In this document: piece by piece, positions 1-64,000 of the stretch
Position numbering within the stretch: position 1 is the first letter of the stretch
Layout: each line of letters opens with the position of its first letter
Position numbers and translations under genes: made by a program
DNA from: Myxococcota bacterium
GTDB lineage: Bacteria; Myxococcota_A; UBA9160; UBA6930
Reading direction: 5' to 3'
DNA length: 64,000 nt
Assembly (NCBI GenBank): GCA_965223415.1
Contig: OZ245002.1
Coordinates: 3,872,001-3,936,000, forward strand
The notes under the pieces: model-generated
Database searches by the model: none
Told to the model about the DNA's origin: nothing
Seen by the model: only the letters and a program-made list of their open reading frames with translations

Positions 1-196
1 GCTGTTGATCCACGGCACCCAGGACCCGATGATCCCGGTCGAGCGCGCCCAGGAGAGCCGGGAGAAGCTCCTGGCTCGCGGGCTCAACGTGCACTACCGC
101 GAGTACGAGATGCAGCACGAGATCCGTCCCGAGGCCCTCCGGGAGATGGTCCTGTGGCTCGAGGAGAAGGTCTTCAACCTGATCCAGCTCGCGTGA
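1..196 (+). CDS. Phospholipase/carboxylesterase (alpha/beta hydrolase), C-terminal part; runs off the window start
   Basis: HGTQDPMIP...YEMQHEI motif typical of Abhydrolase_2 C-termini. Confidence 0.8.
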   Translation, partial: LLIHGTQDPMIPVERAQESREKLLARGLNVHYREYEMQHEIRPEALREMVLWLEEKVFNLIQLA

Positions 197-222
197 TAGG
201 CTGAGGCCTGCGGTGGAGGTAG

Positions 223-2235
223 GTGAGCCAGAGCATCCACGAGCAGGTGCGGCGGCAGCTTCGTTCGTCGCCCACGCTCGGGAAGGCGTCGCGGGGGGCC
301 GCTCGCTCCGCCCTCCTCCGGGCGTCGGCGATCACGCTGGCCCTCGTCCTGCTCACGGGCCTCGCCGCCGGTCAGGTGCGGGACGGGCGCGAGCGCGAGG
401 TCGAGCGGGAGACCCGTCTCATCGCCGACCAGGCCGCCGGCCACCTGGGGAGCTGGATCGACGGGCGCGTGGCCACCGTCCACGCCTTCGTCCAGCGCTG
501 GCCGGATCGCTATTCGGGCCGGCCCGAGATCTTCCGGCGGGACGCCCGCGTCTTCCTCGAGAGGCTCCCCGGACTCCAGGCCCTCAACTGGGTCGACACC
601 GACTGGGTGATCCGGACGACCGTTCCGAACGAGGGCAACGAGGCGGCTCTGGGCCGCGATCTCCACCACCACCCGTTCGCCGAAGTTCCCCGCGCCCTCG
701 CCCAGGCCGACGCCTCGGGGCTGCCCGCTCGCACGGCCGCCGCCGTCGTCTTCTTCCAGGGAGGCCAGGGCTTCGCCACCTACTGGCCGGTGATGGGACG
801 CGACGGAACGGAGGAGGGCTTCGTCAACGCCGTCTTCCGCACCGATCGCATGATGGAGGTCTCCCGTGTGGCCTCCCAGCTCCAAGCCGAGTACCGGATC
901 GGGCTCGTGGAGGACGACGGGTCGGTGGCGTTCGCCTCACCAGGCGAAGACGCCGACGAAACGGCAGCCTGGCCCTTCGCCGAGAGGCGCAAGCTGCCAC
1001 TGATCGATCGCCCCATCGCGCTCGTCACTGCGCCGACCCCCGCGCGCCTGAGTGCTCTCGCGACACCCGCCGACCTGCGAAACCTGCTCGGTGTGCTCGG
1101 TGCCTGCGCCCTCGTCGGCGTGCTCGCCTACGGGGTGCTCCGCCGTCAGACCGATCTCAACCGGCTGGCGCTGGCGACCGCCCAGGCCGAGGAGGGGATC
1201 CTGGTGGTGGGCCGCGATGCCCGCATCGAGTACGCGAACGCGGCCGCGACACGGATGATGGCGCGGGACGGCCTGGGCGGCCGCGACGTGTTCTCGCTCT
1301 CGGAAGGCGAGGGGGACGACGCGCTCCTTACGGAGATCGCGGAGGCCGTGGCCCAGGGGCGCGTCTGGCAGCGCCGTTACGCCTCCGTGTGGTCGGACGG
1401 TTCCCGCCACCTGCGCGACGCGAGCGTCACGCCGGTGCGCGAGCCTTCCGGCTCCGTCAGCCGCTTCGTCGCCGTCATCCGTGACGTCACCCGCGAACAC
1501 GAGCTGCAGGAGCAGCTCCGCCACTCCCAGAAGATGGAGGCCGTCGGACGCCTGGCCGGGGGCGCCGCCCACGAGTTCAACAACCTGCTCACCGTGATCC
1601 AGGGCTACGCGGAGCAGCTCGTCGACGAGCTGGACGAGAAGGCCGAGAGCCGCCGCGCCGCCGCGACGATCCAGGACGCCGCGAGGCGGGCCGCCCGCAT
1701 CGTGGGCCAGCTGCTGGCCTTCGCCCGCCGAACGGATTCCCAGCCCGAGCGCCTGCACCTGGCGGCCGCCGTCGATCGCCTCGAGATGGTCCTGCGCGGC
1801 GCCGTGGGCGAGCAGGTCACGCTCGTGATGCATCACGCGCCCGATCTCCCCCCGGTCCTGGTCGATCCGGGCCACATCCAGCAGGTGCTCGTCAACCTGT
1901 GCATGAACGCTCGGGACGCCCTGCCCGGCGGCGGCACCGTCACCCTCGAGACCCGCGAGGAGGAGATCGGGGAAGAGCCCTCCGGCACTCTCCCCGAGCT
2001 CCCCGCCGGCCGCTATGCCGCCCTGTCCGTCGCCGACGACGGCCTCGGCATGGACGAGGCCGTCCGCGCCCGCATGTTCGAGCCCTTCTTCACCACGAAA
2101 GAGGTAGGCCGCGGCACTGGCCTCGGCCTCGCGACCGTCTACGGCATCGCCGAGCAGGCCGGCGGCGCGCTGCGGGTCGAGAGCGAGCCCGGCCGGGGGA
2201 CGGTAGTGACGCTCTACCTGCCCGTTGCGGAGTAG
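223..2235 (+). CDS. Membrane sensor histidine kinase (CHASE-like periplasmic domain, PAS, HisKA, HATPase)
   Basis: Two TM segments; QKMEAVGRLAGGAAHEFNNLL H-box; NLCMNARDA, DDGLGM, FEPFFTTK and GTGLGL boxes; start codon uncertain. Confidence 0.9.
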   Translation: MSQSIHEQVRRQLRSSPTLGKASRGAARSALLRASAITLALVLLTGLAAGQVRDGREREVERETRLIADQAAGHLGSWIDGRVATVHAFVQRWPDRYSGRPEIFRRDARVFLERLPGLQALNWVDTDWVIRTTVPNEGNEAALGRDLHHHPFAEVPRALAQADASGLPARTAAAVVFFQGGQGFATYWPVMGRDGTEEGFVNAVFRTDRMMEVSRVASQLQAEYRIGLVEDDGSVAFASPGEDADETAAWPFAERRKLPLIDRPIALVTAPTPARLSALATPADLRNLLGVLGACALVGVLAYGVLRRQTDLNRLALATAQAEEGILVVGRDARIEYANAAATRMMARDGLGGRDVFSLSEGEGDDALLTEIAEAVAQGRVWQRRYASVWSDGSRHLRDASVTPVREPSGSVSRFVAVIRDVTREHELQEQLRHSQKMEAVGRLAGGAAHEFNNLLTVIQGYAEQLVDELDEKAESRRAAATIQDAARRAARIVGQLLAFARRTDSQPERLHLAAAVDRLEMVLRGAVGEQVTLVMHHAPDLPPVLVDPGHIQQVLVNLCMNARDALPGGGTVTLETREEEIGEEPSGTLPELPAGRYAALSVADDGLGMDEAVRARMFEPFFTTKEVGRGTGLGLATVYGIAEQAGGALRVESEPGRGTVVTLYLPVAE

Positions 2236-2274
2236 CGAGACCCGGGCCGCAGTTGGCTACCCTCTCGGGACCGT

Positions 2275-2350
2275 CGGGGTGTAGCTCAGTGGCCAGAGCC
2301 GGATCTTTGGGGGATCCGCGTCGCGGGTTCGAATCCCGCCACCCCGACCA
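2275..2350 (+). tRNA. tRNA-Pro (anticodon TGG)
   Basis: Cloverleaf: acceptor CGGGGTG/CACCCCG, D arm GCTC/GAGC, anticodon stem GGATC/GATCC with loop TTTGGGG, T arm GCGGG-TTCGAAT-CCCGC, encoded CCA; C1-G72 and A73 Pro identity elements. Confidence 0.95.
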
Positions 2351-4232
2351 AACGCCCTCGCGAGGGAGGCCTGTCAGCTCGGCAGCTTGGGCCGAGATGA
2401 TCTCGGGCGTTCGGTTGCGCTGATTGGCCCAGCAGGCCCAGCAAGAGAACGCCGGGGATGGGTGGCTACAGCATCTTCGGTTCTCTCCTGGTCTGAATGG
2501 AGAGAGCAAGAGACGTGCCAGCGGCTTCGAGGGCCTGGGGAGAGCCGTCGTGGCACTTCGCGCGACTTCAACCACGACTTTGGCGGACGCTCGACGGCCA
2601 AGCTCAGCCAAGCCAACTCAACCGCTCCAGTTCTCGAGTGCGCCGCCTCTCACTATGCGCGCCTTGAAGTTGGGGTTCAGGAAAATCTCTCCGAGGCTGC
2701 CCTTGCCTACTCGCCTTCCTCGGACGCGGGAACGAGGCGATCCTCCTCGGAGAGTTCCAGCCGGATGAACTGGCGCATCGAGTCCGGAATATCATTATCG
2801 GCAACGAGCATCTGTAGTCGGTCCCCATGCTCGCGGCACGTGTCCCCAAGGAGCCGATAGATCGCCTCTCGGCGGGCGGGATCTCTGCCCTCTTCGCCGA
2901 AATGCTCGCTCAACCCGTCAATGAAGAGGATGTTGGGCAGCGCCAGGTCGTATGCGAACGCATTCAGCTGATGCGCGACCGTGTGCGCAACGTTCACTAG
3001 CGTTCCTAGTCCTGGAGAACTCAGCTCGTCGAATCGGCGACCGTGGAAGATCGGGAGGAAAGTCCTTCGGTCTATCTTGCACTCTTCCTCCTCTCCGAAT
3101 TCGGGAGGGTGCAGTCGTGACACGAGTTCGTCGAAGACCGCTTCGAGGCCATCGATCCGTTCTTGGACGCTTCCCGACGCGTCGCCTAGTGACTCAAGCT
3201 TCGCCTGAAGCTCTTCTTTGCGACGCTCCAGATTCAGAGAATGCTCGCGATCTCGGTCCAGCTTCCCAAGAACAGCAAGGTAGTCGCTGTACTGAGAGAC
3301 TCGTGCTCGGGCAGATGCGCGGTTTTCAGCAGCCTCTGTCATCGCAGCGGCACGAGCTGATACGAACGATTCCGTTCGGAAGTCAAGCTCCCGTGCGTTC
3401 TCTCTTGCCTGCTCTTCGAGGATGACGAGCTCATTTCTTAGTTCATTGGCTCGTTGCTCACGAACCTCGAGGAGTTCGTTGGCTTCGACTAGCTGTGCAT
3501 CAACGCGCCGGCTCTCCTTTACCAAGCTCTCTCGTGAATAGTCTACGCGAGGAGGCTGCAAGCAGAGGTAGCAGTCGTCTTCACTGCTGCGGGATTGCTC
3601 CACCTCGGATCCACACCGGGGGCAGACCACGAAGTCGATATCGAGAAGGTGCTTGTTGGCTACGATCGACCGCGTAAGTTGTCTCGCGTTGGTCTCCAAC
3701 TGCGCGGCGAGCCGACTCAGCTCTTCGACGCTTCGATTCTCGGCTTCTAGTCCTTCCCTGGCTTCAGCGACCTTCGAGCTCAGTTCTAGCTGCCTGCGCC
3801 GAAGCTCCCTGATGAGGGGTTCGTCCTCAGCGCCTCGGGCAAGTTCTTTGGTCTGATCCTCCGCTGCCTGCAGTTCGCGCTTCGCTTCGGCGAGGTTTCG
3901 CTCGATCTCGGCCCGGTTCTCCATGGGCGTGTCGTCGAAGAACTTCTCGAAGAGGCTGTCGCGCGACTTGAGGTCCCTGGCCTGAGCAAGCACGTGTCGG
4001 AGTTCTTCCTGAACCTCAGCGGCTTCGACGCTGTGGATTCCGTAGAGGATCTCGAATACGTACTTGCGTTTGATGTTCTTCGCGAAGTCGCGGTGTCCGA
4101 AGACTGTGTCGCCGATCTCGTCCTGGCGCAGTGTGCAGTAGAGGAGGTAGTCGCGAATCGTGACTGGCGTCGGCTCACTCTCCGGCTGTGTTGGCCGCGA
4201 CGGCACGTCAAGGCGCGGAAGCGATAGCTGTT

Positions 4233-5360
4233 CTAGTGTCCTGTTCCAGAAGAAACCACTCGATTAGAATCGGAGTGGACGTCGAGGACGCGACCACAGT
4301 AGCGCCGCACACTCGCGAGGATCTGATCCGCGGTCTTGGTCCAGACGAAGGGTCTCGGATCGTCGTTCGTCGTCTTCAGGAAGCTCCGGATGTCGTTCTC
4401 GAGCGCCCTCGTGCTGCGATGCACGCCGCGACGGATGCAACGCTCGGTGATGAGTGCAAAGAACCGCTCGACCTGATTCAGCCATGAGCTGTACGTCGGG
4501 GTGAAGTGCACGTGGAAACGAGGGTGGCGCGCGAGCCAGCTCCGAGTTCGCTTCGTCTTGTGCGTGGTGTAGTTGTCGAGCACGAGATGGATGTCGAGTT
4601 CGGCGGGTACGTTGTCGTCGATCGTCCTGAGGAACTTCAGGAACTCCTCCGTGCGGTGCCGGCGATGGAGGGATCCGATCACTTCGCCCGTTGCGATGTT
4701 GAGTGCGGCAAAGAGTGTCGTCGTGCCATGGCGTAGGTATCCGTGTGTGCGCTGCTCCGCCCGGCCCGGTTGCATCGGCAAGACAGGCTGGTTCCGTTCC
4801 AGCGCTTGGATCTGCGATTTCTCGTCGACGCAGAGGACGACCGCGTTCGCCGGCGGAGACATGTACAGGCCGACGATATCCACCACCTTGTCCACAAAAT
4901 GGGGATCGTTGGAGAGCCGGAAGCGCTCGACTCGGTGCGGCTGGAGGCTGAATGCTCGCCAGATGCGATGAACCGTCGTCGTCGGGAGGCCTACCCGCTT
5001 CGCCATCAGGCGAACGGACCAGTGCGTCGCTCCCGTGGGCGTTTCCTCTAGCGTCAAGCGCACGACCTCATCGACCTGCTCGTCGGTCACCGTCCGGGGC
5101 GCTCCCGGCTTGGGCTCGTCGTAGAGCCCAGCGATCCGCTTTTCGACGAAGCGCTTGCGCCAGATCCCGACGGTCTCTCGTCGCTTGCCTACGCGTTCCG
5201 CGATTTCCCCATTCGTCAGCCCCTGCTCTGCGAGCAATACAATGCGCGAGCGGTAGGCCAACTGATGCGCGCTCTTCCGCCTTCTGGCGTGCGTCTGGAG
5301 CTCTTCTCGCTCCGCATCCGTCAGCACAATCGGCGTCTTGGGCCGGCCACGATTCGCCAT
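4233..5360 (-). CDS. IS630-family transposase
   Basis: HTH region, then [23 protein letters not shown] and SWLNQVE DDE motifs; stop TAG is formed at the target site. Confidence 0.95.
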
Positions 5361-5447
5361 ACGTCCCCCCAACGTGATGCCGGTAAGATGCCCCCTGCAC
5401 GTTGGGAGTTCGCACTATTTTGCGTACTTTTTTCCGAAACAGGACAC
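4236..5447 (-). mobile_element. IS630-family insertion sequence
   Basis: TIRs GTGTCCTGTTCCAGAAGAA / GTGTCCTGTTTCGGAAAAA (16/19); TA duplicated at 4234-4235 and 5448-5449 within CTAG. Confidence 0.95.
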
Positions 5448-5791
5448 TAGGAGCCAGTGCACATAGCTGGTGGAGCGTGCGTCGGCTCGATACGCGGGCA
5501 GGCGATAGGTGCCCGACTCCCCGGCGACTTCAACAGGAGCGTTGATTGTCGTAACCGCGGGCCGCGCGACAGTGAACGCGCTGTCGCCGAGCATCAGCTC
5601 GCCGACGACGGTGTCGACAGCGTCCCGGGCCTCTCTAGGCATGTCCTCGAACGAACCGCCAAGCAAGGACCGGCACAAGCGCATTAGTGTCGTCTTGCCG
5701 CTCGCGATGGGCCCGGTAATGATGTTGAGCCCCGGCTCGAATGCGACCGAGCGGTCGGTGCCGCGCAGCTGAAGCGAGTTCAAGCGAACTC

Positions 5792-6319
5792 TCACAGCCT
5801 CGTCCCCCACGACGCGTCGGCAATCTCGGGGAAGTGCCTATAGACGAGGCTCTTGAGCGTCTCGCCCGAGAGGTTGAGGTGCTTCTGAAGGATCTCTGCA
5901 CGTTTCATGGTTGACTGCCATTCCGGCTCCTCGCTGATCTTCCGCGCTACCTCACGGCCTGCCTCGGTGACGCGGTACCCGATCCCACTCTTGACAGAGA
6001 CGGGTTCGACGAGTCCCCTGCCGATTAGTCTCCCAAGGATCGCGAAGTACGCTGGGTCCCAGGGGCCGTAGCGGTACCTGACCATTCGCGTGTCGAGGTT
6101 CTCGCTCTCAAGTGTGTCGTCAGGGAGGTCCGCTTGCTTGTTTCGGATGCGGAGCATGTCGCGGAGATAGGTTGGGTACCGGAGGAGGAAGTCGAGTTTC
6201 GCGAGCTTCGTCCTGCCGTCGACCGACCCCGTGAGTCGGCGCTTGCCGCTAAACGCATCAATAAGTAGGAGGATCCGGGCCTCCGCGTCAAGAGTCGGAA
6301 CGAACTGGGTCCTACGCAT
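5792..6319 (-). CDS. lmuC: ABC-three-component/Lamassu middle component (LmuC-like, winged-helix-like), 175 aa
   Basis: LAKLDFLLRYP...YRYGPWD...LGRLIGRGLV; overlaps the upstream nuclease stop by 8 nt and the ATPase start by GTGA; middle position in the operon. Confidence 0.7.
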   Translation of the reverse strand: MRRTQFVPTLDAEARILLLIDAFSGKRRLTGSVDGRTKLAKLDFLLRYPTYLRDMLRIRNKQADLPDDTLESENLDTRMVRYRYGPWDPAYFAILGRLIGRGLVEPVSVKSGIGYRVTEAGREVARKISEEPEWQSTMKRAEILQKHLNLSGETLKSLVYRHFPEIADASWGTRL

Positions 6320-6605
6320 CGTCGGACTCGGAGCCCCAATCGAAATCGCACTCGTCGCTGATCTCACACAACTCGCCGAGCAGTAGCATTCCGTCGGCTG
6401 CGAATAACTTGTGCTGATCGATTGTGTGTGCGTTCTGCATCAGGCGGGCCGAAACGTCGTTCCAGATGTGGCGAGCCGGATTGGGCTTGTCGAGGTGGAT
6501 CGATCTTGCCGCATTCGCGTGAACGATGAGTCTCTGGCGGACGTCGTCTAGTTCCTCCTCGTACCCGAACAGGTCGGCTGCTCGACGCTCCAGTTTGTGC
6601 GTTAG

Positions 6606-7875
6606 CAGGCTGCTGAAAAACCCTGCGTTTCCGTGTTCTCGATGGTAGAAGATGGGTCGGGGGGAGAGAGGATGCGCGGCAGCGACCGAGAGCAGGGTTC
6701 GATGTTCAGCTACGTCTCGCTGGAGACGCGGATTCCGGAGGATCATCCGCTTCGCCCCATGCGGGCGATGGTGGACGAGGCGCTGAGGGGCCTGTCTCGG
6801 CGGTTCTCGGAGCTCTACGCGTCGACGGGCCGGCCGTCGATCCCACCGGAGCGGCTGCTGCGGGCTCTGTTGCTGCAGGTGCTCTACTCGATCCGGAGTG
6901 AGCGCCAGCTGATGGAGCAGCTCGAGTACAACCTGCTGTTCCGTTGGTTCGTAGGGCTGGGGATGGAGGATGCGGTCTGGGTCCCGACGGTCTTCACGAA
7001 GAACCGGGACCGGCTGCTGGAAGGGGACGTGGCGGAGGCGTTCTTTGAGGCGGTGCTGGCGCAGGGAAAGGACCACGGCCTTCTGTCGTCGGAGCACTTC
7101 ACGGTGGATGGCACGCTGATCGAGGCGTGGGCGAGCCAGAAGAGCTTCCGGGCGAAGGACGGCTCGGGGGACGACGGAGACGACGATCCGGGCAACCCGA
7201 CGGTGAACTTTCGGGGAGAGCGGCGGAGCAACGCGACGCACGAATCGACGACGGATCCCGAGGCGCGGCTGGCGCGCAAGAAGGGCCAGACCTCGCAGCT
7301 GGCCTACATGGGCCATCTGCTGACGGAGAACCGCAACGGCCTGATCGTCTCGGCGCTGCTGACGGAGGCCGATGGCTACGCCGAGCGGCTGGCAGCGCTG
7401 GAGATGGCGGAGGACGTGGCGGGAAGGCGCCGGATCACGCTGGGCGGGGACAAGGGCTACGACACCGAGGAGTTCGTGGCGGGCTGCCGGAAGCGCAACA
7501 TCACGCCGCACGTGGCGCAGCACACGACGAATCGGGCCAGCCGGATCGACGGTCGCACGGTCCGTCACGAGGGCTACGCGATCAGCCAGCACAAACGCAA
7601 GCGGATCGAGGAGTGCTTCGGTTGGATGAAGACGGTCGGGGGAATGCGAAAGACGCGTCACCGGGGCACGGATCGGGTCGGGTGGATGTTCGTCTTCACG
7701 GCGGCGGTCTACAACCTGGTCCGCATACGCAACCTCGTAGAGGTCACATGACGCACCTGCATCGAGACGAGGTACCCCGGATCGCTTCCGGGATCGAAGA
7801 GCGAGCCGAGCGGGCCGCGGGGACCCGCGCCCTCTGGCGTTCTGGCGCCTCTCAGCGCCGAATTTCAGCAGCCTG
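6606..7875 (+). mobile_element. IS5-family insertion sequence
   Basis: Perfect 13-bp TIR CAGGCTGCTGAAA; 4-bp target duplication TTAG at 6602-6605 and 7876-7879. Confidence 0.95.
6672..7751 (+). CDS. IS5-family transposase
   Basis: MRGSD...HPLR, GRPSIPPERLL, VDGTLIEAWAS, GDKGYD and RKRIEECFGW motifs. Confidence 0.95.
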   Translation: MRGSDREQGSMFSYVSLETRIPEDHPLRPMRAMVDEALRGLSRRFSELYASTGRPSIPPERLLRALLLQVLYSIRSERQLMEQLEYNLLFRWFVGLGMEDAVWVPTVFTKNRDRLLEGDVAEAFFEAVLAQGKDHGLLSSEHFTVDGTLIEAWASQKSFRAKDGSGDDGDDDPGNPTVNFRGERRSNATHESTTDPEARLARKKGQTSQLAYMGHLLTENRNGLIVSALLTEADGYAERLAALEMAEDVAGRRRITLGGDKGYDTEEFVAGCRKRNITPHVAQHTTNRASRIDGRTVRHEGYAISQHKRKRIEECFGWMKTVGGMRKTRHRGTDRVGWMFVFTAAVYNLVRIRNLVEVT

Positions 7876-9500
7876 TTAGGGCGTTCATTCTGAGGTTTCG
7901 GGCGTCCGCCTGAATCCTCGAGTCGGCGCCTGCAGCGGTCATCTTTCTCTCGACGCTCGTCAGTTGTCGCGCACCTACCTCTGTGACTCGCCTCAGGAGC
8001 GGGCGAGCAGGCGCAGTGATCGGCGCGATGAGACCGAGCAACTCTGTGCGCTCCAGCGTCTTCGCTACTAGCCGCTGCCGAGCGTCGTCCGCTGCCGACT
8101 CGGGGTCCGCAACGCATGCGGGCCAGTTTGGCCCGATCGGATCTGCCCGCATTGCTGCCTCGATCCTGGAGGCCAACCCCGCATGGATCGACTCGATCTG
8201 GGCCCGCGTAAGGTGGCCCGCATGGTCGCCGAGGAGCCTGTAGTTCATCGCCTCTATCGCGTCGCGCGTGGCATGAGGGGGGTGCATGACTACTCGTTCG
8301 AGGAAGGCACGCGCGTCCAGTTCGGGTATGCCGAAGGCTGTAGCGACCCTGGACACGAGATCAGGGTCTCCACGATTTCCCGCGCGCCGCAGATGCTTAA
8401 TGGGGCTTCGGGGACTGTGGGGCCCTTCAAGAACGAGTTCCAGCGACGCGTTCCCATCGGGCATCAGTTGATGTGTGCGATACAGGCTGCGAAGCGCGCC
8501 ACCATCTTCCTTGAGGAGATCTGATAGCACCCACGGGCCGCGTTCTTCGTCCTTGGTCTTGATTTGGAGGAATCGCCAGCGGTCGTCGCAGACAAGAGCG
8601 ACGTCTTCGTGGTGCTCCGGGACCACGCGCAGAATGTCGCCACCGAGCGCACATTCGAGGCAGAAGGGCAGTGCCACAAGCGCCTGATAGTAGTACCGCG
8701 CAAACGTTTCTGAGCCCGTGTCGTCTTCGGGTGCGATTTCTTCGGGATCTACAGGCACGGCGGCTCCGAGCGGACGGACGCGACTAGCGTGACACTGTTT
8801 GGATGCTGCTCGGGTCTCGATTACCCAGTGTGGTGCCCGTAGCCCACGCGCAGAAATGGTGGGCGCTTCGACGCGTCGCAAATGCCGAGGTTCGTGTCCC
8901 TGCACGCTGCGGCTCTCGATGGGCGGTCGATCCCCTGATTGGGGTAGGTCGGCCATCTCCCTCGGAAACCGAGGCTTCGCAACCAGACTACCGCCACAGG
9001 CAGGTCACCTTTCTGGATGCCTGATCGCGGATCGCGGGCGGCGCTGTGAACTGGTTCACAGCGGGTCTCCGGCTCCGGGTCTCAAGATGGCAGCGGACGG
9101 AGGTTCCCAACCCGCTCGCCCTCTCGAAGGACCACGCGCTTCGAGAACGACGCCATCATGTCCGCGATCCCGGCCGGGCCCACGCTCGACCCGGTGTTCT
9201 GGCAGAGAGCCAGGTCGATCGCGTCGGCGCGCTCGAGCAGCTCCAGGCCTAGTGCTCTTCTTCAAACGGAGGAGGGTTCGCCCGCCATCCACCGCACCAA
9301 CGCCGGTGTCGAGGGACGTCATCTCTTGCGCGCTAAGAGGACGGCTAGTTTTGCGCACCCCCCTGGGTTGATGTTCGGTTCTTCCTTCTTCTCTTCCGCT
9401 CTCCGAAGGAGAGCACGGCCGTCAGGCCGCCCTCTGGGGCCTCAACGCTGGGCGCTTTGCCCCGCGGCCTGGCCCTGCCCCGATCTCGTAGACACTCTGG

Positions 9501-10439
9501 TTACGCTGCTTGGGCAGGTCCTTCCTGGCCGTGCAGATTGATGCCGCCGCGGGGTGCGGGGGCGGAGTCCTCGCACCCCGCGGCGGCATGTCGGAGTTCG
9601 TACTCGATCGGGCTCGTGTAGCCGATCGACGAGTGCCTCCGAATCGGGTTGTAGAACCCGTCGATGTAGTCGACCACCATCGCCTCCGTCATGGCCGCAC
9701 CATGCAAGGGCTCGCCGAGGAAGAGCTCCGTCTTCAGCGTCCCGAAGAAGCTCTCGGCCACTGCGTTGTCCCAGCAGTTGCCGCGACGACTCATGCTCAG
9801 GACGAGCTTCGCGTGGTCGAGTGCGTGGCGGAAGTCGCTGCTCGCGTACTGGCTCCCGCGATCCGCGTGGACGAGCACCTCTCGGGCGCCTGGTCGGCTC
9901 GCGAGGGCTCGGTCCAGCGCCTGCAGCACCAATGACGTATCGATGCGATCCCCGATCGCGTAGCCGACCACGCGCCGCGAGAACATGTCGAGAATCACCG
10001 CCAGATAGAGCCACCCTTCGAGCGTCCGCAGATACGTGAGGTCCGTCGCCCAGGCCACGTCCGGGGCCGGCGCTTCGAACTCCCGCATCAGCAGGTTCGC
10101 TGCGATCGGGCTGCCGTGGTTCGAGTCCGTCGTCGTCCGGAAACGCCGCTTGTGGCTCCCCTGGAGCCCTTCGGCCGCCATCAACGAGGCCACCCGCTTG
10201 CGCGACACCCGACGTCCTTCGTCCCGAAGGTCGCGATGGATGCGCGGGCTTCCGTACGTCCCGCGACTGGCCTTGTGGGAGGCCCTGATCGCCACCCGCA
10301 GCTCGGCGTTCTCGATCGAACGCGCCGAGGGAGGACGACGCCTCCAAGCGTAGTAACCGGCCCGCGAAACCTGCAGACACCGGCAGAGGGTCACAATCGG
10401 GTAGCTCGCCCGCTCCGCGTCGATGAAACGGAACCTCAT
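9501..10439 (-). CDS. IS3 transposase OrfB (integrase core)
   Basis: YGSPRI, WATDLTY, HADRGSQY, CWDNAVAESFF. Confidence 0.95.
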   Translation of the reverse strand: MRFRFIDAERASYPIVTLCRCLQVSRAGYYAWRRRPPSARSIENAELRVAIRASHKASRGTYGSPRIHRDLRDEGRRVSRKRVASLMAAEGLQGSHKRRFRTTTDSNHGSPIAANLLMREFEAPAPDVAWATDLTYLRTLEGWLYLAVILDMFSRRVVGYAIGDRIDTSLVLQALDRALASRPGAREVLVHADRGSQYASSDFRHALDHAKLVLSMSRRGNCWDNAVAESFFGTLKTELFLGEPLHGAAMTEAMVVDYIDGFYNPIRRHSSIGYTSPIEYELRHAAAGCEDSAPAPRGGINLHGQEGPAQAA

Positions 10440-10729
10440 CGACTTTCCTTGGCGAAGGCCGTCGCTTTTTTCAGGATCTCTCGCTCCATCTCGAGCGTCT
10501 TCACCTGCTTGCGGAGCGCCTTCAGCTCTTCGCGCTCAGCACTCGAGAGCGCTCCCGTGTTCGCTGGCGTTTCCTCCGCGTCCGCCTGCTTCACCCACTC
10601 GCGCACCGCGGTCTCCGTGAGATCCAGCTCACGCGAAACCGCGCCGACGCTCTTGCCGCTCCGGCGGATCAGCTCCACCACCTCGGCCTTGTACTCCCTC
10701 GTGAACTGCCGCCTCTTTCGCTTCGCCAT
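10436..10729 (-). CDS. IS3 transposase OrfA
   Basis: RRQFTREYKAEVV HTH; EREILKKA; ATGA overlap with orfB. Confidence 0.95.
   Translation of the reverse strand: MAKRKRRQFTREYKAEVVELIRRSGKSVGAVSRELDLTETAVREWVKQADAEETPANTGALSSAEREELKALRKQVKTLEMEREILKKATAFAKESR
10465..10471 (-). other. Probable -1 programmed frameshift site of the IS3 (AAAAAAG)
   Basis: A6G motif near the end of orfA, with orfB in the -1 frame. Confidence 0.75.
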
Positions 10730-11019
10730 GACACACTCCTAACGCACTTCCGTGCAAATTGATGTGTCTACGAAACCGGGGCAAGCTCAAGACCGAAGCG
10801 AAGGGGGCGAAACGGCACACCGTGAGCCTAGAGACTCTGCGGGCCATCTTACCCGTCCGTGCGAGAAGGACCCCGTCCCGGCCGAAGTTCCGGCGCGACG
10901 AACCGTTGGCTAGCCTGAATTCCTCTTGGCAATCCAACACATCGACGAAGGTCTCTGGGAACTCAGGAGGCACTCCCGGTTCGCCCGTCAAAGAATCCCA
11001 GCCAGAACCACACTCGTGC

Positions 11020-11154
11020 GACTCGCGCACGGCGGCTTCGGTCGATTGCTTCTTCGTTCGGGACATCTCGACACTCTCCTCGGGGGCCATCGCCCCCTGA
11101 AAGTGTCTCTTAGCTCAGGGGCCTTCGGAGTCCGAATCCTGCTGACGGGCTACA
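11020..11154 (-). mobile_element. Probable truncated left end of a second IS3-type element
   Basis: Begins TGTAGCCCGTCAG; GAGGAG RBS followed by MSRTKKQSTEAAVRE, which resembles the start of some IS3 OrfA proteins and then breaks off. Confidence 0.45.
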
Positions 11155-11274
11155 CGAAGCGACGAACCGCTTCATGCACGATGCGGGCCTGCGATCCCGG
11201 TGCGACTCGCGCCCACCCGCTGGCCCGAGGCGAACGCGCGCGTCGGCGCCGAGGTGAGCCATCCGGCGTTGCCG

Positions 11275-11904
11275 CTAGCGTCGCCCCGAGCCCGCCATCC
11301 CCGCCAGCACGACTGCAACGCCGAGCCCGGCCAGCGAGAGGCCGAGGACGACCGTTCCGGGAAGCGCCCCGACGGCGGCTCGCGGCACGAGTTCGGCAGG
11401 GCTCTCGAGCGGGCTCGGATGGGTCGACAGCTTGACGAGCCACGCCAGCGCCTGGGTCGCGAAGAGGTAGACGTACACCCGGCGAAGTCGCCGCGCCGCG
11501 GCCCTGGTGAGGGGCATGGTCGGCGCGGTCGCGCCGAGGTGGGGCGTGAGCTCGGCCTCGAGCTCGTCCAGGGCGACCGTCGCCGAGCTCTCGGCTCCCC
11601 CGACCGCCGCCGCCCGTGCGATCAAGCCTCGCTCGAGGATCAGCGCCCGCTGCTGCCACAGGTGGTAGAAGGTCAGGCGCCGCGCCTCGAGGAGCAGGAA
11701 GATGACGGTGAGGAAGGCGGCGATGTAGACGACGTAGTGCGGAGAGGTCCGGTCGCCGAGGGCGAAGGAGGTGACCGCGGCGGTCGTGCCGATCGCCCAG
11801 TTCGTGGTGGTGTCCATCCGCATCCGCCAGATGTCGGCTCGTCCGACCATCGCGCGGTAGTAGTGGATCAGGATCGTGGCACGGGTGCCGTCCTCGATCT
11901 TCAT
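11275..11904 (-). CDS. DUF2270-family membrane protein
   Basis: HYYRAMVGRADIWRMRMDTTTNWAI and EARR motifs; TM helices. Confidence 0.85.
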   Translation of the reverse strand: MKIEDGTRATILIHYYRAMVGRADIWRMRMDTTTNWAIGTTAAVTSFALGDRTSPHYVVYIAAFLTVIFLLLEARRLTFYHLWQQRALILERGLIARAAAVGGAESSATVALDELEAELTPHLGATAPTMPLTRAAARRLRRVYVYLFATQALAWLVKLSTHPSPLESPAELVPRAAVGALPGTVVLGLSLAGLGVAVVLAGMAGSGRR

Positions 11905-12011
11905 CGTCGAGTGATTTCCCCCTGGTGTTCCGGACGGTACCGAAGGAAAGGGGGACCCTGCTGCCGCGCTCAGAAGCGCCGCCCGCCGAGGCCTGGCATC
12001 CTCGCTGCCCC

Positions 12012-14249
12012 ATGAAGCGGCTCCTCCTCGCATCCCTCATCCTGCTCGTTCTCGTCGTGGGCGTGGGCATCCTCGCTGCCCTCGGCGGGTTCGGCCGCAC
12101 CCAGGACCGCGGTGTCCTCACCGCGGCCCCGAGGGATGCCTCCGTGGTGGCGGAGCGGGGCGCGCGGCAGGATCGTGCTCGGACCGCGCTGGGCGTCGCC
12201 AGAGCGAAGCAGATCCTGTTCGGCGATCTGCACGTCCACACCACCTACTCGCTCGACGCCTTCTCGGTGAGTCTTCCCATGGCCGGAGGCGAAGGCAGTC
12301 ACCCGCCCGGCGATGCCTGCGACTTCGCGCGCTTCTGCTCGGCCCTCGACTTCTGGTCCATCAACGACCACGCCGAGAGCCTCACGCCCTACCACTGGCA
12401 GGAGACCAAGGAAGCTGTGCGGCAGTGCAACGCGGTGGCCGGCGATCCCGCGAACCCGGACCTCGTGACCTTCCTGGGCTGGGAGTGGACCCAGATCGGC
12501 ACCACCGCCGAGGACCACTACGGCCACAAGAACGTGGTCCTGCTCGGCACGGCGGACGACGAGGTGCCCACCCGGCCGATCGCGTCCCGGCGCGAGCTCT
12601 TCCCGGCCATCAATCCCTTCAGTCTTCCCGTTCGCATGGCGCTCATCGCTGCTGCGCCGGGTGGGGGAGGGCGCCAGCCGTACCTCGACTTCGCCCGCTA
12701 CCTGGAGGACCGGGCGTCGGTTCCCCCGTGTCCCCCGGGCGAGGACGTGCGTACCCTTCCCGCGGATTGCGCCGAGAGCGCGGCGACGCCGAGCGAGCTC
12801 TTCGCGCGGCTCGACCAGTGGGGCTTCCCGCGGCTCGTCATTCCCCACGGCAACACCTGGGGCATCTACACGCCGCCGCGCTCGAGCTGGGACAAGCAGC
12901 TGCGTGCCCACGAGGACCCGGAGCGGGACGAGTTCCTGATCGAGGTGTTCTCGGGCCACGGGAACATCGAGGCCTATCGGAGCTGGCGTGCCCTGGACGA
13001 GGGCCCGGACGGGAGGCTCCATTGCCCGGCACCGCGGGACGACTACCTGCCCTCGTGCTGGCAGGCCGGCGAGATCATTCGCACGCGTTGTCTCGCGGCC
13101 GGCGAGGGCGAGGAGGAATGCGAGCGCCGCGCCGTCCTCGCCAGGGCCCACCACGTGGAGGGGCGGGATGCCGGCCACCAGACGGTGCCGGGGGCCACGG
13201 TCGAGGAGTGGCTCGACGCCGGCCAGTGTCGGGACTGCTATCTCCCAGCCTTCAACTACCGCCCGGCCGGCTCGGTCCAGTACGCCCTGGCCCTGCGCGA
13301 CCGGAACACGCCGGATGCGCCGAAGCGCTTCCGCTTCGGCCTGCTCGGCTCGAGCGACGTCCACAGCGCGCGCCCGGGCAACGGCTACAAGGAGTTCGCG
13401 CGGCGGCGCATGAGCGACGCCAACCTCGGGGCCGTCGGCGGCAGCGCCCTGCTGCCCGAGCAGGAGCCCGTGCCCCACTCGGTTCCGCTCCAGCCGGGCG
13501 CCACCGTGGCCCCGGAGTTCGAGCGCTTCACGTCCTTCTTCGGCCTCGGCGGGCTCGTCGCCGTGCACAGCGAAGGCCGCGACCGCCAGGCGATCTGGGA
13601 CGCCCTCGAGCGCCGCGAGGTCTACGGGACCAGCGGCGGACGGATCCTCCTCTGGTTCGATCTCGAGGGCGAGGAGCGTCCGATCCCGATGGGCTCGTCC
13701 GTCGAGGGCTCCCGGGCGCCCCGCTTCTCCGTGCGGGCCCTGGGCGCCTTCGAGCAGAAGCCGGGCTGCCCGCCCGACGTGGTGGGCTCTCTTTCCGCCG
13801 ACCGGATCGCCCGCCTGTGTGCGGGCGAGTGCTACCACCCCTCCGATCGCCGCCATCCCATCGACCGGATCGAGGTGGTGCGCATCCGCCCGCAGGTGTC
13901 TGCCGACGAGGACGTGGCCGCCCTCATCGAGGACCCGTGGAGGGTCCTCCCGTGCGCCGATGCCGGCTCCGCCGGCTGCCAGGTGTCCTTCGAGGACGCC
14001 TCTTTCCCCGGCGCGGGCCGGGACACGGTCTACTACGTGCGCGCCCACCAGGCCGCAACGCCCACCGTCAACGCCGGCAACCTGCGCTGCCGCACCGACG
14101 AGGAGGGGGCCTGCGTGGCGATCGATCCCTGTACCGTCGACGGCAAGACCCCGACTGACGACGACTGCCTCGCGCCGGCCGAGGAGCGGGCCTGGTCCTC
14201 ACCGATCTTCGTGGATTTCGCGGAGGGGGAAGGCCCCCCGGACACCTGA
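12012..14249 (+). CDS. DUF3604-family PHP-like metal-dependent protein, N-terminally anchored, Cys-rich
   Basis: FGDLHVHTTYSLDA, INDHAE, GWEWT, GSSDVHSARPG, EVYGTSG, ERAWSSPIF. Confidence 0.85.
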   Translation: MKRLLLASLILLVLVVGVGILAALGGFGRTQDRGVLTAAPRDASVVAERGARQDRARTALGVARAKQILFGDLHVHTTYSLDAFSVSLPMAGGEGSHPPGDACDFARFCSALDFWSINDHAESLTPYHWQETKEAVRQCNAVAGDPANPDLVTFLGWEWTQIGTTAEDHYGHKNVVLLGTADDEVPTRPIASRRELFPAINPFSLPVRMALIAAAPGGGGRQPYLDFARYLEDRASVPPCPPGEDVRTLPADCAESAATPSELFARLDQWGFPRLVIPHGNTWGIYTPPRSSWDKQLRAHEDPERDEFLIEVFSGHGNIEAYRSWRALDEGPDGRLHCPAPRDDYLPSCWQAGEIIRTRCLAAGEGEEECERRAVLARAHHVEGRDAGHQTVPGATVEEWLDAGQCRDCYLPAFNYRPAGSVQYALALRDRNTPDAPKRFRFGLLGSSDVHSARPGNGYKEFARRRMSDANLGAVGGSALLPEQEPVPHSVPLQPGATVAPEFERFTSFFGLGGLVAVHSEGRDRQAIWDALERREVYGTSGGRILLWFDLEGEERPIPMGSSVEGSRAPRFSVRALGAFEQKPGCPPDVVGSLSADRIARLCAGECYHPSDRRHPIDRIEVVRIRPQVSADEDVAALIEDPWRVLPCADAGSAGCQVSFEDASFPGAGRDTVYYVRAHQAATPTVNAGNLRCRTDEEGACVAIDPCTVDGKTPTDDDCLAPAEERAWSSPIFVDFAEGEGPPDT

Positions 14250-16748
14250 TCAGGGCCTAGGCCCCTGCTCCTCGCTCTCGTCCGGCAGGGCTCCGAAGCC
14301 GATCTCGCCCAGCGACGGGTCGGCTCCGATCTTGAGGCGCAGTGCCGGCGGCCAGTCGAACACGATGTCCGCGCGGACGGGACCGATCGAGAAACGGGTG
14401 TGAAGGGGGCCCGGCTCCCACGCGGGTAGCTTCACGTGTTGGATCTCCGGGGCGCGGTCCGGGTGAACCGTGACGAGGTGGACGCCGCCTTCCTCCGAAT
14501 CCGCCACGTCGTCGAGGCGAACGTCCCTGCCGTCGCCGACGGCCCGGAACTCTCGCAGCCACTTCGGCGGAGCGCTGCTGCGGAACGGCAGGAGATGCAG
14601 GAAGGGCTTCTTCGTCCACCGGAACTCGTCCGGTGTCCAGCGGCGCCCGGCCGTCTCCCAGGCGATCTGCCCCTCGTCGTTGGCCCAGTGAAGCTCTGGA
14701 TCCGTCACGTTGTTGTGCCCGAAAAAGAGCGCGTCGATGCCGCAGGCGCGGCAATCACCCGCCCGCATGTGGTGGTCGATGAGGCTCACGAGGCCTTCTG
14801 CTCCGTACCACTCACCGACGGGCTCGAAGCCCCAGGGCGTGATCGAGCGCCGCATCCACTCCTCCTGCAAGCGAATCAGCACGCTGCCGTTCACGAGCCG
14901 CGTCCCGTGGTGCATGAGCGGCGTGACGCCGGGCAGCCAGGTGTCCCACCAGGGCGATTGGAGGAGGCCGAGGTAGCCGCCGGTCCACAGGCTCCCGAGG
15001 ACGTCGATCTCGTCGTAGAGGCCGAACTGGCCGCTGCCGCGCTCCTTCGGCGTGTAGCCGCGCGGGTCGTGGTGCATGAAGAGGAACTGGTGGCCCTTCG
15101 GCTCCGAGGCCGACCGGCGGCCGAGCTGGGTGAGGGAGCGATCGAGCCAATCGAGATCCCGATGGCCCACGCCGCCGCCCCAGTTCAACGAGGCGCCACC
15201 CGTGGTGGAGCGTTCCTCCGGGCGGAGCCCGTAGGAATTCAGGCCGAAGAACCCGTGACCGCGAAACCGAAACGCGTAGGATGTGGCGCCCAGCGCGTAC
15301 TCCCACTCGACCAGTCCGTCGTAGCGTGGCTCGTTGCGGAATGGTGCCGGCGACGGAGGCCGGAAGAGGATCGGCATGTCGCCCACGACGCGATCGAGCA
15401 TGCGACGAACGCCGAGGGGGAAGGGCGCGATCGCCAGGTTGACGACGCCGCCGTAGCCCACGAACCCGTCGTGGTTGCCCGGCACCGCGACGAAGGGCCG
15501 CTCGAAGCCGCGAATCGCCCCAGCCAGGCGGGGATACTCCTCGGAGTAGACCGAAAGCGGCGGCGCCAGCCCGAGCATGTTCGTCACCATGGACATGATG
15601 GCACTGCCCGCCTCCCCATCCGCCAGATCGCCGGCGAGCAGGACGAAGGAGATCGCGTCGATTCCCGCGTTCTCGAGGGGGCGGCGGAAGGGATCCTCCT
15701 TGTTCTCGATCATCTCGAAGACCCGGCGTAGGCGCCTCGCACTCTTGCTGTCCTGGACGTCCCCAGTCACCGCGAACATGAAGGGAGCCTCGTCCACACC
15801 GTCGTCGAGCAGAACGCCTGCCGGTGACAGGTCCCGGAAGTAGAGAGCCTCGAGCGCCGCGACGACGTCCTGCTCGTCTCCGCTCGCCGCCGCGGCGACG
15901 ACGTCGCTGAGGCGGGGCCAGAAGTGCTTCATCGGGTGATTGCAGGTGTCGTAGGAGAGCCGCAGGGCCTTCCGGAGCGGCCGTCGGGCGCACTGGAACA
16001 CCCGCGACACGTCGTCGACGAGGGTGGTCCACTCGTCCGCGCCTTCGTCGAGGTATCCGCGGAGGGCTGCGAGGTCTCCCGTTCGCAGTGCGGCCTCGAA
16101 GGGGTTCGCATCCGTCCGGGGTGCGAAGCGCGGTACGGCGCGGAGCCAGTAGTAGCCGCCCGGTAGGTCCTCCGATCCGATCCGAAGCACGTAGGCCCGT
16201 AGGTCCCGGTCCGGGTGGACCACGAGCTGGCTCCGCTCGAAGACAAACTCGATGTCGGATTCGGACCACACGTCGGTTGGGGCGATCGCGATCCCCTGTC
16301 CCTCCGCCGCCGGCTCCAGCCAGAACGAAGTCAACCGCCCATCGAAACGAACGCGGGTCGGCCGTTCGGCGAATCGCTCCCGACGTCCCGTCGCGACACC
16401 GTCGTCTTCGAGGATCCAGGGGACGTACCACGCGCCGCCGCAACGCTCTGCGAACGCCGGACTCACGAGGCGCGGGAAGAGCTGGAGCGGCGGGTGCTCG
16501 GGGAGGCGGATCTGCTTCCTGCGCGGAAGCGCGAGATCCCCGAGCCCGAGCATGGCGTCGCGAAGAGCTGCGCGGGCACAGGAGGCGGCGTCCGCTGGCG
16601 GGCCGGTCGGCGTCTGGGAGGCGATCGAAGCCTCGGCACGCAGGGGGAAGGTGCCCGCAGGCGCGACCTGCCCCCACGGCTCGATCGTGGCACAGCCTGG
16701 AAGCAGTCCCGTCGTCACGAGGACTGCGACGATCTTCGCGCCTCTCAT
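14250..16748 (-). CDS. Large lipoprotein with a calcineurin-like metallophosphoesterase domain
   Basis: Signal peptide with lipobox-like LLPGC; GDVQ, AGDLADG, PGNHDG, MHHDP and FGHN motifs. Confidence 0.7.
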   Translation of the reverse strand: MRGAKIVAVLVTTGLLPGCATIEPWGQVAPAGTFPLRAEASIASQTPTGPPADAASCARAALRDAMLGLGDLALPRRKQIRLPEHPPLQLFPRLVSPAFAERCGGAWYVPWILEDDGVATGRRERFAERPTRVRFDGRLTSFWLEPAAEGQGIAIAPTDVWSESDIEFVFERSQLVVHPDRDLRAYVLRIGSEDLPGGYYWLRAVPRFAPRTDANPFEAALRTGDLAALRGYLDEGADEWTTLVDDVSRVFQCARRPLRKALRLSYDTCNHPMKHFWPRLSDVVAAAASGDEQDVVAALEALYFRDLSPAGVLLDDGVDEAPFMFAVTGDVQDSKSARRLRRVFEMIENKEDPFRRPLENAGIDAISFVLLAGDLADGEAGSAIMSMVTNMLGLAPPLSVYSEEYPRLAGAIRGFERPFVAVPGNHDGFVGYGGVVNLAIAPFPLGVRRMLDRVVGDMPILFRPPSPAPFRNEPRYDGLVEWEYALGATSYAFRFRGHGFFGLNSYGLRPEERSTTGGASLNWGGGVGHRDLDWLDRSLTQLGRRSASEPKGHQFLFMHHDPRGYTPKERGSGQFGLYDEIDVLGSLWTGGYLGLLQSPWWDTWLPGVTPLMHHGTRLVNGSVLIRLQEEWMRRSITPWGFEPVGEWYGAEGLVSLIDHHMRAGDCRACGIDALFFGHNNVTDPELHWANDEGQIAWETAGRRWTPDEFRWTKKPFLHLLPFRSSAPPKWLREFRAVGDGRDVRLDDVADSEEGGVHLVTVHPDRAPEIQHVKLPAWEPGPLHTRFSIGPVRADIVFDWPPALRLKIGADPSLGEIGFGALPDESEEQGPRP

Positions 16749-16902
16749 CTCACGCTCTCCTTGCAGCCCGGCACGGGGATGTGCGACATCCTACGCGCTC
16801 TCCGGACCCGTGGAATCACCTAAACCGGGCGGACCTGCCGGGGCCGGGCCAGTCCCGAGCCCGCACGACTGCGTGCCGAGCCCGCGGCCCTATTCTCGAG
16901 CC

Positions 16903-17835
16903 ATGTCCCCTGGCGATCGGCGAGGACCGACGGACTCGGAGGTCGGCGAGCCCGAGGCGCGTGCCCTCGTGGCGCAGCTGGCGCCCGAGCTCGCCGACGA
17001 GAGGCTCCAACGCGCGGCGCACGGAGTCGAGAAGCAGGTGTGGCTCGTCGGCTCGCGTCACATGCTCCGCCTTCCCCGGTCTGCCCGGGCGGCGCGGCGG
17101 ATGGAGGTCGAGCGACGTGTGCTCCGGCGCATCCACGGGTGCCTGCCCCTTCCCACGCCCGAGCTTCTCGCCGTCTCCGAGGCACCCGACGCCGACCTGT
17201 GTCGCCGCGCGCCGGGGCGCCCCCTCGACTGGCGGGAGTGGGCGGCCCTCCCGATGACGACACGACGCGCCGTGCGGGCTCCGTTCGGCGAGTTCCTCGC
17301 GTCGCTCCACGCCGCGATGTCCCTCGAAGAGGCGAGAGGTCTGGGCGTGCGGGAGCTCCTCTGGCCTCCCATCGAGCAGGTGCGCGAGGTGCTCGATGGC
17401 CGCATGGGCGAGCCGGCCCGCGAGGCCCTGCTCGAGGGCGTGCTCGATGCCGCTCCGCGCTTCCAGCGGGAGCCCCGGGAGAAAGTGCTCCTGCACGGAG
17501 ATCTCTCCCACCACAACATCGCCTTCGACGCGGAGAGCCTGAGACCCACCGGCGTGTTCGACTTCGCGGACGTGTCGGTCGGCGATGCCCACCGCGACCT
17601 GCGCTACGACCCGGGCCTCGAGGAGGGGGACGACACGGCGGTGCGCGCCTACGAACGCGCGCGGGGAGGCGGTGTCTCGATCTCGCGGCCCCTGCAGCGT
17701 GCATGGCATGCCTGGTCGGCGCTCGCCAATCTCGCCTGGTCGCTCCGCAACGAGGGCGAGGAGCTGCAGCGCGCCCGCTTCGGCTGGGTGGACGCGGTCG
17801 CGGCGTGGGACCGGCGGTTCCTGGACGAGCTCTGA
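16903..17835 (+). CDS. Aminoglycoside phosphotransferase (APH)-like kinase
   Basis: LLHGDLSHHNI and VFDFAD...GDAHRDL. Confidence 0.85.
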   Translation: MSPGDRRGPTDSEVGEPEARALVAQLAPELADERLQRAAHGVEKQVWLVGSRHMLRLPRSARAARRMEVERRVLRRIHGCLPLPTPELLAVSEAPDADLCRRAPGRPLDWREWAALPMTTRRAVRAPFGEFLASLHAAMSLEEARGLGVRELLWPPIEQVREVLDGRMGEPAREALLEGVLDAAPRFQREPREKVLLHGDLSHHNIAFDAESLRPTGVFDFADVSVGDAHRDLRYDPGLEEGDDTAVRAYERARGGGVSISRPLQRAWHAWSALANLAWSLRNEGEELQRARFGWVDAVAAWDRRFLDEL

Positions 17836-17843
17836 GCCCTGCC

Positions 17844-18737
17844 CTAGGGAACCGGCCAGGTATCCGGTGACCAGATCTCCTGGTCCTCGCCATGGCAGCC
17901 GCCGCCCGCGCCGGACCAGCGCGTCAGGCTCATCCACGCGAACTGGCCCGGGGTCGCCTGCTTCGCGAGGCGGGAGAGGCACTCGCCCTCCACTTCGAGG
18001 CCGCGGCCGGCCTCGTCGGTCGCCTCGAGGGCGACCCGCTCCGGGTAGCCCCGCGTGCTGCGTTCGAGGACCCGACGCCGTCCGCCGACGAGGAGCTTCT
18101 TCTCTCCATCGCGCACCAGGAAGCCCGCGACGATGCGCTCCTCGCCCTCCAGCTCGAAGGCGTAGGCCAGGAACGACTCGTCCCGGCCGGTGATGCCGTA
18201 GCTGTAGGCGCCGCGGGTGCGGCGCAGGTCGTCCCGCGGGCCCCAGGAGCGGTCGCGCATCTCGAAGCCGTCGATGGCGATCTCCTCGCCGCAAAGGCTC
18301 AGGCGGCCGGTGACGTGGCAGGGCTGGTCCAGGTGGCCCTGCTCTGGCGACACTCGCGCTGCGTGGACCGGGATCAGGCCCCGGTACTCGAGGTCGAGGG
18401 CGATGCGATCGCCATCGCGGTAGGTCACCTGGTAGGCGCGGAGCGGCTCGAGCCGGCGGATCCGCAGGCCCGCGATCTCGATGTCGGTGAGCTCCGCTTC
18501 CGGCATCGGGACGTGCCAGAGCCAGCGCGCGTAGCGGGCGCGCCAAGGCTCGAAGGCGCCCGCATCCCAGACCGCCACGCCCAGGGCGCAGACCCGGAGC
18601 TGGCTGCGGAAGAGGGGGTAGAGGGTGCCGGCCAGGCCGCGCTCCGGCGCGGAGAAGGCGAACCAGGAGGTCTCCGCCCAGGTCGGATCGGGCTCCGTGG
18701 GCGGATGGAAGAGGTCGTCCTTCTCGGTGGCCGTCAT
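17844..18737 (-). CDS. Conserved hypothetical protein (lipocalin/hydratase-like fold suspected)
   Basis: WAETSWF, HLDQPCHVTG, MRDRSWGPR; ATGA overlap with the upstream kinase. Confidence 0.7.
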   Translation of the reverse strand: MTATEKDDLFHPPTEPDPTWAETSWFAFSAPERGLAGTLYPLFRSQLRVCALGVAVWDAGAFEPWRARYARWLWHVPMPEAELTDIEIAGLRIRRLEPLRAYQVTYRDGDRIALDLEYRGLIPVHAARVSPEQGHLDQPCHVTGRLSLCGEEIAIDGFEMRDRSWGPRDDLRRTRGAYSYGITGRDESFLAYAFELEGEERIVAGFLVRDGEKKLLVGGRRRVLERSTRGYPERVALEATDEAGRGLEVEGECLSRLAKQATPGQFAWMSLTRWSGAGGGCHGEDQEIWSPDTWPVP

Positions 18738-19828
18738 CGCGGGTCTTTCCAGGGCGGGAGCCGGCCCACCATCGCCCGCAGGGTCGGATCCGTCTCCTGG
18801 CGGCGCCGGGCCTCCTCCTCGAAGGCGTCCAGTCCCGTGTTGAGGCAGCCGGCCTCGCGCAACGCGCGCGGCATGAGCACGCCGAGCAGGGGAAGCAGGA
18901 GGGCGTGGACCGTGGTGTCCATGGGCCCGGCGTCGCCCGCCGCGCTCGCGTGGGCCAGGGCGATCTCGCAGGAGATCGCCATGCGCAGCATGACGAGTGC
19001 CCGATAGAAGGCGATGCGGTCTCCGTCGAGGGGGATCCCGGTCTCCCCGGACCAGGCGGTCAAGGCGGTGCTCCACTCGCGCCCGGCCAGATGGGAGCGG
19101 ACCCGCACCCAGGCCAGGTCGTCGTGGGGATCACCGAGGTGGGCGAACTCCCAGTCGAGGAGCGCCGTGACCCGGCGGCCGTCGTGGAGGAAGTTGCCGT
19201 GGCCCGCGTCGCCGTGACAGAGCGCCGTGCGCTCCACCTGCTCCGGCGCGTTCCGGTCGAGCCAGCCCGCGGCGAAGCGCATCAGCTCCGAGGGCCGAGG
19301 GACCTTGTCCTGCTGGAAGCGGGTCCAGCGCGCGAGCTCGAGCCGCGCGTGGTCTTCCGCGGTCCGCGGCCGGGCCATGTCGCCGAGGGAGAGCCCCGCC
19401 GGCTCGACGGCGTGGAGCTCGGCCAGGGCGCGGCCGAAGTCCCGCTCGATCTCCTCGAGCTCGGCGGGGGACAGCTCCGCCAGGTTCTCCGTGCCCGCGG
19501 CTCGCTCGATGAGCAGCGAGAGCCCGTCCGCCGATTCGGCCAGCAGGCGGGGGATCCGCACCGGGCGGTCGGCGAGGGCGCGGTACACCACCGCCTCGTG
19601 GGCCAGGTCGATCTCCGTCCCCGAGAGCGGACCGTCGCCGCTGTCGTGGCGCAGCACGAGCTCCCGGCGCGAGCCGTCGTCGCACTCCACGTCGACGAGG
19701 AAGGTGAGGCGCGACGAGCCCACAGGCGCCCGGTCGAATCGCACGACCCGGCCGCCCGCCGCTTCGCCGGCGAAGCGGCGCAGGCCCCTCTCTCCGTCCG
19801 CACGGTCCGCACCGTCTGCACGCGCCAA
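18734..19828 (-). CDS. APH-family phosphotransferase (ACAD10/11 kinase-like)
   Basis: LCHGDAGHGNFL, LLDWEFAHLGDPHDDLAW. Confidence 0.85.
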   Translation of the reverse strand: MARADGADRADGERGLRRFAGEAAGGRVVRFDRAPVGSSRLTFLVDVECDDGSRRELVLRHDSGDGPLSGTEIDLAHEAVVYRALADRPVRIPRLLAESADGLSLLIERAAGTENLAELSPAELEEIERDFGRALAELHAVEPAGLSLGDMARPRTAEDHARLELARWTRFQQDKVPRPSELMRFAAGWLDRNAPEQVERTALCHGDAGHGNFLHDGRRVTALLDWEFAHLGDPHDDLAWVRVRSHLAGREWSTALTAWSGETGIPLDGDRIAFYRALVMLRMAISCEIALAHASAAGDAGPMDTTVHALLLPLLGVLMPRALREAGCLNTGLDAFEEEARRRQETDPTLRAMVGRLPPWKDPR

Positions 19829-19875
19829 CGAGCGCTCCTTCGCCGGGTGCAGACGCTAGCTCAGGGCAGGGCGGC

Positions 19876-20574
19876 CTACGCGGTCGCCCGCGACAGCTCG
19901 GCGTCGATCCCCGCGCGCATGGCCGCCAGGGCCTCCCGGCGCGCCCGGAGCTTCGTGCCCGCGTGGGCCTCCATGTCGAGGGCCGTGAGTCTCTGTGCTT
20001 CGGAGAGAGCCGCTTCCCGCAGCTCGTCCGGATCGACCACTGCGTCCAGGAAGCCGGCTCTCTCTGCCTCAGCGGGGCCGTAGAGGGCGCCGGTCGTGGT
20101 GGCGTGGTCGAACCAACGGGCGGAGAGCCGCTGGCGTGCGATCTCGACGCCGTAGATCGGCATGGTGAGACCGATCGCCACCTCGTTGAGGCCGATCTTG
20201 AAGTCGCCGGCGGCACCGACGCGCACGTCGGCGGCGAGCAGCAGGAACGCACCCTGGGCGATCGCGTGGCCAGTGCACGCGGCGACGACCGGGCGCGGGA
20301 AGCCGAGGATCCGGTGGACCAGCTCGCCGCCGGCCCGGATGGTGCGGACGATCTCGCCCCGCTCGCGACCGAACATGGCCATGTCGTAGCCCGCGGAGAA
20401 GAGTCCCGGCCGGCCCTCCAGGAGCACGACCGCGCTGTCAGCCTCGGCGCGGTCGAAGGCCGCGGCGAGGGCCGTCTGCATGGCCTCGGACATCACGTTG
20501 GCCTTGCCGTCGTCCATGCGGATCGTGGCGATCGATCCCAGCCGCTCGTAGGTCACCGGAGTCGAAGTCGTCAT
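19876..20574 (-). CDS. Crotonase/enoyl-CoA hydratase family protein
   Basis: DDGKANV, FSAGYDM, GHAIAQGA, GLNEVAIG. Confidence 0.9.
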   Translation of the reverse strand: MTTSTPVTYERLGSIATIRMDDGKANVMSEAMQTALAAAFDRAEADSAVVLLEGRPGLFSAGYDMAMFGRERGEIVRTIRAGGELVHRILGFPRPVVAACTGHAIAQGAFLLLAADVRVGAAGDFKIGLNEVAIGLTMPIYGVEIARQRLSARWFDHATTTGALYGPAEAERAGFLDAVVDPDELREAALSEAQRLTALDMEAHAGTKLRARREALAAMRAGIDAELSRATA

Positions 20575-21182
20575 CGTGCTCTCTTTCCTCTTCGGCGCGC
20601 GGGGGGGTGGCGCGACGTCCCGAGCGCCGCGAGGGCGGCGGCCTGGAACGTCGGGGTGAGTCGGGTGGGCCGGGGCCCGGCCAGTCCGCGCACCCACAGC
20701 CGGCAGTACTCCTGGGCCGGGCCGATCGCGAGGGAGTGGGCGACGGTGCGCTGCATGGGGGCCGAGAGCCCGGCCTTCGCGAGGCTCCGGTAGAAATCAT
20801 CGAGCACCGCGAAGAAGCGCGCGTTGTGGGAGGCGAGGGGGGCCGCCGCCTCGGCCATCACGTCGTCCGGCAGGGTGGCGAACAGGAAGCGCGCCAGGTC
20901 CCGGTGGGTCTCCACCCAGGCGAGGTGGACTTCGATCAGCGCGCGCAGCGCCTTCTCGGGATCGTCCTCGCCGTCGACGGCGCGTAGCGCGGTGCGTTGA
21001 TAGTCGACCATCCCGTCCACCCAGGCCGCCGCCGCGAGGGCGGCCCGGCTCGGGAAGGCGTGGAACAGGCTGCCGTTGGACACGCCCACGGCATCGCGGA
21101 CCGAGGCGAGGGTGAAGTCGGCGTAACCGCGATCGCACAGCTGGCGCGTGGCCTCGCCCAGGATGCGGGCTCGGGTGTCCAT
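20571..21182 (-). CDS. TetR/AcrR-family regulator
   Basis: N-terminal HTH (VGVSNGSLFHAFPSR). Confidence 0.9.
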   Translation of the reverse strand: MDTRARILGEATRQLCDRGYADFTLASVRDAVGVSNGSLFHAFPSRAALAAAAWVDGMVDYQRTALRAVDGEDDPEKALRALIEVHLAWVETHRDLARFLFATLPDDVMAEAAAPLASHNARFFAVLDDFYRSLAKAGLSAPMQRTVAHSLAIGPAQEYCRLWVRGLAGPRPTRLTPTFQAAALAALGTSRHPPARRRGKRAR

Positions 21183-21184
21183 GA

Positions 21185-21201
21185 CTAGAGTAGAACTCTA
21201 G
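21185..21201. promoter_or_regulatory. Probable TetR operator CTAGAGT-N3-ACTCTAG
   Basis: Perfect 7-bp inverted repeat, AT-rich, between a TATGCT -10-like hexamer and the tetR ATG. Confidence 0.7.
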
Positions 21202-21471
21202 AGCATAACTCCAGATCCCGCCCAGCCTCAGGCCGGCCCGGTGTACTCGCGGGCGTGCATCGCCGTCAGGACCACCACGCCCGCGATGAAGCCGCCGAAG
21301 CGCCCGAGGGTCGGGCGACCGACAGCGGGCATGGAGCCCTCCCAAGCCAGAGGGGTGGGGCATTTCGGGGCACCTGGGACCCGTCTGCGCAGCTGGCGGC
21401 TCGCCGCGTGCGCCGGCGCCCGGGTCGGAGCTACCTTCGACTCCGTTCCCACCCGTAAGGAGGGAGCCACC

Positions 21472-21891
21472 ATGAAGACCAGCATCGACGGCTCGGTCGA
21501 GATCGAGGTGCCGGCGTCCACGGCCTACTCGTTCTGGACCCGCATCGAGCACTTCCCCCACTTCATCGCCGCCATCCAGTCGGTGGAGCGGATCGACGAG
21601 CACCGCTCTCGCTGGCGGGCGAATCTGGGCTTCCGGAAGACCCAGTGGATCGCCGAAATCACCGAGGTGATCCCCGAGAAGCGCCGCGCCTGGCGGACCG
21701 TCGAGGGGCCCTTCAACGCCGGGATGGTCAACTTCCACGCCCTCGACGACGAGCACAGCCTCATGACCCTGCACCTCGAGTACGAGCCGAAGGGCGTGCT
21801 CCAGAACCTCGGCGACGAGCTGGGCATCGTGAGCCGGGTGGTCGACCGGGCGTTGGACGAGTTCAGGGACTTCGTCGAGGGCTACAGCTGA
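21472..21891 (+). CDS. SRPBCC (polyketide cyclase/dehydrase-like) protein
   Basis: WTRIEHFPHF...W.AEITE..P...AW; strong AAGGAGG RBS. Confidence 0.88.
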   Translation: MKTSIDGSVEIEVPASTAYSFWTRIEHFPHFIAAIQSVERIDEHRSRWRANLGFRKTQWIAEITEVIPEKRRAWRTVEGPFNAGMVNFHALDDEHSLMTLHLEYEPKGVLQNLGDELGIVSRVVDRALDEFRDFVEGYS

Positions 21892-21926
21892 GCCATCGTC
21901 GGGCACCGCGTTAGATTCGCTGCGGG

Positions 21927-22553
21927 ATGCGTGGTGCAGAGGACGAGCACGGGGTGCCGGCAGGGCGGGCGCCCCTGATCGAGACCGAGCGTCTCGCTCT
22001 GCGCCCGTTCCGGGAGGACGAGGCCGGAGCGCTCCGCGAGGCGGTGATCGAGAGCCTCGACCATCTCCGCCGCTGGTTGCGCTGGGCCGCCTTCGAGCCC
22101 GAGACCGTCGCGCAGAAGGGGGAGCGCATCCGCGCGAGCCGTGCCGAGTTCGAGACCGGCACCGACCTCCGCTACGGGGTGCTCGATCGGGGGACCGGGC
22201 GCGTCCTCGGCGGAAGTGGTCTCCACGACCGCGGGGAGGCGCCGGCGGTGCGCGAGATCGGCTACTGGATCCACGCCGACTTCGTGAACCGCGGCCTGGC
22301 GACGGAGCTGAGCGCCGCGCTCACCCGGGCGGGCTTCGAGCGCGAGGGTGCGCACCGCATCGAGATCCACTGCGACCCGGCGAACGGAGCCAGCGCGGCG
22401 GTGCCCCGCAAGCTCGGGTACCGGATGCGGGAGATCCGCCGGGACCATCGCGAGGGTGCCGACGGAAAGCTGCGGGACGGCATGATCTGGGAGCTCTGCG
22501 CGGAGGACTTCGGCGGGTCTTCGGCGGCCGCCTTCCCGGTGCGCTTCCCGTGA
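21927..22553 (+). CDS. GNAT acetyltransferase, RimJ/RimL type
   Basis: ETERLALRP, EIGYWI, N.ASAAVPRKLGY. Confidence 0.88.
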   Translation: MRGAEDEHGVPAGRAPLIETERLALRPFREDEAGALREAVIESLDHLRRWLRWAAFEPETVAQKGERIRASRAEFETGTDLRYGVLDRGTGRVLGGSGLHDRGEAPAVREIGYWIHADFVNRGLATELSAALTRAGFEREGAHRIEIHCDPANGASAAVPRKLGYRMREIRRDHREGADGKLRDGMIWELCAEDFGGSSAAAFPVRFP

Positions 22554-23578
22554 AGGCATGGCAGGTCGTCCGACACGGCCCGCCGCGAGAGGCCCTCGAG
22601 CTCGCGGACGTGCCCGAGCCCGTTCCCGGGCCCGGCCAGCTTCGCGTCTCCACCTGCGCCAGCGCGCTCAATTGGAACGAGATCGACGGCTGCTACGGGC
22701 GCTACCGCACCGTCGACCCGCCGCTCCCCTACACCCTCGGCATGGAGGCGGTGGGCGTCGTCGACGCGGTCGGTGACGGGTCCCTCGACGGCTGGCTCGG
22801 ACAGCGGGTCGCCCTCACCGGCATGGGGGCGACCGGGGCCCATGGGGAGCGCGTGGTCGGCGAGGCGTCGATGGCCTTCGCCTCGCCGCCGGAGCTCTCG
22901 GACGCGGAGGCCGCCGCCTTCTACTTCCCGTTTCACGTGGCCTGGCTCTCCCTCTGCGAGCGGGGCGGCCTGCGGGAGGGCGAGACGATCCTCGTCCACG
23001 CCGGCGCCGGCGGCGTGGGCTCGGCAGCGGTGCAGATCGGCCGCGCGCGGGGCGCCCGGGTGATCGCCACGGCGGGCGGCCCCCAGAAGCTCGCCACCTG
23101 CCGCGCCCTCGGGGCGGAGCTGGCGATCGACTACCGGGCCGGGCCCTTCGTCGACGCCGTCCTCGACGCCACCCAGGGCCGCGGCGTCGACCTCGTCTGC
23201 GACCTGGTCGGGGGCGAGGTGACCCGGGAGAGCCTGCGCTGCCTGGCCCGCGGCGGGCGGCTCATGCTCACCGGCTTCTCCGGGGGGATCGAGGCCGAGG
23301 ACGAGGTCGGCCTCCTGCCCCGGCCGGTCATCTTCGCGAACGGCGCGGTGGTCGGGGTCCTGCTGGCCTACGTGCCGGACGGGACGCCGGAGCGCGCCGG
23401 CCTGGGGCTGCTTCCGCGGAGCGTCGGCGAGCGGGTCCAGGCCGAGCTCGTGGCGCTCCTCGAGGCCGGCAAGATCCGGCCCCAGGTGCACCGCACGGCC
23501 CCGGCTCGGGACCTGCCCGCGGAGCTCGAGCGGATGGAGCGACGGGAGAGCACCGGCCGGAACGTGATGCTCTGGTAG
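22550..23578 (+). CDS. NADPH:quinone oxidoreductase (MDR family)
   Basis: PYTLGME, HAGAGGVGSAAVQ, GRGVDLV. Confidence 0.9.
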   Translation: MKAWQVVRHGPPREALELADVPEPVPGPGQLRVSTCASALNWNEIDGCYGRYRTVDPPLPYTLGMEAVGVVDAVGDGSLDGWLGQRVALTGMGATGAHGERVVGEASMAFASPPELSDAEAAAFYFPFHVAWLSLCERGGLREGETILVHAGAGGVGSAAVQIGRARGARVIATAGGPQKLATCRALGAELAIDYRAGPFVDAVLDATQGRGVDLVCDLVGGEVTRESLRCLARGGRLMLTGFSGGIEAEDEVGLLPRPVIFANGAVVGVLLAYVPDGTPERAGLGLLPRSVGERVQAELVALLEAGKIRPQVHRTAPARDLPAELERMERRESTGRNVMLW

Positions 23579-23588
23579 GCCGCCGCGC

Positions 23589-24818
23589 TCAGGCGGGCTC
23601 CGCCGGGATCCCGTAGTGCTCCATGTAGAAGCGGAACCGCTCCGCCACGTCCGCCGGGTCGATCCCGGACGCCTCGGCGCTGTAGCGGTGCACGCCGCGG
23701 GAATCCTTGGGCTTGCTCCGGGCGTAGGCATCGATCGCGCCGCGGGCGTCCTCGGTGAAGTCCCAGCTGAGACGTCGGTAGATCCCCTCGATGGTGCCCA
23801 CCGGGTCCCGCACCACGTCCGCGAAGTGGACGTCGACGAAACGCTCGTCGGGAAGGGCGCCGGAAGCGCGGTCGTCGATCTCCTGGCGGAAGAGCGTCGC
23901 GAAGTTGGCCGGGATCGCCGCCGCGGCGAGGCCGAGGTCGACCTGGCTGCAGCGCATCCACAGCAGCGTGCCCAGCAGGTCGAGCATGCTCGGGAAGCTC
24001 TTCATCGGGTCCCGGTGGGTGCGCACGATGCGCGCGTCCGGGTACACGTCGAAGAGCGCGCGGAGCTGGGACTGGTGGCTCGGCGCCTTGAGCAGCCAAC
24101 GCCGCGGGCCGGGCCGCTGCTGCAGGGTCTGCAGGAAGCGGCGGTGGTAGCGATAGGCCGGTCGGTGGTCGGCCCTGGCCAGGTGCACCTGGTAGCTCGG
24201 AACGGCGTACTGGCTGCCCCAGGCGTCTGACAGGAACGCGTGGTTGGTCATGAACAGGCATTCGTTCGGGAGGTGCCCGGAGTTCGCGTGCATCGTCTCG
24301 TACTCGGGCTGGAGCCAGTGGTGGAAGGTCTCGACCCGGTCGCTGATCTCGCTCCAGTCTTCGCCACGGACCGCGGCGGCGGGATGCTGCATTTCCCACA
24401 TGGCCGGCGAGCGGGTGGCCGGATCCGCCGCCATCAGCTCGAACAGGATCGAGGTGCCGGTGCGGGCGCCGCCGACGATGAAGACCGGCGCCGGCACCTC
24501 CTCCCTCAGGATCGCCGGCTCCCGGCTCCACAGCGCCGTCAGCTCCAGGCGGTTGCGGAGCGTCCGCAGCAGCTCGGTGCGTGCGATGATGCGTCCGACC
24601 AGGTGCAGGTCGCACTCGGTGTTCAGGGCCTGGAGGAACGCGTCGTAGTGGGTGCGCCAATCGTCGTCGCCGAAGTCGGCGAGCTTCGCGGTGGAGCGCG
24701 CCGTCTCGAGCAGCTCCTCCGGGTCGAGCGAGACGAGGCGCTCGGGGCCGCCCACCGCCTCGCCGTAGGCGTTCAGGCGCTCCACCCATTCGGGCCGCTT
24801 CGGCGGCGTCCAGGCCAT
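23589..24818 (-). CDS. Sulfotransferase family protein
   Basis: PVFIVGGARTGTSIL (5'-PSB), WLLKAPSH, THRDP. Confidence 0.9.
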   Translation of the reverse strand: MAWTPPKRPEWVERLNAYGEAVGGPERLVSLDPEELLETARSTAKLADFGDDDWRTHYDAFLQALNTECDLHLVGRIIARTELLRTLRNRLELTALWSREPAILREEVPAPVFIVGGARTGTSILFELMAADPATRSPAMWEMQHPAAAVRGEDWSEISDRVETFHHWLQPEYETMHANSGHLPNECLFMTNHAFLSDAWGSQYAVPSYQVHLARADHRPAYRYHRRFLQTLQQRPGPRRWLLKAPSHQSQLRALFDVYPDARIVRTHRDPMKSFPSMLDLLGTLLWMRCSQVDLGLAAAAIPANFATLFRQEIDDRASGALPDERFVDVHFADVVRDPVGTIEGIYRRLSWDFTEDARGAIDAYARSKPKDSRGVHRYSAEASGIDPADVAERFRFYMEHYGIPAEPA

Positions 24819-25990
24819 CAGGGGAACCGCAGGCAGGCGGCTTCGCGGCGGCGAGCCAGGCGTCGCCTCCGCTCGGCCGCGTCGATGCGGGGGTGGTCCG
24901 CCGGCAGGGCGGCGGGTAGCTCGGTCGACGGCAGGACCCGACTCGTCGGCACCGGGTTCGTCCGGGTCCAGACCCAGCGGTAGACGAGCAGGCCGCGTCG
25001 CCGGCCCTCGGTATCGATCCAGTTCGGGCTGCCGGGGTCCCGGTGGGCCAGCACCAGCCGGACGCGGCCGTCGCCGTCCCGGTGCACCTGGTGGCCGGAG
25101 AGGCTCGTCTGGCGCTCCCCGAAGGCGCCGGATTCGAGCCAGGGCAGGGTGTGGAGGGTGAAGCCCCAGTACTGGGCGTCGGGTACGTCGGTCTCGAGGA
25201 GCAGCGCCTCGTCATCGCCCAGCTCCCAGAAGCAGCTCCCATACAGGATGTTGTCGGCACCACCCTTGGCCGGGCCCGGTGCCGCGGCGACGTTCGGCGT
25301 CGCCCGTTCCCAGCCGGCGGCGGTGTAGGCGGGCCAGTAGGCGGCGGTCTGCTCGACCCATCCGGCGGCCCGGTCGAGGGCGGCCGCGAGCGCCGCGGGC
25401 TCCGGCGGGGGAGGGGGCTCACCCTCCGCGCCGACCCGCTCGATCAGGAAGGGAGGCTGCGCGTCCCGCTCCCAGTCGCTCAGGTAGACACGGATCGTGA
25501 AGATGCGCGCGTCCGGGTGCATCTCGATCCAGTTGCCCGGATGCTTCACCGGAGAGAGCAGGAGCTCGAGCCGTCCGTCGGCCCCCACCTCGAGGGCGTC
25601 CAGGGAGGTCTCGCCGTAGACGCCGTACTGCTGGAGCTGCATGTCGCCTTCGTGGAGGGAGAAGATCGCCTGGCGCACACCGCGGATGTCGGCGCGCACG
25701 CGGTAGGTCTCTCCCGGCTCGATGCGTGCGCGCAGGTAGAGGTTGTCCGGGTTCGGCCCGCCCCACTGGTTGTCCGGCGTCTCGTAGCGGACGAAGCGCG
25801 GGAAGGCCGGGTCGCCGGCCTCCACCTGCTCGCGCAGGGCGTGCACCACCAGGCGCGAGAGCCAGCGGTAGCCCTCCGCCCGCTCTTCCGGTGCAGCTGG
25901 CTCCAAGATGCGCTCCCCGGCCGCCTTGAGCCGGTCGCAGTAGGCCCGCCAGGCTTCTCCCGAGACCAGCGCTCGCTCGTCCCACGTCAT
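24818..25990 (-). CDS. DUF1214-like protein
   Basis: WGGPNPDNLY; LAHRDPGSPNWIDTEG...YRW; 1-nt overlap with the sulfotransferase start. Confidence 0.8.
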   Translation of the reverse strand: MTWDERALVSGEAWRAYCDRLKAAGERILEPAAPEERAEGYRWLSRLVVHALREQVEAGDPAFPRFVRYETPDNQWGGPNPDNLYLRARIEPGETYRVRADIRGVRQAIFSLHEGDMQLQQYGVYGETSLDALEVGADGRLELLLSPVKHPGNWIEMHPDARIFTIRVYLSDWERDAQPPFLIERVGAEGEPPPPPEPAALAAALDRAAGWVEQTAAYWPAYTAAGWERATPNVAAAPGPAKGGADNILYGSCFWELGDDEALLLETDVPDAQYWGFTLHTLPWLESGAFGERQTSLSGHQVHRDGDGRVRLVLAHRDPGSPNWIDTEGRRRGLLVYRWVWTRTNPVPTSRVLPSTELPAALPADHPRIDAAERRRRLARRREAACLRFP

Positions 25991-26064
25991 CGCTCGCCTC
26001 CGTGATGGGCGTTGTACCGCAGGGAGGGCTCCCGTGCTGTACATTGCGTGGGCGAGGGGTCGCG

Positions 26065-26382
26065 ATGGGACGAGCGCTGCGCTTCGGCTCCACGCTGGCC
26101 CTCGTGCTGGCCTTCGCCGGCCCGGTCGGGGCCGGCTACGTCACCTTCGGCATGGGCTTCGGCTCGAAATGGGACGATCCGGTCCACGGCACGCCGACCA
26201 CCGTCACGTAGGGATTCATGGACCCGGGCACCGTGGTGCACGGCAGCGCGCCGATCGCGAGCGAGGTGATCGACGGCAGCAACATCGCCGCGCTGCGCTC
26301 CGAGTACGACTGCGGTCTCGGGCCGGAGCTCCTCGGGATCCTCGCCATGCTGGCGCTGCAACGGGCTCGGCGCCGAGCCTGA
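26065..26382 (+). pseudogene. Secreted-protein remnant: signal peptide, matrixin-like N-terminus, in-frame TAG at 26209, internal deletion, C-terminal CGLG-TM-basic tail
   Basis: Read-through gives MGRALRF...AGYV...KWDDPVHGTPTTVT*GFM...SEYD CGLGPELLGILAMLALQRARRRA. Confidence 0.65.
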
Positions 26383-26415
26383 AGCGATACACTCCTCCTT
26401 CGCGAGGAGGACGTC

Positions 26416-27252
26416 ATGGCGGAAGGCAAGGAGCGGGTCGGCGAGGTCGAGCTCTGGTGGGAGGACTTCGGCGACCGCGGCGACCCTTCGGTCCTGCTGG
26501 TGATGGGCGCCAATGCCCAGGGGATCTTCTGGCCGCTGCCGCTCGTCGAGGCCCTGGCCGACGCGAGCTACCACGTGGTGCGCTTCGACAACCGCGACAT
26601 CGGCCTCTCGACCTGGGTGGACTTCGAGAAGGCCCCCTACACCGTGCCGGACATGGCCGCCGACGCGATCGGGCTGCTCGACGCCCTCGGCATCGAGCGC
26701 GCCCACTGGATCGGCGCCTCGATGGGCGGGATGATCAGCCAGCAGGCGGCCCTCGACCATCCGGAGCGGGTTCGGTCGCTCACCTCGATCATGTCGTCGC
26801 CCAGTGGCCCCCACGACACCGACCTCCCGGGGATGGAGCCGAAGGTCGAGGCGGCCGTGGCGGCGATGGCGACGGCGGAGGATCCGGTGGAGGCCACGGT
26901 GGCGATGTTCTCCACCCTCGCCGGGAGCCGCTCCGCCTTCGACGAGGAGGTGTTCCGGGCCGGGTTCCAGCTGGGGGTGGACCGCGGCGGCTTCAACCCG
27001 GCCTGCGCCCACGGCCTGGCGGTGCAGGCCTCGCCCTCCCGCCGCGAGCGGCTGCGGGGTCTCCAGGTGCCGACCCTGGTGCTCCACGGCAGCGAGGATC
27101 CGATCCTGCCCCTGGCCCACGGCGAAGCCACGGCCGAGGCGATCCCCGGGGCGCGGCTCCTCGTCGTCGAGGGTGCCGGCCACGACTTCCCGGAGCCGGC
27201 GATGCCGCAGATCCTGGAGGCGATCCTCTCCCACCTGAAGGCGAGCGGCTGA
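26416..27252 (+). CDS. Alpha/beta hydrolase
   Basis: FDNRDIGLS, GASMGG, HGSEDP, GAGHD. Confidence 0.92.
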   Translation: MAEGKERVGEVELWWEDFGDRGDPSVLLVMGANAQGIFWPLPLVEALADASYHVVRFDNRDIGLSTWVDFEKAPYTVPDMAADAIGLLDALGIERAHWIGASMGGMISQQAALDHPERVRSLTSIMSSPSGPHDTDLPGMEPKVEAAVAAMATAEDPVEATVAMFSTLAGSRSAFDEEVFRAGFQLGVDRGGFNPACAHGLAVQASPSRRERLRGLQVPTLVLHGSEDPILPLAHGEATAEAIPGARLLVVEGAGHDFPEPAMPQILEAILSHLKASG

Positions 27253-27279
27253 GGCCGCGTTGGTGCCGATGGAGGTTTC

Positions 27280-27537
27280 GTGAGCAAGCAGGGGCTGGAA
27301 GAAGCGGTGCGCAAGCTCGAGCAGGAGCTCGAGACCACGAAGGATCTCGATCCCGGTCTGCGCGACCGGCTCGCCGAGGCCGGCCGCGAAATCGACGCGG
27401 CGCTGCGCGGCGAGCACGAGGGCGAGGGGCTCGGAGAGAAGCTCCAGGATCTGCTGCTCGCGCTGGAGACCCAGCATCCGACGCTCACCACAGTGGTGGA
27501 CGCGATCACGCGGCAGCTGAGCCGGCTCGGGATCTGA
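27280..27537 (+). CDS. DUF4404-family small protein
   Basis: C-terminal ETQHPTL...LSRLGI; GGAGG RBS. Confidence 0.8.
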   Translation: MSKQGLEEAVRKLEQELETTKDLDPGLRDRLAEAGREIDAALRGEHEGEGLGEKLQDLLLALETQHPTLTTVVDAITRQLSRLGI

Positions 27538-27561
27538 CCGGCCGCTCGCGGGCTCGCGCCG

Positions 27562-28170
27562 TCAGCGCGTGGCGGGAGACCCCATCCGGGGCAGGAGCGA
27601 GCCCACGCGGCAACAGTAGGCCTCGAAGGGCTCGCCGAACTCGGCCGCCATCATCTGCTCCTCGCTCCGGATGTAGGCGAGGAACACGGGCAGGACCAGG
27701 CCGAAGGTCGCGAGGAGCAGGACCGCGTGCTGGTAGGCGACGGCGATTCCGAGCCACAGGAGCAGGATGCCCAGGTACATCGGATTGCGAACGAAGCCGT
27801 AGGCGCCGGTCGTGACCAGCGGGTGCTCCCGCTTGACGAAGTGTCCGCCGTCGAGCACGACCCCGCGGCGAACCGTCGTGGCGATGGCCCAGACCGAGAC
27901 CGCGACGCCCAGCATCGTCGCGGTGGCGCCCAGACCGCCGCAGAGCCAGCTCGCGGGGCTCGGCGGCGGCATCGGCGGAGGGCTCGTCCACAGCCAGCCG
28001 GTGAGCGCGAGGAAGACGAAGAGCTCGCCCAGGGCGAGCACCTCGGCGACTCCCCATCGCCGAGTCCGTGCCCGCAGGTGGACCGGGATCATCCGGATCA
28101 GACCGACGAGCAGCCAGGTCGAACGGGCCAGTGCCGAGGCTCGGACGAGGTCGAACAGGATCTCGTACAT
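27562..28170 (-). CDS. Isoprenylcysteine carboxyl methyltransferase / PEMT-family membrane protein
   Basis: LVTTGAYGFVRNPMYLG, EEQMM...FG..F..Y. Confidence 0.88.
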   Translation of the reverse strand: MYEILFDLVRASALARSTWLLVGLIRMIPVHLRARTRRWGVAEVLALGELFVFLALTGWLWTSPPPMPPPSPASWLCGGLGATATMLGVAVSVWAIATTVRRGVVLDGGHFVKREHPLVTTGAYGFVRNPMYLGILLLWLGIAVAYQHAVLLLATFGLVLPVFLAYIRSEEQMMAAEFGEPFEAYCCRVGSLLPRMGSPATR

Positions 28171-28179
28171 GGGGCCTCC

Positions 28180-28461
28180 TCAACGGGGGAGCATGCCGTC
28201 GGCGACGATCTGCATCAGCACGGGCAGCAGGTCTCCGTAGGGGTAGTCGTCCAATCCGTACAGGGTGCGCCCGGCGACGAAGAGCACGTAGGCCGCCTTC
28301 TCGGCGTCGATCTCGGCGAGCGAGCCGTCCTCGATTCCCTCGCGGATCACCTCCGCGATCCCGGATCGCCCAGGCCGCCCGGAAGCGCTTCGAGGCCTTC
28401 GGGTACCGGGGCACGGGCGTGACCCAGATCGCGCGAGACGCGGGGACCCCTCCCGGGGTCC
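28180..28461. pseudogene. Scrambled TetR gene: C-terminal part on the minus strand, HTH fragment on the plus strand
   Basis: Minus strand: IAEVIREGIEDGSL...VADGMLPR*. Plus strand (28362-28445): RIAQAARKRFEAFGYRGTGVTQIARDAG. Confidence 0.75.
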
Positions 28462-28463
28462 GG

Positions 28464-29165
28464 TCAGGCCAGGAGCGCCAGGAAATCGCCCTCGGTCACG
28501 ATGCCGATCACCCTCTCCCGCTCGACCACGGGAAGGCAGCCGACCTTGTGCTCCATCATCAGGGCGGCCGCGCGGGCGAGGGGCGTGTCGGGCTCGACCA
28601 CGGCCAGGTTCGTGGTCATCACCTGCTTCACGGGCAGGGCCTCGAGGGAGCGCCGGTGCGCCTCCGAGCCCTGGCCGAGGGACCAGGCGAGGGCGCCGTA
28701 GAAGAGGTCCCGTTGGCTGACGACCCCCGTCAGGCGGCCGTCCTCCTCCACCACCACGACGTGCCGGAAGCGGTGGGCCCTCATGAGGCCGTCGGCGACC
28801 GAGAGCATGTCGTTGCGGCCGACGGTCTCGACTTGGCGGGTCATCACGTCCCGGACCAGGAGGTCGCTGTGGAGGACCGCCTTCTCCGCGGCCTCGGGCC
28901 CCGCCGGGGTCTCGGACTCCGGGGCCGGAGTCTCGTCCCCCTCTCTCCAGCGCTCCTGGAGCTCGCGGGCGGCCTCGTCGAGGTCGCCCTTCAAGCGGGA
29001 GACTTCGTCCAGCAAGGCCGTCGTGCTTCGGCAGTCGGTCGTGAGGGTGGCGGCTCCGTCGCGGGTCAGGCCGGCGGTGGCCCCCACCGCGATGCGGGCG
29101 ACCTCGCTCCGCGAGGTTCCCTTGCCGGTCTCGGCGACGTCCAGGGTCAGGCTCTTGTCTGTCAT
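28464..29165 (-). CDS. CBS-domain-pair protein with an uncharacterised N-terminal domain
   Basis: VRDVMT, GVVSQRDL, VKQVMT, GCLPVV, GIVTEGDF; start uncertain. Confidence 0.85.
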   Translation of the reverse strand: MTDKSLTLDVAETGKGTSRSEVARIAVGATAGLTRDGAATLTTDCRSTTALLDEVSRLKGDLDEAARELQERWREGDETPAPESETPAGPEAAEKAVLHSDLLVRDVMTRQVETVGRNDMLSVADGLMRAHRFRHVVVVEEDGRLTGVVSQRDLFYGALAWSLGQGSEAHRRSLEALPVKQVMTTNLAVVEPDTPLARAAALMMEHKVGCLPVVERERVIGIVTEGDFLALLA

Positions 29166-29275
29166 GGGCGTCGAAGATGCAGGATACATGCCCGAAACCG
29201 GCTCGCGGGTCGCTGTGTCGCTTGATTCGGCCACGCGGCTGGAGGACCCTTCGCCCCGAACGCCCGGAGGACGCC

Positions 29276-30091
29276 ATGAGCGAAGAGCGCTTCATCCAGT
29301 ACGAGACCGACGGCCCGGTGGCGACGGTCACCCTCGACCGCCCCAAGGCCCGCAACGCCCAGCACCCCCCGTTCCTGGAGCAGTTCGACGCGGCTCTGAA
29401 GCAGGGCGCGGCCGATCGGGACGTCCGGGTGATCGTGATAAAGGCCAACGGCCCCCACTTCTCCGCCGGCCACGACATCAGCCCCGAGTCCGCCGCCCAC
29501 TTCAAGGACGTGATGGACCCGAGCACCGGCGTCCTCTCCCACTACGCGTGGGAGCAGGAGAACTACCTCGAGATGACGAAGCGCTGGCGGGATCTCCCCA
29601 AGCCCACCCTCGCCGCCGTCCACGGCAAGTGCATCGCCGGGGGCCTCATGCTCTGTTGGCCCATGGACCTGATCGTCGCCTCCGAGGACGCGCTCTTCAG
29701 CGACCCGGTCCTGCGCATGGGCATCGGCGGCGTCGAGTACCACGCCCATCCCTGGGAGCTCGGTGCCCGCAAGGCGAAGGAGTTCCTCTTCACCGGCGAT
29801 TTCATCGACGCCCAGGAGGCTTGGCGCCTCGGCATGGTCAACCACGTCGTGCCGCGGGACGAGCTCGAGGCCAAGACCTACGAGATCGCCGGCAAGATCG
29901 CCCAGATGGACCCCTTTGCCCTGCGCATGGCCAAGCAGTCCGTCAACCGGACCCTCGACGAGATGGGCCAGTGGAACGCCATGCAGGCCGTCTTCGACAT
30001 GCACCACCTCGCCCACGCCCAGTCGCGGATCCTCAACCAGGGCAGCGCGATCCAGGGTCAGACGATCTCTTCGATGAAGGCGGCGAGCTAG
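29276..30091 (+). CDS. Enoyl-CoA hydratase family protein
   Basis: RNAQ, FSAGHDI, KPTLAAVHGKCIAGG; GGAGG RBS. Confidence 0.92.
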   Translation: MSEERFIQYETDGPVATVTLDRPKARNAQHPPFLEQFDAALKQGAADRDVRVIVIKANGPHFSAGHDISPESAAHFKDVMDPSTGVLSHYAWEQENYLEMTKRWRDLPKPTLAAVHGKCIAGGLMLCWPMDLIVASEDALFSDPVLRMGIGGVEYHAHPWELGARKAKEFLFTGDFIDAQEAWRLGMVNHVVPRDELEAKTYEIAGKIAQMDPFALRMAKQSVNRTLDEMGQWNAMQAVFDMHHLAHAQSRILNQGSAIQGQTISSMKAAS

Positions 30092-30147
30092 CCCGACAAC
30101 GCGACAAGCGGAACCGGCCCCTAACGCAACAGGCCCCTAACGCAACA
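30092..30147 (+). repeat. Dispersed intergenic repeat, copy 1, with a 16-bp tandem duplication
   Basis: CCCGACAACGCGACAAGCGGAACCGGCCCCTAACGCAAC; GGCCCCTAACGCAACA at 30116-30131 and 30132-30147. Confidence 0.85.
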
Positions 30148-30159
30148 CCGACCGCAACG

Positions 30160-30828
30160 TCAGCTTGCGATCAGGAGGCGGAGCCGGTTCCCGACCCGCT
30201 CGGCGTAATCCGCGAGGTCGGCGATCCAGAGGATGGTCTGGTGCCAGTAGACGGTGCCGATGCCGAGCTCCTGCTCCATGCCGAAGAGGGTGCGGGCGGC
30301 GCGGTCCTGGAGGACGTCGGTTTCGGTCTCGATGCGGCCGAGCTCGCCGATCATCTCCTCGACCCGAGCGACTTCGCGTTCCCCGAAGCCCGTCTCGACC
30401 AGCTCGTCGAGCTCGTCGATGACGCGCTGGCCCTGCTCGCAAGCGGCGACGACGCGGGCGGCCAGGTCTCGGAAGGGGGCGGCGAGGGGTTCCGGGAGCT
30501 GCATGCTCCGCTGGTCGGCGAGCTCGGCGATGTCCTGGGTGACGTCGGCGATGGAGTCCTGCTGGTCCAGGATGTCGAGCATGTCGCGCCGCTCCATCGC
30601 CATCATCAGGCGGCGCGGCATCTTGCTGCGGATCTCGTTCTTGATCTCGTCGGCCTCGTGCTCGAGCCGGTCGATCTCGGCGCGGGTCCGCTGGAGGGCC
30701 TCGCGATCGCCGGACGCCATGGCCTCGACGAGGGGGATGATCTGGCGGGCGCAGCTCACGGCCGCCTGCATGTGCTGCTGCATGGGGCCGATGGGCGAGC
30801 GGCCCACGAGCTTGTCGATCCAGGACAC
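30160..30828 (-). CDS. DUF47/TIGR00153 phosphate transport regulator (PhoU-like)
   Basis: LEHEADEIK, DQQDSIAD, IADLADYAERVG; downstream of pit; GGAGG before GTG. Confidence 0.9.
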   Translation of the reverse strand: MSWIDKLVGRSPIGPMQQHMQAAVSCARQIIPLVEAMASGDREALQRTRAEIDRLEHEADEIKNEIRSKMPRRLMMAMERRDMLDILDQQDSIADVTQDIAELADQRSMQLPEPLAAPFRDLAARVVAACEQGQRVIDELDELVETGFGEREVARVEEMIGELGRIETETDVLQDRAARTLFGMEQELGIGTVYWHQTILWIADLADYAERVGNRLRLLIAS

Positions 30829-30836
30829 GTCGCCTC

Positions 30837-32084
30837 CTACGGCCCGAGCAGGCCCTTGAAGAAGTAGAAGAAGAAGATGGCCAAGCCGGCGGCGATCGGC
30901 AGGGTGGCGACCCAGGAGGCCACGATGTTGCCTACCACGCGCAGGTCGAGGGCACCGATGCCGCGGGCCAGGCCGACGCCCAGCACCGCACCGACCAGGG
31001 TGTGAGTGGTGGAGACGGGGATGCCGAGTCGCGAGGCCAGCACGATGGTGGTGGCGGCGGCCAGCTCCGCCGCGAAGCCCCGGCTCGGCGTGAGCTCGGT
31101 GATGCGCTTGCCGACGGTCTCCATCACGCGGTAGCCCCAGGTGGCGAGGCCCAGGACGATGCCGAGGCCGCCCACCGCCAGCATCCAGGGCTGGATCGGG
31201 GCCTTCGTCGCGATCTCCCCGCCGTCCAGGGCGCTGACGATCGCCGCCAGCGGGCCGATGGCGTTGGCCACGTCGTTGGAGCCGTGGGCGAAGGCCACGG
31301 CGCAGGCGGTGAGGATCTGGAGCACGACGAAGACGCGCTCGGTCTGGCTGAAGCGGTGGCTCGGGTCCTCTTCGCCGGGCTTCACGCGCCGCAGGAAGAA
31401 GGTGCCGACGGCCATGCCCGCCAGGCCCAGGAGCACCGAGGCGCCCAGGGCCTGCGGGAGGTCGAGGTCGAGCTTCAGGTTCTTCAGGCCCTTGAACAGG
31501 GTGACGAGGCCGATGATGAAGAACACGTAGAAGAAGAAGAACGGCCCGACGCGTCGGACCTGTCGGAGCGGGTCGCTCCGGTTCAGCACGAGGGAGCGGG
31601 TGATCTGGAAGGTGAAGTACGCGAGGACGCCCGAGAGCAGGGGGGAGGTGAGCCAGCTGGCGACGATCTGGCCGACCTTGCCCCACTTCACCGCCTCCGG
31701 GCCGATGGCGACCGCGCCGAAGCCGACGATCGCGCCCACGATCGAGTGGGTCGTCGAGACCGGGAGCCCGTAGCGGGTGGCGCCGAGCAGCAGGGTCGCC
31801 GCCGACGTCAGGGCCGCGAGCATGCCGTAGAGCAGGTGCTCGGAGGAGATCAGCTCCATGTCGAGCATGCCCTTGCGCACCGTGTCGGTGACGTGGCCAC
31901 CGGCCAGGAACGCGCCGCCGAACTCCAGGACGCCCGCAACGACGATGGCGGCGCCGATGGTGAGGGCGCCAGAGCCCACGCTCGTTCCCATCGCATTGGC
32001 AACGTCGTTGGCGCCGATCGCCCAGGCCATGTACAACGCGAGTACGCCGGCCATGGCGATCTCCGGCGCGACTCCGAACGGCAA
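30837..32084 (-). CDS. PiT-family inorganic phosphate transporter
   Basis: GANDVANAMGTSVGS, PVSTTH (twice), HGSNDVANA. Confidence 0.95.
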   Translation of the reverse strand: MPFGVAPEIAMAGVLALYMAWAIGANDVANAMGTSVGSGALTIGAAIVVAGVLEFGGAFLAGGHVTDTVRKGMLDMELISSEHLLYGMLAALTSAATLLLGATRYGLPVSTTHSIVGAIVGFGAVAIGPEAVKWGKVGQIVASWLTSPLLSGVLAYFTFQITRSLVLNRSDPLRQVRRVGPFFFFYVFFIIGLVTLFKGLKNLKLDLDLPQALGASVLLGLAGMAVGTFFLRRVKPGEEDPSHRFSQTERVFVVLQILTACAVAFAHGSNDVANAIGPLAAIVSALDGGEIATKAPIQPWMLAVGGLGIVLGLATWGYRVMETVGKRITELTPSRGFAAELAAATTIVLASRLGIPVSTTHTLVGAVLGVGLARGIGALDLRVVGNIVASWVATLPIAAGLAIFFFYFFKGLLGP

Positions 32085-32188
32085 GTGCGGGCCCTCCCGG
32101 TGAACGGCGCCCAGGGTGTACCTGATTTCCTCCGTCCGTCACAAGATCGTGCGCGAAACGCCACCAGGTCCGCGCCGAGCGCCTGCCC

Positions 32189-32227
32189 GTTGCGTTGGGG
32201 GCCCGTTCCGTTCGTTGCGTTGCCGGG
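32189..32227 (-). repeat. Dispersed intergenic repeat, copy 2
   Basis: Reverse complement CCCGGCAACGCAACGAACGGAACGGGCCCCCAACGCAAC; 33/39 identical to copy 1. Confidence 0.8.
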
Positions 32228-33274
32228 TCAGTTTCGGGCGATGCAGGCTTCGGCGCGGCGGAAGAGGCCCAGGGTCTGGGCGTGGAGGAGATCGCCGATC
32301 GGCTTGGGCGCCTTGCCGGCGCACGCCCGGGCGTGGGTGCCCTCGAGGATGATGCCGAGCTTGTAGCAGGCGAGGACCTCGTACCAGGCGATCGCGTCCA
32401 AGGAGCGGACGGTGCCCCGGCGGTACTGCGCCACCAGCTCGTCGGCGGTCGGAAAGCCATCCCAGGGCTGGATCGCCACCGCGCCGGCGCCGGTGCCGTC
32501 CGGCTGGGGCCAGGTCGCGAGCAGCCAGCCCAGGTCGAGCAGCGGATCGCCGATGGTGCTGAGCTCCCAGTCGACGATGGCCGCTAGCTCCGGGCTCTGG
32601 CGTTCGAAGAGGACGTTCGCCAGGTGGTAGTCCCCGTGCAGGACGCCGGGAGACCACTCACCGGGCTTGTGTCGATCGAGCCACGCGGCCACCCGGTCGA
32701 CGCCGGGAATCTCGGGCCCGCCGTATCCCTCGAGCTCGGAGTAGCTCGCCAGCTGCTTCTGCCAGCGGGGCACCTGTCGTTCGATGTATCCCTCTGGCCG
32801 CCCGAAGCCCTCCAGCCCGACGGCCCGGTAGTCGACCCGGCCGAGTGCGGCGATGCCGTCGACCATCGAGAGCCCCATGCGGTGGCGGACGTGCGGGCTG
32901 CCCGCGTGCAGCTCCGGCATCTCGGTCGGTGCGTGGAAGCCGTCGATCGGCTCCATCAGGTAGAACGCCGCGCCGAGCACGTCCTCCTCGGGACAGGCGG
33001 CGATGAGCGCCGGGTGCGGAACCTCCGAGCCCGCTAGGGCCCCGAGCACCCGCGCCTCCCGGCGCATGGTCTCGTCGCTGTTCGCCCGCTTGTGGAGGGG
33101 CGGCCGGCGCAGCACGAAGGCGTCGCAGCCTCGCCGGAAGCGCAGCAGGATGTTCTGGGTGCCGCCGCCGAGCGGCTCCACCTCCTCGAGGGGTCCGCTT
33201 CCCAGGCCCCGTTCGTCCATCCAGGCGCGCAGGACGTCCAGGTCGACGCCGGGGATCGGGGCGGAATCCGTCAT
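32228..33274 (-). CDS. APH-family phosphotransferase (ACAD10/11 kinase-like)
   Basis: GGTQN, VLRRPP, HGDYHLANV, VDWELSTIGDPLLDLGW. Confidence 0.9.
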   Translation of the reverse strand: MTDSAPIPGVDLDVLRAWMDERGLGSGPLEEVEPLGGGTQNILLRFRRGCDAFVLRRPPLHKRANSDETMRREARVLGALAGSEVPHPALIAACPEEDVLGAAFYLMEPIDGFHAPTEMPELHAGSPHVRHRMGLSMVDGIAALGRVDYRAVGLEGFGRPEGYIERQVPRWQKQLASYSELEGYGGPEIPGVDRVAAWLDRHKPGEWSPGVLHGDYHLANVLFERQSPELAAIVDWELSTIGDPLLDLGWLLATWPQPDGTGAGAVAIQPWDGFPTADELVAQYRRGTVRSLDAIAWYEVLACYKLGIILEGTHARACAGKAPKPIGDLLHAQTLGLFRRAEACIARN

Positions 33275-33419
33275 GGCGGCGCAACGGTACCCGACCCGCG
33301 CGTTCGGGGGAGATTCGCCCCGCGGGGGAAGGCCCGCTCGACGGGTTGGCCATTCCGGCGCAGCCTGTCCGAATCGGGCGTTCCCGGTCGTAGTACGCCC
33401 GCGCTCACAGGAGGCATCC

Positions 33420-33809
33420 ATGCCCATTCCGATCACGGGTCTCTACCTGGCCATCTTCGCGGTGATGTCCGGCATCCTGGCCTTCCCGGCCGGGAGACTG
33501 CGCGGCTCCACCGGGATCTCCGTCGGCGATGGCGGCAACCCGGAGCTGCTGCTGGCGATGCGCCGTCACGCCAACTTCGTCGAGTACGTGCCGCTCCTGC
33601 TGGTGATGTTCGCCGCGCTGGAGCTCGGCGGGGCCTCGGCGGGGCTGCTCCACGGGCTCGGCCTCGCGCTCGTCGTCGCGCGCATCTGCCACGCCGTCGG
33701 GCTCAAGGCGGACTCCGTCCAGGGCGCCCTGCGCGGCGTCGGGGCCGGTGGCACGCTGCTGATCACCCTCGTCGCCGCGGGGGCGTTGGTGATGCAGTTC
33801 CTCGCCTGA
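33420..33809 (+). CDS. MAPEG-family membrane protein
   Basis: GDGG...MRRHANFVEYVP...RICH; AGGAGG RBS. Confidence 0.9.
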   Translation: MPIPITGLYLAIFAVMSGILAFPAGRLRGSTGISVGDGGNPELLLAMRRHANFVEYVPLLLVMFAALELGGASAGLLHGLGLALVVARICHAVGLKADSVQGALRGVGAGGTLLITLVAAGALVMQFLA

Positions 33810-33868
33810 GGCCCGCGGCCTGAACTCGGCAGCTTGACGCCGGCTGCGGCGCATGGAGACTTGCCTCC

Positions 33869-35041
33869 ATGCAGGGATCCGCGGCCGTCGTCGGCGTTGG
33901 CGAATCGGCGTACTACGTGCGCGGCCGGTCGCCGGACACCGAGTTCCAGCTCGCTTGCACCGCGATCCGACACGCCGTCGAGGATTCTGGCCTCGCCCTG
34001 GAGGACGTCGACGGCATCGTCTCCTACATGGATCAGCGCAACGATCCCATGCGCCTGGCCGCGGCCCTGGGAATCCGGGAGCTGCGCTGGACCGGCCAGC
34101 CCTTCGGCGGCGGAGGCAACAACGCGGCCGCCGCCGTCCAGCTGGCCGACGCCGCCGTCACGGCCGGCTACGCCCGCCACGTGGTGGCGTTCCGCGCCCT
34201 GGCCCAGGGGCAGTTCGGCCGCTTCGGCCAGGCCGGCGCGGGCGCCGGCCGCGGCGGCGCCATCGGAGGACCCATGGCCTGGTCCGCGGCCTACGGCCTG
34301 CTCTCGCCGGCCCAGGAGTGCGCGCTCCACACGCGACGCTTCCTGCACGACCACGGCATCTCCCAGGAGGCCCTCTGCGAGATCGCGCTCGCATGCTATG
34401 CCAACGCCCAGCGCAACCCGCGTGCCCTGCGGGGCGGCCGGCCCCTCACCCGCGAGGCCTATCATGCCTCCCGATGGATCGTGGAGCCCTTCCATCTCTA
34501 CGATTGCTGTCCCGAGAACGACGGTGCCGCGGCGGTGGTCGTCACCTCGGCCGAGCGCGCCCGCGATCTCGCGAAGCCACCGGTGGCGATCGCCGCCGCC
34601 GCCCAGGGCTACGGGCCGCGCTTCGGCAGCGCCGCCTTCCAGCCCGCCCACTTCCCCGGCGTCTTCTACCGCGAGGCCGCCCGGGATCTCTGGGACCGGG
34701 CCGGGGTGGAGCCCAGAGACGTCTCCGTCGCGCAGTTCTACGAGAACTTCACCGGCCCCGTCCTGATGGCGCTGGTCGAGATGGGCTTCTGCGCCGCCGA
34801 CGAGGTGGAGGCCTTCGTCGCCGACGGCGCCCTGGCCGGGCCGGACGCCCGGCTCCCCTTCAACACGAGCGGCGGCAACCTGGGCGAGGCCTACATCCAC
34901 GGCTTCGAGCTGGTGAACGAGGCCGTCCGCCAGGTGCGCGGCGAGTCGACCTGCCAGGTGGAAGACGTCGAGCACTCTCTGGTGGTGGGCGGACCCGGCT
35001 ATGCGCCCGCGAGCACCGTGCTCTTCGAGAGGGCCCGATGA
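33869..35041 (+). CDS. Thiolase-fold (SCP-x/Ltp2-like) protein
   Basis: DCCPENDGAAA, QFYENF, NTSGGNLGEAYIHG. Confidence 0.88.
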   Translation: MQGSAAVVGVGESAYYVRGRSPDTEFQLACTAIRHAVEDSGLALEDVDGIVSYMDQRNDPMRLAAALGIRELRWTGQPFGGGGNNAAAAVQLADAAVTAGYARHVVAFRALAQGQFGRFGQAGAGAGRGGAIGGPMAWSAAYGLLSPAQECALHTRRFLHDHGISQEALCEIALACYANAQRNPRALRGGRPLTREAYHASRWIVEPFHLYDCCPENDGAAAVVVTSAERARDLAKPPVAIAAAAQGYGPRFGSAAFQPAHFPGVFYREAARDLWDRAGVEPRDVSVAQFYENFTGPVLMALVEMGFCAADEVEAFVADGALAGPDARLPFNTSGGNLGEAYIHGFELVNEAVRQVRGESTCQVEDVEHSLVVGGPGYAPASTVLFERAR

Positions 35042-35448
35042 GCCGCGTGCTGGGCGATGGCTGGCTGGTCCCGGCACTCGACGACGGCAACCGGGCCTTC
35101 TTCACCCGCGGCGCCGTCGTGCTGCGCCGCTGCGAGGACTGCGGTGTGCTCTCCCATCCGCCGGACGATGTATGCGGCAGCTGCCAGGGCACCCGCTTCG
35201 GCGAGTTCGAGAGCGCGGGCCGGGGCCGGATCGAGAGCGTCGCCGTGGTCCACCACCCGGTGCACCCGGCGCTGGCGGACGCGTGCCCCTACGCCGTCGT
35301 CGTGGTCTCCCTCGACGACGCGCCGACGGTCCACCTGATCGGCAATGTCGTCGGAACGCCGCCCGGGGAGATCGCCATCGGCCAGGCGGTTCGTGCCGTG
35401 TTCGAGGAGGTCGGGGAGCTGCGCATCCCGCAGTGGGAGCCCTGCTGA
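35038..35448 (+). CDS. DUF35 Zn-ribbon/OB-fold protein (ChsH2-like)
   Basis: CEDC...HPP..VCGSC, PYAVVVVSL; ATGA overlap with the thiolase-fold gene. Confidence 0.9.
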   Translation: MSRVLGDGWLVPALDDGNRAFFTRGAVVLRRCEDCGVLSHPPDDVCGSCQGTRFGEFESAGRGRIESVAVVHHPVHPALADACPYAVVVVSLDDAPTVHLIGNVVGTPPGEIAIGQAVRAVFEEVGELRIPQWEPC

Positions 35449-35481
35449 GGCGCTCGCGATAGACTGGGCCCGGGAGGAGCC

Positions 35482-35970
35482 ATGGGCGTCGAAGTCAACG
35501 GGATCGCACATCTCCAGCTGACCGTGCGGGATCCGGACCGCTGCATCCCGTTCTGGGAGAAGCTGTGCCATTTCCTCGAGATGAAGACGCTCATCAAAGG
35601 CGACGACATCGTCTACTGCATCGGCAGCCGCACGGGCATCCTCGTGCGGGGCGCGCCGCCAGACAAGCGCGACGTCGCCTTCGACCAGGAGCGCCCGGGG
35701 CTCCACCACCTGTGCTTCCGGGCCCGTCAGCGCGAGGACGTGGACGCGATCTTCGCCTTCGCCCGGGACGATCTCGGCGCCACCGTCGTCCACGGGCCCG
35801 AGGAGGGCGGCTTCGCGCCGGGCTACTACTCCATCCTGCTCGAGGACCCGGACGGCATTCGCATCGAGGTGAACTTCGTTCCGGGCAAGGGGCACCTGGG
35901 GAAGGGCGGCCGGCTGGGCGAGGGCGGCGACGGCGTCGCCACCGAGTACGGCGAGGAGGGCCTCGGCTGA
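35482..35970 (+). CDS. VOC/glyoxalase-family protein
   Basis: IAHLQLTV, GLHHLCF, YYSILLEDPDGIRIEV. Confidence 0.9.
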   Translation: MGVEVNGIAHLQLTVRDPDRCIPFWEKLCHFLEMKTLIKGDDIVYCIGSRTGILVRGAPPDKRDVAFDQERPGLHHLCFRARQREDVDAIFAFARDDLGATVVHGPEEGGFAPGYYSILLEDPDGIRIEVNFVPGKGHLGKGGRLGEGGDGVATEYGEEGLG

Positions 35971-36749
35971 TGGCCGAAGGCCTGTTCAACTACCTCGCGC
36001 CCATGGACGAGCGCCCCTACTACTACGTCGGCTCGCCGCCGGAGGGCAGGCCGTGGCGCAACACCCGGGGCGATCGTCGCCGCCTGCCGGTGGCGGACGC
36101 CCGGCAGGCCACCGAAGCCAGCCTCGACCGCGAGGGCTTCGCGCTAGCGCGGCTCGTGAGTGCGGCGGACCCGTGGGATCCCAGGGACGTTCGCGGGCGC
36201 TACCTCCCTGAGGTCGAGGCGTTGGTGCGCGAGGCGACGGGCGCGGCCCGCGTCGTGGCCTTCGACCACAACGTGCGCTCCGAGGCCCGGGCCGACGGCG
36301 CCCAGGCCCCGGTCCGCTTCGTCCACAACGACTACACGCTGGGCTCGGGCCCCCAGCGGGTGCGCGACCTCATGCCCGCCGACGAGGTGGACGAGCTGCT
36401 CGCGCGGCGCTTCGCGGTCATCAACGTCTGGAAGCCGATCGCCCGCCCCGTGCAGCGGGCACCGCTCGGCTTCCTCGACGCGCGGAGCCTCGTGCAGGAG
36501 GACTTCGTCGCGACGGACCTGCGCTACCCGGAGCGGACCGGCGAGGTCTACTCGCTGCTCTGGCGCGAGGCCCATCGTTGGGCCCACTACCCGGAGATGC
36601 AGCCGGACGAGGCCCTGCTCCTGAAGTGCTACGACTCCGCCGCGGACCGGGCCCGCTTCACCGCCCACTCGGCCTTCGACGATCCGGCCACTCCCGAACA
36701 CGCACCGGCCCGTGAGAGCATTGAGGTCCGGACCCTGGCGTTCTTCTAG
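35970..36749 (+). CDS. CmcJ/NvfI (AsaB-like) family oxidoreductase
   Basis: SLDREGF, FDHNVR, VHNDYT, INVWKPI, TAHSAF, RESIEVR. Confidence 0.85.
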   Translation: MAEGLFNYLAPMDERPYYYVGSPPEGRPWRNTRGDRRRLPVADARQATEASLDREGFALARLVSAADPWDPRDVRGRYLPEVEALVREATGAARVVAFDHNVRSEARADGAQAPVRFVHNDYTLGSGPQRVRDLMPADEVDELLARRFAVINVWKPIARPVQRAPLGFLDARSLVQEDFVATDLRYPERTGEVYSLLWREAHRWAHYPEMQPDEALLLKCYDSAADRARFTAHSAFDDPATPEHAPARESIEVRTLAFF

Positions 36750-36751
36750 CC

Positions 36752-37867
36752 ATGGCCGACGACCCGATCACCCAGGTCGAGAGCGGCGAGGCCTGGCACG
36801 CCTTCTGCGATCTGCTGAAGCAGGCCGGCGACGTCCTGCAGCGCGAAGAGCTGCGCGCGACGACCTTCGATCGCGCCGAGGGGATGCGCTACCTGAGCCG
36901 CCTGCTGCGGGCGGGGCTGGTCGCCTTCGCCGAGGGCACGGGCCCCCTGCACCCGGAGTTCCGGGCCCTGCCGGAGCTCGTGAAGATGGGCCTCGACAAC
37001 CCGGACAACTGGTATCTCTCGGCTTCGGTGAACGCCCGCCACCGCTACCGCATCCAGGGACGCCGCGGCACGATCCACTACTTGAGCTTCGCGGCCCAGA
37101 GCCAGAACTTCGCAAAGCGGGATCGCATCACCGGCGGCGCTGGCCACCTGAACGACGCGGAGCTCGTGCTCGACGACGACGGCTGCTTCGAGATCCTCGC
37201 CAGCCAGGAGCCGCCGGAGGCCCCGGGCGTGAGCTGGCTGCGCATGAGCCCGGACACCACCCAGATCCTGCTGCGCCAGACCTTCCTGCGGCGCGCTCGC
37301 GAACGGCCGGTGGAGGCCTCGATCGAGTGTCTCGACCACGAGGAGGCCCCGGCGCCCCTCGACCCGGCGCGGGTGCCCGGCCAGCTCATGGGTGCCGCCC
37401 TGTACGCGATCGGCTGTGCCCAGTGGTTTGCCGACTGGGTGGTGGGCTTCCTCGAGAAGGCGCCCGTGAACGCATTCCATCTCCCGGACGCCGAGAGCCA
37501 CCGCTTCGTGGGCGGCGACCCGAACATCGTGATCCCCCTGGGCTACTGGCGGCTCGCCCCCGACGAGGCCCTGGTGATCGAGGCGCCGGTGCCTGCCTGC
37601 CACTACTGGAACTTCCAGCTCGGCAACGTGTGGGCGGAATCGCTCGACTACCGCAATCGCCGGGTCCACCTGAACAGCGCCGATGCGGTGGTGGGGGACG
37701 ACGGCGTGGTGCAGATCGTGGTCGCCGCCCGTGACCCGGGGCACCCCAACTGGATGGACACGGCCGGTCACGACCACGGCACCATGGGATTCCGCTGGGT
37801 CCGGGCCGACGCCCACCCGATCCCCACCACCCGGGTCGTGCCGCTCGGGAGCCTGACGCGCGCCTAG
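36752..37867 (+). CDS. DUF1214-like protein
   Basis: [23 protein letters not shown]...RW. Confidence 0.8.
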
Positions 37868-37980
37868 GCTGTTCGAAACGGCGTTCGATTTCCTTCGCGT
37901 TTCGAGGGGGTTGCAAACCCGTTACCCTCCGCGCCGTCCGGAAGCCCCTCATCTCGGGGGGGCCGATCCACGGAGGATGG

Positions 37981-39986
<2,006 letters not shown>

Positions 39987-39996
<10 letters not shown>

Positions 39997-40019
39997 GGGT
40001 CGGTTCCGCTTGTTGCGTT
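39987..40019 (-). repeat. Dispersed repeat, copy 3 (contains the tkt stop codon)
   Basis: Reverse complement AACGCAACAAGCGGAACCGACCCCTAACGCAAC; 31/33 identical to the copy 1 core. Confidence 0.85.
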
Positions 40020-40105
40020 CCCTCCGGGGAGCGCGCGGCGGTTCTGGCAAAAGGCCGGGCCGGGTGTTACCGATGAGCCCCTTTCACGGGAGGCCGGAAC
40101 GGCAG

Positions 40106-40417
40106 ATGATCGACTCCTCGATCCTTTGGAACGTGGGCTGGAGCGCGGTGGCCGCCATGGTGCTCGGCTGGCTCGTCGTGTCCTTCGTGCCCGCCGGCCG
40201 CGGCAAGGCGCTGCTGGCCCGGCTGACCGCCATCGCCATGTACGTGGCGTTCCTCTGCCTGTTCACGGCGGGCTTCCAGCGCACCGAGAGCACGGTGGGA
40301 ACGCTCGGCTTCGGCTTCCTGGTGGGCCTGTTCGCCGCGGGCTTCCTCGTCAGCCTCTGGAAGGGCGTGCAGGAACTCGCGGGCGGCGCATCCGCGGGGG
40401 AGCACGCCGCCCACTAG
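40106..40417 (+). CDS. Small hypothetical membrane protein (3 TM)
   Basis: Three hydrophobic stretches; coding-like codon usage. Confidence 0.7.
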   Translation: MIDSSILWNVGWSAVAAMVLGWLVVSFVPAGRGKALLARLTAIAMYVAFLCLFTAGFQRTESTVGTLGFGFLVGLFAAGFLVSLWKGVQELAGGASAGEHAAH

Positions 40418-40479
40418 CAGCTGCCCGCCATGAAGTTGCTGTCGAGGGTCCGGGGGCGAATCTGAGTCAGGTGGACGGG

Positions 40480-43400
40480 CTAGTGGTAGTCGTGGGACCC
40501 GTAGCCTCGCCCCCGCCCGCTTCGGCCGCCGCTTCCAGGGGATTTCACTTCGGTCTCCATGGCGAGGGGCCGGATGCTCCCGACCTTCACGTGGATGACC
40601 CCGTCCACGTTCTGGATCGGCCCGGCCACCTCGAGCAGCGGGGAGGCGTGCAGGGGGATCCGCAGCCGGGCGAAGGCGTCCGGCGTGAGGACCGCGTTGG
40701 AGGTGCCCGTCTCGTCCTCCAGGGTGAGGAAGCAGAAGCCCTTCGCCGAGCCCGGGCGCTGGCGCACGATCACGTGGCCGGCGGTGCGCACGAAGCGCCC
40801 ATTCGGCAGCTCCTTCAGCGCGCCGGCGGAAAGGACGCCGCGGGCCCGGAGCTCCGCACGCAGGTGGCTCATGACGTGGGGCCCGGTCGTGATGCCCGTC
40901 GTGCGGTAGTCGGCCAGGGTGGTTTCGAGGGGGCTGAGCTCCTCGAGAGGGGAGGGCGCGTCGCTCCCGGGCGGCTTCGCCCCGGCGAAGAGCGACTGGG
41001 GATCGCGCTCCACCGCGGCCACCTGCCAGATCGCCGAGCGTCGCGTCGGCGCCGCCGGGTCGATCGACGCCAGGGCGCCGCTCTCGGCCAGGGCAAAGGT
41101 CTCGTCTCGCTTGGGCGCCACCCGCTTCGCGAAGTCCGCCAGCCCCTCGAAGGGCGCCTGGGCGCGCTCCATCGCGATCCGCTCCCCCGTCTCCTTCGCC
41201 AGCCCCGCCACGTACCGCAGCCCCACCCGCGGCCGCGGTCCCGTTTCGCCGGGTTCGAGGACGCACTTCCAATCGGAGTGGGCAACCTCGATGGGGAGGA
41301 CGGTGACGCCGTGGCGCTGGGCGTCCTTCACGAGGGTGGCGGGGTTGTAGAAGCCCATGGGCCAGGCGTTCAGCATGCCGACGAGGAAGGCGGCCGGATG
41401 GTGGGCGCGCAGGTAGGCGGAGGCGTAGGCGATCAGGGCGAAGGAGGCCGAGTGCGATTCGGGGAAGCCGTAGAGGGCGAACGACGTGATGCCGCGGACG
41501 ATCTCCTCCTGGGCTTCGCCGGTGATGCCGCGCGCCTGCATGCCGCTGCGTAGCCGCTCCTCGATCTCGGCCATGCGCTCCACCGAACGCTTGAAGCCCA
41601 TGGCCCGGCGCAGCTCCTCGGCCTCGCCGCCGGTGAAGCCCGAGGCCTCCATCGCCAGCCGCAGGAGTTGCTCCTGGAAGATCGGCACGCCCAGGGTGCG
41701 CTTCAGGATCGGCTCGAGGGAGGGATGCGGATAGGTCACGGGCTCGCGCCCGGCCCGGCGGTTCAGGTAGGGGTGCACCATCTGCCCCACGATCGGCCCG
41801 GGCCGGATGATCGCGATCTCTACCACCAGGTCGTAGAAGCAGGCGGGCTTCATGCGCGGGAGCGTCGCCATCTGGGCGCGGCTCTCGATCTGGAAGACAC
41901 CGACGGTGTCGGCCTCCTGGATCATGGCGTAGGTCTTCCGGTCGTCCGGGGGCAGGTGGGCCAGGTCGATCTCCACCCCTTCGTGCTCGCGGATCAGCGG
42001 GATCGTCTGCTCCAACGCATCGAGCATGCCGAGGCCGAGGAGATCGATCTTGATGATCCCCAGGTCGGCGCAGTCGTCCTTGTCCCACTGCACGACGCGC
42101 CGGTCCGGCATGGCAGCGGGCTCGATCGGCACCACCTCGTCGAGCCGGTCCTGGGCGATGACCAGGCCTCCGGTGTGCTGGCCCAGGTGCCTCGGCAGCC
42201 CCTGCATCTGCTCCGACAGCTCGAGCAGGAGCTGGACGCGGGGTGAGCGAGGATCGACGCCGGCCTCCCGGAGCATGGCGCAGGTGTCGTCCAGGTCCTC
42301 CCGGAAACGGAACTGGCGCAGCTTCTTCGAGAGCCGGTCGAGGAAGTCGGCCTCCATGCCGAGCACCTTGCCGATCTCGCGGAAGGCGGAGCGGGTGCGG
42401 TAGGAAATCACCGTCGCGGTCATGCCCACGCCGTGGGGGCCGTACTTCTCGTAGACGTACTGGATCGCCTTCTCGCGCTGGTCGCCGGAGGGGAGGTCGA
42501 GGTCGATGTCCGGCCACTCGCCGCGCTCCTCGGAGAGGAAGCGCTCGAAGAGGAGCTCCATGCCCACCGGATCCACCGCCGTGATGGAGAGCGCATAACA
42601 AACCGCGCTGTTTGCCGCCGAGCCCCGGCCCTGGCACAGGATCCCCTCTTCCCGGGCGAAGCGAGCGATGTCCCAGACGATCAGGAAGTAGCCGGCCAGG
42701 TCGAGCTTCTCGATCACCGCGAGCTCGTGCTCGATCTGCGTGCGCGCGCGCGGCGGCAGGGGATCGCCGTAGCGCTCCCGTGCCCCGGAAAAGGTGAGCC
42801 TGCGCAGCCAGGAGCTCTGGCTCTCGCCCGGTGGCGTCGGATAGATGGGAAAGCGGTAGCCCAGGTCCTCGAAGGTGAACGCGCAGCGTTCGGCCACCTG
42901 GCGGGTCGCGCGCAGCCAGGCGGGCCGATCGGCGAAACGCGCTGCCATCTCGGCGGGCGTGCGCAGGACGCGCTCGCCGTTCGGCAGCAGCTCCCGCCCC
43001 GCCTGGTCGAGGCGGGTCTTCGCGCGCAGGCAGGTGAAGGCGTCGAGCAGCCGCCGGCCCTCGGGGCGCGCCACCCGCACGTCGCCCCAGGCCAGGACGG
43101 GGACGTCGGAGCTCTCGGCCACCGCCACCGCGAAGCGGCTCTGGCCCTCGAGCGCGCGATCGAGGGCGCGGGCCACGCCGACCGCGACACGGCCCCCGCC
43201 GAAGACGCCCTTCAGCCGATCGAGTCGCGCCGGCGTGAGGGAGCCGCTGGCGGGCACCAACGCCGTGAGCCCGCCCGCGTGGGCCTCGAGCTCCTCCCAG
43301 CCGGCCCGGGCCTCGCCCTTGGGCGCGTTCCCCTGGGCCGTGGTGAGCAGTCGCGCCAGGTTCCGGTAGCCCTGGCGGCTCTCGGCCAGGAGCACCAGGG

Positions 43401-43632
43401 GCGCACCACCGGCAGCGGACAGCTCGGCCCCCACGATGGCGCGCACCCCGGCCCGCCGTGCCGCGGCGTGGAAGCGAGGGGCGCCGTAGAGGCCGTCCCG
43501 ATCGGCCAGGGCCAGCACGCCGTGCCCCAGGGCGGCTCCCTGCTGGACCAGATCCTCCGGGTTGGACGCGCCTTCCAGGAAGGAGAACGCGCTTCGGCAC
43601 CGGAGCTCGACATAGGGGGAGGCGTCGGGCAC
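40480..43632 (-). CDS. dnaE2: Error-prone DNA polymerase III alpha subunit DnaE2
   Basis: YVELRCRSAFSFLEGAS, CQGRGSAANS, PDIDLD, QWDKDDC, GFPESHS, RQRPGSAKG and C-terminal SHDYH (SRDFH-like). Confidence 0.96.
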   Translation of the reverse strand: MPDASPYVELRCRSAFSFLEGASNPEDLVQQGAALGHGVLALADRDGLYGAPRFHAAARRAGVRAIVGAELSAAGGAPLVLLAESRQGYRNLARLLTTAQGNAPKGEARAGWEELEAHAGGLTALVPASGSLTPARLDRLKGVFGGGRVAVGVARALDRALEGQSRFAVAVAESSDVPVLAWGDVRVARPEGRRLLDAFTCLRAKTRLDQAGRELLPNGERVLRTPAEMAARFADRPAWLRATRQVAERCAFTFEDLGYRFPIYPTPPGESQSSWLRRLTFSGARERYGDPLPPRARTQIEHELAVIEKLDLAGYFLIVWDIARFAREEGILCQGRGSAANSAVCYALSITAVDPVGMELLFERFLSEERGEWPDIDLDLPSGDQREKAIQYVYEKYGPHGVGMTATVISYRTRSAFREIGKVLGMEADFLDRLSKKLRQFRFREDLDDTCAMLREAGVDPRSPRVQLLLELSEQMQGLPRHLGQHTGGLVIAQDRLDEVVPIEPAAMPDRRVVQWDKDDCADLGIIKIDLLGLGMLDALEQTIPLIREHEGVEIDLAHLPPDDRKTYAMIQEADTVGVFQIESRAQMATLPRMKPACFYDLVVEIAIIRPGPIVGQMVHPYLNRRAGREPVTYPHPSLEPILKRTLGVPIFQEQLLRLAMEASGFTGGEAEELRRAMGFKRSVERMAEIEERLRSGMQARGITGEAQEEIVRGITSFALYGFPESHSASFALIAYASAYLRAHHPAAFLVGMLNAWPMGFYNPATLVKDAQRHGVTVLPIEVAHSDWKCVLEPGETGPRPRVGLRYVAGLAKETGERIAMERAQAPFEGLADFAKRVAPKRDETFALAESGALASIDPAAPTRRSAIWQVAAVERDPQSLFAGAKPPGSDAPSPLEELSPLETTLADYRTTGITTGPHVMSHLRAELRARGVLSAGALKELPNGRFVRTAGHVIVRQRPGSAKGFCFLTLEDETGTSNAVLTPDAFARLRIPLHASPLLEVAGPIQNVDGVIHVKVGSIRPLAMETEVKSPGSGGRSGRGRGYGSHDYH

Positions 43633-43639
43633 GAAACGG

Positions 43640-43668
43640 ATTTTCGTCTTTTCTTCGCCACGGGTCAA
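43640..43668 (-). promoter_or_regulatory. Putative dnaE2 promoter (TTGACC-17-GAAAAT) containing the direct repeat CGAA-N7-CGAA
   Basis: Hexamer spacing is seen directly; -10 lies 7 nt upstream of GTG 43632. Confidence 0.5.
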
Positions 43669-43703
43669 GTGTTCCTGCCCGGGGTTTCCGCCATCTTCGA
43701 GGT

Positions 43704-44078
43704 GTGGAACCGGGTCCTCTCGCTCTCGTCGTCGACGACGAGCCCATCGTCCAGCGCCTCGTGGCGCGCATCTTCGAGCGGGACGGCATCGAGGTGTGTC
43801 CGGCGATCGACGGCGACGGCGCCCTCGAGCGCATCCGCGACCGCACGAGGCCTATCGACCGCGCGCTGATCGACGCCACCGTGCCGCCGGGCGGCGCCGC
43901 CCCCGTGATCGAGGCCCTGCTCGACCTCGACCCCCGTCCCCTCGTGGTCGTGACCAGCGGCAAGCCCCTCGACGGCGACCTGCAGCTCCTCGTCGAGCGC
44001 ATCGGCGCCGTCTACCTGCCCAAGCCCTTCGGTCCCCAGTCCCTGCTCGATGCCGTGGAGGCCGCCCGTCGGTCGTGA
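43704..44078 (+). CDS. Single-domain response regulator (receiver)
   Basis: LVVDDEP, LIDATVP, VTSG, LPKPF. Confidence 0.85.
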   Translation: MEPGPLALVVDDEPIVQRLVARIFERDGIEVCPAIDGDGALERIRDRTRPIDRALIDATVPPGGAAPVIEALLDLDPRPLVVVTSGKPLDGDLQLLVERIGAVYLPKPFGPQSLLDAVEAARRS

Positions 44079-44148
44079 GCCGCCGGCACGCTCGCCGCAT
44101 CGCTCGCGTGCTCCCGCCGGGTCCGCACCGGTTTGCGAGACTCCCGCC

Positions 44149-45093
44149 GTGACCCGGGTCCTCGTCATCGGTGCCGGAGCGGCCGGGCTGGCCGGCGCCC
44201 GCCGGCTCCAGGCCCTCGGCTGCGACGTCGAGGTGATCGAGGCCTCGGGCCGGGTCGGAGGCCATCTCACCGAGCTGCCCCTGTGCGTGCTGGACGCTGA
44301 GGCCCAGGAGGCCCTCGCCGTGCTCGGCGTGCGGGAGCTTCCGTCTGTCGGCGCGAGCGAGATCGCGGAGGCCGGTGCTCCGTCCGAGCCGGTTCGCACC
44401 ACCGGAGGGTGGCGAGCTCTCGCCCGTCGGTGGCTGGCAGGGCTCCGCCCGCGCATCGCCGCGCCGCCTCCTCCCCGGGCTCCCGCCCTGATCCCCGGGG
44501 CGGCCCTCGCCCACGCCCTGGCTCCGGACGTGCCCGTCCGCTTCGGGTGGGAGGTGCTCGACGTGAAGGGCTCGGCCGTGGCCGCGACGGTCCAGTACGT
44601 CGCGCCCAGCGGAGAGCGCAGTCAGGACGCCGACGCGGCCCTGGTGACGCTGCCTGCCGAGCCGGGGACCGGCGTCGAACGTCGTCTGGCGATCTTCTTC
44701 ACGGCGGGCTGCGACGGGGGCGCCGCCGCGGCGGCTGCGACCCACGGGGCCGTACCGCCGGGAAGCGAGGCGGCCCACGTGTGGATCCTCCGGGACGGGG
44801 ACCACGGGGTCGTGCGCATCGACCTGACCCCGGAGGCCTCCCGGGCGCTCTGGGATGCGGACGACGAAGAGCTGGCGACCTCCGTGTGGGACCTGCTGCC
44901 CGCCGACCTGCGGCTCGCCGAGGCGCGCCCCCAGGTGCACCGGTTCTGCGTGCCCGTGGCGGCCCCGGTCGACGCCGGCGACCTCCGGGTCGCCCGCGTG
45001 CCCGCGGCCGGCGACCTCGGCGCCACCCTCCGCGCGGCGGTCGCCACCGCCGAGGAGCTGGTCCAGCGGATCCATGGCAGCATGGCGCCATGA
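44149..45093 (+). CDS. Divergent FAD/NAD(P)-binding oxidoreductase (amine oxidase-like)
   Basis: VLVIGAGAAGLAGA...IEASGRVGG; the remainder is poorly recognisable. Confidence 0.65.
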   Translation: MTRVLVIGAGAAGLAGARRLQALGCDVEVIEASGRVGGHLTELPLCVLDAEAQEALAVLGVRELPSVGASEIAEAGAPSEPVRTTGGWRALARRWLAGLRPRIAAPPPPRAPALIPGAALAHALAPDVPVRFGWEVLDVKGSAVAATVQYVAPSGERSQDADAALVTLPAEPGTGVERRLAIFFTAGCDGGAAAAAATHGAVPPGSEAAHVWILRDGDHGVVRIDLTPEASRALWDADDEELATSVWDLLPADLRLAEARPQVHRFCVPVAAPVDAGDLRVARVPAAGDLGATLRAAVATAEELVQRIHGSMAP

Positions 45094-45890
45094 CCACGCC
45101 GAACTCCTGGAACGACGACACCGAGTACGATTTCGGGGCCCTGGTCGGCGCCCTGAACCGCTACTTGCGGCTCCGCACCACCCCCGTGGGCATGAAGCGC
45201 TTCCGCGACGCGGCCGAGCTCGAGGGCATCCACCGGCTGCGTCGCCCGCCCGAGGGAGAGAAGCTCGCCACCGACCAGATCGTCGGGCAGTCCCGCTGGC
45301 TCGGCTACACGATCGGCATCACGATGGAGAATCTGGTCGGCGCCCAGTGCGGGGCCGTCGTCGGGCTGCACCCCCGGGACGAGGGCTTCCTGAGCGGCCA
45401 CATGTTCAACGGCGTGTGGTACGGCGATCTCGAGAGCAGCGCCCGGCACCAGGAGGAGATGTCCTGCGCACCGTTCGGCGAGTACGAGGCCCTGGTCACC
45501 TCGCCGCTCACCTCCGGCCGCATCGACAACCCGGACATCTGCCTGGTCTACGGCACGCCCGGGCAGATGATCACCCTGATGAACGGCCTCCAGTACCGGA
45601 ACTACCGCAAGTACACCTTCACCTGCGTCGGCGAGAGCGCCTGCGCCGATTCCTGGGGCCGCGCGCTCCAGAACGGCGAGCCCTCCCTGTCGATTCCCTG
45701 CTACGCGGAGCGCAAGTTCGGCGGAGTCCAGGACGACGAGATGCTGATCGCGCTGGCGCCGCGTCACCTGCCCGGCATCGTGGACGGCCTCGCGTCCTTG
45801 AGCAAGAGCGGGCTCCGCTACCCGATCCCGAACCACGGGCTCGACAAGTCCCCGATCGCGAGCCTCGCCCAGAGCTACGGCGAACGTTAG
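45090..45890 (+). CDS. DUF169-family protein
   Basis: LRLRTTPVG, GESACADSW, SIPCYAERKFGGVQDDEM. Confidence 0.85.
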   Translation: MTTPNSWNDDTEYDFGALVGALNRYLRLRTTPVGMKRFRDAAELEGIHRLRRPPEGEKLATDQIVGQSRWLGYTIGITMENLVGAQCGAVVGLHPRDEGFLSGHMFNGVWYGDLESSARHQEEMSCAPFGEYEALVTSPLTSGRIDNPDICLVYGTPGQMITLMNGLQYRNYRKYTFTCVGESACADSWGRALQNGEPSLSIPCYAERKFGGVQDDEMLIALAPRHLPGIVDGLASLSKSGLRYPIPNHGLDKSPIASLAQSYGER

Positions 45891-45892
45891 GC

Positions 45893-47062
45893 GTGGCCCC
45901 GGACCTCGACGTCTCGATCGAGGAGCTCCGTCGCCGGCGGGGCGGCAAGTGGACCGCCTTTCCGCCCGACGTCCTCCCGGCCTGGGTGGCGGACATGGAC
46001 TTCCCCATCGCCGAGCCGATTCGGGAGGCGGTACTCGGCGTGCTCGAACGGAACGACGCCGGATACCCCGGGGAAGACTCGCACCGGGCCCTCGGCGCCG
46101 CCTTCGCGGCGCGCATGCAGGAGCGCTTCGGCTGGGCCCCCGATCCGCCCAAGGCCCTCCCCGTCGGCGATCTGATCCAGGCCATGATCGCGAGCGTGGC
46201 CAGCCTGACGGCGCCGGGCGAGGGCGTTCTGATCCAGACGCCCATCTACTATCCCTTCCTCCAGATCGTGGAGCTGCTGGGACGGCGCCTCGTCGAGAAT
46301 CCCCTGGTCGAGACCGGCGACCGCTACGAGATGGACCTGGACGGTCTGGACCGGGCGATCGACGAGGGGACGCGACTCGTCCTCTTCTGCAATCCCCACA
46401 ACCCGACCGGCCGCGTGTTCGAACGCCGCGAGCTCGAGGGCCTGGCCGAGCGGGTCCTGCGTCATGACCTCGTCGTCGTGTCCGACGAGGTGCACTCGGA
46501 CCTCGTCTACCCGGGTGCGACCCACGTCCCCTTCGCGTCCCTCGGGCCGGAGATCGCCTCCCGCACGATCACGCTGAACGCCGCCACCAAGGCCTTCAAC
46601 ATCGCCGGTCTGAAGTGCGCCCTGATCCACTTCGGCTCCAAGGCGCTCCGGGATCGCCTGGTCTCCGCCTTCCACCCGCGCCTGCTGGGCAGCCCCAACG
46701 TCTTCGGCATCGAGGCCACCCTCGCGGCCTGGCGCGACGGGGAGGTGTGGCTCACGGCAGCCGTCCGGCAGCTCGACGCGAACCGCGACACGCTCGCGCG
46801 CTTCCTCCGCGACCGGCTTCCGGAGGTGGGGTTCCATCCGCCGGAGGCGAGCTTCCTGGCGTGGATGGACTGTGGTGGGCTGGAGCTGCCCTCGCGGCCG
46901 TACGAGTTCTTCCTGTCCGAGGCGCGGGTGGCATTGAGCGACGGCGCGGTGTTCAGCTCTCGGAGTGACGGGTTCGTGCGGTTGAACTTCGCGACGGCGG
47001 CGGGGGTTCTGGGAGAGGTGCTCGAGCGGATGGAAGCGGCGGTGCGGGGGGCGGCGGCGTAG
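45893..47062 (+). CDS. PatB/MalY-family PLP-dependent C-S lyase/aminotransferase
   Basis: WVADMDF, CNPHNPTG, SDEVHSDL, TKAFNIAGL, RLNFAT. Confidence 0.92.
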   Translation: MAPDLDVSIEELRRRRGGKWTAFPPDVLPAWVADMDFPIAEPIREAVLGVLERNDAGYPGEDSHRALGAAFAARMQERFGWAPDPPKALPVGDLIQAMIASVASLTAPGEGVLIQTPIYYPFLQIVELLGRRLVENPLVETGDRYEMDLDGLDRAIDEGTRLVLFCNPHNPTGRVFERRELEGLAERVLRHDLVVVSDEVHSDLVYPGATHVPFASLGPEIASRTITLNAATKAFNIAGLKCALIHFGSKALRDRLVSAFHPRLLGSPNVFGIEATLAAWRDGEVWLTAAVRQLDANRDTLARFLRDRLPEVGFHPPEASFLAWMDCGGLELPSRPYEFFLSEARVALSDGAVFSSRSDGFVRLNFATAAGVLGEVLERMEAAVRGAAA

Positions 47063-47193
47063 CCCGGTCGTGGCGGCGTGACTCTCGGGGTTGGGGTTGG
47101 TTGGGATCGGGCGCGTTCGGGTGGTTTCGCGGCTTCCTTCTCTCCTGCGGAACACCGGGGCGTCCCGGCCAGCTGGGAACGGGCCGGACGACG

Positions 47194-48714
47194 CTACCGA
47201 CTCCCGCCCAGCTCCTCCCGCAGCTCGTGCTTCAGGATCTTCATCGTCGCGTTCCGAGGCAGGGCGTCCCGCAGCTCGAGCTGCTCCGGGATCTTCTGCG
47301 TCATGAGGCCCGCCGCACGGCAGTGTTCCACCATCTCGTCGAACTCCAGGGGTGACGCTCCCGGCGCGGTCTCGACCACGGCGCAGACGCGTTCTCCCCG
47401 AGTGGGGTCCGGCAATCCGATCACGGCGACGGCACCGACCTTCGGGTGGGTGTAGAGGACGTCTTCCACCTCCTGGGCGGAGACGTTCTCGCCCTTGCGG
47501 ATGATGACGTCCTTGAGGCGCCCGGTGAGGACGACGTGGCCGTCCGCTCGGAGCAGACCGAGGTCCCCTGTGCGGAAGCGGCCCACGTCGTCGAAGGCAT
47601 CGCGGTCCAGCGCGGGGTCGGTGTAGCCGTGGAAGAGCATCGGGCCGGCGACCCGTACCTCGCCCGGCTCGCCGGGGCCCGCGTCCCGGCCGTCCGGTCG
47701 GACGATCGAGACGCGCAGCCCTTCCACCGGCGCGCCTTCGCTGTGGGCGAGCTGGTCGTCGCTGTCGGTCGGGCGGCCCTGGCTGATCATCGGGCATTCG
47801 GTCATGCCGTAGCCGTGGGCGATGGGGATGTGGAGCTCGCGTTTGACTTCGAAGTAGAGCTCGGCCGGCATCGGGGCGCCGCCGCCGGCGAGGGCGCGGA
47901 GGGTGGGGAAGGCGGGCTCGTCGGGGCTGCGGCGTTGGTGCTCGAGCAGCATGGCGTAGAAGGCGGTGGAGCCGCCGGCCAGGGTCACACCGTGGCGTCG
48001 GAAGAGCCGCGCTGCTCCGTCGGGGGCGAAGCGCTCCATCAGGAGTGCACCGAAGCCGGCCTCCAGCATGGCGATGACGTAGTCGGGCCCACCGATGTGG
48101 GCGTAGGGGAAGGCGATCGAGCCCAGGTCGTCTTCGCCGGTGCCGAGGGCGGCGGCGAGGCCGCGGCCGGCGGCGAGGAGCGACGCGTCGGTGTGGAGGA
48201 CGCCCTTCGGGTCGGAGGTGGTGCCGGAGGTCGTGTAGATCCAGCGCACGTCGTCGGCGGAGGTGGGAGGGGCGGGAAGGCCCGCCGGGTCGCCCTCCGG
48301 CAGCGCGTCGTAGGCGACGAGGACCTCCGGCGGCTCCGGCAGGCCGCGAGCGACGCTGCGTGCCATGGCCGCGTAGTCGAAGCCGTTCCAGACCCCCGGC
48401 GTGAGCACGAGGTGCGGCCGGGTCTGGCGCAGGCAGAAGCCCACCTCCCGCTCCCGGTAGAGGTGGATGATCGGGTTCTGGACGGCGCCGAGCCGGCACA
48501 GGGCGAAGGAGGCGACCAGGGTCTCGATGCGCGTGGGGAGCTGCCAGGTCACCGGCGTGTCGGCAGCGACGCCGAGCGCCGCCAGGCCCGCCGCCACGCG
48601 CTCCGCCCGGTCCCGGAACGCGCGAAAGCTCGTCCGCCGGTCCTCGGCGTCGATCAGCATCGTGCGGTCGGGGCTCCGGGCGACCCGCCACTCGAGCAGC
48701 TCCCAGAGGGTCAT
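47194..48714 (-). CDS. Acyl-CoA synthetase (AMP-binding; cyclohexanecarboxylate-CoA ligase-like)
   Basis: YTTSGTTSDPKG, YGMTE, FRTGDLG, GRLKDVIIRKGEN. Confidence 0.92.
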   Translation of the reverse strand: MTLWELLEWRVARSPDRTMLIDAEDRRTSFRAFRDRAERVAAGLAALGVAADTPVTWQLPTRIETLVASFALCRLGAVQNPIIHLYREREVGFCLRQTRPHLVLTPGVWNGFDYAAMARSVARGLPEPPEVLVAYDALPEGDPAGLPAPPTSADDVRWIYTTSGTTSDPKGVLHTDASLLAAGRGLAAALGTGEDDLGSIAFPYAHIGGPDYVIAMLEAGFGALLMERFAPDGAARLFRRHGVTLAGGSTAFYAMLLEHQRRSPDEPAFPTLRALAGGGAPMPAELYFEVKRELHIPIAHGYGMTECPMISQGRPTDSDDQLAHSEGAPVEGLRVSIVRPDGRDAGPGEPGEVRVAGPMLFHGYTDPALDRDAFDDVGRFRTGDLGLLRADGHVVLTGRLKDVIIRKGENVSAQEVEDVLYTHPKVGAVAVIGLPDPTRGERVCAVVETAPGASPLEFDEMVEHCRAAGLMTQKIPEQLELRDALPRNATMKILKHELREELGGSR

Positions 48715-48730
48715 CGGCCCGCCCGCCGAC

Positions 48731-49588
48731 TCAGTCGAGCTTCAGGACCTTGCGGGCGTTGTCGCGCAGGAACTTCGGCCACACGTGGTCGCGGAAGGGC
48801 ACCTCGGGCATGTCGGTCATGATGCGCTCGAGGGAGAGCCCCATCGGGAAGTAGCCGGCGTAGATGATCTTGTCGGCGCCCCGGGTGTTCGCGTACTTCA
48901 CGATCTCCTCCGGGTAGTACCGGGGCGCGAAGGCCGAGGTGGAGTAGTAGAGGTTCGGCCACTTCAGCATCAGCTTCATGGCCAGCTTCTCCCACGGCTC
49001 GCAGCCGTGGCGGGTCACGAAGACCAGCTCCGGGAAGTCGTACATGACCTGGTCGACGTGCTCGACCTTCTGGGGCCACATCGGGAAGCGCGGTCCCGGC
49101 ACGCCGACGCAGGAGAAGATCGGCACGTCCAGCTCCACGCACTTCGCGTAGATCGGATACATCTTCGCGTCGTTGATGGCGACCTGCGGGTTGAAGCCTG
49201 CGTTGAAGGCGCCGAAGGAGGAGACGCCGAACTCCTCGTACTGCCGGACCATGTCGCGGATGCCTTCCATCCCGCGGTTCGGGTCCACGTTGCCCTGGCC
49301 GACGAAGCGGTCGGGGTGGTCCTTCAGGGCCTTGTTCGTCACCTCGCCGCCGACGCCGATCAGGCCGATCTCGACGCCGAAGCGGTCCATCTCGTGCAGG
49401 GTGATGGAGATCGGGTCCTTCGAGCCGTACAGCTCCTTCGGGACGTGCTTGAACATGTACTCGACCGGGAAGTCGAACTCCTTCGAGCCGTCCTTCAGCT
49501 GCTTGCGGATGAAGTCGTACTGCTCGAAGTCCTGCGCGGGAAAGCCGATCATGCAGTCGACGATGCCGATGTCGGCGGGCATGCCCAT
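48731..49588 (-). CDS. Amidohydrolase_2-family protein
   Basis: YPIYAKCVELDVP, RHGCEPW, NLYYSTSAFAP. Confidence 0.88.
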   Translation of the reverse strand: MGMPADIGIVDCMIGFPAQDFEQYDFIRKQLKDGSKEFDFPVEYMFKHVPKELYGSKDPISITLHEMDRFGVEIGLIGVGGEVTNKALKDHPDRFVGQGNVDPNRGMEGIRDMVRQYEEFGVSSFGAFNAGFNPQVAINDAKMYPIYAKCVELDVPIFSCVGVPGPRFPMWPQKVEHVDQVMYDFPELVFVTRHGCEPWEKLAMKLMLKWPNLYYSTSAFAPRYYPEEIVKYANTRGADKIIYAGYFPMGLSLERIMTDMPEVPFRDHVWPKFLRDNARKVLKLD

Positions 49589-49609
49589 GGGGGGTCCTTT
49601 CGTCGCGGC

Positions 49610-50851
49610 CTAGGAGGCCGCGGCCTGCTGCTCCGCGGCCTCGCGCAGCGCCGCCGTGAAGAGGTAGCAGTGCGAGTCCCGGGGAATCTGCTCCACCGGC
49701 AGGGGCGTGTCGATCTGCTCCGGCGTGGGCCCGTGCTGCCGGGCCAGGGGGCGCAGCTTGTCGAGGTCGAAGCCGTAGAGCTCCGCCGCGTTCTCGCCGA
49801 AGAGCCTGCGCCGCTGCTCCTCCGGGATGTCGGCGAAGGTCAGGCGCAGGGACTCGAGGTTGTGGGGGAAGGTGCCCTCGTAGTGCGGGTAGTCGTTGCC
49901 CCACAGGACCCGGTCCACGCCTACCTCTTCGATGCCTTGCAGCTCGACCTTGCTCGGGAAGCTCGCGCCGTACCAGCAGTTGCGCTTCGCGTAGAAGCTC
50001 GGCGGCTCGTCGAGGTGCCACTTCTGGTCGCCGTAGGTCAGCTCGCCGATGGCGCCGCGCTTCATGCCCATGTGGATGCGGTCCATGTGGGCGAGCATCT
50101 CCGGCGCCCAGGAGCAGCCGCTCTCGGTGAGGATGTACCGCAGCTTCGGGAAGCGCTGGAAGACGCCGCTCATGATCAGGTGCCGGTAGCCTCGGCGGCA
50201 GTAGAAGGCGACCTCCGAGACCCACAGGGCCTCGGCGACGAGCCCTTCTCCGTAGTCCGGCGATCCCTGCCCCGAGTGCTGGTTGATCACCAGGTCGTGG
50301 TCCTGGATCGCGGCGTACACCCTGTCCCAGTCCGGGTGGTGAAGGGGCTTCAGCCAGGTGCAATCCTCGGGGATCAGCGGAAGCAGCACGCCGCCTCGCA
50401 GGCCCGACTTGCCGATGAACTCGATGTCCTTCACCGCTTCGTCCAGGTCGTTCGGCAGGATGATGCCGATGCCCGCGCGGCGGTCCGGATCCTCGGCGCA
50501 GAAATCCACGAGCCAGCGGTTGTGGGCGCGGGCGCCGGCCAGGCACAGCTCGTAGTCCCCGGGCCGCGGCGGCTGGGTGGTGACGATGCTCTTCCGGTAG
50601 AAGGGTGGCACCGTGTTCGGGTAGACGACCTCGCCCACCACGCCCTGGCTGTTCTGGTCGGCGATGCGGATCTCGAGATCCCAGTTGCGCTTCTTCTTTC
50701 GCCCGTAGTGCTCCTCGGACGGGTTGCGGTAGCCGCCCCGCCACTCGTCGAAGGCCTCCCGGTACTTCGGGTCGAGGTACTCGCGGTACTGGGAGTGGCT
50801 CCCCCCTGCGTGGGTGTCGGCGGTGATGAGGACGTAGGGGTCGTTGCTCAT
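49610..50851 (-). CDS. Amidohydrolase_2-family protein
   Basis: ITADTH, NQHSG, GVFQRFPKL, WGNDYPHYEGTFP. Confidence 0.9.
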   Translation of the reverse strand: MSNDPYVLITADTHAGGSHSQYREYLDPKYREAFDEWRGGYRNPSEEHYGRKKKRNWDLEIRIADQNSQGVVGEVVYPNTVPPFYRKSIVTTQPPRPGDYELCLAGARAHNRWLVDFCAEDPDRRAGIGIILPNDLDEAVKDIEFIGKSGLRGGVLLPLIPEDCTWLKPLHHPDWDRVYAAIQDHDLVINQHSGQGSPDYGEGLVAEALWVSEVAFYCRRGYRHLIMSGVFQRFPKLRYILTESGCSWAPEMLAHMDRIHMGMKRGAIGELTYGDQKWHLDEPPSFYAKRNCWYGASFPSKVELQGIEEVGVDRVLWGNDYPHYEGTFPHNLESLRLTFADIPEEQRRRLFGENAAELYGFDLDKLRPLARQHGPTPEQIDTPLPVEQIPRDSHCYLFTAALREAAEQQAAAS

Positions 50852-50894
50852 GGCAATAGAATGAACGATTTCGCCAAAGAATTCAATGAAAATC

Positions 50895-52721
50895 TTACGA
50901 GATCGGTTCAGCCAATGCCTCGGCCTCGTCCACCATCTCCCCCAGCAGCGCCAGGCCGCCTTGCCAGAAGGCCGGGTCCGTGATGTCCAGGCCGACCCGG
51001 GCCAGCAGCTCCGGCGGGCTGGCGGAGCCGCCGGCCCGCAGCAGCTCGAGGTAGCGGGGCACGAAGGCCTCGCCCTGCTCGTCGTAGCAGCGGATCAAGG
51101 CCAGAACGAGGAGCTCGCCGAAGGCGTAGGCGTAGCAGTAGAAGGGCGAGTGGACGAAGTGGGGGATGTAGAGCCACCACCAGGCGTAGTCGTCGGTCAG
51201 CTCCACCGCATCGCCCAGCATCGGGCGGTTCGCCTCCATCCAGAGCTCGTTCACCCGCGGGATCGCGAGCTCGCCCTCCGCCCGCCGCGCCGCGTGCAGC
51301 GTCTCCTCGAAGCGCGTCATCGCCACCTGGCGGAAGACCGTGGCGAAGGCGTCCTCGAGCTTCCCGCACAGCAGCGCCAGCCGGACCTTCGGGTCCTTTT
51401 CCTCCTTGAGCAGGCGGCGGAACACGAGCATCTCGCCGAACACGCTGGCGGTCTCGGCGGTGGTCAGCGGCGTGTCCTGCTCGAAGAGCCCCTGCTCCCG
51501 GGCCAGGTACTGATGGACGCCGTGCCCGAGCTCGTGGGCGGTGGTCATCACGTCGCGCAGGTTGCCGGTGTAGTTGAGCAGGACGTAGGGGTGCACCGAG
51601 GGCACGGTCGAGGCCGAGAAGGCGCCGCCGCGCTTGCCCTCCCGCAGCTCCGCGTCGATCCAGCCCTCGTCGAAGAAGCGCCGGGCGATCTCCGCCATCT
51701 CCGGAGAGAAGTCGCGGTAGGCGTCGAGCACGATGCGGCGGGCCTCGTCGAAGCTGCGCTCGCCCTGAGGCTCGCCGACCGGCGCATAACGGTCGTAGTC
51801 GAAGAGCGGCTCGATGCCGAGGAGCCGCCCCTTCAGCCGGTAGTAGCGCTGGACCAACGGGTAGCCGGTCTGGCAGGCGTCGAGGAGCGCGCGCACCCCG
51901 GGCCCGTCGATCTCGTTGGCCAGGTTGCGCGCCTGCATCGGGTCCGTGTAGCGGCGCAGCCGGTCCTGGGTCGCCTTGTCCTGGACCAACGTGTTGAAGA
52001 TGAAGGCCAGCACCCGCGCGTGCTCCTTCAGGCCCTCGGTCAGGCCGCGGGCCGCGGCCCGCCGCTCGGCCCGGTTCGGGGCGTACAGCAGCGAGAGCAC
52101 CTGCTCCTCCGAGAGCTCCCGGGTCTCTCCGTCCAGCTCCACCTCGAAGCGGGCCGCGCCGAGGATCTCGTCGAAGAGCCGGGAGAAGGCGCGCTCGCCC
52201 GTGTTCGCCGTCTCCTCGAGGATGCGCTCCTCGGGCTCCGAGAGGACGTGGGGGCGGTAGCGGCGCAGGCTCTCGAGCAGGTGGCGGCGGTCGGCCAGGG
52301 CTGGCTCCGCCAGCAGCCCGGCGACGCGCTCGTCGTCCGCGGCGACCCACTCGAGCTCGAAGAACAGCAGGTGCTGGCGGATCGCCGTGCCCTGCTCCTG
52401 CACGTGCTGGAGCAAGGCGCCGTGGGCCGGCGCCTGGGTATCCCCCGCGAACCGGAGGTGCGCGAAGGCGCCGGCGCGGCCCACCGGCTCCTGGAGGGCC
52501 TCGTAGGCCGAGACCGCATCGGCCAGCTCCGCGGCGCTGAGCTCGGCGAGGCGGCCGCGGTAGCGGGCTTCGAAGGCGCGGGCGGCTTCGAGGCTCCGCT
52601 CCAGGTCGGCCTCGAGGCCCTGGCGGGCGGGCTCGGGGTAGAGGTGTGAGAGGTCCCAGCGCACGCCGGCGGCGGGGCCCGTTCCGGGACCGGAAGTCGG
52701 GGTCGAGGTCGGCTCGGTCAT
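50895..52721 (-). CDS. pepF: M3B oligoendopeptidase F
   Basis: RWDLSHLY, GKRGGAF, AHELGHGVH, AETASVFGE, HF...FYCYAY. Confidence 0.93.
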   Translation of the reverse strand: MTEPTSTPTSGPGTGPAAGVRWDLSHLYPEPARQGLEADLERSLEAARAFEARYRGRLAELSAAELADAVSAYEALQEPVGRAGAFAHLRFAGDTQAPAHGALLQHVQEQGTAIRQHLLFFELEWVAADDERVAGLLAEPALADRRHLLESLRRYRPHVLSEPEERILEETANTGERAFSRLFDEILGAARFEVELDGETRELSEEQVLSLLYAPNRAERRAAARGLTEGLKEHARVLAFIFNTLVQDKATQDRLRRYTDPMQARNLANEIDGPGVRALLDACQTGYPLVQRYYRLKGRLLGIEPLFDYDRYAPVGEPQGERSFDEARRIVLDAYRDFSPEMAEIARRFFDEGWIDAELREGKRGGAFSASTVPSVHPYVLLNYTGNLRDVMTTAHELGHGVHQYLAREQGLFEQDTPLTTAETASVFGEMLVFRRLLKEEKDPKVRLALLCGKLEDAFATVFRQVAMTRFEETLHAARRAEGELAIPRVNELWMEANRPMLGDAVELTDDYAWWWLYIPHFVHSPFYCYAYAFGELLVLALIRCYDEQGEAFVPRYLELLRAGGSASPPELLARVGLDITDPAFWQGGLALLGEMVDEAEALAEPIS

Positions 52722-52747
52722 GGCCCGGGACGTTACCTTTCGGGATC

Positions 52748-54001
52748 GTGACCGCCGCCTCGCGCTTCCAGCGCACGATCCTGCACGCCGACATGGACGC
52801 CTTCTACGCGTCCATCGAGCAGCGGGACCACCCGGAGCTGCGGGGCAAGCCGGTGGTGGTCGGCGGCGCGGGCTCCCGCGGCGTGGTCTCCGCGGCGAGC
52901 TACGAGGCCAGGGAGTACGGCATCCACTCGGCCATGCCGAGCGCCCAGGCCCAGCAGCTCTGCCCCCACGCGATCTTCCTGCCCGGTCGGATGTCGGTCT
53001 ACAGTGCCGATTCGAAGCGCATCTTCGAGATCTTCCGGCGCTTCACGCCGGCGGTGGAGGGCCTCTCCCTCGACGAGGCCTTCCTCGACATGACCGGCAC
53101 CGAGCGGCTGCTCGGGCCGGTGGCCCGGGTGGGCGAGCGGCTGCGCAAGGAGGTGCGAGAGGAGACGGGTCTGGCCGTCTCGGTCGGAATCGCGCCGGTG
53201 AAGATGGTCGCCAAGATCGCCAGCGATTCGGCCAAGCCCGACGGCCTGCTGGAGATCCGGCCCGGCGAGGTCCAGGAGTTTCTCTACCCGCTGCCGGTCG
53301 GCCGCATCTGGGGCGTGGGCCCGGTCGCCCGGGAGCGGCTGGCGCGCATCGGCGTGGAGACGATCGGCGACCTGGCCCGGGCCGAGGGGAAACGGCTCGA
53401 GGAGGTGCTCGGGGACTGGGGCCTGCGGGTGGCGCGCCTGGCCCGGGGCGTGGACGTGCGCGAGGTCGAGGCCTACCGGGATGCCGTCTCCATGAGCGAG
53501 GAGAACACCTTCGGCCGTGACGTCTCCGACGTGCGCAAGCTCGAAGCCGCCATCCTCACCCACGCCGAGTCCGTGGCCCGGCGGCTGCGGCGAAGCGAGG
53601 CGAAGGCGCGCACCGTCGTGCTCAAGGTGAAGCTCGCTCGCCGGGTGGCGGCGGGTCCCCGCGGCTTCCCTCTCTTGACCCGGCGGGAGACGCTGCCGGA
53701 TCCCACGGACGACGGCGGCGAGATCGCCGACACCGCGAAGGCGCTCCTCGCCCGGACGGAGCTCGCCGAGCCCGTGCGCCTGGTCGGCGTCGGCGTGACG
53801 AACCTGATCTCGCGCCCGGAGCAGCTCTCGCTCTTCCGCAAGGGCAGCGGCCAGGAGAAGCGCGCGCGCCTCAATCGGGCCCTCGACCAGCTCACCGACC
53901 GCTTCGGCTCGAAGGCCGTGCGACGCGCCGGCCAGAGCGACGTCGAGCGCATGGCCCCGAGCCTCCAGATCAAGCGGGGGGAGGACGAGCCGGATCGCTA
54001 G
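52748..54001 (+). CDS. dinB: DNA polymerase IV
   Basis: ILHADMDAFYASIE, AASYEAR, LSLDEAFLD, AKIASDSAKPDG. Confidence 0.96.
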   Translation: MTAASRFQRTILHADMDAFYASIEQRDHPELRGKPVVVGGAGSRGVVSAASYEAREYGIHSAMPSAQAQQLCPHAIFLPGRMSVYSADSKRIFEIFRRFTPAVEGLSLDEAFLDMTGTERLLGPVARVGERLRKEVREETGLAVSVGIAPVKMVAKIASDSAKPDGLLEIRPGEVQEFLYPLPVGRIWGVGPVARERLARIGVETIGDLARAEGKRLEEVLGDWGLRVARLARGVDVREVEAYRDAVSMSEENTFGRDVSDVRKLEAAILTHAESVARRLRRSEAKARTVVLKVKLARRVAAGPRGFPLLTRRETLPDPTDDGGEIADTAKALLARTELAEPVRLVGVGVTNLISRPEQLSLFRKGSGQEKRARLNRALDQLTDRFGSKAVRRAGQSDVERMAPSLQIKRGEDEPDR

Positions 54002-54024
54002 GCGCAGGTCTCTCGACTCGGTCG

Positions 54025-54492
54025 TCAGGGCGCGGCGAGCGGCAGCGCCGTCGTGTACTTGATCTGGCGCAGGGCGAAGCTCGAGCTTGCCGAGTCGACG
54101 GCCGGGTGGTGCAGCAGGTGGCGGGTGAGGAAGCGGTCGTAGGCCGCGACGTCGCTCACCACCACCCGCAGCAGGTAGTCCCGGTCCCCGGTCATCGACC
54201 AGCACTCGACGATCTCCGGGTGCTCGGCGACGAAGCGCTCGAAGGCCGCGCGGCTCTCGTCGCGGTGCTCGGTGAGCGACACGCTGGCGATCACCGAGAC
54301 GCCGAGGCCGACCGCTTCCGGCGCGAGGAGCACCACCTGCCCCGCGATCACACCCGCCTCCTCCAGCGCGCGCACGCGCCGCCAGCAGGAGGTGGCCGAA
54401 ACGGCGACCTGCCGGGCCAGCTCCGCCTGGGAGACGCGCGCGTCCCGCTGCAGCCGGTCGAGGATCCGCAGGTCGATCTCATCGAGATCCAT
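54025..54492 (-). CDS. Lrp/AsnC-family regulator
   Basis: LDEIDLRIL..LQ.DAR...CWRRVR.LEE.GVI, MTGDRDYLL. Confidence 0.95.
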   Translation of the reverse strand: MDLDEIDLRILDRLQRDARVSQAELARQVAVSATSCWRRVRALEEAGVIAGQVVLLAPEAVGLGVSVIASVSLTEHRDESRAAFERFVAEHPEIVECWSMTGDRDYLLRVVVSDVAAYDRFLTRHLLHHPAVDSASSSFALRQIKYTTALPLAAP

Positions 54493-54604
54493 GATGGAGG
54501 AATCATCCAATAATTGAGTAAGAACCGCAAGAATCCTCCCAAACGGTGCAGTCCAGGGCCCAGAAAGAAGCGATCTGTCAACGATGAAGGGCGATTCTCC
54601 TTCC

Positions 54605-55417
54605 ATGGAGGCCAGTCTCCACCACCCCATGATCGACGACGCTCAGGCCCGCCGGGCCCTGGCCCTGGCGGCCTGCTTCGAACGGCCGGGCGCGCGGGAC
54701 CCCGAGGGCCTGTTCATCGACCAGCGCTACGCGGGCTACGACGGCCGCGACCAGGAGACCTGGCGTCTCCTGGTCGACCGCCAGACGGCCTGGCTCGAAA
54801 AGCACGCAGCCGACGCCTTCCTCGCTGGCGCCCGGGACATCGGGCTCTCCCGGGAGCGCATTCCCGAGCTCGCGGTCCTCTCCCGCCGCCTGCTCGCACG
54901 CACCGGCTGGTGCAGCCGCGCGGTGCCGGGCTACCTGCCGCCGCGCGCCTTCTTCGCGTGCCTGGCGCAGCGCACCTTCCCCACCACCGTCGTGGTCCGG
55001 CCGCGTGCGAGCTTCGCCTACCTCCCGGAGCCCGACATCTTTCACGACGTCTTCGGCCACCTGCCGCTCCTGGCCGATCCGGCCTTCGCGGACTTCCTCC
55101 GGCTCTACGGCGAGACGGCTCTCTCCACCGAGGATCCCGCCCACACGCTGCGCCTGGCGCGGCTCTTCTGGTTCAGTGTCGAGTTCGGCCTCGTCGCCGA
55201 ACGCGGCGACGCGCGCCTGTACGGTGCGGGCCTTCTCTCCTCGCCGCGAGAGGCGGTGCACGCCCTGCGTTCCCCGGACGTCGAGCGCAGGCCCTTCGAC
55301 CTGGAGGAGGTCTGCGAGACCTCGTTCGAGATCGATCACCTCCAGCCCGTACTGTTCGTGCTCGACGGCTTCGGGCAGCTGGAGGACGCGATGCGCGGCT
55401 ACGCGCGCACGCTGTGA
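54605..55417 (+). CDS. phhA: Phenylalanine 4-monooxygenase
   Basis: YLPEPDIFHDVFGHLP, WFSVEFGL, YGAGLLSS; start uncertain. Confidence 0.92.
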   Translation: MEASLHHPMIDDAQARRALALAACFERPGARDPEGLFIDQRYAGYDGRDQETWRLLVDRQTAWLEKHAADAFLAGARDIGLSRERIPELAVLSRRLLARTGWCSRAVPGYLPPRAFFACLAQRTFPTTVVVRPRASFAYLPEPDIFHDVFGHLPLLADPAFADFLRLYGETALSTEDPAHTLRLARLFWFSVEFGLVAERGDARLYGAGLLSSPREAVHALRSPDVERRPFDLEEVCETSFEIDHLQPVLFVLDGFGQLEDAMRGYARTL

Positions 55418-55428
55418 TGGGAGACGCC

Positions 55429-56475
55429 ATGGACAATCCGATGGGAACCGACGGCTTCGAGTTCATCGAGTTCGCTGCGCCCGATCCGGCCCTGCTCGGC
55501 CGGCTCTTCGAGCAGCTCGGCTTCGCGAAGGTGGCGCGGCACCGCTCGAAGGAGGTCTGGCTCTACCGCCAGGGAGACGTGAACTTCCTCGTCAACGCGG
55601 AGCCCGACAGCTTCGCCCAGGCCTTCGCCCGCATCCATGGCCCGAGCATCTGCGCGATGGCCTTCCGGGTGGACGACGCCGGCCGCGCCCTCGAACGCGC
55701 CCGCTCGCTGGGTGCCTGGGTGGTGGAGAGCTCCGTCGGACCGATGGAGCTCTGCATCCCGGCGATCAAGGGCATCGGCGACAGCTTGCTCTACCTGGTC
55801 GACCGCTACGGAGAGCGCGGCACGATCTACGACGTGGATTTCATGCAGCTGCCCGTCCCCGAGAGGGAGGGAGGCGCGGTGGGCTTCGAGCACGTCGACC
55901 ACCTCACCCACAACGTCCATCGCGGACGCATGGCCGAGTGGGCCGAGTTCTACGAGCGACTGTTCGGCTTCCGCGAGATCCGCCACTTCGACATCGAAGG
56001 TCGGGCGACCGGTCTGCACAGCAAGGCCCTGACCAGCCCCTGCGGCAAGATCCGGATTCCCCTCAACGAATCGGCGGACGATCGCTCCCAGGTGCAGGAG
56101 TACCTGGAGGCCTATCATGGCGAGGGCATCCAGCACGTCGCCTTCCACACGGCGGACGCCTTCGGCACCGTGGAGGCGCTACGAGCCCGCGGTGTCCGCT
56201 TCCTCGACACCCCCTGCACCTACTACGAGAAGCTCGACGAGCGGGTGCCCGACCACGGCGAGGATCTCGAGCGGCTGTGGTCCAACCGGATCCTGCTCGA
56301 CGGCGGATCGGCGGAGGGCACGCTGCTGCAGATCTTCACCGAGACGGTCGTCGGCCCGATCTTCTTCGAGATCATCCAGCGCAAGGGGAACGCCGGCTTC
56401 GGCGAGGGCAACTTCCAGGCGCTCTTCGAGTCCATGGAGCTGGAGCAGATCCGGCAGGGGAGGGTGCAGGCATGA
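55429..56475 (+). CDS. hppD: 4-hydroxyphenylpyruvate dioxygenase
   Basis: NPMGTDGFEFIEF, DHLTHNV, GIQHVA, FFEIIQRKG..GFGEGNF. Confidence 0.96.
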   Translation: MDNPMGTDGFEFIEFAAPDPALLGRLFEQLGFAKVARHRSKEVWLYRQGDVNFLVNAEPDSFAQAFARIHGPSICAMAFRVDDAGRALERARSLGAWVVESSVGPMELCIPAIKGIGDSLLYLVDRYGERGTIYDVDFMQLPVPEREGGAVGFEHVDHLTHNVHRGRMAEWAEFYERLFGFREIRHFDIEGRATGLHSKALTSPCGKIRIPLNESADDRSQVQEYLEAYHGEGIQHVAFHTADAFGTVEALRARGVRFLDTPCTYYEKLDERVPDHGEDLERLWSNRILLDGGSAEGTLLQIFTETVVGPIFFEIIQRKGNAGFGEGNFQALFESMELEQIRQGRVQA

Positions 56476-57614
56476 AGGCACCGCGACCGCAGGAGATCCC
56501 GATCCAGCGGCGGGAGGGACGCATCTCCCGCCAGGCCCACGTCGACGTGCCGGAGGAGGGCTACGAGCGCGAGATCGGCCGCGCCGGCTTCGCCGGCCCC
56601 GCCAGCCACGTGATCCACGCCCACCCGCCCACGGGCTGGAGCGGCTTCGACGGCCCCCTGCGCCCGCGCGCCTTCGACACGCGGGACCTCAAGGACGAAG
56701 AGGTGCTTCCCTTCGACGCGCCCCTGCTGCTGGGTGGCGCTCACCTGGAGCTCCGCTTCTGGGTCACCGCCGCGCCCATGTCGCAGCTGGTCCGCAACGC
56801 CGACGGAGACCAGCTGCTCTTCGTCCATGCCGGCCGGGGTGCGCTCTTCTGCGACCACGGCCACCTGCCGTTTCGCGACGGCGACTACCTGCTGCTGCCG
56901 CGCGGAAGCGCTTGGAGGATCGAGCCGGTGGAGCCGCTGCGCATCCTGCTGCTCGAGGCCACGGGCCAGCGCCTCGGCCTTCCGGACCGGGGCCTGCTCT
57001 GCCAGCACGCGCTCTTCGATCCGGACGTGCTCGAGACGCCGCGCCTCGACGAGGCCTTCGACGCCCAGCGCAGCGAGGCCACCACGGAGCTCGTCGTCAA
57101 GGGCCGCGGCGGGCGCACGACGATCACCTATCCATTCAATCCCCTCGATGCCCTCGGCTGGAAGGGAGGCCTCGCGCCAGTGCGCCTCAACTGGCGGGAC
57201 CTGCGGCCGGTGGGGAGCGCGCGCTACCACCTGCCGCCCTCCGCCCACACCACCTTCCTCGCCGAGCACTTCGCCGTCTGCACATTCGTCCCGCGGCCGC
57301 TCGAGAGCGATCCGCGGGCGCTGAACCTGCCGTTCTTCCATTCCAACGACGACGTCGACGAGGTGCTGTTCTACCACCGCGGTCGCTTCATGAGCCGCGA
57401 CGATGCGGGGCCGGGCCTGCTGAGCTTCCATCCCGCGGGCTTCCCCCACGGCCCGCACCCGAAGGCGCTCGCCGAGGCCCGCGCGGGGGGCCGGGAGGCC
57501 ACTGACGAGGTCGCCGTGATGATCGACGCCTTCGAGGCGCTCGAGCCCGGGCCCGGGGCGGCGCAGATCGAGCGGGCGGCCTACGCGGACTCCTGGAAGG
57601 GAGAGCCGGCGTGA
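56472..57614 (+). CDS. hmgA: Homogentisate 1,2-dioxygenase
   Basis: YEREIGR.GF.GP, RNADGD, HLPPSAH, PFFHSNDD.DEVLFY, HP.G.PHGPHP. Confidence 0.92.
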   Translation: MKAPRPQEIPIQRREGRISRQAHVDVPEEGYEREIGRAGFAGPASHVIHAHPPTGWSGFDGPLRPRAFDTRDLKDEEVLPFDAPLLLGGAHLELRFWVTAAPMSQLVRNADGDQLLFVHAGRGALFCDHGHLPFRDGDYLLLPRGSAWRIEPVEPLRILLLEATGQRLGLPDRGLLCQHALFDPDVLETPRLDEAFDAQRSEATTELVVKGRGGRTTITYPFNPLDALGWKGGLAPVRLNWRDLRPVGSARYHLPPSAHTTFLAEHFAVCTFVPRPLESDPRALNLPFFHSNDDVDEVLFYHRGRFMSRDDAGPGLLSFHPAGFPHGPHPKALAEARAGGREATDEVAVMIDAFEALEPGPGAAQIERAAYADSWKGEPA

Positions 57615-58603
57615 AGCTCGCCTCCCTGCGCTGCGGGCGGGACGGCGAGCTCGTGATCGTGAGCCGCGATCTCGTCCGCGCGGTCCGGGCCCCGGAGATC
57701 GCGCCCACGCTGCAGGCGGCCCTGGACGAGTGGGCGATCCTCGCGCCCGCTCTCGCCGAAGCGTGCGATCGTCTCGAGGCCGGCGAAGCTCCGGGCGTCT
57801 TCGCCCTGGATCCGGCGGACCTGGCCGCGCCCCTTCCCCGCGCCTTCCAGTGGCTCGACGCCAGCGCGTACGTGAACCACGTGGAGCTCGTGCGCCGCGC
57901 CCGCGGCGCCGAGATGCCGCCCCGCTTCTGGACGGACCCGCTCATGTACCAGGGCGGTTCCGATGTCATGCTCGGGCCGTGCGAGCCGATCCGGGCTCGC
58001 GACGAGGCATGGGGCATCGACTTCGAGGCGGAGATCGCGGTGGTGACCGGCGACGTGCCCCGCGGTGCGGGTCCCGAGCTGGCGCAGGGATCGATCCTCC
58101 TGGTGCTGCTCGTGAACGACGTCTCGCTGCGCAACCTCATTCCGGACGAGCTGGCCAAGGGCTTCGGCTTCCTGCACGGCAAGCCACCGACCGCGTGCTC
58201 GCCGGTGGCCGTGACCCCCGATGAGCTGGGGGACGCCTGGGATGGGGGCCGTCTCCATCTGCCCCTCGAGGTGCATCGCGGTGACGAGCGCTTCGGCGCT
58301 CCGGACGCGGGGACCGACATGACCTTCGACTTCCCGACCCTGATCGCCCACGCCGCCCGCACCCGGCCGCTCACGGCCGGGACGATCCTCGGCTCGGGGA
58401 CGGTCTCCAACCGGGATCGCAGCCGCGGCTCCTGCTGCATCGCCGAGCGGCGCATGCTCGAGACCCTCGAGCGAGGTGCGCCCAAGACGCCGTTCCTCCG
58501 CCACGGCGACCGTGTGCGGATCGAGATGCGCGACGCCGCGGGCCGCTCGATCTTCGGCGCCATCGACCAGTGCGTGGAAGGGACCCCCGACGAGCTACCC
58601 TGA
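57611..58603 (+). CDS. fahA: Fumarylacetoacetate hydrolase family protein
   Basis: MKLASL..GRDG, YQGGSD, IDFEAE, NDVSLRN, GSGTVSN; operon context. Confidence 0.88.
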   Translation: MKLASLRCGRDGELVIVSRDLVRAVRAPEIAPTLQAALDEWAILAPALAEACDRLEAGEAPGVFALDPADLAAPLPRAFQWLDASAYVNHVELVRRARGAEMPPRFWTDPLMYQGGSDVMLGPCEPIRARDEAWGIDFEAEIAVVTGDVPRGAGPELAQGSILLVLLVNDVSLRNLIPDELAKGFGFLHGKPPTACSPVAVTPDELGDAWDGGRLHLPLEVHRGDERFGAPDAGTDMTFDFPTLIAHAARTRPLTAGTILGSGTVSNRDRSRGSCCIAERRMLETLERGAPKTPFLRHGDRVRIEMRDAAGRSIFGAIDQCVEGTPDELP

Positions 58604-58621
58604 CGGCACGGGGAGGACGTC

Positions 58622-59305
58622 ATGGCCCATCCGCGCAGCCTCGAGGCGCTCGTCAACCAGCAGGTCCGTCGCTGGGAGCTCTCGCCGCAGGGCGCCCCGG
58701 GCCGCCGGGTCGCGCCGACCGTCGCGCTCTCCCGCCTTCCGGGCTCGGCCGCCGCGGAGCTGGGCCAGGCCGTCGCCGACCGCCTCGGCTTCGGCTTCTT
58801 CGGCATCGAGATCGTCGACCTGATCGCCCGGGAGACCGGCACCCGACGGGAGCTCGTGGCCGGGCTCGACGAGCACGTTCGCAGCGCCATCGAGCGCTAC
58901 GTCGTGGACGCGACCAAGGGGCGCACCTACGACGAGAGCGCCTATCACCAGCAGCTGGTCCGGACCGTGGCGACCCTCGGCGAGCGCGGGCTGGCGGTCA
59001 TCCTGGGCCGCGGAAGCGCCTTCCTGTTGCGGCCCGAGCGCTCCCTTCGTGTGCTGGTGGTCGCGCCAAGGGACCAGCGGGTGGAGCGGCTGGCGAAGCG
59101 CCTCGACGTGGACGCCGCGACCGCTGCGACCCGTCTCGACCGGGAGGATGCGGAGCGGCTGCACTTCAACCGACACCACTTCCACGTGGACCCGGATGAC
59201 GCGAGCCACTTCGACCTGGTCGTGAACACGGGAACGCTCTCGCTCGGGCTCGCGACGGACCTGGTCGTCGAGACGGCCCAGCGGAGGTTCCCGCAGCTGG
59301 GCTGA
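58622..59305 (+). CDS. Cytidylate kinase-like (Cytidylate_kin2) protein
   Basis: VALSRLPGS, VILGRGS, FDLVVNT. Confidence 0.85.
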   Translation: MAHPRSLEALVNQQVRRWELSPQGAPGRRVAPTVALSRLPGSAAAELGQAVADRLGFGFFGIEIVDLIARETGTRRELVAGLDEHVRSAIERYVVDATKGRTYDESAYHQQLVRTVATLGERGLAVILGRGSAFLLRPERSLRVLVVAPRDQRVERLAKRLDVDAATAATRLDREDAERLHFNRHHFHVDPDDASHFDLVVNTGTLSLGLATDLVVETAQRRFPQLG

Positions 59306-59309
59306 TCGG

Positions 59310-60598
59310 TCAGCCGCCCGGCGCGACGTCGAAGCATGCCCGGTAGCGCGCGAAGGCGGCCCGGAGCTCCTGCGGGTCGGCGCCCAGGCCGTCGAGCGGG
59401 TAGGCGTGCCCGCCGTAGCGATTCGCCGGATTCTCGCCGAGGGCCTTCGCCATGGCGGCTTCGGTGTCCGCATTCCAGGGCCGCTGGAAGCGGGTGTAGA
59501 GCCCGCGCACGACCGCGAGCGCGTCCCGCTGGAAGTCCTCGAAGTGGCTGTGATGCACCCGCGCCTCGGGCAGGAGCCCCGCCTCCGTCCAGTCCACCAG
59601 GGCCTCGAAGGTCGCGCAGTAGCGCCGCAGGTGGCCCTCGGCGATCGCGTCTCCCTCGACCACGTCGCTGTGGGCCCAGCGGAGGTTGGCGATCAGCTGG
59701 TCAGGGACGCCAGCAAGGTGGGCGGGTCCCGGTGTGTGACGGCGATGCGCGCGTCCGGGTAGATGGCCAGCAGCGTCGGCAGCGAGTGCAGATGGACGGG
59801 GGACTTCAGGACCCAGGCCGACGTGGGACACCGACGTTGGAGCACCTGGAGGACGAGGCGATGCATCCGATAGGCCGGCTCCATGTCGGCGCCGAAGAGC
59901 CAGCGCTCGTAGCTCGGGACGGCGTAGCGCGCCGTGAACTCCTCGGACTGGAAGACCAGGGACATGGCCGAGAGGCACTCCTTCGGTCGTCGTGCCCCGT
60001 ACTCGTGGATGGCCCGCAGCCCGCTCACCACTGTCTGGGGGCCGGCGAGCTCGCGCTCGGCCAGGGCGACCCGCGGATCGTCGTCCGAGGCCTCCGGGTC
60101 ACTCCGTGGAGGGGGCACCGGGCGCAGCAGCTCCCAGCCGAGGGGCACCCGGTGGCGCGGATCGGCGGCGAGCAGGGTGTGGAGGATGGTCGTCCCCGTC
60201 CGGGGCGCACCGGCGACGAAGAGCGGCGCGTCGATGGCCTCGTCCACGACGCCCGGGTCGCCGTCCAGGTACGCGAGGAGCTGCAGTCGCACCTCCAGGA
60301 GCCGCAGCAGGAAGCGCCGCGTGAGGAGGCGCCCGACCTGCGTGAGGCGCGCCTCCTCCTCGAGGGCCGTGGTGAGCAGGCCCAGGTTCCCGATCGCCGG
60401 CTCCGCTTCGAAGCCGGGCCGCCCGAAGGCGGCGCGCAGCTCGGAGGGCGAGCGCGCGTCCCGGCCCTGCCGGGCAGCCGCCTCCGCCAGCAGCGCGTCG
60501 CGTTGGAGCGGCAGCGCGGCCTCCTCCGCCACCGGGCCCGCCTCGGCCGCGTTCAGGGCCACCACCCAGTCGGGACGCGCGGGCGGCTCCCAGCTCAC
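59310..60598 (-). pseudogene. Sulfotransferase with a single frameshift near 59695 (pseudogene or sequence error)
   Basis: GAPRTGTT...WVLKSPVH...THRDP..LASLTS then TGA; adding one C gives LTSLIANLRWAHSD, which continues to the stop at 59310. Confidence 0.85.
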
Positions 60599-61785
60599 GT
60601 CCGGAAGCGCCACGCGAGGTGGCTCTTGCGCCGCCGGATCTCCTCGCGGCGGGCCGCCGCGTCGACCTCCGGCGTGTCCCCGGGCAGCGCGTCGCGCAGC
60701 TCGGCGCGGGGAAGCGTCCGGACCTTCGGGGTCGGGTCGCTCTCGGCCCAGAACCAGCGGTAGGTCAGGATCCCGCTTCGGTGGCCGGCGGTGTCGAGCC
60801 AGTTCGGCACGCGCGGATCCTCGTGGGCCAGGACGAATCGCACACGCCCGTCGCCGCCCACCACGGCCTGGTGCTGGTTGATCGACGTCACCCGGTGGAC
60901 GGGCTCGATCGGCTCGAACCAGCCGAGGCTCGCGATCTGCAGCCCCCAGTATCGCGCTCGGGGCACGTCCGTCTCGATCAGGAGCGCCTGCTCGGGACCC
61001 AGATCCCAGAACAGGAAGCCGTAGCGGGCGTCCGAGAGCACCTTCGCGACGGTTCCGTGCATCGTGAAGGTGTTGTCCGCGGCCTCCGCGCGATGCTGCT
61101 GGAGGTATTCGTTCCAGCCGAGCATCGAGCGCTCGACCTGCTCGAGCGCATGGTCGAGCTGCGCCGCGATCCGCTCCGGCCCGGGCGGGGGCGGGGCGCC
61201 CTTGGGGTCGAGGCATTCGATGGTGAACACGGCCGGCTCGGCCGGCTGCCAGTCGACGTAGAACTCCCGCAGGGAGACCGTGGTGACGTCCTCGGGAATC
61301 GCCGTCCAGCCCGGCTCGCTGCCATTGCCGCCCAGCAGGATCTCGAAGTCGTCGCCCGGGCCGAGGCCGAGGTCGACCGAGGAGATCGCCTTCTTCGTTC
61401 CCCACTCCTTCATGTGCATGAAACCCACCCGCAGCGTCAGCGCGAAGTGCTCGCAACTGTGCATGCGCCCGCGAATTCGATACCGGTGCTTCGGGTCGAT
61501 CCGCGCGTGGTGGTAGGCGTTGTCCTGGTTCGGGCCGCCCCATTGGGTGAAGAGGTCGTTCGAGCGGTGGAAGAAGGGTGCGCTCGTGTCCGCGTGGGCG
61601 AGCGCCCAGCCGAGCCAGCAGGAGACCTGGTCGGCGAGGTGGGCGACGCCCTCCGAGACGTCGCGGGGCTCGTTCGGGAATTCGTCCTCCAGCAGACGCT
61701 CGCCGAGGGCCTCCACGCGCCGGCAGAAGCGCTTCCAGGCTCGGACGTCCTCGGGGAGCGAAGGCGCGGGCCCCCTCTCGCTCAT
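60595..61785 (-). CDS. DUF1214-like protein
   Basis: WGGPNQDNAY; AHEDPRVPNWLDTAG...YRW; GTGA overlap with the sulfotransferase. Confidence 0.8.
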   Translation of the reverse strand: MSERGPAPSLPEDVRAWKRFCRRVEALGERLLEDEFPNEPRDVSEGVAHLADQVSCWLGWALAHADTSAPFFHRSNDLFTQWGGPNQDNAYHHARIDPKHRYRIRGRMHSCEHFALTLRVGFMHMKEWGTKKAISSVDLGLGPGDDFEILLGGNGSEPGWTAIPEDVTTVSLREFYVDWQPAEPAVFTIECLDPKGAPPPPGPERIAAQLDHALEQVERSMLGWNEYLQQHRAEAADNTFTMHGTVAKVLSDARYGFLFWDLGPEQALLIETDVPRARYWGLQIASLGWFEPIEPVHRVTSINQHQAVVGGDGRVRFVLAHEDPRVPNWLDTAGHRSGILTYRWFWAESDPTPKVRTLPRAELRDALPGDTPEVDAAARREEIRRRKSHLAWRFRT

Positions 61786-62570
61786 GCCCGCATCACGCCG
61801 CCGCCGTCGACCATGAAGGTCTGGCCGGTCACGTAGCGGCTCGCGTCCGACAGCAGGAAGGCCACCACCGGCGCGATGTCCGCCTCCGGGTCTCCGTCGC
61901 GGCCGAGTGGGTGGTCCTTGTACATCTCGGCGAAGGCCGCGGCGCGCTGGCCGTCATCGTCCGCGACCGCCATGCGGTGGGCCACGGAAGCCGGGCAGAC
62001 GCAGTTCACCGTGATTCCGAACTCGCCCCACTCGCGGGCGGCGGTCCGGGTGAGAGAGCGGGTCCCCTCCTTCGCCGCCGAGTAGGGGCCGTAGCCCGGC
62101 GCCCCCGTCAGGCCCATGGCGGAGCCCATCGTCACGATGCGCCCGCGGCCGAGGGCCTGCATGTGGGGAAGCACCGCCTGCATCAGCCAGAGCGTGCCCT
62201 TCGGCCCCGTGTCCAGGACGCGATCGATGTCTTCGGGCCGGACATCCGCCAGCTTCGTGACGGGACGCAGGGATTGGGCGTTCGCGACGAGGCCGTCGAT
62301 CCGGCCGAAGGCGTCGATCGCGGTCGCCGCGACGGCGCGGCTGGCCTCCGGATCGGCGACGTCCGCGACCCTCGTACGATGGGGCGCGCCCAGGGCACGG
62401 AGCTCCTCGCCCAGCCGCTCGAGACGCTCCTGCTTGCGCCCGGTGATCGTCAGCTGGACGCCGGCCCTCGCGAGCACGCGCGCCAGGCCGAGGCCGATGC
62501 CCCGCGTCCCACCCGTCAGGACGACGCTTCGACCCGCCAGGTCGCCCGGGATCACGGAGAGGTCCTCCAC
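61782..62570 (-). CDS. Short-chain dehydrogenase/reductase
   Basis: TGGTRGIG, YSAAKEG, YVTGQ...VDGG. Confidence 0.92.
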   Translation of the reverse strand: MEDLSVIPGDLAGRSVVLTGGTRGIGLGLARVLARAGVQLTITGRKQERLERLGEELRALGAPHRTRVADVADPEASRAVAATAIDAFGRIDGLVANAQSLRPVTKLADVRPEDIDRVLDTGPKGTLWLMQAVLPHMQALGRGRIVTMGSAMGLTGAPGYGPYSAAKEGTRSLTRTAAREWGEFGITVNCVCPASVAHRMAVADDDGQRAAAFAEMYKDHPLGRDGDPEADIAPVVAFLLSDASRYVTGQTFMVDGGGVMRA

Positions 62571-62588
62571 GGCCGCACGATACCGCGC

Positions 62589-63380
62589 CTACGCGACGGG
62601 CGCGGCGGCGATCCGGACCAGAGCGGTCGAGGTGAGGGCGTCGTCTCGACCGCGGTCCCGCTGCGTCACGCAGAGCATCCCGGCAGCGGGCTCGCCGATC
62701 CAGTGGGCCTCGCTCTCCACGGGTCCGATGGAGGCCGCAGCCAGGTAGCGAAGATCGAGCTCGGTCACGACGGCCGGGCCCTCGGCTGCGTGCTCGGCGA
62801 GGGCCAGCGAGGCGCACTCGGCGAGGAGGGCGACGAGGGCGCCCTGGAGCACGCCCTCGGGGTTCAGCAGCGCTTCGCGAAGCGCCAGGCGGACCGCACC
62901 GCGCGTCGCGTCGACCGTCTCGACGCCGACCTCCTCGTCGAGGGGGCGTTCCAGGGGGTGGAAGGGGATCTGCTCCGGCGTCGCGAGCGTGCGCCGATCC
63001 GGCACGGGTCCGCTGCGGGCCCGGCGCAGGAACGTCGTCTGCCCGTAGGCGTGCATGCCTTCGCCGGATTCCAGGCGGACCTCCGTCGTGACCAGCCGGC
63101 GGCCGACGCGAAGCGGGGTGGCGTGGGCGATCACCTTCGCGGGCACGCCCGGCCGCGGGACGCGCAGGGAGAGGTCCGTCGTGAAGGTAGCGTCGGTACC
63201 GGCGGCCTCCCGGGCCGTGAATCCGCCCACCAGGTCGACCGCCGATGCGAGCACCGTCGCGCGCAGGGCGCCGTTCCGGCAGACCTGCGGGTAGGGCTCG
63301 ACCCGCAGCGGGGTCCGTGCGACGCCCGTTCGCGAGAATCCGTAGCGGGTGAAGAGCGGAGGCGTCCGGTCCGCGGTCAA
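62589..63380 (-). CDS. Double hot-dog fold (PaaI-like) thioesterase
   Basis: NGALRA...VD, FTTDLSL, LLNPEGVLQGALVALLAE. Confidence 0.8.
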   Translation of the reverse strand: MTADRTPPLFTRYGFSRTGVARTPLRVEPYPQVCRNGALRATVLASAVDLVGGFTAREAAGTDATFTTDLSLRVPRPGVPAKVIAHATPLRVGRRLVTTEVRLESGEGMHAYGQTTFLRRARSGPVPDRRTLATPEQIPFHPLERPLDEEVGVETVDATRGAVRLALREALLNPEGVLQGALVALLAECASLALAEHAAEGPAVVTELDLRYLAAASIGPVESEAHWIGEPAAGMLCVTQRDRGRDDALTSTALVRIAAAPVA

Positions 63381-64000
63381 CGCTTCGGCACGTCCGGAGT
63401 GGGGGTCGGGTAGCGGCAGGCGATGCCGCCGTCGACGGGGACGACGACGCCCGTCACGTAGCTCGCCTCGTCGGAGGCGAGGAAGAGGGCGACGTTCGCG
63501 ATCTCCTCCGGCGCGCCGAGCCGGCGCAGGGGCACGCCCTCCTCCATGCGCTGCCTCAGGCCTTCCACGGAGTCGAGGTACGAGGCGAAGCCCTCGGAGG
63601 CGATCGGCCCCGGCGAGATCACGTTGGCGCGGATGCCATGGGGGCCGTACTCCTCCGCCACGCTCTTGGCGAGGTTCACGACGCCGGCCTTGGCCATTCC
63701 GTACGCCGCGAGTCCCGGCACCGCGCCGAGCCCCGCACCGGACGTGGTGATGAGGATGCAGCCGGACCTGCGCGGCAGCATCACCCGGAGCGCCGCGCGG
63801 GTTCCGAAGAAGACGCCGTCGAGGTTCAACGCCAGGGTCGCGCGGTACTCGTCGTCGCGGAGGCCCTCGGTGGGCTGCGGGAGTGCGCCACCCGCGTTGC
63901 TGAACATGACGTCGAGTCGCCCGAAGTCGTTCACCGCCCGGTCGACGAGCCCGTCGACTTGCGCCGAGTCGGTGACGTCGGCGGGATGGCAGATCGCGTT
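63377..64000 (-). CDS. Short-chain dehydrogenase/reductase; 5' end outside the window
   Basis: FGRLDVMFSNAG, YGMAKAG, YVTG...VDGG. Confidence 0.92.
   Translation of the reverse strand, partial: NAICHPADVTDSAQVDGLVDRAVNDFGRLDVMFSNAGGALPQPTEGLRDDEYRATLALNLDGVFFGTRAALRVMLPRRSGCILITTSGAGLGAVPGLAAYGMAKAGVVNLAKSVAEEYGPHGIRANVISPGPIASEGFASYLDSVEGLRQRMEEGVPLRRLGAPEEIANVALFLASDEASYVTGVVVPVDGGIACRYPTPTPDVPKR

Follow-up and report, generated by a model that had tools for sequence, protein, structure and literature searches.

The window, that is the whole stretch of 64,000 nucleotides analysed here (contig OZ245002.1, positions 3,872,001 to 3,936,000), holds near its left end a three-gene operon on the minus strand that is interrupted by two insertion sequences (ISs). 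In the direction of reading, the following features succeed each other: the lmuA 5′ part (7880..8758; 293 codons, with a Cap4 / PD-(D/E)xK nuclease domain, a linker and the start of the C-terminal domain, CTD); an IS5-family element on the plus strand (6606..7875, 1270 bp); the lmuA 3′ part (6312..6605; 97 codons), which encodes most of the helical CTD and is severed from its gene; an intact lmuC (5792..6319, 175 aa); the lmuB 5′ part (5448..5795; 115 codons, with the Walker A motif); an IS630-family element on the minus strand (4236..5447, 1212 bp); and the lmuB 3′ part (2707..4235; 508 codons), which encodes a coiled coil, two CxxC motifs, a degenerate ABC signature and a Walker B of the form hhhhD-G. 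A tRNA-Pro(TGG) gene (2275..2350, plus strand) marks the left border of this low-GC stretch. Upstream of the operon lies the end of a 2.3-kb multi-copy element (9307..9471, 165 bp), which we take to be IS21-like from its transposase layout, cut short at the start of a single-copy IS3-family element (9470..10789, minus strand, ends approximate; NCBIfam IS3, 340 bits for a cut-off of 160). An earlier note on this DNA had seen only fragments here, which is accurate for the split lmuA and lmuB but not for lmuC, never interrupted.

Both inserted elements display the hallmarks of their families, namely the transposase, terminal inverted repeats at both ends and duplication of a TA or YTAR target. 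The IS5 transposase (6672-7751, antisense to the lmu operon) and the IS630 transposase are named by NCBIfam at 284 bits (cut-off 140) and 288 bits (cut-off 100), respectively. The duplicated target is TTAG for IS5 (6602-6605 and 7876-7879) and the TA of a CTAG site for IS630 (4234-4235 and 5448-5449), so that the boundaries proposed in the earlier note are exact to the base. Excising IS5 with one TTAG restores a stop-free lmuA frame of 390 codons (GTG 8758 to 6312), and excising IS630 with one TA a stop-free lmuB frame of 624 codons (GTG 5795 to 2707), both by script read-through; the same frame is lost at the junctions if the IS is cut out and both duplication copies are kept. The three repaired genes, all on the minus strand, overlap by 8 nt (lmuA/lmuC) and 4 nt (lmuC/lmuB), as the note had predicted from removal of the two ISs. 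Chance reading frames are excluded, because the lmuA and lmuB pieces are colinear with the intact homologues of another locus (L001) on either side of each junction. A start of lmuA at ATG 8956 was rejected, the homologues beginning near GTG 8758.

Repeated elements can mislead an assembly, and the genome does contain many identical IS copies. Moreover, contigs bridged a junction under a strict 31-letter rule at only one of the four (5447, in run X1). Even so, an assembly artefact is extremely improbable: the genome is one contig of 5.83 Mb without N, the target duplications are perfect and show the same motif as all other copies, and the contigs of two short-read runs (X1 and X3, from one study and probably the source of the genome) break at the IS ends on four sides, extend 25-51 nt into these ends at all four junctions and nowhere cross an empty site. 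The runs X5 and X6 gave only short pieces, mostly of IS DNA, and were left out of the evidence. The same data bear on a reversible switch, in which precise IS excision would repair the operon in some cells. Both insertions are indeed clean and accompanied by no other lesion, but two independent excisions would be required, and no joint among the 13 listed for the four runs skips either IS, though contigs drop rare variants; we regard such a switch as very unlikely.

The lmuA 5′ part matches the Pfam Cap4_nuclease model well above threshold (55.8 bits, cut-off 26.2), in line with the Cap4-type effector that the note had proposed, and the PADLOC LmuA model (E 5e-13). The 97-codon tail has no Pfam or PADLOC match by itself. 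Identity to the LmuA of L001 is 52% over residues 6-293 and 45% over residues 297-385 (tail E 4e-26). The AlphaFold2 model of this intact homologue (pLDDT 92) finds as its best Foldseek matches the LmuA structures 9nxx (E 2e-6), 9ux7 and 9hr5; solved LmuA chains also lead its VIA matches, aligned over residues 13-386 with Z-scores of 16.3 and 16.0; the rmsd of approximately 21 Å in these alignments is owing to different domain orientations. LmuA thus combines an N-terminal effector with a helical CTD, as known in Lamassu, on the evidence of the Cap4_nuclease match and the homologue model. None of six intact LmuA homologues matches a Pfam CTD model; the PADLOC profile PDLC03848 covers residues 15-386 of an intact homologue, near its full length, and a conserved motif C-x(3)-D-x-C-x(3)-W terminates the CTD in this clade. 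A four-copy CTD complex predicted with the L001 homologue scored 0.42, and one control 0.49. The present-day lmuA 5′ part runs four codons further and terminates within the IS5 end, giving a stump of 297 aa that ends ahead of the last three predicted CTD helices; IS5 takes away the final third of LmuA, including most of the CTD helices. The protein retains 49 of 53 conserved columns, a normal rate by comparison with its homologues.

The product of lmuC is matched by the PADLOC LmuC model (E 6e-13), and 973 homologues were retrieved by sequence search. Its resemblance to Pfam MC2 stays under the cut-off of 26.9 (19.8 bits, E 7.5e-4), as in three LmuC homologues (21.1 bits, 26.7 bits and no match). 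The divergence of the CTD and of the middle component that the note had put forward is therefore right in part: the CTD has no Pfam match, and MC2 is approached at 19.8-26.7 bits. The LmuC model (pLDDT 82.5) has a winged-helix fold. Solved LmuC proteins give its longest alignments (136 residues, rmsd 4.4-4.7, Z 7.6 and 7.4), yet these Z-scores are tied with those of unrelated winged-helix regulators; a sequence search of solved structures returned no LmuC, and Foldseek no match at E ≤ 0.001. The location of lmuC between lmuA and lmuB, which is that of Lamassu, is conserved across loci. Conserved columns are retained at 67 of 76 positions, just under the lowest of 43 homologues, and the changes are mostly conservative.

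IS630 cuts Walker A off from the remainder of LmuB: the present-day 5′ part (ORF 5415-5810) has its stop within the IS630 end and encodes a 126-aa Walker A stub. Both pieces are recognized by PADLOC LmuB models (5′ piece, E 6.6e-14; 3′ piece, PDLC03862, E 1e-70), the 5′ part scores above the cut-off of Pfam AAA_23, and identity to the LmuB of L001 is 62% (5′) and 59% (3′), end to end. The motifs are GPIASGKT for Walker A, CPRC and CYLC for the two CxxC, and ILFIDG for Walker B. Among 75 full-length LmuB homologues, 74 have Walker A, 64 have the hhhhD-G form of Walker B (T or S in 7) and 73 have two CxxC, the other 2 having three. Compared with solved structures, the LmuB profile gives weak matches to 9ux7 (E 7e-5), 9ny5 (E 1.7e-3) and also Rad50. 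The ensemble, a split-ATPase, SMC/SbcC-like protein with a Gx4GK[S/T] Walker A and a coiled coil, is what is expected of Lamassu. No second lmuB of the same family and no second copy of the lmu operon were found in the genome, and the only other weak LmuB match is a protein that we take to be RecN-like. Conserved columns are again kept at a normal rate (120/128).

With 624 aa, LmuB is close to the approximately 600 aa of the short class rather than the approximately 800 aa of the long one as described in passages of PMC12663957, which vindicates the short LmuB of the note. According to the same passages, a short LmuB may carry 0, 1 or 2 CxxC, and the two found here are within this range. Its Walker B fits neither published consensus (hhhhD[Q/S/T/E] for short, hhhhDD for long, as given there); as these patterns are consensuses, hhhhD-G marks a subclade and does not exclude the protein from Lamassu.

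Profile searches over the whole operon lead to the same assignment. PADLOC 2023 profiles match four of the five gene pieces (E 5e-13 to 1e-70, a profile-level result), and Lmu models are the best PADLOC matches for all three genes: PDLC03848 for LmuA, PDLC03872/03869 for LmuC and PDLC03862 for LmuB, with near full-length cover of intact homologues. LmuA (59-90 bits) and LmuC (36-47 bits) score only modestly, and the clade therefore lies outside the core of what these models describe. None of the operon proteins receives a Lamassu name from NCBIfam, and a plasmid-borne homologue is annotated mostly as ‘hypothetical protein’; the expectation that automatic annotation would miss the system is thus right only in part, holding for these resources but not for the PADLOC profiles.

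Across genomes, a search by LmuC alignment in data with one genome per species gave at least 543 loci, whereas a genome scan with a single LmuB piece as query found no loci. Eighty loci were taken for comparison: 70 have all three genes at full length and in the order proposed by the note, five are truncated close to the end of a contig, and five are broken. The three genes thus co-occur as an operon elsewhere, which the note had made its own test. No recurring fourth gene accompanies them across the 80 loci; the only other ORF families that recur are shadows on the opposite strand and a small number of mobility-type genes (6/80 loci each). These observations speak against another SMC/ABC cassette, for instance a methyltransferase-linked one, which the deviant Walker B and the CTD without Pfam match might have suggested. 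Indeed, the gene order is nuclease, middle protein, ATPase, and intact LmuB homologues score 305-314 bits with the PADLOC LmuB models; such a cassette is highly improbable. The locus is a Lamassu-Cap4 operon of the short kind (type II), with its three genes in the order lmuA-lmuC-lmuB, and its identification as Lamassu, or ABC-three-component (ABC-3C), in the earlier note is upheld by the PADLOC matches and by the fold of the LmuA homologue.

Order and size (about 390, 175 and 620-650 aa) are shared with Vibrio cholerae DdmABC (9ny5, 9nxx, 9uxl) and Salmonella enterica Tennessee LmuACB (9hqx, 9hr5), as are the Cap4 N-terminal domain with helical CTD, the winged-helix LmuC and the Gx4GK[S/T] Walker A. 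However, the sequences are remote, with 9-13% identity in the structural alignments of LmuA. In the ABC-3C typing scheme of Krishnan et al. 2020 (MC1-8, CTD1-12; cited via 10.1101/2025.03.14.643221), passages of the latter source class both solved systems as CTD7/MC3, whereas the operon here is MC2-like and has no Pfam CTD match. Further differences are the two CxxC (none in Vc-Cap4, in the passages of PMC12663957), the D-G Walker B and the fact that the copy here is broken twice. The clade is a separate branch from the CTD7/MC3 Vibrio and Salmonella systems and may match an already named clade in the published LmuB tree. It spans nine phylum groups in a tree built by a quick method from 51 of 76 rows after thinning, without published reference sequences. 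A narrow literature search, over titles and the beginnings of abstracts, turned up no publication about this clade or about an IS-broken Lamassu; the Lamassu literature consulted contained no published test of the clade, nor did we identify any close relative whose phenotype has been published.

The operon was probably acquired horizontally, judging from its composition and distribution. Its GC content is 60.7% against 71.0% for the genome, lmuC was found in none of 40 relatives (24 of high quality), and the nearest homologue, in the quick tree, belongs to an Acidobacteriota bin inside a mixed-phylum clade. The DNA behind tRNA-Pro varies among same-genus genomes, of which one alone (G002) shares approximately 100 bp. 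No attR-type repeat of the tRNA 3′ end occurs in the window. The right border of the island is placed by GC alone, since the DUF2270 gene to its right was not found, with the query used, in any of five same-genus genomes. Between positions 2300 and 9500, no sigma-70-type promoter was found and terminator counts equal those of shuffled sequence.

Both knock-outs are recent, as the IS copies are alike, the lmu genes contain no further stops beyond the two ISs, and the conserved columns of LmuA and LmuB are kept. The genome holds 12 full IS630 copies at 99.9-100% identity plus one partial copy, and 13 full IS5 copies at 99.8-100%; overall, 107 repeated segments make up 3.4% of it, and their families reach 19 near-identical copies. 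All 25 IS630 and IS5 copies sit at CTAG, CTAA or TTAG, and YTAR targets number 4.5 per kb in the operon against 0.55 genome-wide, approximately eightfold more. In simulations, an IS630-IS5 pair fell somewhere within 3.56 kb in 30% of cases and within 1.16 kb in 15%; the chance that both land in this operon specifically is 0.004, before post-hoc correction. We infer that the double hit reflects neutral decay, a sufficient explanation because both ISs are multicopy and their targets are enriched in the operon.

The reading that we prefer, with a probability of roughly 0.88, is thus that of an acquired short type II Lamassu-Cap4 operon, recently inactivated by two ISs in a genome-wide burst. By analogy with its published relatives, the intact operon most likely worked like the solved short Lamassus, as set out in parts of PMC12663957, 10.1101/2025.03.14.643221 and 10.1101/2025.06.23.660979. 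An LmuB dimer with LmuC would sequester one LmuA via its CTD (an LmuA1B2C1 complex), and the LmuB2-LmuC complex would bind DNA ends; ATP turnover would then release LmuA, and the freed protein would oligomerize via its CTD, pairing Cap4 domains. The oligomer would cleave DNA, so that the infected cell dies and infection is aborted. A CTD-dependent LmuA tetramer is required for activity (passages of 10.1101/2025.03.14.643221 and PMC12663957), and defence needs every component in the systems tested (passages of 10.1101/2022.05.11.491447). With lmuA and lmuB interrupted, the three intact genes of a functional system are not present, and the operon today is predicted to be inactive and non-toxic, because IS5 strips LmuA of most of its CTD helices and IS630 parts Walker A from the rest of LmuB.

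Certain observations count against the preferred reading. In sequence, the operon is only weakly connected to solved Lamassus, and the LmuC fold match does not rise above other winged-helix proteins. Walker B is off the short consensus, LmuC falls slightly behind its homologues in conserved columns, and the operon-specific probability is low.

That low probability would also suit a selected and ordered inactivation, in which a costly, auto-activating system is hit first in the lmuA CTD, the later hit in lmuB being neutral; loss of LmuB with LmuA whole would release a toxic nuclease. Consistent with this, mutants in which LmuCB holds LmuA less tightly are hyper-toxic (passages of 10.1101/2025.03.14.643221), and IS insertions in defence genes are known (passages of PMC10359306). 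An independent copy (L072) has a frameshift at the start of the lmuA CTD together with transposase insertions in lmuC and lmuB, and in another locus (L069) lmuA is the only broken gene. Conversely, a single TAG in lmuB leaves lmuA and lmuC at full length in L006, and L025 has frameshifts in lmuB only, though both may be assembly errors. A further locus with both genes broken (L050) was discounted, L054 from the same bin being intact. LmuA purified alone is inactive (passages of PMC12663957), deletion of lmuC merely abolished defence (passages of 10.1101/2022.05.11.491447), and the IS copies here are too similar to date either event. A crude classifier, to which lmuA itself was lost, places approximately 7 of the 25 IS copies within genes, compared with 105 of 400 background sites. 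Five further sites that it scored as intragenic fall within or next to genes for a WS/DGAT, a TetR, a MatE, a sigma-54 activator and a luciferase-like protein; none of these is a defence gene. An ordered loss under selection is accordingly a tentative idea that we consider unlikely. Somewhat more doubtful still is its extension to a fossil of a widespread short-Lamassu subclade (a D-G Walker B, two zinc hooks, an LmuC resembling MC2 and a CTD that ends in C-x(3)-D-x-C-x(3)-W) that decays effector CTD first and sensor second. If this were true, Lamassu would act as an addiction module, shed only after LmuA is disarmed, and a forced order of loss would hold a general lesson on how abortive-infection systems can be shed.

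Taken as recent loss of an acquired operon, which is the reading that we retain, the locus is a clean case in which an IS burst has cost a genome its defence operon. Its importance is modest: it is an inactive further member of a known family and brings no new mechanism. It resembles the IS-inactivated defence genes of PMC10359306, where ISs likewise lie in anti-phage genes and IS5 targets YTAR; the survey reported there deals with IS1 and IS10, and Lamassu is unnamed in the passages concerned. The locus also draws attention to a large clade of Lamassu systems that have two zinc hooks and whose Walker B is unusual; intact members of this clade are available.

The genome carrying the broken lmuA-lmuC-lmuB operon has undergone a recent IS burst. 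Its repeated segments number 107, covering 3.4% of the genome, and several families are represented among them, each with 7–19 near-identical copies. Among the 25 IS630 and IS5 copies of this genome, 12 are inserted at the stop codon of the upstream gene (148 of 400 for background sites); copies occur at stop codons because TAG and TAA stops provide many of the rare YTAR targets at 71% GC.

Four IS or IS remnants are clustered in a stretch of less than 7 kb around the operon. Upstream of the operon (window 9307–10789), a 165 bp end fragment of a multi-copy element abuts a single-copy IS3, suggesting a deletion adjacent to the IS3. The parent of this fragment is a 2.3 kb IS21-like element, present in about 19 copies in the genome.

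Broken operons are also observed in other bacteria. An independent copy (L072:3744–10408) has a frameshift in lmuA, two identical 458 aa ORFs within lmuC and another ORF within lmuB, all three inserted ORFs being transposase-like. At locus L006, lmuA and lmuC are full length and lmuB displays one in-frame TAG (6224–6226), either a real stop or an assembly error. Homologues are present on 24 plasmid records, 16 of them from Streptomyces or Kitasatospora; in one Streptomyces plasmid copy, a trypsin-like peptidase gene (L090:1859–2746) lies immediately 5′ of lmuA.

Just downstream of lmuB, a perfect sigma-54-type −24/−12 motif (window 2506–2520, minus strand) is directed at tRNA-Pro(TGG), the left border of the island. 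It is the only match in the window, versus 0.05 expected. No gene is evident behind this motif, which is possibly the remnant of a lost gene. Upstream of the tRNA, a CHASE-PAS histidine kinase (window 223–2235) occupies the same position in two same-genus genomes (G003 and G004) and is not at the corresponding place in two others (G001 and G005).

To the right of the island, window 11275–17835 encodes DUF2270 and DUF3604 proteins, an 832 aa metallophosphoesterase and an APH-family phosphotransferase. Further on, ARAGORN predicts a second tRNA-Pro (CGG; window 43454–43536, minus strand), unusually long at 83 nt.
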